Part shown: one piece after another, positions 1 to 32,000 of the stretch | Layout: every line of letters starts with the position of its first letter | Position numbering within the stretch: the stretch's first letter is position 1 | From: Cupriavidus necator | Lineage (GTDB): Bacteria; Pseudomonadota; Gammaproteobacteria; Burkholderiales; Burkholderiaceae | NCBI RefSeq assembly: GCF_016127575.1 | Contig: NZ_CP066018.1 | Span: 1 to 32,000, forward strand | Direction of reading: 5' to 3' | DNA length: 32,000 bases | The notes under the pieces: model-generated | What the model was told of the DNA's origin: nothing | What the model saw: the letters and a program-made list of their open reading frames with translations, nothing else | The model's database searches: none | Made by a program: the position numbers and the translations under genes

Positions 1-591
1 CTGCGCATCATGGGCCGCCCCAATGTGCCGCTGATCACCGAGCCCACGCTGTTCACCATCCTGCAGCCCGAATGGCTGCCTGACTACGTGCTGCGCCCGC
101 TGGTGCTGCTCGTGGTGGTGGTGGTGGCCAAGGTCGGCCTGGACTGGTTCTTCAGCTCGCAGCTGGGCCTGGCGATGCGCGCCACCGGCGCCAACCCGCG
201 CATGGCCCGCTCGCAGGGCATCCCCACCGGCCGCGCCACGCTGGCCGGCATGGCACTGTCCAATGCGCTGGTGGCACTGGCCGGCGCGCTGTTCGCGCAG
301 ACCCAGGGCGGCTCCGATATCTCCATGGGCATCGGCACCATCGTGATCGGCCTGGCCGCGGTGATCATCGGCGAAACCATCCTGCCGGCACGCCGCCTGA
401 TCTGGACCACGCTGGCCGTGGTGCTGGGCGCCATCCTGTACCGCTTCTTCATCGCGCTGGCGCTGAACAGCGACTTCATCGGCCTCAAGGCGCAGGACCT
501 GAACCTGGTGACCGCCGCGCTGGTGACGATCGCGCTGGTGCTGCCGGCGACCCGCAAGAAGCTGTTCGCCCGCAAGAACGGAGGTGCCTGA
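1..591 (+). CDS. ABC transporter permease, C-terminal part (gene begins upstream of the window)
   Basis: The frame of track ORF 10..591 stays open back to base 1. The protein is strongly hydrophobic and multi-TM. The segment RATGANPRMARSQGIP...GMALSNALVALAGALFAQ is typical of permeases of the uncharacterised COG4120-type ABC importers. Its ATPase gene follows directly. Confidence 0.8.
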   Translation: MRIMGRPNVPLITEPTLFTILQPEWLPDYVLRPLVLLVVVVVAKVGLDWFFSSQLGLAMRATGANPRMARSQGIPTGRATLAGMALSNALVALAGALFAQTQGGSDISMGIGTIVIGLAAVIIGETILPARRLIWTTLAVVLGAILYRFFIALALNSDFIGLKAQDLNLVTAALVTIALVLPATRKKLFARKNGGA

Positions 592-592
592 G

Positions 593-1387
593 ATGCTGCG
601 CGCACAAGACCTGAAACTCACCTTCAACCCGGGCACCCCGATCGAGACCCGCGCCTTGCGCGGCCTCAGCCTGGAGATCCCGAGCGGCCAGTTCGTGGCT
701 GTGATCGGCTCCAACGGCGCCGGCAAATCGACCTTCCTGAACGCGATCAGCGGCGACCAGATGGTCGACTCGGGCCGCATCACCATCGATGACACCGACG
801 TCACGCGCCAGCCCGCATGGGACCGCGCCCACCTGGTGGCCCGCGTGTTCCAGGACCCGATGGCCGGCACCTGCGAGGCGCTGACGATCGAGGAGAACAT
901 GGCCCTGGCCATGGCCCGCGGCAGCCGCCGCGGCTTCCGCCCGGCGCTGAACCGCACCTCGCGCGAGCTGTTCCGCGAGAAGCTGCGCCTGCTCAACCTG
1001 GGCCTGGAAAACCGCCTGACCGACCGCATCGGCCTGCTCTCCGGCGGCCAGCGCCAGGCGGTGAGCCTGCTGATGGCTTCGCTGCAGCCGTCGCGCATCC
1101 TGCTGCTGGACGAGCACACCGCCGCGCTGGACCCGAAGACCGCGGCCTTCGTGCTGGAGCTGACCGCGCGCATCGTCGAGGAGAGCAAGCTGACCACGAT
1201 GATGGTGACGCACAGCATGCGCCAGGCGCTGGACTATGGGCAGCGCACGGTGATGCTGCACCAGGGGCAGGTGGTGCTGGACGTGTCGGGCGACAAGCGC
1301 AAGGGCCTGGATGTGCCGGACCTGCTGAAGATGTTTGAGCAGACGCGGCACGAGCAGCTGGATGATGATGCGCTCTTGCTGGGTTGA
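593..1387 (+). CDS. ABC transporter ATP-binding protein
   Basis: Track ORF 584..1387. Walker A is GSNGAGKST, the ABC signature is LSGGQRQ and Walker B is LLLDEHTAALD. The ATG at 593 lies 8 nt after a GGAGG (580..584), so it is preferred over the GTG at 584. Confidence 0.92.
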   Translation: MLRAQDLKLTFNPGTPIETRALRGLSLEIPSGQFVAVIGSNGAGKSTFLNAISGDQMVDSGRITIDDTDVTRQPAWDRAHLVARVFQDPMAGTCEALTIEENMALAMARGSRRGFRPALNRTSRELFREKLRLLNLGLENRLTDRIGLLSGGQRQAVSLLMASLQPSRILLLDEHTAALDPKTAAFVLELTARIVEESKLTTMMVTHSMRQALDYGQRTVMLHQGQVVLDVSGDKRKGLDVPDLLKMFEQTRHEQLDDDALLLG

Positions 1388-1407
1388 AGACGGCGGGCAA
1401 TGAAGAC

Positions 1408-1432
1408 GGGGAGCCAGGCGGCTCCCCTTTTT
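1408..1432 (+). terminator. Rho-independent terminator after the ABC operon
   Basis: Stem GGGGAGCC (1408..1415), loop AGGC, stem GGCTCCCC (1420..1427), then TTTTT (1428..1432). Confidence 0.75.
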
Positions 1433-1451
1433 CATGCCAGTGCGCGACGCT

Positions 1452-2498
1452 TCAGTCGATAGTGATATGCCGCTGCCGAATCACGCCGGCCCAGCGCGCG
1501 CTTTCCTTCTGGATGGTGGTGGCAAGCTGCTGCGGCGTGCCGCCGGCCGCTTCCATCCCCAGCGTTGCCAGCTTTTCCTTCAGCGTCGCATCAGCCAGCA
1601 CTGCATCAACATGCTGACTGAGCTTGCGCACGATCTCCGCGGGCGTACCGGCCGGGGCCATCAGCGCATACCACGACAACGCCTCGAACTTCGGAAAGCC
1701 CTGTTCGGCGATGGTCGGTACATCGGGCAGCACCGCCGAGCGCTTGGCGCTGGCCACACCCAGCGGGCGCAGCTTGCCGGCCTTGATATAGGGCAGCGCC
1801 GCCGACATCTGCGCGAACATCATCGTCACCTGGCCGCCGACCACATCGGTCATGGCCGGGCTGATGCCCTTGTACGGCACGTGGTTCAGCTTGACATGGG
1901 CATCCAGCTGCAGCAGTTCGCCGGCCAGGTGCGCCTGGCTGCCGGCGCCGGGCGAAGCAAAGCTCAGCTCACCCGGCTTCTGCCCGGCCAGCTTGAGCAG
2001 TTCCGCCAGCGATTTGACTGGCGTGGCCGCATTGACCACCAGCACGTTCTCGGCGGTGGCCAGCATCGCCACCGGCGCCAGATCGGCCGGCTTGTACGGC
2101 AGGTTCGGCATCAGCGTGGGGTTCACCGCGATATTGCCGACCGGCACCAGCGCCAGCGTATAGCCGTCGGGCGCGGCCTTGGCCACCATGTCGACGCCGA
2201 TGGTGCCGGCAGCGCCGGCCTTGTTCTCCACCAGCACGCTCTGGCCGGTGGCCTTGGCGATGCCTTCGCCAACCGCGCGGCCGAGCACATCGGCGGGCCC
2301 GCCGGCGGCGAACGGCACCACGATGCGCACCGGCTTGGCGGGGTACCCAGGCGGCTGGGCCAGCGCGGGTGCGGCAGCGAGCCACGGGGCGCAGGCCGCG
2401 ATGCAGGCAAGCATGCAGCGCATGGCCATGCGTCGAAGGACAGGTTTTACGGCGGGCTTCACGGCAGCTTCCACATCAGGTTTCACAGCGGTCTTCAT
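1452..2498 (-). CDS. Bug/TctC-family tripartite tricarboxylate transporter substrate-binding protein (extracytoplasmic solute receptor)
   Basis: Track ORF 1452..2498. Signal peptide is ...RRMAMRCMLACIAACAPWLAAAPALAQ. The family-typical block is VRIVVPFAAGGPADVLGRAVGEGIAKATGQSVLVENKAGAAGTIG. A GGGGAA SD lies 6 nt before the ATG at 2498; an alternative start is 2429. No tctA/tctB membrane components are nearby. Confidence 0.88.
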   Translation of the reverse strand: MKTAVKPDVEAAVKPAVKPVLRRMAMRCMLACIAACAPWLAAAPALAQPPGYPAKPVRIVVPFAAGGPADVLGRAVGEGIAKATGQSVLVENKAGAAGTIGVDMVAKAAPDGYTLALVPVGNIAVNPTLMPNLPYKPADLAPVAMLATAENVLVVNAATPVKSLAELLKLAGQKPGELSFASPGAGSQAHLAGELLQLDAHVKLNHVPYKGISPAMTDVVGGQVTMMFAQMSAALPYIKAGKLRPLGVASAKRSAVLPDVPTIAEQGFPKFEALSWYALMAPAGTPAEIVRKLSQHVDAVLADATLKEKLATLGMEAAGGTPQQLATTIQKESARWAGVIRQRHITID

Positions 2499-2554
2499 GA
2501 CGGTTTCCCCTATTTGGCAGTGATCAGGCTTGGCTCCCCCACCGCGCCGGCAGT

Positions 2555-3391
2555 CTAGTTATCGTGCTTGGCCGTGCCCGGTCCGGCATCGGTCAGCGCA
2601 AACCCCGCCTGGTCCGCTTCGCGTGCGAGTTCAGGCAGAACGGCATAGTCGGCCGGTTGCACCGGCGCAAAGCGCGCCAGCCCCAGCATGGACAGCAACG
2701 CGGTCCCCGTTGCACCCTCATGCAGCGTCAGCAGCGCGGCACGCACGTACGCGCACTCGTGCGGGTCGGCCTGCGCCGAGGCGACCAGCGGCGGGATCGG
2801 CGCGGCCGGGGTCACCTCCAGCGTTTTCAGCCGGCCCGCGAGCCCGGGTTCGAAGCGGCGCAGCAGGTCCAGCACATAGCTATCGACCACTCCCGCCTCG
2901 GCGTCCCCGCCGATGACCGCGTCAATGACCTCGCGCGGTGTCGGCGTGGGTGCGGCGGCAGGCCGGTACAGCGCACGGGTGCCGGCCGGCGCCAGCCGCA
3001 TCAGGTGATGGCGCGGCGCGTTGTAGCCCGAGTTGGACTCAGGCAGCATGCATGCCAGCCGAGCGCCGAAGGTCTGCGCCAGCGCCTGCACCGGCGCGTC
3101 AGCACGCACGATGAATTCGCTGAAGTAGACCGGGCGCCCGCCGTAGCGCGCCAGCGCCGGCACCGGCGCGGCCAGCAATTGCGGCGTTACCGGCGCGCTG
3201 GCATAGGGATAGCCGCACATGAATACGCAGCCGCAGTCCGGCCGCGCCCACAACGCGTTGACCGGGGCCGGCGCGGGATGTTCGACATACGGCAGGTCCA
3301 CGCCTGCGCGGTCGGCCACGTGCACCAACAGCGCTCGCCACGCCTGCTCCACCGGCGCGCTGACCGAGTACATGCGGGCGTTGGCGATCAT
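2555..3391 (-). CDS. PhnD/SsuA-like periplasmic-binding-fold protein lacking a signal peptide
   Basis: This is the C-terminal 278 aa of track ORF 2555..3628, starting at MIANARMYSVSAPVEQAWRALL. The ATG at 3391..3389 overlaps the upstream gene's TGA (3390..3388) as ATGA. The sequence resembles the phosphonate/phosphite ABC substrate-binding (PhnD-like) family, but no N-terminal hydrophobic leader is visible. Confidence 0.7.
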   Translation of the reverse strand: MIANARMYSVSAPVEQAWRALLVHVADRAGVDLPYVEHPAPAPVNALWARPDCGCVFMCGYPYASAPVTPQLLAAPVPALARYGGRPVYFSEFIVRADAPVQALAQTFGARLACMLPESNSGYNAPRHHLMRLAPAGTRALYRPAAAPTPTPREVIDAVIGGDAEAGVVDSYVLDLLRRFEPGLAGRLKTLEVTPAAPIPPLVASAQADPHECAYVRAALLTLHEGATGTALLSMLGLARFAPVQPADYAVLPELAREADQAGFALTDAGPGTAKHDN

Positions 3392-4389
3392 GCGTAGAGC
3401 AACCTCTGGCCCAGGCCGCGGCTCTCGGCCTTCTTCAGGATGGCGTGGCCCAGCGCGATATCGCTCAGCGACAGGCCGCGGTGCCAGAACAGGTTGGTCT
3501 CGTCGTCGCTCTGGCGGCCCGGCTTGCGCCCGGCGACGATCTCGCCCAGCTCGGCATAGAGCGTCTGTTCCGACAGCTTGCCGGCTTCCACATGCGCGCG
3601 CAGCGAGCCGAACATGCCGCCCTTGCACTGGCCCCAGTCATCCACCACCATCCTGGTCATGATGTCGGTCAGCGACAGCTCGACCGCGCTCATGGTGCCG
3701 TACGGCACGACAAAGGCGCCGGGCTTGATCCACTCGGTCTTCAGCATCGGCGTCGGCCGCTCCAGGCGCGAAGCCTCGATCACGATATCGGCACCGCGCA
3801 CGCACGACTCCCAGTCTTCGGTGACGACGATCTTCTTGCCCAGATCGCGCTCCAGCCTCGCGGCGAAGGCATTGCGGCTTTCGGGGCGGCGCGAGTGCAC
3901 GCGGATCTCGTCGAAGTCGAACAGGCTGTCGAGCAGGCGCACATTCCAGTAGGAGGTGCCGCGCGCGCCGATATGGCCCAGCACCTTGCTGTTGCGGCGC
4001 GCCAGATGCTTGGCGCCGAGCGCGGTCAGCGCGCCGGTGCGGGCATCGGTAATGAAGGTGGCATCGATCATCGCCACCGGCATGCCGGTGCGCGGATCGA
4101 ACAGGTTGAGCATCGCCATTTCCGATGGCAGCCCGAGCTTGTAGTTGTCGACGAAGTCGCCGACGATCTTGACGCCTGCCAGCCCCAGCGGCGCCACATA
4201 GCCGCGCAACACGTTGAAGTGGCCGTTGAAGGCGGGGTCGGGAATCAGGTGCACGCGTGGCTCGATCACGGTCTGGCCGTTGCCCTGCGCCACCAGCGCC
4301 TGCTCGACCGCGTCGAGGATCTCGGCGTCGGTCATTTCCAGGCGCGCGATGTCCTTGCCGTTGATGTAGGTGAGATGGATGTCGCTCAT
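3388..4389 (-). CDS. Ornithine cyclodeaminase / mu-crystallin family protein
   Basis: Track ORF 3388..4500 trimmed to MSDIHLTYINGKDIARLEMTDAEILDAVEQAL (ATG at 4389, AGGAG SD upstream). Family-typical features include the NAD-binding block LGHIGARGTSYWNVRLL. Length is 333 aa. Confidence 0.88.
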   Translation of the reverse strand: MSDIHLTYINGKDIARLEMTDAEILDAVEQALVAQGNGQTVIEPRVHLIPDPAFNGHFNVLRGYVAPLGLAGVKIVGDFVDNYKLGLPSEMAMLNLFDPRTGMPVAMIDATFITDARTGALTALGAKHLARRNSKVLGHIGARGTSYWNVRLLDSLFDFDEIRVHSRRPESRNAFAARLERDLGKKIVVTEDWESCVRGADIVIEASRLERPTPMLKTEWIKPGAFVVPYGTMSAVELSLTDIMTRMVVDDWGQCKGGMFGSLRAHVEAGKLSEQTLYAELGEIVAGRKPGRQSDDETNLFWHRGLSLSDIALGHAILKKAESRGLGQRLLYA

Positions 4390-4497
4390 ACAGTCTCCTG
4401 CCTCCGGGATGGAAAACCCTGCACATCGCTGGTGCGTGCCCTGCGGCGCGCGGCGTGTGTCGATGGAGTTCAGTGTAGGTATGGCGCCATTGACTGT

Positions 4498-4536
4498 CAT
4501 ATGCTTATATGTCCGCCAGCCTTAACATCAGGTTAA
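4498..4536. promoter_or_regulatory. Candidate LysR-type operator dyads in the divergent ocd-like / lysR intergenic region
   Basis: CATAT-GCTT-ATATG lies at 4498..4511. TTAAC-ATCAG-GTTAA lies at 4522..4536, and its inner part TAAC..GTTA is a T-N11-A dyad. Both sit just upstream of the lysR ATG (4541) in the 151-bp divergent spacer. Confidence 0.45.
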
Positions 4537-4540
4537 TGCC

Positions 4541-5428
4541 ATGAAAATGAACCTGCGCCAGATCGAGGTGTTCCGCGCGGTCATGCTGACCGGCTCGATC
4601 AGCGGTGCGTCCAAGCTGCTGTACGTGTCGCAGCCGGCCATCAGCCGGCTGATGTCGCACACCGAGCAACGCCTCGGCCTGGAGTTATTCCGCCGCACCA
4701 AGGGGCGCCTCTACCCTACGCCGGAAGCGCGGCGCCTGCTGGGCGAGGTGAATGCGGTCTACGAAGGGATCGAGCGCGTCAACGAGATCGCCGAGGACCT
4801 CGCGGCCAACCGCACCGGCAGCCTGCGCCTCACATGCAGCCCCAACCTGGGCCAGACCGTGCTGCCGCGCGCCATCGCGAGCTTTCGCGCCGCGCACCCG
4901 GCGGTGCGCGTGGTGGTGCGAACGCAGATCCCCGGCAATATGCTGCGCGCGTTACTGTCGGGACAGGTGGACCTGGCCGTGTCGAACATGCCGCTGGTGC
5001 ACCCCAACCTGGAGGCGCGCCTGCTGGTAAAGAACGCGATCGTGGCACTGGTGCCGGTGGATCACCGGCTGGCCACGCGGACTTGGGTGCGCCCGGCCGA
5101 GCTGGTCGGAGAAGACCTGATCGGCTACGGACCGGACGTCCCGTTCGGATTGCTGGTCCGCGAGATGTTCGGCAGCGAGGGCAACCAGCCCGATATGCGG
5201 GTGCAGGTGGAGCAGGCGCACGTGGCGCGCGCGCTGGCGCAGGCCGGCGCCGGCATCGCGCTGGTCGATGCCATGACCGTGTTCGGCCAGAGCTGGCCCA
5301 ATATCGTTGCGGTGCCGATACGCACCAAGGTCAATGCCTCGGTGCAGATCTTCCATGTGCAGACCGAACCGCTGTCGCGGCTGTCGCTGGAATTCGTGGA
5401 TACGCTGACGGGGATGATGAAGGGCTAG
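4541..5428 (+). CDS. LysR-family transcriptional regulator
   Basis: Track ORF 4541..5428. The N-terminal wHTH is MNLRQIEVFRAVMLTGSISGASKLLYVSQPAISRLMSHTEQRLGLELFRR. It is divergent from the ocd-like operon. The start could instead be the second ATG at 4547. Confidence 0.93.
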   Translation: MKMNLRQIEVFRAVMLTGSISGASKLLYVSQPAISRLMSHTEQRLGLELFRRTKGRLYPTPEARRLLGEVNAVYEGIERVNEIAEDLAANRTGSLRLTCSPNLGQTVLPRAIASFRAAHPAVRVVVRTQIPGNMLRALLSGQVDLAVSNMPLVHPNLEARLLVKNAIVALVPVDHRLATRTWVRPAELVGEDLIGYGPDVPFGLLVREMFGSEGNQPDMRVQVEQAHVARALAQAGAGIALVDAMTVFGQSWPNIVAVPIRTKVNASVQIFHVQTEPLSRLSLEFVDTLTGMMKG

Positions 5429-5446
5429 TGGTTCTTTACTGAAGCC

Positions 5447-5716
5447 TCAGACCGTTGCCGCCTTGTCCAGCCAGCGCGTCAGCTGGTCCGTCACCGCCGA
5501 ACTCGAAAACGAGCAGCTATCCTGCGCGAACACTGCCGACATCTCGAGCCGGCGCAGCAGCTCTTCCATCGCCTGCCCGTAGACCGGCGGCAGCGCCAGC
5601 CCGGTACCGGCTTCGCGCCATGCGCGCACCAGGTCGCCAGCGGGCATCGATCCGGCCAGGTGCTGGTCCAGTGCGGCACGCATGCGCGCCAGTGCTTCGT
5701 TGTTGGCGGCGCTCAT
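5447..5716 (-). CDS. Hypothetical 89-aa protein, third cistron of the lutAB operon
   Basis: This is the tail of track ORF 5447..6451 (MSAANNEALARMRAALDQHL...RWLDKAATV). Its ATG (5716..5714) overlaps the lutB TGA (5715..5713) as ATGA. It is predicted helical and I recognise no family. Confidence 0.55.
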   Translation of the reverse strand: MSAANNEALARMRAALDQHLAGSMPAGDLVRAWREAGTGLALPPVYGQAMEELLRRLEMSAVFAQDSCSFSSSAVTDQLTRWLDKAATV

Positions 5717-7125
5717 AAACGTGCCCTCCTTTCCTTGTACAGTTCGCGGAACGTGCGGCCCGACGGGGCCGGCATGTCGCGGGTTTCGGTCCAGCCCTTG
5801 CCCGCCATCGGCAGGCTGGCAATCAGCTTGTTGCTGCCACCCATGCGGCCCAGCAGCCAGGCGCCGATGCGGGTGGCAAAGGCATACAGCTCCGGGCGTT
5901 TGGCGACGTAGCCCCACGCCTGCAGCGCGAAGCGCTCCTGCCATGGGCGCAGCCCGCGCTCCATCTGCTTCTCGCGCAGCTTGCGCAGCAGGTCCGACAG
6001 CGGGATCGATGCCGGGCACACGCGGTTGCACTCGCCGCACATGGTCGCCGCCTGCGGCAGGTCGATCGCATTGGCCAGGCCGACGTAGCTGGGCGTCAGC
6101 ACGCTGCCCATCGGGCCCGGATAGACCCAGCCATACGCGTGGCCGCCGATCTTCTGGTAGACCGGACAGTGGTTCATGCAGGCGCCGCAGCGGATGCAGC
6201 GCAGCATCTCCTGGAAGTCGCCGCCGATCAGCCCGGTGCGGCCGCCATCGACCAGCACGAAGTACATGTGCTCGGGGCCGTCGCGCTCGCCCTCGGCGCG
6301 CGGGCCGGTCAGCAGCGAGAAGTAGTTCGAGATGGCCTGGCCGGTGGCCGAGCGCGGCAGCAGGCGCATCACCGTGGCCAGGTCTTCCAGCGTCGGCAGC
6401 ACCTTTTCGATGCCGGTCACGGCCACGTGCACGCGCGGCATCACCGTGCACATGCCTTCGTTGCCCTCGTTGGTGACCACCGCCACCGAGCCGGTCTCGG
6501 CAATGATGAAGTTGCCGCCGGTGACGCCCATGTCAGCGCTCAGGAACTCGGGGCGCAGCACTTCGCGCGCCTCGCGCGTCATCTCCGGGATCTCGGTCAG
6601 CCGCGGCTTGTGGTGGACCCTGGCGAACAGGTCGGCGATCTCGTCCTTGTCCTTGTGCACCACCGGCGCAATGATGTGCGACGGCGGTTCCGAGTCGTTG
6701 ATCTGCAGGATGTATTCGCCCAGGTCGGTCTCGATGCTCTGCACGCCCATCTCGCCCAGCACCTGGTTCAGCCGCATTTCCTCGGTCACCATGGACTTGC
6801 TCTTGATGACCTTCTTCACGCCATGCTTCTGCGCGATCTCGGCCACCAGGCGCGCGGCATCGGCAGTGGTCTCGGCAAACAGCACCGTGGCGCCGCGCTT
6901 CGTCGCGTTCTCTTCGAAGGTGGCCAGCCAGACGTCGAGGTTTTCCAGCGCGCGGTCGCGGCGCTCTTTCAGGGCCTCGCGCGTGGCGTCGAAGTCGATA
7001 TCGCGGATCGCGTCGGCGCGGGCCGTGACGAACTTGGTCGAAAGCTTCTTCAGGTTCTGCTGCAGGCGCTGGTCGGCCAGCTTCTGGCCGGCGCGCGCCT
7101 TGAATTCCATGCTGTGGACTTGCAT
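5713..7125 (-). CDS. lutB: Lactate utilization protein B (LutB/YkgF-type iron-sulfur protein with LUD domain)
   Basis: Track ORF 5713..7911 trimmed to MQVHSMEFKARAGQKLADQRLQQNLKK (ATG at 7125), giving 470 aa. The two ferredoxin-type motifs are CIRCGACMNHCP and CGECNRVCP. The N-terminal half has an LUD-like fold. Confidence 0.88.
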   Translation of the reverse strand: MQVHSMEFKARAGQKLADQRLQQNLKKLSTKFVTARADAIRDIDFDATREALKERRDRALENLDVWLATFEENATKRGATVLFAETTADAARLVAEIAQKHGVKKVIKSKSMVTEEMRLNQVLGEMGVQSIETDLGEYILQINDSEPPSHIIAPVVHKDKDEIADLFARVHHKPRLTEIPEMTREAREVLRPEFLSADMGVTGGNFIIAETGSVAVVTNEGNEGMCTVMPRVHVAVTGIEKVLPTLEDLATVMRLLPRSATGQAISNYFSLLTGPRAEGERDGPEHMYFVLVDGGRTGLIGGDFQEMLRCIRCGACMNHCPVYQKIGGHAYGWVYPGPMGSVLTPSYVGLANAIDLPQAATMCGECNRVCPASIPLSDLLRKLREKQMERGLRPWQERFALQAWGYVAKRPELYAFATRIGAWLLGRMGGSNKLIASLPMAGKGWTETRDMPAPSGRTFRELYKERRARL

Positions 7126-7154
7126 CGTGGCGATTCCCCGGATTTCAGCGGATG

Positions 7155-7880
7155 TCAGGCGTCGCCCGCCAGCACCTGGGCGATATGCAGCACGCGCGTG
7201 CTGCTGTCGCCGGTGCGGCGCAGGCGGCCTTCGATATTGAGGATGCAGCCCAGGTCGCCCAGCACCACCGTATCGGCGCCGCTGGCCTTGATGTTGGCGC
7301 ACTTCTCGTCGACGATCGCGGTCGAGATATTGCCGTACTTGACCGAGAAGGTGCCGCCAAAACCGCAGCAGGCTTCGCAATCCTTCATTTCGGTCAGCTG
7401 CACGCCCGGCAGCCGCGACAACAGCTCGCGCGGCTGCTGCTTGACGCCCAGCTCGCGCAGGCCGGAACAGGAATCGTGATAGGTGACATGGCCCGAGAAC
7501 GACGACGGCAGCGTCTGCACCCTGGCCACGTTGACCAGGAAATCCGTCAGCTCGAACACGCGTTCGCGCAGGCGCTCGTAGCGGCCGTTGAGTTCGGGAT
7601 CGTTGTGCAGCAGGTCGCCGTAGTGCTGGCGGATCATGCCGCCGCAGCTGCCCGACGGCACCACGATGTAGTCGAACATCTCGAACTCGCGCAGGAATTT
7701 CTCCGCCAGGTCGCGCGACACCGCGCGCTCGCCCGAGTTGTAGGCCGGCTGGCCGCAGCAGGTCTGCGCCTCGGGCACCATGACCTCGTAGCCGGCGGCT
7801 TCCAGCAGCTTGAGCACCGAAAACCCGATTTCCGGACGCATCAGGTCCACCAGACAGGTGGCGAACAGACCAACTCGCAT
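7155..7880 (-). CDS. lutA: Lactate utilization protein A (LutA/YkgE-type, CCG-domain (Fe-S) oxidoreductase)
   Basis: Track ORF 7155..8003 trimmed to MRVGLFATCLVDLMRPEIG (ATG at 7880, GGAGAA SD). The two Cys-rich CCG motifs are ...TCCGQPAYNSG... and ...EACCGFGGTFSVKY. Length is 241 aa. Confidence 0.9.
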   Translation of the reverse strand: MRVGLFATCLVDLMRPEIGFSVLKLLEAAGYEVMVPEAQTCCGQPAYNSGERAVSRDLAEKFLREFEMFDYIVVPSGSCGGMIRQHYGDLLHNDPELNGRYERLRERVFELTDFLVNVARVQTLPSSFSGHVTYHDSCSGLRELGVKQQPRELLSRLPGVQLTEMKDCEACCGFGGTFSVKYGNISTAIVDEKCANIKASGADTVVLGDLGCILNIEGRLRRTGDSSTRVLHIAQVLAGDA

Positions 7881-8036
7881 TGTCGACTTCTCCAGACCCG
7901 AAACCCCGCAATTATGCGCGTTTGCGTCGCGCGTGGCGCACAAACCGTTCAGCAAGGGCGTGAATCCGGTGCAATGCACATCACTTCCGGTGAGCAACAT
8001 CACCAGCCGTTTCTTACGGTAATGTCATTTCACCTA

Positions 8037-8064
8037 TTGAAATTTTCACAATGTGAGATAGAAT
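8037..8064 (+). promoter_or_regulatory. Candidate sigma70 promoter of iclR with a palindrome in the spacer
   Basis: TTGAAA (8037..8042), 16-nt spacer, TAGAAT (8059..8064). The spacer contains the perfect dyad TCACA-A-TGTGA (8046..8056). Confidence 0.5.
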
Positions 8065-8081
8065 CGGGCAGACGCTTAAAA

Positions 8082-8900
8082 ATGCCGCAAGCAACATTTC
8101 TCTTTTTTCCATCTATGTCCGACGCAGACAAGTCACCCGGCAAGACGTCCATCCAGGTCATCGAGCGCATGATGACCCTGCTGGACGCGCTCGCGCAGCA
8201 CGCCGACCCGGTCAGCCTGAAAGAGCTGTCACTGGCCACGGGGCTGCATCCCTCCACCGCCCACCGCATCCTCAACGACATGGTGGCCTGCCGCTTTGTC
8301 GACCGTTCCGATCCCGGCAGCTACCGGCTCGGCATGCGGCTGCTGGAACTGGGCAACCTGGTCAAGGCACGCCTGTCCGTGCGCGACGCGGCGCTGGCGC
8401 CGATGCGCGCGCTGCACCGCGTCACCGGCCAGACCGTGAACCTGTCGGTGCGCCAGGGCGACGAGATCGTCTACATCGAGCGCGCCTACAGCGAGCGCTC
8501 GGGCATGCAGGTGGTGCGCGCCATCGGCGGCCGCGCGCCGCTGCACCTGACCTCGGTCGGCAAGCTGTTCCTGGCAGCGGACGAAGCCGCGCGCGTACGC
8601 AACTACGCCACCCGCACCGGGCTGGCCGGACATACCCGCACCTCGATCACCGACCTGACCAAGCTCGAGCGGGAGCTCAGCTGGGTGCGCTCCAACGGCT
8701 ATGCGCGCGACAACGAAGAGCTGGAACTGGGCGTGCGCTGCATTGCCGCCGGCATCTATGACGACTCGCGCCGGCTGGTGGCCGGGCTGTCGCTGTCGGC
8801 ACCGGCCGACCGGCTGCAGGACAGCTGGCTGCAAAACCTGAAGGACACGGCGCTGCAGATCTCGCGCGGCATGGGCTACGTGACCGAAGCCGCCGCCTGA
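8082..8900 (+). CDS. IclR-family transcriptional regulator
   Basis: This is the C-terminal part of track ORF 7152..8900. The wHTH is SIQVIERMMTLLDALAQHADPVSLKELSLATGLHPSTAHRILNDMV, followed by an IclR effector domain. Start is either ATG 8082 or ATG 8115 (MSDADK...); neither has a clear SD. Confidence 0.9.
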   Translation: MPQATFLFFPSMSDADKSPGKTSIQVIERMMTLLDALAQHADPVSLKELSLATGLHPSTAHRILNDMVACRFVDRSDPGSYRLGMRLLELGNLVKARLSVRDAALAPMRALHRVTGQTVNLSVRQGDEIVYIERAYSERSGMQVVRAIGGRAPLHLTSVGKLFLAADEAARVRNYATRTGLAGHTRTSITDLTKLERELSWVRSNGYARDNEELELGVRCIAAGIYDDSRRLVAGLSLSAPADRLQDSWLQNLKDTALQISRGMGYVTEAAA

Positions 8901-8923
8901 AGGCCGAATCGCCAGCCGCCGCC

Positions 8924-8960
8924 AACGCGCGGGCTGCCATCATGGCAGTCCGCGCGTTTT
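8924..8960 (+). terminator. Rho-independent terminator after iclR
   Basis: AACGCGCGGGCTGCC - ATCAT - GGCAGTCCGCGCGTT forms a 15-bp stem with one mismatch and runs into TTTT (8957..8960). Confidence 0.75.
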
Positions 8961-9039
8961 GCTTTGGGACTGCGGTCGTCTCAATTCCATGGTTTACCCT
9001 TAGTTTTCAGATAACCAGCAAACCATATAATTGGCACCC

Positions 9040-9789
9040 ATGCGAACCCGTGCCGTCACCCTCACCGAACAGGTCACCCGCCAGCTGCGCGCCGATATCG
9101 AAAGCGGCGCCTACCCGGTCGGCAGCCGGTTGCCGACCGGCAGGCAGCTGTCCGAGCAGTACGGCGTCAGCGCCGCGGTGATCCGCGAAGTCACCGAGCA
9201 CCTGCGTTCGCAGGGCTTCGTCGAGTCACGCCAGGGCGTCGGCTGCACGGTGCGCTCGCGTACCGGCTCGGCGGGATTCCAGCTGCCGCGCGAACCCGAT
9301 ATCGACGCCAGCGGGCTGGCCGACCTGTACGACCTGCGCATCGACCTGGAAGGCGCCGCCGCAGCGCTGGCCGCCGTGCGCCGCACCGATGAGGACGTGG
9401 CCGCACTGAGTGCACTGCTGCAGCGGCTGCGCGCTCATCTCTATGACCCGCAGCCGGCCGCCGATATCGACGCCGCGTTCCATATCGGCATTGCCGCCGC
9501 CACGCACAACCCCTACTACCGCCAGCTGCTGCAGTACCTGAACCTGCAGCTGCACCAGGCCGTGGCCACCGCGCGCGCCAATACGCTGCGCCAGGCAGGC
9601 CTGGCCGAGACCGTGCATGCCGAGCATGAAGCGATCGTCGATGCCATCCGCCGTGGCGATGCCGCGGCAGCCCGCGCGGCCGCGGTGACACACCTGCAAT
9701 GCGCGGCGCGCCGGCTTGGCTTGGTGCTGCGCACGCGCGCCGATGAAGCGTCGACAGCGCGCGTAGCCAGCTCCCCTTCCCTTTCCTGA
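9040..9789 (+). CDS. GntR-family (FadR/FCD subfamily) transcriptional regulator
   Basis: Track ORF 9031..9789. The wHTH is LPTGRQLSEQYGVSAAVIREVTEHLRSQGFVESRQGVGCTV, followed by a helical FCD-like C-terminal domain. The ATG at 9040 is preferred over the TTG at 9031. Confidence 0.9.
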   Translation: MRTRAVTLTEQVTRQLRADIESGAYPVGSRLPTGRQLSEQYGVSAAVIREVTEHLRSQGFVESRQGVGCTVRSRTGSAGFQLPREPDIDASGLADLYDLRIDLEGAAAALAAVRRTDEDVAALSALLQRLRAHLYDPQPAADIDAAFHIGIAAATHNPYYRQLLQYLNLQLHQAVATARANTLRQAGLAETVHAEHEAIVDAIRRGDAAAARAAAVTHLQCAARRLGLVLRTRADEASTARVASSPSLS

Positions 9790-9804
9790 GACGACACCAC
9801 CATC

Positions 9805-11217
9805 ATGCAAACCGGCCAATTCGCCCAGCGGCTCACCGAGGCCCTCGGCGCCGACACCGTCCTGACCAACCCCGACGACATCGCCCCGTGGCTGTCCGAC
9901 TGGCGCGGCATCTACCGCGGCCAGGCCCAGGCCGTGCTGCGGCCGCGCACCGTGGACGAAGTCTCGCGCGCCCTGGCGTTGTGCCAGCAGGCCGCGGTGC
10001 CGGTGGTGCCGCGCGGCGGCAATACCGGCCTGTGCGGCGGCGCCACGCCCGATGCGCAGGCGCAGAACGTGGTGCTGAGCCTGGACCGCATGAACGCGGT
10101 GCGCTCGCTCGACACCATCGCCAACACCATGGTTGCAGAGGCCGGCTGCATCCTCGGCAACCTGCGCCGCGCGGCGCAAGACGCCAACCGGCTGCTGCCG
10201 CTGTCGCTGGCCGCCGAAGACTCATGCCAGATCGGCGGCAACCTTGCGACCAATGCCGGCGGCGTGAACGTGGTGCGCTATGGCATGGCGCGCGAACTGG
10301 TGCTGGGCGTGGAAGCGGTGCTGCCCAACGGCGAGGTCTTCCATGGCCTGCGCACGCTGCGCAAGGACAATACCGGCTATGACCTGAAGCAGCTGCTGGT
10401 CGGCTCCGAAGGTACGCTCGGCGTAATCACCGCGGCCGCGCTGCGGCTGTTCCCGCGTACCGACACGCGCAGTGTGGTGCTGGCGGCGGTGGCCTCGCCG
10501 GCGCAGTCGCTGGCACTCTATGAACTGCTGTTTGAACAATGCGGCGCGCGCCTGCAGGCGTTCGAATTCTTTACCGGCGATTGCCTGGACTTGGTGCTCA
10601 CGCACGCAGAGGGCGTGCAGGAGCCGTTCGCGCAACGCTACCCCGCCTACGTATTGGTGGAACTGGCCGACACCACGGACGAAGATGCGCTGAACGCGCT
10701 GCTCGAACGCGTTATCGGCGAAGCGCTGGAGCGCGAGCTGTGCCTCGATGCAGCCGTGTCTGCCTCGCTCGCACAATTGCAGGCGCTGTGGAAACTGCGC
10801 GAGGAAATCTCCGAGGCGCAGCGCGCCGACGGCCCGCACCTGAAGCACGACATCTCGCTCCCGATCGAGCAGATTCCGGCCTTCATGACCTCGATGGAAA
10901 CGCGGCTGCGTGGGCTCGATCCCGCCATCCGGCCCTTTATCTTCGGGCACTTCGGCGACGGCAACCTGCACTACAACCTGTCGCGCCCGGCCGGCGCGCC
11001 CAAGGACTGGGCGGCCACGCAAGGCGATGCGGTGACCGACGCGGTGCTGGACGAAGTGATGCGCTACGGCGGCAGCATCAGCGCCGAGCATGGCATCGGC
11101 CAGCTCAAGCGCCATGCCTTCCTGACCATGAAGGACCCGCTGGAACTGCGGCTGATGCGCGAGATCAAGGCCGTGTTCGACCCGGCCGGGATCATGAACC
11201 CAGGCAAGCTGCTCTGA
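9805..11217 (+). CDS. FAD-linked oxidase, GlcD / D-lactate (D-2-hydroxyacid) dehydrogenase family
   Basis: Track ORF 9805..11217, 470 aa. The FAD_binding_4-type N-terminus has VVPRGGNTGLCGGATP. The C-terminal FAD-oxidase domain has SAEHGIGQLKR...FDPAGIMNPGKLL. The gene starts 15 nt after gntR. Confidence 0.9.
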   Translation: MQTGQFAQRLTEALGADTVLTNPDDIAPWLSDWRGIYRGQAQAVLRPRTVDEVSRALALCQQAAVPVVPRGGNTGLCGGATPDAQAQNVVLSLDRMNAVRSLDTIANTMVAEAGCILGNLRRAAQDANRLLPLSLAAEDSCQIGGNLATNAGGVNVVRYGMARELVLGVEAVLPNGEVFHGLRTLRKDNTGYDLKQLLVGSEGTLGVITAAALRLFPRTDTRSVVLAAVASPAQSLALYELLFEQCGARLQAFEFFTGDCLDLVLTHAEGVQEPFAQRYPAYVLVELADTTDEDALNALLERVIGEALERELCLDAAVSASLAQLQALWKLREEISEAQRADGPHLKHDISLPIEQIPAFMTSMETRLRGLDPAIRPFIFGHFGDGNLHYNLSRPAGAPKDWAATQGDAVTDAVLDEVMRYGGSISAEHGIGQLKRHAFLTMKDPLELRLMREIKAVFDPAGIMNPGKLL

Positions 11218-11237
11218 CGGCCGCGGCCGCCAGAACG

Positions 11238-11267
11238 AAAAACGCGCCGTGGCACGGCGCGTTTTTT
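11238..11267. terminator. Bidirectional intrinsic terminator between convergent genes
   Basis: AAAAA-ACGCGCCG-TGGCA-CGGCGCGT-TTTTT. The A-run on one side and T-run on the other allow it to work for both the + strand dehydrogenase and the - strand PBP gene. Confidence 0.8.
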
Positions 11268-11286
11268 CCCGGTCAGGCGTTCCGTA

Positions 11287-12510
11287 TCAGATGCCGCGCG
11301 ACTGTTGCGAGGCCAGGATCGCGTGCGCGCCGCCCGGAGCCTGCGTCAGGTTCGGCGACGACGGGAAACCACGCTGCGGCGACGATGGCGACGGCGCATG
11401 CTCCAGCCAGTCCTTGACGCGGTTGGCATCGGCAAAGCGCGACAGCTTGCCGGCCGAGTCCAGGAACACCATCACCACGTTGCGGCCCTGGACCTTGGCC
11501 TGCATCACCAGGCACTGGCCGGCCTCGGAGATAAAGCCGGTCTTCTGCAGGCCGATCTCCCAGTTGCCGCCGCGCACCAGGCGGTTAGTGCTGACGTAGT
11601 GCTGGGTGCGGCCCAGCACGTTGACCTCATGCTCGGTCTGCGTCGAGAACTCGCGGATGGTCGGGTTGCGATACGCCGCGTTGACCATGCGCACCAGGTC
11701 CGTCGCGCTCGACACATTGCTGCTCGACAGCCCGCTGGAATCGACGAAGTGGCTGTCGTTCATGCCCAGCTCGCGGGCCTTGCGGTTCATCGCCTGGACA
11801 AAGGCCGGCAGGCCGCCCGGGTAGTTGCGGCCCAGCGCCGACGCGGCGCGGTTCTCGGACGACATCAGCGCCAGCAGCAGCAATTCCTGGCGCGTCAGCT
11901 GCGTACCAAAGCGCAGGCGCGAGCCGCTGTGCTTTTCGGTGTCGCGGTCTTCCTCGGAGATGGTCAGCACTTCGTCCATCGGCAGGCGGGCGTCCATCAC
12001 CACCAGCGCGGTCATCAGCTTGGTGATCGAAGCGATCGGCAGCACCGCACTGGCGTTCTTCTGGAACAGCACCTCGTTGGAATTCTGGTCCATCACCAGT
12101 GCCACGCTGGAGCGCAGTGCCAGCGCGTCGTCAGTGTCACGCAAGCCCATGGCTTCGCCCAGCGACGGCTTGGCCGGGGTGAAGGCGGCGCGCACGGGTG
12201 CGGCACGCTGGGCTACGACGGTATGGCGCTTGCCATTTTTCAGCACCACCACTTTGCGTGTGCTGCTTGCTTCGCGCTTGGCGACCTTGCCGCTACGCGA
12301 GCTCTTGGCAACAATCTTCGAAGCACCCTTTTTCTCGGCGTTAACCGATTTTACCTGCTTTTTCGACGTTTTTTGGGTAGTTGCGGACTTGGTGGCCGCT
12401 TCGGCCACAGGTGCCGCGACCATCGACACCGATACCAGGACCGCGGTGGCAACAGCGGACAGGGGTGCGGAGCCGAAGAATCTGGAAAAAATGGAATCAG
12501 ACCGGAACAT
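11287..12510 (-). CDS. D-alanyl-D-alanine endopeptidase/carboxypeptidase (PBP7/PbpG-like, peptidase S11)
   Basis: Track ORF 11287..12618 trimmed to the signal peptide MFRSDSIFSRFFGSAPLSAVATAVLVSVSMVAAPVAEA. The active-site triad motifs are SITK (SxxK), SEN (SxN) and KTG. Length is 407 aa. Confidence 0.88.
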   Translation of the reverse strand: MFRSDSIFSRFFGSAPLSAVATAVLVSVSMVAAPVAEAATKSATTQKTSKKQVKSVNAEKKGASKIVAKSSRSGKVAKREASSTRKVVVLKNGKRHTVVAQRAAPVRAAFTPAKPSLGEAMGLRDTDDALALRSSVALVMDQNSNEVLFQKNASAVLPIASITKLMTALVVMDARLPMDEVLTISEEDRDTEKHSGSRLRFGTQLTRQELLLLALMSSENRAASALGRNYPGGLPAFVQAMNRKARELGMNDSHFVDSSGLSSSNVSSATDLVRMVNAAYRNPTIREFSTQTEHEVNVLGRTQHYVSTNRLVRGGNWEIGLQKTGFISEAGQCLVMQAKVQGRNVVMVFLDSAGKLSRFADANRVKDWLEHAPSPSSPQRGFPSSPNLTQAPGGAHAILASQQSRGI

Positions 12511-12793
12511 GATTCGTTCAGCGCATAGGAATGGCGCTAGTGTAGGAAAGAAAGAAATTGTTAGCAAGATTAAAGACTTACAGACGCTCCTTAAAGTTCG
12601 ATTTGCAAACATTTCCACATTGCGGAAAAAGCAACCAAAAGGTCACGTTTGCATGCGAACCGCCTCTGGCTTGCCCCAGGCGTACCCGGGTTCACCTTGC
12701 TGCCCCTTGGAACACTCCCAGCCAATACACGGACGTCGTCTTGTATATCGGCACTCATCGTTACACATTGATACAAACTTTTCTCAAACTTTG

Positions 12794-13507
12794 CTATGAG
12801 AGGAAACGCGCGAACCCGCTGACCGGCTCACGTTCCGTGGTCAGCTGGTTCTCGATCGCTTCCGGGTCGGCAAAACCCAGTGACATGCCGCATACCACCA
12901 TTTCCTCCGGTGGCAGCCGCAGGTGGCTGCCAATAATCTTGTGGAACTGCGTGAACGCCGCCTGCGGACAGGTATCAAGCCCGCGCGCCCGGGCGGCGAC
13001 CATGATGCTTTGCAGGAACATGCCGTAGTCCAGCCAGCTGCCCTGCTCCATGATGCGGTCGATGGTGAAGATCATCCCCACCGGCGCATCGAAGAAACGG
13101 AAATTGCGCGCGTGCTGCTCATGCATGCGCGCCTTGTCTTCGCGGCTGATCTCAAGCAGTCCGTACAGGTCCCAGCCCACCTTGCGCCGCCGCGACAAGT
13201 AGGGGTCGGCCCACTCGCGCGGGTAGTACGGATACTCTTCCAGGTACTTGCTGTCGCGCTCGGGGTCTTCGTAGGCGCCCAGCACATCGGCGCACAGCTT
13301 GGCCTTCGCCTCGCCGGACAGCACATAGACGCGCCACGGCTGCGTATTGGTGCCCGACGGCGCACGGCTGGCTACGGCCAGGATTTCCTCGACGGTCCGG
13401 CGCGGCACCTGCGTATCGAGAAAGGCCCGCACCGAACGCCGCGTCAGGATCGCGCGATCCACGCAGTCCACGGCATCCTGCGAACCGAATTGCACCTCGT
13501 GGGACAT
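12794..13507 (-). CDS. Nitroreductase-family flavoprotein
   Basis: Track ORF 12794..13516. The family-typical N-terminus is ILTRRSVRAFLDTQVP...ILAVASRAPSGTNTQPWRV. The AGGAG abuts the ATG at 13516 but lies 9 nt before the ATG at 13507, so 13507 is preferred. Confidence 0.88.
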   Translation of the reverse strand: MSHEVQFGSQDAVDCVDRAILTRRSVRAFLDTQVPRRTVEEILAVASRAPSGTNTQPWRVYVLSGEAKAKLCADVLGAYEDPERDSKYLEEYPYYPREWADPYLSRRRKVGWDLYGLLEISREDKARMHEQHARNFRFFDAPVGMIFTIDRIMEQGSWLDYGMFLQSIMVAARARGLDTCPQAAFTQFHKIIGSHLRLPPEEMVVCGMSLGFADPEAIENQLTTEREPVSGFARFLS

Positions 13508-13533
13508 CTTGTTCATCTCCTGTTGCCCCGTTC

Positions 13534-13992
13534 CTACCCTTGCCCGCCCGTCACCGCGTCGGCCATCACCAACGGCAGCAGCGCCTCGCGCAGCGGCTCC
13601 GGCAACGGCACCGGCCGGCGCGTGGCGCGATCGACATAGACGTGGATGAAATGCCCCTGCGCGGCGGCAGTCTCGTTGTCGCCGCTGAACAGCCCGACCT
13701 CATAGCGCACGCTCGACGTGCCCAGTCTTGCCACGCGCAGGCCGGCCACCACGGTCTCGGGAAAGCTCAGCGACGAGAAGTAGTTGCACTGCGTCTCGAT
13801 CACCAGCCCGATCGTGTCGCCCGACGTGACATCGAGCACGCCCTGCCGGATCAGGTAGGTATTCACCACGGTATCAAAGTAACTGTAGTAGACAACGTTG
13901 TTAACGTGGCCATAGACATCGTTATCCATCCAACGCGTGGTGATCGGCTGGAAGTACGGATAGGCACTGCGCGACTCGGCTTGCGGTTTCAT
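13534..13992 (-). CDS. Hotdog-fold acyl-CoA thioesterase (4HBT/YbgC-like)
   Basis: Track ORF 13534..14127 trimmed to MKPQAESRSAYPYFQPITTRWMDNDVYGHVNNVVYYSYFD, which carries the D-x-x-x-x-G-H-V-N-N catalytic region. Length is 152 aa. Confidence 0.85.
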   Translation of the reverse strand: MKPQAESRSAYPYFQPITTRWMDNDVYGHVNNVVYYSYFDTVVNTYLIRQGVLDVTSGDTIGLVIETQCNYFSSLSFPETVVAGLRVARLGTSSVRYEVGLFSGDNETAAAQGHFIHVYVDRATRRPVPLPEPLREALLPLVMADAVTGGQG

Positions 13993-14050
13993 GAGACGTG
14001 GACGGGACAGGATGGGATAGGAATATTCTGAAGTAGCCGCATACGCGACA

Positions 14051-14977
14051 CTACCGGCGGATGACAAGTGCGACACCAAGCGCCGCGAGCACCATGCCGG
14101 CAGCGGCCAGCGGCGGAAAGCGCTCACCGAAGAGCAGCCACGCCGTCACCGCGGTAGTGGGCGGCGTCAGGTACATCAGGCTCGACACCTTGGTGGCCGC
14201 GCCCCGCCGGATCAGCAGGAACAGCAGCGAGATGGCGCCGATCGACAGCGCCACCACCGACCACGCCATGGCACCAAGCATCGCGGCACTCCACTGCACC
14301 GCGCGGGTCTCGAACAGGAACATGAACGGCACGCACGCAAGTGCCGCCGCGGCGAACTGGATCACCGAGCCCATGCGCAGGTCGAACACCGGGCAGAAGT
14401 GCTTCTGGTAGACCGTGCCGACGGTGATGCTGAGCAAGGCGCCACCCGCCAGTGCCAGGCTTGCCGGCGTGAGTCCGCTGGCACCCAGCTTGTTGGCCAC
14501 CACCAGCGCCACGCCGGCGATGCCGAGCAGCAGGCCCAGCCACGCGCGCGCGCCGATGCGCTCACCCATGCGCGTGGCGATCAGCGCGGTCAGGATCGGC
14601 TGCATGCCGACGATCAGCGCCGATACGCCGGCAGGCATGCCAAGCTTGATCGCAGCCCAGACGCCACCCAGGTAGCCCGTCTGCAGCAACAGCCCCGCTA
14701 CGGCGATATGGCCGACCGCGGACCAGTCCGTTTGCGCCTTGCCCGGCAGGCGCGGCAGCGGCACGCGCGCCAGCAGCACGAATGGCACCATCAGCACCAC
14801 CACGCCGGCAAAGCGCAGGAACAGGAAGGTCATCGGCTCCGCGTACGGCATGCCGTATTTGGCAACGATAAAGCCGGTGCTCCAGATCAGCACGAACAGC
14901 CACGGCATCGACGCCACCCACAGCGTGGCGCGGGCGCTTGACGCTGCTGCGCCGCCTTGCTCCATCACGCCGCTCAT
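14051..14977 (-). CDS. DMT-superfamily (EamA-like) transporter
   Basis: Track ORF 14051..14977. It has about 10 hydrophobic segments in two EamA-like halves. Its ATG (14977..14975) overlaps the upstream TGA (14976..14974) as ATGA. Confidence 0.85.
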   Translation of the reverse strand: MSGVMEQGGAAASSARATLWVASMPWLFVLIWSTGFIVAKYGMPYAEPMTFLFLRFAGVVVLMVPFVLLARVPLPRLPGKAQTDWSAVGHIAVAGLLLQTGYLGGVWAAIKLGMPAGVSALIVGMQPILTALIATRMGERIGARAWLGLLLGIAGVALVVANKLGASGLTPASLALAGGALLSITVGTVYQKHFCPVFDLRMGSVIQFAAAALACVPFMFLFETRAVQWSAAMLGAMAWSVVALSIGAISLLFLLIRRGAATKVSSLMYLTPPTTAVTAWLLFGERFPPLAAAGMVLAALGVALVIRR

Positions 14978-15894
14978 GTGGCCAGCAGCGCCTGTGCATG
15001 GCGCGCGTGATATTGTGCGGCCAGGCTTACGGTCTGCGCGTGGACCGCAACCGTGTCCTCGATCTGGTTGCCGTAGCCGCCCGCCATCGCCACCGCCACC
15101 GGCAACTGGCGTGCATGCGCGGCATCGAACACCAGCCGGTCGCGCCGTGCCAGGCCCGCCAAGGTCAGCCTGAGCCGCCCGAGGCGATCGCCCTCATGCG
15201 GATCGGCGCCGGCCAGGTAGATGATCAGCTCGGGATCGAAGCGGCTGAACAGCGTGTCCAGCGCCGCCTGCAGCGCCTGCGCATAGGTATCGTCGTCGCA
15301 GCCGTCCGGCAGGCCGACGTCCAGGTCGCTGGCCTCTTTGCGGAACGGATAGTTCTTCTCGCCATGCAGCGACAACGTGAACACGGACGGATCGCCTTGC
15401 AGGATCGACGCGGTGCCGTTGCCCTGGTGCACATCCAGGTCGACCACGGCCACGCGGCGCACGGCGCCATCGCGCTGCAGCACGCGCGCCGCAATCGCGG
15501 CATCGTTGAACACGCAGAAGCCGCCGCCCTTGTCGGCATACGCATGGTGGGTGCCGCCCGCCAGGTTCACGGCAATGCCTTCGCGCAGCGCCGTCCGGCA
15601 GGCCTCGATGGTGGCGCCTGCGGAGCGCCGCGAGCGTTCCACCATGGCCTCGGACCACGGGAAGCCGATCTCGCGCTGGCGCGCCGCGTCGAGCGTGCCG
15701 GCTGACGCGGCCTGCACGTACCCGGGCGTGTGCGCCAGCAACAAGGCATCGTCGCCCGCGCGCGGCGCCTCAACCAGGCGCAGCCCCGGCACCTGCGCCG
15801 CGACGGCATCGCGCAGCATGCTGTACTTGCGCATCGGGAAACGGTGCCCGGGTGGCAGTGGCAGCACAAAATGGTCGGCATAGAAAGCGAGCAT
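14974..15894 (-). CDS. Histone deacetylase-family (HDAC/AcuC/acetylpolyamine amidohydrolase-like) zinc hydrolase
   Basis: Track ORF 14974..16179 trimmed to MLAFYADHFVLPLPPGHRFPMRKY (ATG at 15894), giving 306 aa. Motifs are GGTHHAYADKGGGFCVFND, the Zn ligands in DLDVHQGNG, and a C-terminal MAGGYG (catalytic Tyr). Confidence 0.88.
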   Translation of the reverse strand: MLAFYADHFVLPLPPGHRFPMRKYSMLRDAVAAQVPGLRLVEAPRAGDDALLLAHTPGYVQAASAGTLDAARQREIGFPWSEAMVERSRRSAGATIEACRTALREGIAVNLAGGTHHAYADKGGGFCVFNDAAIAARVLQRDGAVRRVAVVDLDVHQGNGTASILQGDPSVFTLSLHGEKNYPFRKEASDLDVGLPDGCDDDTYAQALQAALDTLFSRFDPELIIYLAGADPHEGDRLGRLRLTLAGLARRDRLVFDAAHARQLPVAVAMAGGYGNQIEDTVAVHAQTVSLAAQYHARHAQALLAT

Positions 15895-16055
15895 GGAAGT
15901 GGCCTGGGCGGTTCTGTTCACGTCTTTGTTAGTTCCCGGCGCGGCCATCCGTGCGGGCGCGGGCAATCCGCGATGGTAGCACCCCTGCATGGCCCTCGCC
16001 GGAGCGCCCCGGAGTGGCGTCACAGCCGCTCCCGTGTATCGCCAGCAACGTTGTT

Positions 16056-16068
16056 TGTGCATTGCACA
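16056..16068. promoter_or_regulatory. Perfect palindrome TGTGCA-T-TGCACA just upstream of the phaP1 -35 (candidate PhaR operator)
   Basis: The 6-1-6 dyad ends 8 nt before the TTGACA hexamer. As I recall it, PhaR was footprinted on a site immediately upstream of the phaP1 -35. Confidence 0.5.
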
Positions 16069-16076
16069 AAATCCAC

Positions 16077-16104
16077 TTGACATTGGATCTGGCGCCCCTA
16101 AAAT
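16077..16104 (+). promoter_or_regulatory. Near-consensus sigma70 promoter of phaP1
   Basis: TTGACA (16077..16082), 16-nt spacer, TAAAAT (16099..16104). This implies a leader of roughly 140 nt to the ATG at 16252. Confidence 0.7.
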
Positions 16105-16116
16105 AGGAATTGTTGC

Positions 16117-16140
16117 GGCGCACCAAATAAGAAATGCGCC
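16117..16140. promoter_or_regulatory. Inverted repeat GGCGCA-N12-TGCGCC at or just after the predicted phaP1 transcription start (second candidate operator, or a leader hairpin)
   Basis: The two 6-bp arms are perfect and flank the A-rich spacer CCAAATAAGAAA. The repeat starts about 13 nt downstream of the -10 hexamer. Confidence 0.4.
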
Positions 16141-16251
16141 TTGACCCACCCACACGCCTGGGCTGGCCGAATCGGGCACAACACCGTCACGGCCCTGACA
16201 TCTAGGCGGCTTAATTTGCTAGACCTTGAAGTTCACCACTGGAGACCAGCA

Positions 16252-16830
16252 ATGATCCTCACCCCGGAACAAGTTGCAGCAGCGCAAAAGGCCAACCTCG
16301 AAACGCTGTTCGGCCTGACCACCAAGGCGTTTGAAGGCGTCGAAAAGCTCGTCGAGCTGAACCTGCAGGTCGTCAAGACTTCGTTCGCAGAAGGCGTTGA
16401 CAACGCCAAGAAGGCGCTGTCGGCCAAGGACGCACAGGAACTGCTGGCCATCCAGGCCGCAGCCGTGCAGCCGGTTGCCGAAAAGACCCTGGCCTACACC
16501 CGCCACCTGTATGAAATCGCTTCGGAAACCCAGAGCGAGTTCACCAAGGTAGCCGAGGCTCAACTGGCCGAAGGCTCGAAGAACGTGCAAGCGCTGGTCG
16601 AGAACCTCGCCAAGAACGCCCCGGCCGGTTCGGAATCGACCGTGGCCATCGTGAAGTCGGCGATCTCCGCTGCCAACAACGCCTACGAGTCGGTGCAGAA
16701 GGCGACCAAGCAAGCGGTCGAAATCGCTGAAACCAACTTCCAGGCTGCGGCTACGGCTGCCACCAAGGCTGCCCAGCAAGCCAGCGCCACGGCCCGTACG
16801 GCCACGGCAAAGAAGACGACGGCTGCCTGA
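16252..16830 (+). CDS. phaP1: Phasin (PHA granule-associated protein)
   Basis: This is the C-terminal 192 aa of track ORF 16141..16830 ([39 protein letters not shown]...[14 protein letters not shown]). A GGAGA SD lies 6 nt upstream. The Ala-rich amphipathic helical phasin_2-type sequence matches my recollection of R. eutropha PhaP1. Confidence 0.95.
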
Positions 16831-17014
16831 TAACTGCCTGCGTTGAAGATGGACCGGCTGCGGCCGGTCCGTTGGCAAAGCATATCGACGCCTGGCGTTT
16901 GCGGTGTGTTTTGCCAACGATGAAGGTAGTGCCCTGACTGAGTTGCATCGGTGCTGCCTTGTCCGCCGATGTCTCCTCGGTACCGCGGTCTCCTTGTCCA
17001 AAGGTATCGTTAAA

Positions 17015-17044
17015 CCCGACCTCTACAGGTCGGGCTTTTTTTTT
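17015..17044 (+). terminator. Rho-independent terminator, first canonical one downstream of phaP1
   Basis: CCCGACCT - CTAC - AGGTCGGG followed by C and a 9-T run (17036..17044). It lies 185 nt after the phaP1 stop and may also weakly serve the convergent radical SAM gene. Confidence 0.8.
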
Positions 17045-17112
17045 GCTCTTCACCTTTCCATCAGGTTGGTCCCGGTGAACAGCGGCCGTGGGCCCCGAGC
17101 ATGCATGCCGGC

Positions 17113-18201
17113 CTATTCTCCGATGCGCACAGGAATTCGCCGCCGCCCGAACTGACGCTCAAAATTCCCGAAACGTCCCGCAATCTGTGCAAAGCAGTCC
17201 GGGCAAGTTCCCGTGGGAGTCAGGCGATAGCTTTCGATCGCGTGCCAGTCGCGCACGATGAGCTGCGCGCGGCAAGCGGGGCAATGGGTGGTGGCACCGG
17301 CGGTGTCGTGCACGTTGCCGGTGTAGACGTAATGCAGTCCCTCCGCCAGCGCGTGCTTGCGGGCGCGCGCAAGGGTGGAACATGGTGTCGGCGGCACGTC
17401 GCGCATCTTGTAGTCCGGATGGAATGCGGTGAAGTGCAGCGGCACGTCGGGACCAAGCTCCCTGGCGATCCACCGGGCCTCGGCGCGAATCTCGTCATCG
17501 CTGTCGTTCTTGCCGGGAATGAGCAGCGTCGTGATCTCGAGCCAGACATCGGTTTCGTGCTTCAGGTACTGGAGCGTCTCCAGTACCGGCTGCAGGTGCG
17601 CCCCGGTGAAGGCAACATAGAACGCGTCGCTGAAGCCTTTCAGGTCGACGTTTGCCGCATCCATCCTGGCGTAGAAATCACGCCGCGCCTCGGCGCCCAT
17701 ATATCCTGCGGTCACCGCCACCGTCCTGATGCCCAGTTGGTGGCAGGCATCGGCTACGTCCATGGCGTACTCGGCGAAGATCACCGGGTCGTTGTAGGTG
17801 AAGGCCACGCTTTTGCAACCGTGCGCCGCCGCCGATGCGGCGATCGCTTCGGGCATGGCCGCATCGGCCAGGGTCTCCATCTCGCGCGATTTACTGATAT
17901 CCCAGTTCTGGCAGAACTTGCAGGCCAGATTGCAGCCGGCTGTGCCGAACGACAGGACGGCGGAGCCCGGGTAGAAGTGGTTGAGCGGCTTCTTTTCGAT
18001 CGGGTCGATGCAGAAGCCCGACGAGCGGCCATAGGCGGTCAGCACCATCCGATCGCCGACCCGCTGGCGCACGAAGCAAGCGCCGCGCTGCTCGCCATGC
18101 AGGCGGCAGTGGCGCGGGCACAGGTCGCATTGCATGCGGCCGTCATCCAGGAAATGCCAGTAGCGGCCGGAATAGCTCCCTGAACCGGGCACATCCTTCA
18201 T
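17113..18201 (-). CDS. AmmeMemoRadiSam-system-type radical SAM enzyme (PflA-like activase fold)
   Basis: Track ORF 17113..18201, 362 aa. The radical SAM motif is CNLACKFC (CX3CX2C). The N-terminal Cys set is CDLCPRHC...GACFVR, and the block GFCIDPIEKKPLNHFYPGS is typical of this family. Confidence 0.88.
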   Translation of the reverse strand: MKDVPGSGSYSGRYWHFLDDGRMQCDLCPRHCRLHGEQRGACFVRQRVGDRMVLTAYGRSSGFCIDPIEKKPLNHFYPGSAVLSFGTAGCNLACKFCQNWDISKSREMETLADAAMPEAIAASAAAHGCKSVAFTYNDPVIFAEYAMDVADACHQLGIRTVAVTAGYMGAEARRDFYARMDAANVDLKGFSDAFYVAFTGAHLQPVLETLQYLKHETDVWLEITTLLIPGKNDSDDEIRAEARWIARELGPDVPLHFTAFHPDYKMRDVPPTPCSTLARARKHALAEGLHYVYTGNVHDTAGATTHCPACRAQLIVRDWHAIESYRLTPTGTCPDCFAQIAGRFGNFERQFGRRRIPVRIGE

Positions 18202-18392
18202 GAATGGTCCTTGTGCGGCTTGCTGATCACGGTTACCGACAATACATCCAGGTCGAAGAACGGGCTGTCAGCCGGAGGCGGGGGCAATCCGGCACCCCAT
18301 CCGGCGATGGCATGCTTGATGTACTCTGCCATCTGCTCGTCGGCAACGTCCCTGGGCTGGTCGATCATCACGACATAGCGGCGAGTGCTCAT
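18198..18392 (-). CDS. Hypothetical 64-aa protein translationally coupled to the radical SAM gene
   Basis: This is the tail of track ORF 18198..18479 (MSTRRYVVMIDQPRDVADEQMAEYIKHAIAGWGAGLPPPPADSPFFDLDVLSVTVISKPHKDHS). An AAGGA SD lies 7 nt before the ATG at 18392. Its TGA (18200..18198) overlaps the radical SAM ATG (18201..18199). About three quarters of third codon positions are G/C. Confidence 0.55.
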   Translation of the reverse strand: MSTRRYVVMIDQPRDVADEQMAEYIKHAIAGWGAGLPPPPADSPFFDLDVLSVTVISKPHKDHS

Positions 18393-18486
18393 GGCAGATC
18401 CTTTATGGCGCCCATGACAGGCAACCATGGTGGCATCACGAACGTATCCGGTGTCATCAATGCCGGCGACCCCATTCACGCGACGT

Positions 18487-18924
18487 CTAGCGATAGACCA
18501 GCACCGGAATCTTGCTGTGGGTCAGTACCTTCAGGGTTTCGCTGCCGATCAACAGCGCCTTCACACCCCGGCGCCCATGAGACGCCATGACAATCAGGTC
18601 ACAATCGTTTTCTTCTGCAGCCTTGATGATGGCATCGTAGGGATGATCGTCGACCACGCTGCTGGTGTCGCAGGGCACGCCTGCCGCGGCGGCCTCTCGC
18701 GCGATGCCGTCGAGGTATTTCGATGCGTCCTCGAGGACAGCCTCTTCGAACTGCTCTCGCGTGTCGGTGAGCATTTCGGTGTGGTAAGTCGTGACGTGGA
18801 AATCCGGGCAGGCGCGCAGCGCCGTAATGCTGGCCTGCGTCTCCTGCGCGAACTCCAGTGCCTTGCGAAAGGCCGCTTCGGCCAGAGCGGAGCCATCTAC
18901 CGCAACAAGAAGATGCCTGAACAC
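18487..18924 (-). CDS. Universal stress protein (UspA family)
   Basis: This is the C-terminal 145 aa of track ORF 18487..19188. A GTG start at 18924 lies 6 nt after AAGGAGG. The family signature is (V)FRHLLVAVDGS...DLIVMASHGRRGVKALLIGSETLKVLTHSKIPVLVYR. Confidence 0.88.
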   Translation of the reverse strand: MFRHLLVAVDGSALAEAAFRKALEFAQETQASITALRACPDFHVTTYHTEMLTDTREQFEEAVLEDASKYLDGIAREAAAAGVPCDTSSVVDDHPYDAIIKAAEENDCDLIVMASHGRRGVKALLIGSETLKVLTHSKIPVLVYR

Positions 18925-19190
18925 GTCGTGCCTCCTTGTCAGCTGAACGGTAGCCACCGGGGGCCACCGGATCCCGCCAGCAGACATCCGGCAGCGATCG
19001 GCCGCGCGCGAATATGCAGCGCCGGCCTCGGTCGCCTTGGGGTGCATGGCGGCTGAATTCAGTATAGGCAGCGAAGGTCTTGCACCGCTCCTGTCGCAAT
19101 CTGCACCTTGGCTGCCGACGCGAGCGGTACTGGCAGGCAGACCTCGCGGACGCCGGCAAATTCTGGCGGTTAATTGCATAATTGGCAATG

Positions 19191-19218
19191 AAAAAGCCCG
19201 CCTGGGCAGGCGGGCTTT
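19191..19218 (-). terminator. Rho-independent terminator of the pdh operon
   Basis: On the minus strand the sequence reads AAAGCCCGCC - TGCCCA - GGCGGGCTTT, with the last three stem bases beginning a five-T run (TTTTT). It starts 21 nt after the pdhL stop. Confidence 0.85.
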
Positions 19219-19239
19219 CTCGCTTGCAGCGAACGGCGC

Positions 19240-21024
19240 TCAGCGCTTGCGCGGCGGCGGCACGTCAGTACACGTGCCTTCATAGATCTCCGCCGCCATG
19301 CCGATCGATTCACCCAGCGTCGGGTGCGGATGGATGGTCTTGCCGATATCCACCGCATCGGCGCCCATCTCGATCGCCAGGCAGACCTCGCTGATCAGGT
19401 CGCCTGCATGCGTGCCGACGATGCCGCCGCCGATCACGCGATGGGTTTCCTCGTCGAAGATCAGCTTGGTGAAGCCTTCGTCGCGGCCGTTGGCGATGGC
19501 GCGGCCCGATGCCGCCCAGGGGAACACGCCCTTGCTGTACTTGATCCCCTTCTCCTTGCACTCGTCTTCGGTCAGGCCGGCCCAGGCCACTTCCGGATCG
19601 GTGAAGGCCACCGACGGGATCTGCTTGGCATCGAAGTAAGCCTTCTCGCCATGCGCGGCCTCAGCGGCAACGTGGGCTTCATGCACCGCCTTGTGCGCCA
19701 GCATCGGCTGGCCGACGATATCGCCGATCGCAAAGATATGCGGCACATTGGTGCGCATCTGCTTGTCGACGTTGATAAAGCCGCGCTCGCTCACGGCCAC
19801 GCCGGCCTTCTCTGCGCTGATGCGCTTGCCGTTGGGCGAGCGGCCCACCGACACCAGCACCAGGTCGTAGCGCTGTGGCTCGGCCGGCGCGGCCTCGCCT
19901 TCGAACTTGACGTAGATGCCGTCCGGTTTGGCTTCCACGCCGACGGTTTTGGTCTTCAGCATGACCTTGCCGAAGCGGTCCTTGTTCTTCTTTTCCCAGA
20001 CCTTGACCAGGTCGCGGTCAGCACCGTTCATCAGGCCGTCGAGCATTTCCACGACATCGATGTCGGCACCCAGCGTGCTGTACACCGTGGCCATTTCCAG
20101 GCCGATGATGCCGCCGCCGATGACCAGCATCTTGTTGGGCACTTCGGGCAGCTCCAGCGCGCCGGTCGAGTCGACGATGCGCGGATCTTCCGGGATGAAC
20201 GGCAGTTTCACCGCCTGGCTGCCGGCAGCGATGATGGCCTTCTCGAAGCGGATCACGGTCTTCTTGCCGGTGCTGCGCTTGCCCTCGCCTTCGGTCAGCT
20301 CGACCTCCATGTGATGCGGGTCGAGGAAGTTGCCGATGCCGCGCACCACCTGCACCTTGCGCGCCTTGGCCATGCCGGCCAGGCCGCCGGTGAGCTTGCC
20401 GACCACCTGGTTCTTGTAGTGGCGCAGGCCGTCCAGGTCGATCTTGGCTTCGCCGAACAGGATGCCGTGGGCGGCCAGCGCCTTGGCTTCGTCGATCACG
20501 GCGGCGTTGTGCAGCAGCGCCTTGGACGGGATGCAGCCCACGTTCAGGCAGACGCCGCCAAGCGTGCTGTAGCGCTCCACCAGCACGGTATTCATGCCCA
20601 GGTCTGCGGCGCGGAAGGCGGCCGAGTAGCCGCCGGGGCCGGCGCCCAGCACCAGCATCTCGCACTGGATATCGGCGCCACCGCTGTGGCTGGCGGCAGC
20701 AGGAGCCGGTGCCGGAGCCGCCGCCGCGGGTGCGGGAGCCTGCGCCGGTGCCGGAGCTTGCGCGGGCGCCGGGGCGGCCGCGGCCTGCTGGGCCTCGATG
20801 GTGCAGATCACCGCGCCCTGGCCGACCTTGTCGCCGACCTTGACCTTGACCTCAACCACCTTGCCGGCGGCCGACGACGGCACGTCCATGCTGGCCTTGT
20901 CGGATTCCAGCACGATCAGGGACTGTTCCACCTCGACCGTGTCGCCGGCCTTGACCAGCACCTCGATCACTTCCACCGCGTCGAAATCGCCGATATCCGG
21001 CACCTTGACTTCGATCACACTCAT
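19240..21024 (-). CDS. pdhL: Dihydrolipoyl dehydrogenase (E3) with an N-terminal lipoyl domain
   Basis: Track ORF 19240..21024, 594 aa. Residues 1-~78 form a lipoyl domain ([15 protein letters not shown]...[12 protein letters not shown]). An Ala/Pro linker follows, then the FAD motif [13 protein letters not shown] and the redox disulfide [13 protein letters not shown]. Confidence 0.95.
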
Positions 21025-21057
21025 GTTTGCTCCTCTATGCGCGCCCGCCTCTCGGCT

Positions 21058-21735
21058 TCAGGGCGCGCCGTCGTTGTTGGTTGCCGCGCTGTCGGGTGCC
21101 GTACTGCCGGTTGCCGGATTGCCGCCCGTGGCACCGCCAGCCGGCGGTGCCGGCGCGGTGTCACCCTCGTGCAGCCGCACGGTGTGCACCTCGATCGGCC
21201 CCGCCGAACTCTTGTCGAACTCCACGCCCGCATCGACGCCGATGCGCGCGATCTCGCCCGCATCCAGGTCCGGCCGGTCATAGACCGCATGCATCGCGCC
21301 CAGCGCGTAGTTGCGGCCCGAGCCGATACCCCAGAAGCGGTCGAACGAAAACACCTCGCGGTACGAGTAGACGCCGAAGATGCCCGCCGGATTGGCGATC
21401 AGGCATACGATCTGCGACGACTCGTAGGGATCGTCCTCGTCTTCCTTGGTGTTGACGAAGTAGTCCGACTTCAGCTTCTCATGCACCTTCAGGAAGGTGC
21501 GGAACACGTCATCACGCGAGCCCAGCCGGCACTCTTCGCCAAGCCCCGCCAGCAGCGTGCGCATGACCGGGAAGTGCGCGGTGGTCCCGGCCAGCGCGAT
21601 GAAGCCGTCGCCTACCGGGAACACCTTCTGGTTGCGCTCGTAGGCGCGCGACAGGCGCGTGTCGCCAAAGGTGACCAGCGCATCTGCCGCGATGGCCACC
21701 TCGGCGCCCTTCCTCACGACCACGCAGGTAGTCAT
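21058..21735 (-). CDS. HslV / proteasome-beta-like Ntn-hydrolase-fold protein (ORF between E2 and E3 genes)
   Basis: Track ORF 21058..21801 trimmed to MTTCVVVRKGAEVAIAADALVTFGDTRL (ATG at 21735, GGGAG SD), giving 225 aa. The N-terminal Thr-Thr, the Lys in NQKVFPV and the GIGSG motif parallel HslV (TTIVSVRRNG...KKVRRLY...AIGSGG). The Ala/Gly/Pro/Thr-rich C-terminal tail has no HslV counterpart. Confidence 0.7.
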   Translation of the reverse strand: MTTCVVVRKGAEVAIAADALVTFGDTRLSRAYERNQKVFPVGDGFIALAGTTAHFPVMRTLLAGLGEECRLGSRDDVFRTFLKVHEKLKSDYFVNTKEDEDDPYESSQIVCLIANPAGIFGVYSYREVFSFDRFWGIGSGRNYALGAMHAVYDRPDLDAGEIARIGVDAGVEFDKSSAGPIEVHTVRLHEGDTAPAPPAGGATGGNPATGSTAPDSAATNNDGAP

Positions 21736-21807
21736 GGCTCGCTCCCGGTTGCGCGTGGTGCGCCGGGCAGGCCAGGCCGTCGGCCTGCCCGCCCGGCGCA
21801 ACCCCGC

Positions 21808-23469
21808 TTACAGCAGGATGCGGCGGAAATCCGCCAGCAGTTGCCCGAAGTACGTGTTGAAGCGCGCCGCTTCGGCACCGTCGATGACGCGGTGGTCCCA
21901 CGACAGCGACAGCGGCAGCGTCAGGCGCGGGGCGAACTGCTTGCCGTCCCACACCGGCTTCTGGTACGACTTGCACACGCCCATGATGGCCACTTCCGGC
22001 GCGTTGATGATCGGCGTGAAGTATGTGCCGCCGAGGCCGCCCAGCGAAGAGATCGAGAAGCAGCCGCCCTGCATCTGGTCCGGCTTGAGCTTGCCGTCGC
22101 GGGCCAGCTTGGCGAGCTCGCTCATTTCCTGGCTGATCTCCAGCACGCCCTTCTTGTCGGCGTCCTTGATCACCGGCACGACCAGGCCGTTCGGGGTGTC
22201 GGCGGCAAAACCGATGTTGAAGTACTTCTTCAGCACGAGGTTGTCACCATCGAGCGACGCGTTGAAGTTCGGGAACTTCTTCAGCGCCGCCACCGTGGCC
22301 TTGATCATGAACGCCAGCATCGTCACCTTGATGCCGGACTTCTCGTTTTCCTTGTTCAGCTGCAGGCGGAAGGCTTCCAGCTCGGTGATGTCCGCTTCGT
22401 CATGGTTGGTGACGTGCGGGATCATGACCCAGTTGCGGTGCAGGTTGGCACCCGAGATCTTCTTGATGCGCGACAGGGCCTTGCTTTCGACCTCGCCGAA
22501 GCGGGTGAAATCGACCTTCGGCCACGGCAGCAGGCCGAGCTCGCCACCACCGGCGCCAGCCGCGGCGGCCTGTGCGGGCGCGGCGGCCTGGCCGCTCATC
22601 ACGCCCTTGACGTAGCCCTGCACGTCTTCCTGGGTGATACGGCCCTTGGGGCCGGTGCCCGGCACGCGCGACACGTCCACGCCCAGCTCGCGTGCGAACT
22701 TGCGCACCGAGGGGCTGGCGTGGGCGGCCTTGCCGGTTACGCCAGCGGCGGCCGGCGCGGCAGCAGGTGCTGCGGCCGGTGCCGGGGCGGCGGCTGCGGG
22801 GGCCGGTGCCGGTGCGGGCGCGCTGGCAGCCGGAGCCGGTGCCGCGGCGGCAGCTGCCGGGGCGGCTGCTGCGGCGGCGCCTTCCAGGATCAGCAGCAGC
22901 GTGCCTTCGGCGACGTTGTCACCGACCTTGACCTTGACTTCCTTGACCACGCCGCCTTGCGGCGACGGCACGTCCATGGTGGCCTTGTCGGACTCCAGCG
23001 TCACCACGGCGTCTTCGGCGTTGATGGTGTCGCCCGCCTTGACGTGGACTTCGATGACCGGCACGGCGTCGTAGTCGCCGATATCGGGCACCTTGACTTC
23101 GATGGTGCCGCCACCGCCAGCGGCCGGGGCCGCGGCTGGGGCTGCTGCGGGGGCAGGAGCCGGTGCGGGGGCTGCGGCGGCCGGCGCCGGTGCTGCGGCA
23201 GCAGGGGCAGGTGCGGCGGCGGGCTCGTTGGCCGCCTCCAGCATCACCAGCACCGAGCCTTCGGACACGTTGTCGCCCACCTTGATGCGGACGTCCTTGA
23301 CCACGCCGGCCTGCGGCGAGGGCACGTCCATGGTGGCCTTGTCCGATTCCAGCGTCACCAGCGCGTCTTCCGCGTTGATGCTGTCGCCGGGTTTCACATG
23401 CACTTCGATGACGGGAACGGCGTCATAGTCGCCGATATCCGGCACCTTGATTTCAATCGCTTGACTCAT
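21808..23469 (-). CDS. pdhB: Dihydrolipoyllysine-residue acetyltransferase (E2) of pyruvate dehydrogenase
   Basis: Track ORF 21808..23469, 553 aa. It has two lipoyl domains ([11 protein letters not shown] twice) and Ala/Pro linkers. The E3/E1-binding domain is [25 protein letters not shown], and the catalytic domain carries SWDHRVIDG. Confidence 0.96.
22879..23469 (-). repeat. Intragenic tandem duplication encoding the two E2 lipoyl domains (period about 363 nt)
   Basis: Copy 1 is about 23236..23469 and copy 2 about 22879..23106. The peptides are nearly identical ([20 protein letters not shown][P/A]GD[S/T]INAEDA[L/V][16 protein letters not shown]...), and DNA similarity is visibly high. A third, more diverged copy opens pdhL (about 20791..21024). 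Confidence 0.85.
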
Positions 23470-23636
23470 TCAGTGTCTCCTGGGCAGGCCGGCACGCGCG
23501 ACATCCGCAAGCGGCGAGATTACCTTCGCCGCCCGCTTCTGTCACGCCGCCATGCCGCAAGGCGCCGTCCGGGCTCTGGCCGGGGCGCCCGCGGCACGGC
23601 GTTGCCGTACTGCGGGGGTTGGTGCTGGCTGCCGGA

Positions 23637-26324
23637 TCAGACCGACATCGGGTTGGGCTTGTTCGGGTCGAGGTTGTACTTCTTGATGGCCTCGGCAACC
23701 TTGTCGCGGCCGATCGCACCCTCGTCGGCCAGCGCCTTGAGCGCGGCCAGCGTGACCCAGTAGCGGTCCACTTCAAAGAAGTGGCGCAGCTTCTCGCGCG
23801 TGTCCGAGCGGCCGAAGCCGTCGGTGCCCAGCACCACGTAGCGGCGCGGCACGAACGGACGGATCTGCTCGGCAAACGCACGCACGTAGTCGGTGGAGGC
23901 GATCACCGGGCCGCGGGCCGACTTCAGGCTCTTGGCCACGTGCGATTCGCGCGGGGTCTCGGTCGGGTGCAGCAGGTTGAAGCGCTCGACGTCGTGGCCT
24001 TCGCGGGCCAGTTCGGTGAAGCTCGGGCAGCCCCACAGGTCCGACTCCACGCCCCAGTCCTTCTTGAGCAGGTCGGCAGCGGCGATCACCTCGCGGAAGA
24101 TCGTGCCCGAGCCCAGCAGCTGCACGCGCGGCGCGTTGCTGTTCTCGACACCCTTGCGGAACTGGTACATGCCCTTGACGATGTCCTGCTCCACGCCAGC
24201 CGGCATTTCCGGATGCTCGTAGTTCTCGTTCATCACCGTCAGGTAGTAGTAGACGTCTTCCTGCTCGGCGTACATGCGGCGCAGGCCGTCCTGCATGACC
24301 ACCGCCAGTTCGTACTGGAAGGTCGGGTCGTACGAGATGCAGTTCGGGATCGCGGCGTGGAACACGTGCGAGTGGCCGTCTTCATGCTGCAGGCCTTCGC
24401 CGTTCAGCGTGGTGCGGCCGGCGGTGCCGCCCAGCAGGAAGCCGCGCGAGCGCATGTCGGCAGCGGCCCAGCACAGGTCGCCGATACGCTGGATGCCGAA
24501 CATCGAGTAGTAGATGTAGAACGGGATCATCTGCACGCCGTGCGTCGAGTACGACGTGGCGGCCGCGATCCAGTCGCACATGGCGCCTGCTTCGTTGATG
24601 CCCTCCTGCAGCACCTGGCCAGTCTGCGATTCCTTGTAGAACATCAGCTGGTCATGGTCTTCCGGCACGTACTTCTGGCCTTCCTGGTTCCAGATGCCGA
24701 CCTGGCGGAACAGGCCTTCCATGCCGAAGGTGCGCGACTCGTCCGGCACGATGGGCACCACGTGCTTGCCGATCTGCTTGTCTTTCAGCAGCGTGTTCAG
24801 GATCCGCACGAAGGCCATGGTGGTGGACACTTCGCGGCCTTCGCCGGTGGCCTTCAGCAGCGCGTCGAACGCGGACAGCTGCGGGACCGGCAGCGCTTCG
24901 GCCTTCTGGCGGCGGGCCGGCAGGTAGCCGCCCAGGTTCTGCCGCGCCTGGCGCATGTATTCCAGTTCCTTCGAACCTTCCGGGAAGGTGATGTACGGCA
25001 CCTCTTCGAGCTGGTCGTCGGCAACGGGAAGATTGAACTGGTCGCGGAACTTGCGGATCGCGTCCACCGGCATCTTCTTCTGCTGGTGGGCCACGTTCAT
25101 GGCCTGGCCGGCGTCGCCCATGCCATAGCCCTTGATGGTCTTGGCCAGGATCAGCGTGGGCTGGCCCTTGTGCTCGCTGGCGGCCTTGTAGGCGGCGTAG
25201 ATCTTGTGCGGATCGTGGCCGCCGCGGTTCAGGCGCCAGATGTCGTCGTCGGACCAGTCGGCCACCATCGCCTTCAGCTCAGGCGTGTTGAAGAAGTGCT
25301 CGCGGACATAGGCGCCGTCCTTGGCCTTCATGGTCTGGTACTCGCCGTCGACGCATTCCATCATGCGCTTCATCAGCAGGCCCTTGGTGTCGCGCGCCAG
25401 CAGCGAATCCCACTTGCTGCCCCACACCACCTTGATCACGTTCCAGCCGGCACCGCGGAATTCGGATTCCAGTTCCTGGATGATCTTGCCGTTGCCGCGC
25501 ACCGGGCCATCCAGGCGCTGGAGGTTGCAGTTGATGACGAAGACCAGGTTGTCGAGCTTCTCGCGGCCGGCCATGCCGATCGCACCCAGCGATTCCGGCT
25601 CGTCGGTCTCGCCGTCGCCCAGGAAGGCCCAGACCTTGCGGTCGCCGGCCTTGGCCAGGCCGCGGCTGTCCAGGTACTTCATGAAGCGGGCCTGGTAGAT
25701 GGCCATGATCGGGCCCAGGCCCATCGACACCGTCGGGAACTGCCAGAAGTCCGGCATCAGCCACGGGTGCGGGTAGGACGAGATGCCCTTGCCGTCCACC
25801 TCCTGGCGGAAGTTGTCGAGCTGGTCCTGGGTCAGGCGGCCGAGCAGGAAGGCGCGCGAATACACGCCCGGAGCCGAGTGGCCCTGCACGAACACCAGGT
25901 CGCCGCCGCCGGCTTCCGACGGGGCGCGCCAGAAGTGGTTGTAGCCGACGTCATACAGCGTGGCCGCCGAGGCGAACGACGAGATGTGGCCGCCGACGTT
26001 GGTGTGCTTGTTGGCGCGCAGCACCATCGCCATGGCGTTCCAGCGGGTGTACGAGCGGATCCGGTGCTCGATGTCCTGGTCGCCGGGGATGCGGGCCTGC
26101 TGCTCGACCGGAATCGTGTTGATGTACTGCGTCTCGGCGTGGAACGGCTGGGTCACGCCGTTCACGCGTGCGTATTCGATCTGCTTGTCGATCAGGAAAG
26201 CGGCGCGCGCCGGACCTTCGGCGGCCAGGACGCCCTGCAGGGCGTCGAGCCATTCATGGGTTTCCTGGGGATCGGCGTCGTTGGCGCTCGAGGCGCCGAG
26301 AATCTGCTCTGGTACGGCGGACAT
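23637..26324 (-). CDS. pdhA: Pyruvate dehydrogenase E1 component (homodimeric AceE type)
   Basis: Track ORF 23637..26546 trimmed to MSAVPEQILGASSANDADPQETHEWLDALQGVL (ATG at 26324, AGGAG SD), giving 895 aa. The ThDP-binding region is GDGETDEPES...NCNLQRLDGPVRGN. Confidence 0.96.
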   Translation of the reverse strand: MSAVPEQILGASSANDADPQETHEWLDALQGVLAAEGPARAAFLIDKQIEYARVNGVTQPFHAETQYINTIPVEQQARIPGDQDIEHRIRSYTRWNAMAMVLRANKHTNVGGHISSFASAATLYDVGYNHFWRAPSEAGGGDLVFVQGHSAPGVYSRAFLLGRLTQDQLDNFRQEVDGKGISSYPHPWLMPDFWQFPTVSMGLGPIMAIYQARFMKYLDSRGLAKAGDRKVWAFLGDGETDEPESLGAIGMAGREKLDNLVFVINCNLQRLDGPVRGNGKIIQELESEFRGAGWNVIKVVWGSKWDSLLARDTKGLLMKRMMECVDGEYQTMKAKDGAYVREHFFNTPELKAMVADWSDDDIWRLNRGGHDPHKIYAAYKAASEHKGQPTLILAKTIKGYGMGDAGQAMNVAHQQKKMPVDAIRKFRDQFNLPVADDQLEEVPYITFPEGSKELEYMRQARQNLGGYLPARRQKAEALPVPQLSAFDALLKATGEGREVSTTMAFVRILNTLLKDKQIGKHVVPIVPDESRTFGMEGLFRQVGIWNQEGQKYVPEDHDQLMFYKESQTGQVLQEGINEAGAMCDWIAAATSYSTHGVQMIPFYIYYSMFGIQRIGDLCWAAADMRSRGFLLGGTAGRTTLNGEGLQHEDGHSHVFHAAIPNCISYDPTFQYELAVVMQDGLRRMYAEQEDVYYYLTVMNENYEHPEMPAGVEQDIVKGMYQFRKGVENSNAPRVQLLGSGTIFREVIAAADLLKKDWGVESDLWGCPSFTELAREGHDVERFNLLHPTETPRESHVAKSLKSARGPVIASTDYVRAFAEQIRPFVPRRYVVLGTDGFGRSDTREKLRHFFEVDRYWVTLAALKALADEGAIGRDKVAEAIKKYNLDPNKPNPMSV

Positions 26325-26517
26325 GACTGTCTCCTGGGTGAATTCTTTGCATCCGCGCCCGCGCTGGCAGCGCCCGGACACGACTTTACGTATGACTCGC
26401 ACCGACTTGCGGATCCGGCACCATGCCGCCTTGCATCGGGGCCGCCGCCGGGAAACCTGTTCCGGTTTCTCCGCGCGGCAGGCGCATGGCTGCCGCCCGC
26501 ATTCTTGGGTCGAACCG

Positions 26518-26546
26518 ATTCTATGGAAGCCCAAAGTCCAGCACAA
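26518..26546 (-). promoter_or_regulatory. Candidate sigma70 promoter for pdhA
   Basis: On the minus strand: TTGTGC (26546..26541), 17-nt spacer, TAGAAT (26523..26518). This would give a leader of roughly 185 nt. Confidence 0.35.
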
Positions 26547-26554
26547 GTGAAATT

Positions 26555-26582
26555 TTCAAATTGCGGTATCGTTTTTTATAAT
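26555..26582 (+). promoter_or_regulatory. Candidate sigma70 promoter for the sensor kinase operon
   Basis: TTCAAA (26555..26560), 16-nt spacer, TATAAT (26577..26582). It lies in the only AT-rich stretch of the 423-bp divergent region. Confidence 0.4.
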
Positions 26583-26747
26583 GTGGAATTATGCGGCGGC
26601 GCACCAAGAATCACTGCCCGGCTGCCCCGCCATGCGCCATAAGCCTACCCGCCCCGGCCGCAGCAGCAATGTTTTCATTGGCGCTTTCCCCAAGCGACGC
26701 ACCGCAATAATCTCGGTACACTGGTCGGTCAGCCGTCAATCCCTCCC

Positions 26748-29333
26748 ATGCCGTTTTTCGACCGACTCCTTTCCAGCCTGCGTGCAGCCATGCTTCCTCC
26801 CGACGCGTCGGGGTCAGCCAAGGCGGCCGGAGGCGATCCCGCGCACGCCCCTTCGCCGGCTGCCGGACTGGGGCCGATCGAGGCGCTGGGCCCCGACGAC
26901 GGCGCCCCCGTGGCCGCACCGCGCGGGCTGTGGTGGCTGCGCTGGCGCAACCTGGTGGCCACCAGCTGGTTCATGTTCATCCCGCTGGTTGCCATCGTGC
27001 TGTTCACGGTGGCCATGGGCGTGATCCTGTGGTCCCTGCACGAGACCGAGCGCCAGCAGCAGCGCGACGCCCTGTACCGCGACGCCGCCTGGGCGCAGCA
27101 GCGCGTGCGCCTGTCCCTGCTGAGCAACCAGGACCAGCTGGCCTCGCTGGCGCGCGACATCGCCGCCGCGCAGCTTGAGCAAGGCGCCTACCGCACCGCG
27201 GCGCAGGAAATCCTGCGCGAAAACCCCGAGATCGTTTTCATCAACTGGCTCGATGCCACCAAGCGCGGCCGCTGGTCGTTGCCATCGACCTCGGAATTCG
27301 CCAGCCGCCTGCGCGAGAACCAGGACCAGCCGCTCGAACCGGAAGTGCTCGACACCTTCGACGCCGCGCGCGAGACCCAGCGAGTGGTCTATTCGCGCCC
27401 GCTGGTCAACGAGCGCGGCGACAGCTTCATGCTGATGGAAGTGCCGATCGTGCGCGACAACGAGTTCCTCGGCACGCTCGGCGCGCTGTACTCGATCAAC
27501 GGCATCCTGACGCACCTGCTGCCGCCTGAGCTGACCGAGCGCTACCGCTTCTCGCTGATCGACAAGAACAACCAGACCCGCGCCAGCACCTCGTTGCGGC
27601 CGGTGCCGGGCAACGCGCTGTCGTACGAGGTGCTGCTGGATCCGCCGGGTCACTCCCTGTCGCTGCGCGCCGATGCCTACCCGCCGGCGTCGAACCTGCC
27701 CAACAACATGCTGCTGTGGCTGGTGGTGGGGCTGTCGTGCTTCCTGCTGTGGAGCCTGTGGAGCATGTGGCGCCACACCAGCCGCCGCTCCGAGGCGCAG
27801 CGCGCGCTGCTGGCCGAGACCTCGTTCCGGCGCGCGATGGAAAACTCGATGCTGATCGGCCTGCGCGCGCTCGACCTGAACGGCCGCATCACCTATGTCA
27901 ACCCGGCCTTCTGCCGCATGACTGGCTGGCAGGAGAACGACCTGGTCGGGCGCCTGCCGCCCTTCCCCTACTGGCCGCCCAACGACCAGCAGGAGATGCA
28001 GAAGCAGATCGACCTGACGCTGCAGGGCAAGTCGCCCGCCGGCGGCTACGAGATGCGCGTGATGCGCCGCGACGGCAGCAGCTTCTACGCGCGCATGTAC
28101 GTGTCGCCGCTGGTGGACAGCCGCGGCCGCCATACTGGCTGGATGAGCTCGATGACGGACATCACCGAGCCCAAGCGCGCGCGCGAGGAACTGGCCGCGG
28201 CGCATGACCGCTTCACCACGGTGCTGGAAAGCCTGGATGCCGCGGTGTCGGTGCTGGCCACCGACAAGGCGGAGCTGCTCTTTGCCAACCGCTATTACCG
28301 CCAGCTGTTCGGCTGGGAGGCCGAGGGCCACCTCAAGCTGGCCGGCGACGACCTCGACAAGGACCAGGTCTCCAGCGACAACACCGACTATGTCGACGCC
28401 TATGCCGGCCTGCCGGCGTCCGAGCTGATGCCGTACGCATCGGACGCGCGCGAAGTGTTCGTGCCGGACATGCAGAAATGGTTCGAAGTGCGCCGCCGCT
28501 ATATCCAGTGGGTCGACGGCCACCTGGCGCAGATGCAGATCGCCACCGATATCACGGTGCGCAAGGCCGCCGAGGAAATGGCGCGCCAGCATGAAGAGCG
28601 CCTGCAGTTCACCAGCCGCCTGACCACCATGGGCGAGATGGCCTCGTCGCTGGCGCATGAACTGAACCAGCCGCTGGCGGCCATCAACAACTACTGCATG
28701 GGCGCGGTGGCGCGGCTGCACTCGGGCCGCAGCACGCCGGAGGACCTGATCCCGGTGCTGGAGAAGACCTCGGCCCAGGCGGTGCGCGCCGGCACCATCA
28801 TCAGCCGCATCCGCGGCTTCGTGAAGCGCAGCCAGCCGCAGCGGCGCGAGGCCGCGCTGCACGACATCGTCGCCGACGCGGTAGGCCTGGCCGACCTGGA
28901 GGCCACGCGCCGCCGCGTCACCATCCTGACCCGCCTGCCGACCCCGCCGCTGACGGTCTATGTCGACCCGGTGCTGATCGAGCAGGTGCTGGTGAACCTG
29001 CTCAAGAACGCGGTCGAGGCCATGGCCGGCCTGCCCGCCCTGCACGCCGGCGGCGTGGTGCGCCTGCACGCGCGGGTGGAGCCGGGCGAGATTGGCGACA
29101 GCGTCCATATCGACGTGATCGACCAGGGCCCGGGCGTGGACGAAGCCACCAAGGAGCGCCTGTTCGAGCCCTTCTTCAGCACCAAGTCCGACGGCATGGG
29201 CATGGGGCTGAACATCTGCCGCTCGATCATCGAGTCGCACCAGGGCCGCCTGTGGGTGGAGAACAATGCCGACGGCATCGGCTGTACATTTAAAATCATG
29301 CTGCCGCTGCAATCGGCGCTGGCCGAGCATTAA
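26748..29333 (+). CDS. PAS-domain sensor histidine kinase (FixL/NodV-type HisKA) with a periplasmic sensing domain
   Basis: Track ORF 26748..29333, 861 aa. Two TM segments (WFMFIPLVAIVLFTVAMGVILW and MLLWLVVGLSCFLLWSLWSMW) flank a region of about 220 aa. Two PAS-like regions follow, then the H-box SSLAHELNQPLAAI and the HATPase N/G boxes (NLLKNAVEAM, DQGPGV, GMGMGL). The start is uncertain because there is no SD and the N-terminus is low-complexity. Confidence 0.9.
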   Translation: MPFFDRLLSSLRAAMLPPDASGSAKAAGGDPAHAPSPAAGLGPIEALGPDDGAPVAAPRGLWWLRWRNLVATSWFMFIPLVAIVLFTVAMGVILWSLHETERQQQRDALYRDAAWAQQRVRLSLLSNQDQLASLARDIAAAQLEQGAYRTAAQEILRENPEIVFINWLDATKRGRWSLPSTSEFASRLRENQDQPLEPEVLDTFDAARETQRVVYSRPLVNERGDSFMLMEVPIVRDNEFLGTLGALYSINGILTHLLPPELTERYRFSLIDKNNQTRASTSLRPVPGNALSYEVLLDPPGHSLSLRADAYPPASNLPNNMLLWLVVGLSCFLLWSLWSMWRHTSRRSEAQRALLAETSFRRAMENSMLIGLRALDLNGRITYVNPAFCRMTGWQENDLVGRLPPFPYWPPNDQQEMQKQIDLTLQGKSPAGGYEMRVMRRDGSSFYARMYVSPLVDSRGRHTGWMSSMTDITEPKRAREELAAAHDRFTTVLESLDAAVSVLATDKAELLFANRYYRQLFGWEAEGHLKLAGDDLDKDQVSSDNTDYVDAYAGLPASELMPYASDAREVFVPDMQKWFEVRRRYIQWVDGHLAQMQIATDITVRKAAEEMARQHEERLQFTSRLTTMGEMASSLAHELNQPLAAINNYCMGAVARLHSGRSTPEDLIPVLEKTSAQAVRAGTIISRIRGFVKRSQPQRREAALHDIVADAVGLADLEATRRRVTILTRLPTPPLTVYVDPVLIEQVLVNLLKNAVEAMAGLPALHAGGVVRLHARVEPGEIGDSVHIDVIDQGPGVDEATKERLFEPFFSTKSDGMGMGLNICRSIIESHQGRLWVENNADGIGCTFKIMLPLQSALAEH

Positions 29334-29503
29334 GCCGAAGCACAGGCCCTGTTGCCGAGGCCTTCGCGCCCGGGCATGCCCAAGGATTCCACAAAAAGCC
29401 GGCCCGCCCCGTTTCCCCCACGGATGTGGGGGGCCTGTCTCGCCACAGAGGGCCGCTGCCGGTTACACTTCGCAGCAATGAATTGTTGTCCCGAGGAGAC
29501 TAC

Positions 29504-30136
29504 ATGACCGCAACGCCAAACCCCACGCCCCACCGCGGCGAGACCGTGTTCATCGTCGACGACGATGAAGCCATGCGCGACTCGCTGACCTGGCTGCTGG
29601 AGGGCAATGGCTACCAGGTGCGCAGCTTCACCAGCGCCGAGCAGTTCCTCGCCGCCTACGATGCCAGCCAGGTGTCGTGCCTGATCCTCGACGTGCGCAT
29701 GCCCGGCATGAGCGGCCCGGAACTGCAGGAGCGCATGCTGGCCGAGCAGATCGACATTCCCATCGTCTTTATCACCGGCCACGGCGACGTGCCGATGGCG
29801 GTATCGACGATGAAGCGCGGCGCCATCGACTTCATCGAAAAGCCCTTCGATGAGTCCGAGCTGCGCGCACTGGTCGAGCGCATGCTGACCAAGGCCCGCA
29901 CCGACCATTCCGCCGCACGCGAGCAGCGCGCCGCCAAGGACCTGCTGGGCAAGCTGACCACGCGCGAGCAGCAGGTGCTCGAGCGCATCGTTGCCGGCCG
30001 CCTGAACAAGCAGATCGCCGACGACCTGGGCATTTCCATCAAGACCGTGGAGGCGCACCGCGCCAACATCATGGAAAAGCTCAACGTCAACACCGTCGCC
30101 GACCTGCTGCGCCTGGCGCTGTCACGCAACAGCTGA
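29504..30136 (+). CDS. FixJ/NarL-family response regulator (REC + LuxR-type HTH)
   Basis: Track ORF 29426..30136 trimmed to [28 protein letters not shown] (GAGGAG SD, ATG at 29504). The phospho-acceptor context is [13 protein letters not shown]. The HTH is [43 protein letters not shown]. Confidence 0.93.
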
Positions 30137-30162
30137 GCGGCTGGCGCCTGCCTCTGCCTGAC

Positions 30163-30187
30163 CCGGTGCGGCCCGCGGCCGCACCGG
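30163..30187. terminator. Perfect 11-bp GC-rich hairpin between convergent genes (no U-tract)
   Basis: CCGGTGCGGCC - CGC - GGCCGCACCGG. It sits in the 98-bp gap between the response regulator stop (30136) and the membrane-protein stop (30235). Confidence 0.5.
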
Positions 30188-30234
30188 CTGCCCTCTCCGC
30201 GCCGTCCGGCGCCGCCCCTGCCCCCTCAGTCCCG

Positions 30235-30915
30235 TCAGCGGTCCAGGTATTCCTCGTCCCGGAACGTGACCACCCATTGTGGCCGATAGACCACAAAAAT
30301 CGCCACCAGCATGCCGGTCAGGAAGGCCTCGCCAAAGGCCAGGATGACGGCTGCCGTCAGGGTATCGGCAATGCTCCATGGCAGGCCCGGCGCCGTCAGG
30401 TGGCGCCAGCCGGCCTCGGCCGCGCTGGCGCCCAGCGCGGCCAGCCCGGCCGTGAAATAGCCGTGCCCGAGGATAAAGACGAACGGATGCCGCGGCAGCA
30501 GACGCCGCATCATCGCCTGCAACGCTGCGGAGATCAGCGCCGGCAGCAGCGCCAGCCAGACGTAGCGCACCCACAGCGAGGGCCAGTCGAACTGTGCCCA
30601 GCCATGCCCGGCCAGGTATTCGAGCCCGAACAGCGACACCACGTCCACCACGAACAGCGACAGCAGCGCCAGCGGCAGCCCGAACAGCGTCACCATCAGC
30701 GTGGCGCCGAGCAACTGGATCACCAGCCCGCCGACCAGGGTGGCGCGCAACGTCCACAGCAGCGCCACCAGCACCATCGCACCCAGCCAGGCGTTCTGCA
30801 GCGCATTGCGCCGCAACAGCTGCCAGGGCCGGCGCGTCAGCGCCCACAGCAGTGCCGCCAGGGACAGCAACAACAGCAAGGGATGGGACAGCAGGGATGG
30901 AAGCGCGGTGTGCAT
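30235..30915 (-). CDS. Polytopic inner-membrane protein of unknown function
   Basis: Track ORF 30235..30915, 226 aa. It has about six hydrophobic helices and G/C-rich third positions, and its ATG is at 30915. I cannot assign a family with confidence. Confidence 0.75.
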
Positions 30916-31074
30916 TCGGCCGATGCTACCAGCGCTGCCCCCGCCCGGCCTTGCACCCGCTCAAGCTCCGTGCGGCAAGCCCCACGCAACCTTTATAATT
31001 CCGCCTTTAGCCCAACCCGCGCTCCGGCGCGCGGCGGCACCTCCACCTCCCGGCCACAAACCCGCCCTGCCTCC

Positions 31075-31926
31075 ATGCCTGCCCAACTGATCGACGGCAA
31101 TGCCCTTGCCAAACAAATCCGCTCCGAAGCCGCCCTGCGCGCCGCCCGCCTGACCGAGCGTGGCCACCGGCCCGGCCTGGCCGTGATCCTGGTCGGCGAG
31201 GACCCGGCCAGCCAGGTCTACGTCCGCAACAAGGTCAAGGCCTGCCAGGACAACGGCTTTCATTCCTCGCTCGACCGCTACCCGGCCGACCTGTCGGAGG
31301 CGGAACTGCTGGCCCGTATCGAGGCCCTGAACCAGGACCCCAACATCCACGGCATCCTGGTGCAGCTGCCCCTGCCCAAGCATATCGACAGCCACAAGGT
31401 GCTTGAAGCCATCGCCCCCGAAAAGGATGTCGACGGCTTCCATGTGGCCAATGCCGGCGCGCTGATGACCGGCGCCCCGCTGTTCCGCCCGTGCACGCCC
31501 TACGGCTGCATGAAGATGCTGGAATCGGTCCAGTTCCCGCTGCGCGGCGCCCGCGCCGTGGTGGTGGGCGCCTCCAATATCGTCGGCAAGCCGATGGCGA
31601 TGCTGCTGCTGCAGGCCGGCGCCACCGTCACCATCTGCAACAGCAAGACGCGCGACATCGGCGCCCACACCCGCGACGCGGATGTGGTGGTGGCCGCGGT
31701 CGGCAAACGCAACCTGATCACCGCCGACATGGTCAAACCGGGCGCGGTGGTGATCGACGTGGGCATGAACCGCGACGACAACGGCAAGCTGTGCGGCGAC
31801 GTCGACTTTGCCGGCGTGCGTGAAGTCGCCGGCTACATCACGCCGGTGCCGGGCGGCGTCGGCCCGATGACCATCACCATGCTGCTGGTCAATACGCTGG
31901 AAGCCGCCGAGCGCGCCGCCGGCTGA
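31075..31926 (+). CDS. folD: Bifunctional methylenetetrahydrofolate dehydrogenase (NADP+) / methenyltetrahydrofolate cyclohydrolase
   Basis: This is the C-terminal 283 aa of track ORF 30166..31926 ([26 protein letters not shown]...). Motifs are [33 protein letters not shown], the Rossmann motif [14 protein letters not shown] and [10 protein letters not shown]. Confidence 0.96.
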
Positions 31927-32000
31927 GGCCGCGCGTACGATACGCCACCCGGGGCCCTGGAAAATCCGGCGCCCCGGCCCCATCTGCGGGATTATTGCCC

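Follow-up and report, generated by a model that had tools for sequence, protein, structure and literature searches.

The usp, small, and amrS genes of Cupriavidus necator H16 are best explained as a lineage-specific stress operon assembled from a mobile cassette, an interpretation that we consider probable, and the junction between the small gene and amrS would then be an operon fusion rather than an enzyme-substrate pair. The three genes lie on the minus strand of the window (the whole 32-kb stretch of DNA analyzed) in the transcription order usp, 64-amino-acid open reading frame (ORF), and amrS. All three are already annotated in the GenBank record of C. necator H16 as CAJ92514, CAJ92515, and CAJ92516 (presumably H16_A1378-A1380), with usp matching that strain exactly. 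The features of the locus are as follows.

19196..19211, minus strand: hairpin and T-run resembling an intrinsic terminator, after pdhL; upstream boundary of the unit
19050..19066, minus strand: promoter-like conserved 17-nt element, TATACTGAATTCAGCCG
18487..18924, minus strand: usp, 145 aa (CAJ92514; PF00582), with a GTG start and an AAGGAGG Shine-Dalgarno (SD) sequence
18393..18486, minus strand: 94-nt spacer between usp and the small ORF
18198..18392, minus strand: small ORF, 64 aa (CAJ92515, annotated as "hypothetical protein"), containing WGAGLPPPPADSPFF
18198..18201, minus strand: ATGA stop/start overlap of the small ORF TGA and the amrS ATG
17113..18201, minus strand: amrS, 362 aa (CAJ92516); TIGR04337 score of 629.9 bits against a cut-off of 220
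17015..17034, strand given as ".": GC-rich hairpin between the convergent amrS and phaP1

The sequence-only reading of this region had described a 64-aa ORF with an AAGGA SD sequence, the ATGA overlap, and a UspA gene 94 nt upstream, and these positions and motifs are all confirmed, with AAGGA standing 6 nt before the small-ORF ATG. The usp product matches PF00582 over its full length (residues 1 to 145; 122 bits, E=3e-35), and omega for usp is 0.07 to 0.11 in comparison with its closer homologues. An Rfam search of positions 16800 to 19400 returned nothing at gathering score, and the expression and fitness literature on H16_A1378-A1380 (full text and four supplement sets) yielded nothing for any of the three genes.

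The 17-nt element is the sole block conserved upstream of the cassette across differing contexts; its flanks are not conserved, and it has one match in the window versus 0 expected. With the C that precedes it, the sequence reads CTATACT, a -10-like hexamer of the sigma-S/sigma-70 type, and we infer that the element is the promoter of the unit from its conservation and its fit to the E. coli sigma-S consensus. It resembles the sigma-S (RpoS) stress promoters of usp genes in the CTATACT sequence, with its C just upstream, in having no conserved -35, and in having a USP as the first gene, but differs in that the conserved block runs about 20 nt past the hexamer. The element is ∼125 nt upstream of usp at the window-type loci (L081-L083) and ∼99 nt upstream at L098, is present in a variant form at L097 and L102, and lies ∼95 nt ahead of the small ORF itself at L090-L092 and L103, with no USP between.

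Only two terminator-like sites are found in the region, one on each flank of the unit, and no promoter or terminator is predicted in the 94-nt spacer between usp and the small gene. The hairpin at 17015..17034, a strong phaP1 terminator on the plus strand, is the sole hairpin following amrS on the minus strand, where it would form the 3' end of the usp-small-amrS unit. Transcription is thus proposed to start at the CTATACT element (about 125 nt upstream of usp), to run through the small gene and amrS, and to end at the hairpin common to phaP1. It is plausible, as was suggested from the sequence, that usp, the small gene, and amrS form one stress-type unit, given the conserved element, the flanking terminators, and the lack of an internal one. 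Through this element, the small gene (in many cases with a USP) is linked to a probable stationary-phase regulon beside phaP1, in a strain of industrial importance.

The AmmeMemoRadiSam family is widespread, and AMMECR1 and Memo have human homologues; we know of no report of established chemistry for its radical SAM enzymes. Assignment of the 362-aa protein to this family withstands profile searching, with the TIGR04337 match spanning residues 13 to 360 of 362 (full-length) and a PF04055 match at E=4e-17. The translation carries the hallmark motifs GCNLACKFC (the radical SAM CX3CX2C), an N-terminal CDLCPRHC...GACF, and DPIEKKPLNHF, the gene is 70 to 77% identical to amrS genes of amrB-amrA-amrS operons, and its omega is ∼0.13. 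The enzyme is also distantly similar in its radical SAM core to pyruvate formate-lyase activating enzyme and other glycyl-radical activases (PDB 3c8f, E=3e-8), but scores only 61 bits against TIGR02493, far under the cut-off of 232. The old annotation of CAJ92516 as a pyruvate formate-lyase activating enzyme is thus rejected, and on these profile scores its correct name is amrS, not pflA. No SPASM, twitch, RRE, or other peptide-recognition families are among the Pfam and NCBIfam matches of the enzyme, and PADLOC gave no defense-system matches, with only weak generic radical SAM similarity to viperins.

What sets the window apart from AmmeMemoRadiSam systems is that amrS is without amrA (TIGR04335) or amrB (TIGR04336) within 32 kb, as tblastn with verified AmrA and AmrB queries confirms for the AMMECR1 and Memo partners reported missing in the sequence-only reading; the three-component arrangement, with amrA and amrB adjoining amrS, is not found here. 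The same tblastn queries are negative at L081-L083, L092, L104-L106, and L110, and no adjacent amrA or amrB is present in any context seen for the clade of the window amrS (84 to 100% identity), in which the upstream neighbor is either the 64-aa gene or an unrelated gene. This clade, which includes Cupriavidus and Pseudogulbenkiania, is represented in genera from more than one order; should their genomes prove to lack the partners altogether, AmrS would be able to work alone. A search with a fused AmrB-AmrA protein as query named no Cupriavidus among the best 120 of 8000 homologues, PLSDB plasmids searched for amrA and amrB gave Ideonella and Segatella only and no Cupriavidus, and the literature (full text and paper supplements) contained nothing on AMMECR1 in Cupriavidus.

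The small ORF is a real gene under purifying selection and not a chance ORF, because it has homologues 75 to 94% identical to the 64-aa protein (15 clusters at 90% identity), a median pairwise dN/dS of 0.11 with dS reaching about 1.3, and an excess of third-position changes (883, versus 229 and 277 at positions 1 and 2). Selection is purifying in all contexts, with dN/dS equally low in those without amrS, which shows that the small protein is an independently selected product. The alignment has 37 invariant positions extending from residue 1 to residue 61, and the Pro/Gly/aromatic segment is a family motif (W.G..P.DPLF.LD) common to phage homologues; there is therefore no leader/core layout, with conservation running the whole length of the protein, and there is no Cys-rich core.

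The close family of the small protein is restricted to Cupriavidus, where there are several paralogues (profile search of 1.84 billion proteins), and distant relatives are found on two phage contigs with E-values of 5e-6 to 1e-3. The phage neighbors code for terminase, primase, helicase, ligase, and a minor head protein, and the distant members are early- or replication-region genes with neither a radical SAM gene nor a USP nearby. No match to the 64-aa protein was found in Pfam, NCBIfam, PHROG, PADLOC, or PDB sequences, with none consistent among 41 family members, nor in phage records, plasmid records, or IMG/VR. This is thus an ∼60-aa protein family without a database entry, common to phage contigs and Cupriavidus chromosomes, and under strong purifying selection.

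The small gene is present in at least six contexts, at least five of them without amrS, and four amrS contexts are without the small gene; the expectation that the two genes co-occur and stay overlapped is thus not borne out. The loci are arranged as follows.

USP-small-amrS: the window, L081-L083, and L097
USP-small with no amrS downstream: L098 and L102 (the latter away from the pdhL locus)
Element-small-57 nt-amrS-glyoxalase: L092
L092-type locus that has lost amrS by deletion but retains an intact small ORF: L090 and L091
p146-small-DUF498-SDR: L084-L086, L099, and L100
DUF498-GYD-small(-p165): L087-L089 and L093-L095
Outside all of these classes: L101 and L103

The cassette, [element]-(usp)-small-(amrS), is found without usp, without amrS, or without both, and the commonest companions of the small gene are the promoter element and often a USP, rather than amrS. 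DUF498, GYD, and two unnamed genes are its other neighbors. The four amrS genes lacking a small ORF (L104, L105, L106, and L110; two of them from Cupriavidus) are 84 to 86% identical to the window copy, and dS is 0.53 both for the window versus L092, which has the small ORF, and for the window versus L104, which does not.

Canonical amrS operons provide a comparison, using at least 80 betaproteobacterial amrS loci from reference genomes, with no Cupriavidus among the matches listed. None of these loci (0 of at least 80) has a homologue of the small ORF or of the USP, and among the matches listed 73 of 80 have amrB and amrA immediately upstream of amrS, so that the small ORF occupies the exact position of amrA. 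Among the matches listed, 55 of 71 canonical operons show an overlap of amrS with the gene before it, which measures 4 nt in 31 operons, 8 nt in 12, 1 nt in 6, and more than these in 6. Most copies of the small ORF end in TCATGA whatever lies downstream, including those without an adjoining amrS, and the amrS SD sequence (AAGGA) is formed by the conserved His-Lys-Asp codons of the small ORF. The small cistron and amrS are probably translationally coupled, with the ATG lying over the TGA and the SD sequence in the last small-ORF codons, but the ATGA overlap is not specific evidence for a partnership, because most small copies end this way anyway and amrS commonly overlaps whatever gene precedes it in the listed loci.

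The sequence-only reading had raised the idea of a mini-protein that serves the enzyme as a dedicated substrate or chaperone, or that replaces its missing partners, and this fares poorly: the small gene is selected where there is no amrS, close kin of amrS lack the small gene, and the protein has no leader/core organization. In its fullest form the proposal makes the 64-aa protein the dedicated partner of the partner-less AmrS clade, whether as a RiPP-like substrate, a scaffold, or a stand-in for AmrA/AmrB, with the paralogues served in trans. The ATGA overlap, the SD sequence inside the small ORF, its occupation of the amrA position, and retention of the adjacency in both the window and L092 types at similar dS for the two genes are all consistent with this, and predicted peptide-processing systems are reported to include radical SAM domains akin to the Memo-AMMECR1 type (PMC7159879). 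The window also resembles radical SAM RiPP maturase/precursor pairs (sactipeptide, streptide, and ranthipeptide) in that a small ORF lies directly upstream of, overlaps, and is putatively translationally coupled to a radical SAM gene with extra Cys residues. It differs from them, however, in that co-occurrence is strict in neither direction, the peptide lacks a leader/core layout, the enzyme lacks SPASM, twitch, and RRE matches, and the relatives of the small protein are phage genes with no radical SAM gene nearby. The intact small ORF beside a deleted amrS at L090 and L091, the unchanged purifying selection in contexts without amrS, and the absence of similarity to AmrA likewise argue against a partnership, which we regard as quite unlikely; that the 64-aa protein and its paralogues are a substrate or an obligatory accessory subunit of the partner-less AmrS clade in Cupriavidus, in cis and in trans, seems very unlikely. 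We infer that the small protein serves AmrS neither as a dedicated substrate nor as a dedicated subunit. Were it such a partner, it would provide the first tractable enzyme-substrate pair for the AmmeMemoRadiSam radical SAM family; a natural substrate gene beside AmrS would be of value, although comparison of the loci speaks against one here. Some observations count against the operon-fusion interpretation: the small gene and amrS have remained neighbors both with the 4-nt overlap and with the 57-nt gap, at dS values of about 0.5 to 0.7, and their adjacency therefore has some age; the small ORF takes the place that amrA has in canonical operons; and genomes with amrS-less small copies may carry amrS elsewhere, as in one 4.14-Mb contig with two small paralogues and an amrS, so action in trans is conceivable.

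A functional pair of the USP and the small protein, with the small protein binding or modulating the USP in a stationary-phase or stress module and amrS as a passenger, is an unlikely though not implausible alternative. The two genes are neighbors in the window and at L097, L098, and L102 and have diverged to a matching extent (dS of 0.53 for both genes, window versus L098), the upstream element is conserved in common, and at L093 and L094 another small paralogue is followed, 1.4 kb downstream, by a second, diverged USP. No USP is near the copies at L084-L092, L095, L101, and L103, however, the element directly precedes the small gene without a USP at L090-L092 and L103, and the phage relatives too have no USP nearby. 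There is also scant prospect that the small ORF is a mere leader cistron, supplying amrS with ribosomes but coding for a functionless product; the stop/start overlap and the SD sequence within its 3' end would fit, but omega is about 0.11 even where no gene or another gene follows, and distant homologues keep the same motifs, such that the dN/dS result has largely refuted this idea already.

Several relationships suggested for the 64-aa protein are rejected. Membership in the tautomerase superfamily (4-oxalocrotonate tautomerase-like beta-alpha-beta) has an hhalign probability of 0.1%, and the protein has no N-terminal Pro1, its N terminus being MSTRR; descent from an amrA remnant has an hhalign probability of 0.2% versus AmrA. 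P0016, a 2251-aa protein recovered at E=5e-15 in a profile search, is a repeat-rich surface protein with the short motif DVTDEQLAPYIK, and we regard this as a chance repeat match. Foldseek comparison of the small-protein model with viral models had no match below E=4. The AlphaFold2 monomer, from a 41-sequence alignment, has a mean pLDDT of 70 and a single confident helix (residues 18 to 34); the strands may form only in an oligomer. A search of metagenomes with the small-ORF alignment recovered seven loci, and tryptic peptides of the 64-aa protein include YVVMIDQPR and DVADEQMAEYIK.

Three consecutive genes on the minus strand of the window follow pdhL, namely a universal stress protein (USP) gene, a small ORF and amrS, the radical SAM gene of the AmmeMemoRadiSam family. 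They are laid out as follows.

19211-19196, minus: hairpin after pdhL, terminator-like (terminator prediction)
Between pdhL and the USP gene, minus: spacer of 315 nt
18924-18487, minus: USP gene, GTG start, AAGGAGG Shine-Dalgarno (SD) sequence (PF00582, E=3e-35)
Between the USP gene and the small ORF, minus: spacer of 94 nt
18392-18198, minus: small ORF for a 64-aa protein, AAGGA 6 nt 5' of the ATG
18201-17113, minus: amrS, 362 aa (TIGR04337)
17034-17015, 3' of amrS: GC-rich hairpin, common to the convergent phaP1

The TGA of the small ORF and the ATG of the radical SAM gene share an ATGA, and the SD of the latter (AAGGA) is supplied by the His-Lys-Asp codons close to the small ORF end; no terminators are predicted inside the USP-small ORF-amrS unit. 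The AAGGA SD, the ATGA overlap and the USP gene 94 nt upstream had all been described in the sequence-only reading and are confirmed, as is the pairing itself of a small ORF with a partner-less amrS downstream of a USP gene. All three genes are already annotated, as exact look-up matches the USP, small protein and enzyme to CAJ92514, CAJ92515 and CAJ92516 of Cupriavidus necator H16; CAJ92515 carries the label "hypothetical protein," and from the accession order beside phaP1 we presume the locus tags to be H16_A1378-A1380. The enzyme also belongs to a known family, scoring 629.9 bits against TIGR04337 (cut-off, 220), in agreement with the earlier assignment. The older annotation, "pyruvate formate-lyase activating enzyme," finds no support (61 bits, where the cut-off is 232).

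The small ORF is, on its substitution pattern, a genuine gene. Its conservation and purifying selection had been put at stake in the sequence-only reading and both are evident: fifteen 90%-identity clusters lie at 75 to 94% identity (all those with organism names are Cupriavidus and the remainder are metagenome sequences), 37 residues are invariant from residue 1 through residue 61, and among eleven distinct nucleotide copies the median pairwise dN/dS is 0.11 (dS, 0.05 to 1.3), with 229, 277, and 883 differences at codon positions 1, 2, and 3. The protein is acidic, without Cys and without a leader/core layout, and has no match in NCBIfam, Pfam, PHROGs, PADLOC or PDB sequences. An AlphaFold2 monomer has one helix at only moderate confidence (pLDDT 70), and Foldseek found nothing with this model; a test for a tautomerase-like fold was negative, and the protein is not a decayed amrA product (the AMMECR1-type partner gene; profile-profile probability, 0.2%). 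In a profile search covering 1.84 billion representatives, the Cupriavidus family forms only one 50%-identity cluster, with about 35 distant relatives of 56 to 106 aa (E=5e-6 to 1e-3). These share the motif Y.V.v.rP.dVs..eM.EYI..Av..W.Gg..P.DPlF.LD..sV.V, of which the previously noted Pro/Gly/aromatic segment is a part. Two relatives are on long contigs, both amid phage-type genes: a terminase large subunit, primase and helicase on one, and an ATP-dependent DNA ligase and minor head protein on the other.

Neither amrA nor amrB (the Memo-type partner gene) is present within the 32-kb window, as the sequence-only reading had stated. Among 80 listed betaproteobacterial amrS loci (70 to 77% identity), amrB (TIGR04336) and amrA (TIGR04335), separate or fused, are directly 5' of amrS in 73, and none of the 80 contains a small-ORF or USP homologue. 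The closest amrS relatives (84 to 86% identical) are in Cupriavidus strains, a metagenome contig, Noviherbaspirillum, Pseudogulbenkiania, and Crenobacter, and the four contexts examined (L104, L105, L106, and L110) have neither a small-ORF homologue nor amrA or amrB. The small-protein family is uncharacterised, and the amrS clade is consistently without adjacent partners in the contexts examined. Partial or partner-less arrangements also occur outside this clade: two Variovorax genomes (L078 and L080, ~5160-5980) have amrB alone before amrS, with amrA absent from the 13-kb locus, and in L035 and L056 both partners are missing upstream. On AmmeMemoRadiSam function, the literature that is accessible gives predictions only, for example a role in an RNA base modification pathway (PMC2034487) and a later remark placing related radical SAM domains in systems predicted to process peptides (PMC7159879).

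Neighbour mapping, in which DNA around different small-ORF family members was fetched and searched by tblastn, gives the following contexts.

(a) Element (a promoter-like block)-USP-small ORF-amrS, 4-nt overlap: the window, L081 to L083, L097
(b) Element-USP-small ORF, then non-amrS sequence: L098, L102
(c) Element-small ORF-57 nt-amrS-glyoxalase: L092
(d) The locus of (c), but with amrS reduced by deletion to its first codons and the glyoxalase gene in inverted orientation; the small ORF is intact: L090, L091
(e) p146-small ORF-38 nt-DUF498-SDR: L084 to L086, L099, L100
(f) DUF498-GYD-small ORF, then either a 165-aa gene 14 nt further on or nothing: L087 to L089, L093 to L095
(g) Unlike any of (a) to (f): L101, L103

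L102 lies away from the pdhL locus, and at least two small-ORF paralogues are on a single 4.14-Mb contig. The sequence-only reading had proposed that the small protein could be a substrate or partner of the orphan enzyme. Comparative genomics does not support the proposal, although such a protein could act in trans: the two genes are not tied to each other, as several contexts have the small gene without amrS and the four close amrS contexts have no small gene. Measured from the window, amrS dS is 0.53 both for L092, where the small ORF is present, and for L104, where it is absent. Nor is the ATGA overlap specific evidence for a partnership. The ending TCATGA is found in most small-ORF copies, among them ones followed by DUF498, by the 165-aa gene or by nothing, so the ATG was already there as a side effect of ending on Ser-stop (or Pro-stop). 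Of 71 loci with canonical operons, 55 have an amrS start that overlaps the stop codon before it; the overlap measures 4 nt in 31 of them, 8 nt in 12 and 1 nt in 6, and is longer in the other 6. Judged by these junctions, tight coupling to any upstream gene is a habit of the amrS family. All amrS genes of the window clade start Met-Lys, and the H16 junction may have arisen through loss of the DNA between two ATGAAG repeats.

Upstream regions of contexts (a) to (d) and L103 have almost nothing in common save the block GCCTATACTGAAYTSAGCCGNCATGCACC. Its 17-nt core, TATACTGAAYTSAGCCG, occurs once in the window (19050-19066, minus; 0 expected), and also at ~5890-5907 in L090 to L092, 353-369 in L098, and 232-248 in L103. 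It precedes the USP gene by ~125 nt in the window type and ~99 nt in L098, and directly precedes the small ORF at ~95 nt where the USP gene is absent. CTATACT, with a C before it and without a conserved -35 box, resembles the sigma-S-type -10 signature established for E. coli. The core is within a ~30-nt conserved block running ~20 nt downstream past the -10-like hexamer, a stretch that might be a 5' UTR or operator. With this element conserved and no internal terminator predicted, the suggestion that the USP gene belongs to the same stress-type transcription unit is plausible. These findings lead us to infer an ancestral [promoter]-(usp)-small-(amrS) cassette, copied and trimmed differently by lineage. 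Most likely, a mobile promoter-(USP)-small-gene cassette fused with a partner-less amrS as a lineage-specific operon, in which amrS translation in H16 would be coupled to the small cistron. Between the window and L098, dS is 0.53 for both the USP and small genes. GC3 is 0.74 to 0.80 for the USP gene, small ORF and amrS and 0.85 to 0.87 for pdhL and pdhB, which hints at an accessory origin of the three genes.

Recurrent Cupriavidus neighbours of the small ORF encode p146 (146 aa) and p165 (165 aa), neither with a match in Pfam, NCBIfam or PADLOC; the two genes are at L084 5336-5776, L087 2363-2860 and L101 1102-1542. Genes for DUF498 and GYD-domain proteins keep them company repeatedly, and all four resemble small accessory genes that have been shuffled as a set. 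The phaP1 terminator hairpin coincides with a sub-threshold match to RF02278, "Betaproteobacteria toxic sRNA" (window 16970-17043, plus; 34 bits, gathering score 50), which is probably just the terminator. In C. necator GCA_051903315.1 (L083 11409-15019), genes of 704 and 374 aa, with no Pfam match on record, are additionally present between amrS and phaP1; other strains do not have them. Within the pyruvate dehydrogenase cluster, pdhB and pdhL are separated by a gene whose 225-aa product has a Proteasome (PF00227) domain (window 21058-21735, minus; gene call in L081). Several canonical loci have a ~209-aa gene directly 3' of amrS and overlapping its stop (L018 7083-7712 and equivalents in several Nitrosomonas-type loci), weakly matching a metallo-beta-lactamase-type lactonase model, and L110 has a Lactamase_B_2 gene directly 5' of its partner-less amrS; a gene of this type may be a recurrent fourth component. 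About 100 nt 5' of amrS plus its first codons (MKEALYPGRYWHF) are alike in Cupriavidus sp. 8B and Pseudogulbenkiania sp. MAI-1, of different orders (L105 5809-6000, L106 5818-6000), which suggests either that the region was transferred horizontally not long ago or that it is a conserved leader.

Follow-up and report, generated by a model that had tools for sequence, protein, structure and literature searches.

A Betaproteobacteria proteasome homologue encoded between pdhB and pdhL in the pyruvate dehydrogenase locus of Cupriavidus necator

Gene layout and start site

The window analysed here, a stretch of 32,000 nucleotides of Cupriavidus necator (NZ_CP066018.1, positions 1 to 32,000), carries the pyruvate dehydrogenase (PDH) genes pdhA, pdhB and pdhL on its minus strand, and a gene for a Betaproteobacteria proteasome homologue (BPH) is located between pdhB and pdhL (Table 1). 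The reading frame of the BPH gene runs from the ATG at 21733-21735 to the TGA at 21058-21060, giving a 225-aa product that begins with MTTCVVV. The gene is separated by 72 nt from the end of pdhB at 21808 and by 33 nt from the start of pdhL at 21024; both gaps, the 225-aa frame with its N-terminus and tail, and a Shine-Dalgarno sequence of its own are as described in the first-pass annotation of this DNA. At the same position in related loci, the pdhB orthologues possess Biotin_lipoyl, E3_binding and 2-oxoacid_dh domains, and the pdhL match is approximately full length, starting from residue 1 or 2, wherever the contig extends far enough to contain the whole gene.

In 1994, Hein and Steinbuchel reportedly described a pdhA of 2,685 bp, a pdhB of 1,659 bp, an ORF3 of 675 bp and a pdhL of 1,782 bp. 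These lengths equal those of the window ORFs exactly, and the BPH gene is presumably their ORF3. Public annotation of the gene is poor: many RefSeq records call it an 'MFS transporter', and in strain H16 it is listed as 'hslV'. A full-text literature search for H16_A1376 by name returned no paper, the name being found in a supplement only.

A TTG start at 21801, which would give a 247-aa ORF with a propeptide-like N-terminal extension of 22 aa, was considered and rejected. The orthologues (best 80 of at least 579 hits) all begin with MTT(C/V), with no propeptide; the spacer upstream of this start ranges from 30 to 178 nt with no conservation of sequence; and the TTG itself is situated within the hairpin that follows pdhB. 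A mark of the BPH family is a Thr right behind the start Met, or a Ser outside the Betaproteobacteria.

Table 1. Coordinates of the genes, residues and RNA features at the locus.
Feature	Position	Strand	Evidence or remark
pdhA, E1 pyruvate dehydrogenase, 895 aa, MSAVPEQ start	23637..26324	-	ORF; matched in relatives' loci
pdhB, E2 dihydrolipoamide acetyltransferase, two lipoyl domains, 553 aa	21808..23469	-	ORF and translation
Strong G+C-rich hairpin directly 3' of pdhB stop, without U tract	21757..21803	-	91-nt fold
Shine-Dalgarno GGGAG of BPH gene	21742-21746	-	6 nt 5' of ATG; sequence reading
BPH gene (ORF3 / H16_A1376-type)	21058..21735	-	225 codons and TGA; ORF and translation, PF00227, 5OVU, Foldseek
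Thr2 codon (mature Thr1, catalytic nucleophile after Met removal)	21730..21732	-	Invariant in A1 and A2
Asp18 codon (mature Asp17)	21682..21684	-	Invariant in A1, at least 90% in A2
Lys37 codon (mature Lys36; equals proteasome Lys33, Td-BPH Lys37)	21625..21627	-	Aligned to HslV Lys; invariant in A1 and A2
Gly50 codon (mature Gly49)	21586..21588	-	Invariant in A1 and A2
Acidic pore loop KEDEDDPYESS, residues 97-107, elongated	21415..21447	-	EDEDD run shared with Cm-BPH
Gly138-Ser139-Gly140 active-site loop (Ser139 is mature Ser138)	21316..21324	-	GGC TCG GGC; aligned to HslV GSG; invariant
Low-complexity tail, residues 190-225, predicted disordered	21061..21168	-	pLDDT <50 from residue 195 on
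Terminal octapeptide ATNNDGAP, codons GCAACCAACAACGACGGCGCGCCC	21061..21084	-	Motif in 39/42 Cupriavidus-type sequences
Hairpin across BPH stop codon, just 5' of pdhL Shine-Dalgarno	21039..21068	-	Fold z -0.9, not significant alone
pdhL Shine-Dalgarno GAGGAG	21030-21035	-	
pdhL, E3 dihydrolipoamide dehydrogenase, N-terminal lipoyl domain, 594 aa	19240..21024	-	ORF and translation
Terminator-like hairpin and T run 3' of pdhL, probable operon end	19196..19211	-	Pattern scan only

Assignment to the BPH family

Judged by its sequence, the product is a clear BPH orthologue. The best matches of the protein in the PDB, searched with phmmer, are the BPH structures 5OVU (E 1e-111) and 5OVS (E 2.5e-38), far ahead of a distant best HslV match (E 4.8e-5), and the core of 189 aa (residues 2-190) is approximately 87-90% identical to the BPH of Cupriavidus metallidurans (5OVU). 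The same order is obtained by structure: with the AlphaFold model as query, Foldseek ranks 5OVU first (4.6e-29), followed by 5OVS/5OVT, HslV and the 20S beta subunits. Together with a Pfam match to PF00227 (Proteasome; E 1.6e-7, exceeding the gathering score) and the alignment to HslV, this ranking supports the HslV/proteasome-beta-like Ntn-hydrolase fold proposed in the first-pass annotation and points clearly to membership of the BPH family, which had been raised there as a matter for checking. The HslV equivalog models are missed by a wide margin, with scores of 31.6 bits for NF003964 (cut-off 137) and 30.3 for TIGR03692 (cut-off 157.75). In total, 3207 homologues were found at E <= 1e-5.

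The closest characterized relative, the C. metallidurans protein (Cm-BPH; Rmet_1198, 5OVU), occupies the same operon position, and its barrel, Met removal, inhibitor adducts and lack of a partner ATPase have been described (PMC5777263). It shares with the window protein the active site, the EDEDD loop, the E2-E3 position and a C-terminus reading ...ATNNDGA(A/P). The window protein exceeds it by 27 residues, and a hypervariable spacer rich in Gly, Ala, Pro and Thr links its core to this motif, whereas in the 198-aa orthologues of the C. metallidurans type a single Val separates the two. The BPH of Thiobacillus denitrificans (Td-BPH; Tbd_1847, 5OVS/5OVT), which serves as reference structure for both the tetradecameric barrel and the adduct with epoxomicin (PMC5777263), shares family and catalytic residues with the window protein at 39-41% identity, but it lacks a C-terminal tail and has an additional residue ahead of the catalytic Lys.

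BPH has been described as a descendant of HslV in which the residues of the HslU interface are not conserved (PMC5777263). HslV (ClpQ) and the window protein have in common the Ntn-hydrolase fold, a propeptide-free Thr, the Lys and Gly-Ser-Gly motifs and a double homo-oligomeric ring, the ring of the window protein being a prediction. However, the two are only 18-24% identical (Foldseek), and the long, acidic pore loop of the window protein contrasts with the short, basic loop of HslV, which is a dodecamer and depends on HslU. The 20S beta subunits, found by Foldseek from approximately E 1e-8, share the fold and the Thr1-Lys-Asp arrangement, but they carry propeptides and need alpha rings, unlike BPH. 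Anbu has the same fold and Thr1-Lys-Asp arrangement and forms an open split ring; it was absent from the phmmer matches and the Foldseek top 50. Connectase also shares the fold and this arrangement, yet it is a monomeric ligase with helical insertions, in contrast to the closed barrel of BPH (PMC7980362, PMC8665760).

Active site and pore loop

Conservation of the active site was followed in two alignments, A1 with 17 sequences including the Thiobacillus BPH and A2 with 31 closer relatives. The catalytic residues are kept down to 41% identity in A1. The Lys of NQKVFPV (K37) and the GIGSG motif (G138-S139-G140), both singled out in the first-pass annotation, fall opposite the HslV catalytic Lys and Gly-Ser-Gly in the HMMER alignment to 1M4Y. 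Of the remaining positions, Asp17 orients the catalytic Lys and Gly50 provides the oxyanion hole (PMC5777263). In the pore loop, the run E97-D101 of Cm-BPH is repeated without change, and the loop is invariant in both alignments; the model gives it a low pLDDT, which is usual for a flexible element.

Operon context and expression

The order E1-E2-BPH-E3 on one strand is found in 80/80 loci (best 80 of at least 579 hits) and extends over at least six genera, namely Cupriavidus, Ralstonia, Pandoraea, Noviherbaspirillum, Collimonas and Herbaspirillum, as well as metagenome contigs. A Thiobacillus sp. BPH approximately 90% identical to Td-BPH, the one locus by which the arg-linked clade is represented, is instead situated in a cluster of the form argD-argF-argG-...-BPH-yajQ-DJ-1/PfpI. 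The linkage between E2 and E3 is therefore a feature of a clade and not of all Betaproteobacteria: it was kept throughout those best 80 hits and did not extend to Thiobacillus. Three operon contexts of BPH have been published, PDH, arginine biosynthesis and Hsp33 (PMC5777263, PMC3235984), and the window locus belongs to the first.

No unfoldase gene is adjacent to the BPH gene, in agreement with the earlier reading, its neighbours being pdhB and pdhL. A scan of 30 ORFs of the 32-kb window detected no AAA+ or HslU-like domain. From the 54 ORFs with a length of 200 aa or more, one or two were picked for each region, 29 altogether, and one ORF of 93 aa was added; nor was an AAA+ partner gene present in the Thiobacillus or metagenome loci examined.

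In published RNA-seq data, the mRNA of H16_A1376 falls from 12023 to 731 RPKM (log2 -4.04) and that of pdhL from 15507 to 849 RPKM (log2 -4.19), so that the two genes show like abundance and a common change of approximately 16-18-fold, with high mRNA levels in the growth phase. This co-regulation and the gene spacing point to co-transcription of the BPH gene with the PDH genes, as had been expected from the short gaps. A pattern scan for sigma-70 sites revealed no coding-strand promoter-like site of this type in or near the 72-nt gap. The hairpin behind pdhB has a folding energy of -54.1 kcal/mol over 91 nt (z -3.2), a stability reached by none of 200 shuffles, and a comparable hairpin with a differing sequence occurs in 78/79 orthologous loci; RNA processing or the end of a separate transcript could take place there. 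The BPH gene and pdhL would constitute the distal part of the pdh operon, placed behind this strong hairpin and expressed during growth in the manner of pdhL.

C-terminal tail and stop-codon hairpin

Among the matches listed, a tail is present in Cupriavidus-type sequences only, where it reaches 8-52 residues past the core. The tail is hypervariable in both length and sequence, being acidic or Gln/Pro-rich in other species, and in a Pandoraea example it arose by loss of the stop codon into the spacer. The low-complexity character noted in the first-pass annotation is thus borne out, while the resemblance to the Ala/Pro linkers of E2 and E3 that was read into it is rejected as a meaningful likeness, since it is unconserved and the tail contains 42% Ala+Pro against 77-86% in those linkers.

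The end of the tail is conserved, with the consensus ATNNDGA(P/A) in Cupriavidus-type sequences. Third-position identity over 42 such sequences is 0.89 in this terminal motif against 0.69 in the core. The motif also contains a few synonymous changes (AAC to AAT, GAC to GAT), which fit some peptide-level selection as well. Its codons lead into the hairpin spanning the stop codon, whose outer stem, GCGCG/CGCGC, hardly differs among 41 sequences, with three of the five pairs unchanged in 41/41, and whose inner stem varies by clade on inspection of the sequences by eye, with no statistic attached. At the 3' end of the BPH gene, RNAalifold recovers the invariant outer stem only, with a covariation term of -0.17 that amounts to almost no signal. 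A search of Rfam gave nothing credible for this hairpin or the one behind pdhB, either over the whole window at gathering thresholds or over 20800-22000 at E <= 1. Given this codon conservation, the main constraint on the last eight codons is probably their part in the RNA leader of pdhL and not the peptide. A further reading, which is doubtful, gives these codons and the hairpin a double use, as coding sequence and as a regulatory element that would set the translation of pdhL.

Proposed mechanism

The behaviour of near-identical proteins suggests the following course for the window protein. Methionine aminopeptidase would remove Met1 to expose Thr1, and the subunits, having no propeptide, would assemble into a two-ring barrel of 14 subunits with the active sites facing inward; for the window protein, this tetradecameric double ring is inferred from the identity of approximately 87-90% to Cm-BPH. 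Thr1, Asp17, Lys36, Gly49 and Ser138 would constitute a classical proteasome-type active site, which in the near-identical proteins reacts with epoxomicin and MG132. The long acidic EDEDD loop would stand at the pore entrance and close over a bound ligand, as it does in those relatives. Such an assembly may work without ATP and without an unfoldase, as a gated peptidase of narrow specificity whose substrates would be unfolded or peptide-sized and probably non-acidic. To our knowledge, no proteolytic activity has been measured for any BPH, so that the case for a peptidase mechanism is drawn from active-site chemistry rather than from turnover. Neither Cm-BPH nor Td-BPH cleaved standard peptides or casein, whether SDS was present or not, and mutants of the BPH pore loop likewise gave no activity (PMC5777263).

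The identity of the protein, its active site, the barrel model, the distal position in the pdh operon and the RNA-constrained end of the tail, taken jointly, are held with high confidence to be the best explanation of the locus.

Alternative readings of function

The degradation of PDH by BPH was put forward by Valas and Bourne in 2008 (PMC3235984). In this reading, BPH is a protease dedicated to PDH that clears damaged or surplus E1, E2 or E3 or, in place of a PdhR-type repressor, regulates the complex by degrading it, and it agrees with the constant E2-E3 position (best 80 of at least 579 hits) and with an mRNA level and regulation nearly those of pdhL. However, pull-downs from C. metallidurans extracts, with or without crosslinker and ATPgammaS, contained zero PDC subunits, and the patterns of carbonylated proteins were unchanged by BPH both in vitro and in vivo (PMC5777263). 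The pull-downs are not airtight because the published baits were tagged at the C-terminus, where a tag would mask the conserved end of the protein. Against a PDH-dedicated protease there is also the genomic context, as the arg cluster of Thiobacillus and the link to Hsp33 elsewhere show that the family is not linked to PDH throughout, and the constraint on the terminal motif, which appears to act at the nucleotide level and not on the peptide. The quality-control role for PDH suggested in the first-pass annotation thus finds no support here, the published pull-downs and carbonylation tests being negative, and a PDH-dedicated protease is considered unlikely. Slightly less credit still is given to a narrower version, in which the BPH of Burkholderiaceae and Oxalobacteraceae is a compartmentalised peptidase working on the PDH complex, for example on the linkers of E2 and PdhL or on lipoyl arms, with the free C-terminus ...ATNNDGA(P/A), borne on a disordered spacer in Cupriavidus, as a docking or regulatory element and an interaction that the tagged baits missed; this version is doubtful.

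It is very improbable that BPH is no protease in vivo and instead uses Thr1 as a connectase-like transpeptidase or ligase, or hydrolyses non-peptide amides such as lipoyl-lysine, the lipoamidase idea of the first-pass annotation, which finds no support here. The lack of peptidase activity on a wide substrate panel (PMC5777263), the membership of the sequence-specific ligase connectase in the proteasome-like family (PMC7980362, PMC8665760) and the position of the gene beside three lipoylated or lipoyl-using proteins would all suit such an activity. However, epoxomicin binds to BPH as a substrate-like beta-strand, in the canonical way, and the S1 pocket is hydrophobic (PMC5777263), and the monomeric, insertion-bearing architecture of connectase differs from the closed BPH barrel. 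Furthermore, a folded lipoyl domain would have to pass the acidic gated pore, and the Thiobacillus context offers no link to lipoate metabolism.

An equally slight chance is given to a vestigial or near-neutral passenger kept mainly for the pdhL expression signals in its sequence, a reading that takes up the suggestion of Fuchs et al. that BPH is possibly a 'vestige of the past' (PMC5777263), the absence of any BPH activity or phenotype on record and the conserved RNA-level features at the 3' end of the ORF and in both flanking spacers, but that is opposed by strong purifying selection on the protein core (of 129 degenerate columns with one and the same amino acid in 42 Cupriavidus-type sequences, only 14 are codon-invariant), by catalytic residues that are all constant down to 41% identity, by homologues numbering in the thousands and by the high mRNA level in the growth phase.

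Significance for the BPH family

The identification made here is a rediscovery, as the BPH family was named in 2008, when its PDH-operon context and the idea of PDH degradation were also set out, and crystal structures including that of Cm-BPH followed in 2018, along with the negative tests of activity and interaction. What may be new are the Cupriavidus-specific tail with its conserved end, the codons conserved at third positions that lead into the stop-spanning hairpin, and the RNA-seq profile of the gene, which tracks that of pdhL. BPH is among the few self-compartmentalising, protease-like bacterial complexes that lack a known substrate or physiological role; a real functional lead would therefore be useful, and the present finding supplies none. 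In studies of BPH interactions, the C-terminus is best left free. Meanwhile, C. necator is genetically tractable and transcribes its BPH gene abundantly and in step with pdhL, which makes it well suited to the knockout and substrate-trapping work that the family is still missing.

Identity and active site of BPH

At the sequence level, the PDB search is decisive in placing the window protein within the Betaproteobacteria proteasome homologue (BPH) family. The top match is 5OVU, the Cupriavidus metallidurans BPH (Cm-BPH; E 1.1e-111), with near-identity across residues 2–190, followed by 5OVS/5OVT, the Thiobacillus denitrificans BPH (Td-BPH; E 2.5e-38), whereas the best HslV structure, 1M4Y, reaches merely E 4.8e-5. 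PF00227 (Proteasome) is matched over its gathering score in Pfam (E 1.6e-7), and the NCBIfam HslV equivalog models yield approximately 31 bits versus cut-offs of 137–158. The AlphaFold2 model possesses a confident core (mean pLDDT 75.6), with low confidence limited to residues 22–33, the pore loop (97–107), and the tail (195–225), which is predicted from pLDDT to be disordered. With this model as the query, Foldseek ranks 5OVU first (4.6e-29), then 5OVS/5OVT, HslV structures, and 20S beta subunits, and no Anbu structure occurs among the top 50. The first-pass annotation, which proposed a proteasome-like Ntn hydrolase and guessed at BPH membership, was therefore correct overall.

Lys37 (NQKVFPV) and Gly138-Ser139-Gly140 (GIGSG), already singled out in that annotation, align in the PDB search with the catalytic Lys and Gly-Ser-Gly of HslV. 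Two alignments, one extending to 41% identity (Td-BPH) and one of 31 sequences, both show Thr2, Lys37, Gly50, and Ser139 to be invariant; Asp18 never varies in the first and is conserved at ≥90% in the second. Furthermore, the protein has the family's hallmark acidic pore loop (KEDEDDPYESS). Fuchs et al. (2018, PMC5777263) solved structures of both Td-BPH and Cm-BPH and found that they form tetradecameric double rings in solution, with the start Met removed and Thr1 covalently modified by epoxomicin and MG132. Orthologues of 39–90% identity are thus known to assemble into a 2x7 barrel whose sites face inward and whose acidic pore is gated, and to carry, after Met removal, a Thr1 nucleophile in an inhibitor-reactive proteasome-type active site (PMC5777263). 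The window BPH would adopt the same assembly and chemistry, probably acting as a narrow-specificity peptidase that needs no ATP. In a 2021 survey, BPH falls centrally within the HslV-like group of proteasome homologues.

In RefSeq and UniRef, BPH orthologues are often named 'MFS transporter' (for example, the protein matches P0009, P0011, P0016, P0019, P0025, P0033, and P0048) or 'HslV', and H16_A1376 bears the label hslV; such names misannotate a soluble protein with a proteasome fold and have been propagated.

Organization of the pdh operon

The four genes all lie on the minus strand, separated by 72 nt between pdhB and BPH and 33 nt between BPH and pdhL, and the BPH Shine-Dalgarno sequence, GGGAG, ends 6 nt 5' of the ATG; the ORF listing and translation bear out the coordinates, length, and gaps of the first-pass annotation. 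A longer, TTG-initiated reading (247 aa) has the wrong start, because the spacer upstream of BPH varies in both length (30–178 nt) and sequence among 79 orthologous loci, and the orthologues all begin with MTT(C/V). In Alcaligenes eutrophus, Hein and Steinbuchel (J Bacteriol 1994) reportedly described pdhA of 2,685 bp, pdhB of 1,659 bp, an ORF3 of 675 bp with unknown function, and pdhL of 1,782 bp, lengths that equal those of the window ORFs exactly. The long antisense ORFs opposite the pdh genes, 19324..23763 (+; 1479 aa) and 23619..26642 (+; 1007 aa), are not genes but an artefact common at high G+C content.

Features of the pdh operon and its downstream flank
Feature	Coordinates	Strand	Description	Basis
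pdhA	23637..26324	-	E1, 895 aa, upstream of pdhB	ORF
pdhB	21808..23469	-	E2, 553 aa, two lipoyl domains	ORF
Post-pdhB hairpin	21757..21803	-	G+C-rich, U tract absent, directly after the pdhB stop codon	fold
BPH	21058..21735	-	225 aa, MTTCVVVRKGAEVAIAAD... to ...AATNNDGAP	ORF listing, translation
Last eight BPH codons	21061..21084	-	GCAACCAACAACGACGGCGCGCCC = ATNNDGAP; near-invariant including third positions in ~40 species (loci L001-L041)	
Stop-codon hairpin	21039..21068	-	spans the BPH stop codon; 5' arm = last codons (GGCGCGCCC), stop in loop	
pdhL	19240..21024	-	E3, 594 aa, N-terminal lipoyl domain	ORF
Usp gene	18487..19188		between phasin and pdh operon	
93-aa ORF	18198..18479		no family match; between phasin and pdh operon	
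Radical-SAM gene	17113..18201		between phasin and pdh operon	
Phasin	16141..16830	+	Phasin_2 family, PhaP-type PHB granule protein; probable true start near 16252; ~2.4 kb downstream of pdh operon	

Genomic context and function

A survey with one genome per species gave at least 579 loci encoding BPH; the closest 80 were analysed. These belong to Cupriavidus, Ralstonia, Pandoraea, Noviherbaspirillum, Collimonas, Herbaspirillum, or related MAGs (BPH identity 68–98%). All 80 carry E2-BPH-E3 on a single strand, and E1 precedes E2 in 73, that is, everywhere the contig extends that far; P0042, a metagenomic relative with a tail, has the same E1-E2-BPH-E3 arrangement. E3 is matched from residue 1 or 2 in these loci and therefore includes the lipoyl domain. 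However, the BPH of a Thiobacillus sp. (locus L081, 6001..6576) lies in an arginine cluster, argD-argF-DUF2283-argG-Ppnp-BPH-YajQ-DJ-1/PfpI, so that the PDH linkage is very stable inside one large clade and is no trait of the whole family, in agreement with the literature. The Thiobacillus cluster, with a CBS protein also downstream of BPH, is tightly spaced on one strand, and its DJ-1/PfpI member (deglycase or peptidase family) may share a stress role with BPH.

Valas and Bourne (2008, PMC3235984), who coined the name BPH, located the gene inside an operon of three PDH genes in Ralstonia and Polaromonas, and proposed that BPH might degrade the PDH complex, replacing PdhR-type repression. Three operon contexts were later distinguished, namely arginine biosynthesis, PDH, and Hsp33, and pull-downs recovered neither PDC subunits nor HslU (PMC5777263); a protease dedicated to PDH is an unlikely reading of the window gene. 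Standard peptides and casein gave negative activity tests, and carbonylated proteins were unaffected (PMC5777263). Non-proteolytic chemistry, including the lipoamidase idea of the first-pass annotation, is very improbable, and a near-neutral passenger is equally so.

As had been noticed from the sequence, no unfoldase gene adjoins BPH. A scan of 30 window ORFs, comprising one of 93 aa and 29 of the 54 that reach ≥200 aa (one or two from each region), revealed no AAA+ gene, and no candidate ATPase was found in the published contexts (PMC5777263). The neighbours include a Usp protein, a radical-SAM enzyme, a phasin, a deacetylase-family protein, a PAS histidine kinase with a LuxR-type regulator, and FolD, among others. 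The phasin gene and the adjacency of H16_A1376 to pdhL (H16_A1377) are both in keeping with a chromosome of the C. necator H16 type.

Transcript structure

In a pattern scan, the coding strand showed no sigma-70-like promoter within or close to the gap preceding BPH, and a terminator-like hairpin with a T run was detected immediately 3' of pdhL. According to published RNA-seq of R. eutropha H16 (Table S3 of Shimizu et al. 2013, PMC3734047), H16_A1376, which adjoins pdhL (H16_A1377) in the annotation, decreases from 12,023 RPKM during growth to 731 during PHB production (log2 -4.04), and pdhL from 15,507 to 849 RPKM (log2 -4.19). BPH transcripts are therefore abundant and closely follow those of pdhL, which supports co-transcription of the two. 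Both pdhA1 and pdhB fall short of the table threshold (log2 < -4), which suggests that BPH and pdhL act as a sub-unit distinct from pdhA-pdhB. The ~16-fold drop in BPH mRNA is awkward beside the 2018 paper, which calls BPH genes constitutively expressed.

The post-pdhB hairpin folds at -54.1 kcal/mol over a 91-nt stretch (z -3.2), and comparable hairpins, unrelated in sequence across genera, exist at the same site in 78 of 79 orthologous loci. It is plausibly a boundary, either a processing/stabilising site or a partial terminator, and may divide the operon into a pdhA-pdhB and a BPH-pdhL unit, in keeping with the RNA-seq, where only BPH and pdhL drop >16-fold. Several Cupriavidus and Ralstonia genomes (loci L011, L018, L021, L025, L029, L031, L034, L038, and L039) contain between pdhB and BPH a highly structured, repeat-like insertion of ~100 nt (...GAUUCUGGCGUCGUUGCGCGGCC...GGCCGCGCGCCUAGCCAGAAC...), which looks like a small mobile or REP-type element and brings the spacer to ~160–180 nt.

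The C-terminal tail and its conserved end

The tail is not general to BPH, the protein being 188–193 aa in Ralstonia and most other genera versus 198–233 aa in Cupriavidus. In Cupriavidus, the core ends in ...VRLH/Q and is followed by 8 to 52 residues of variable composition, Gly/Ala/Pro/Thr-rich in the window, strongly acidic in some C. necator strains, and Gln/Pro-rich in others. The low-complexity tail noted at first is present, but its proposed echo of the E2/E3 linkers is weak, since Ala and Pro constitute 42% of it versus 77–86% of the linkers.

Nearly all Cupriavidus BPHs end in ATNN(D/E)GA(P/A), which in the 198-aa C. metallidurans type follows the core after a single residue (Val). 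Third positions have a mean pairwise identity of 0.89 in the motif versus 0.69 in the core (42 sequences). Of the 129 core columns with an invariant, degenerate amino acid, just 14 keep a single codon, versus GCA and GCG unchanged in 39/39 and ACC in 38/39 sequences of the motif; GCA is a minor Ala codon in G+C-rich genomes. Judged from these alignments, the motif looks more conserved at the nucleotide than at the peptide level, and near-invariant codons after a hypervariable tail suggest that a cis-acting element, of RNA or DNA, precedes pdhL and is incidentally translated.

The 3' arm of the stop-codon hairpin lies just 5' of the pdhL Shine-Dalgarno sequence. Across 41 sequences of the 3'-end alignment, the outer stem (GCGCG/CGCGC) hardly varies, with three of five pairs unchanged in all 41, and the inner stem, inspected by eye, varies among clades yet keeps its pairing. 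RNAalifold returns almost no covariation signal for this hairpin, and the window hairpin alone is non-significant (z -0.9). In other genera, a hairpin of unrelated sequence exists in the BPH-to-E3 spacer.

Pandoraea iniqua (locus L061, compared with L059, L065, L070, and L073) shows directly how such tails can arise: the TAA stop is lost, BPH gains eight residues (YMRQGDPA) across the whole spacer, and the new TGA overlaps the E3 ATG (ATGA). The chances are roughly balanced that most of the Cupriavidus tail is translated spacer whose conserved end is under constraint as a component of the pdhL leader. That end may also act as a docking peptide, and the C-terminal tags on the pull-down baits of the 2018 study (PMC5777263) would mask it.

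Significance

BPH is already known in detail, an orthologue of ~87–90% identity in the same operon position having a crystal structure, and the window gene holds no surprise for the specialist and no new handle on BPH function. The additions are modest, comprising the tail anatomy and nucleotide-level conservation in Cupriavidus, the conserved hairpins between the genes, the co-regulation with pdhL seen in existing RNA-seq, and the widespread misannotation of the family.
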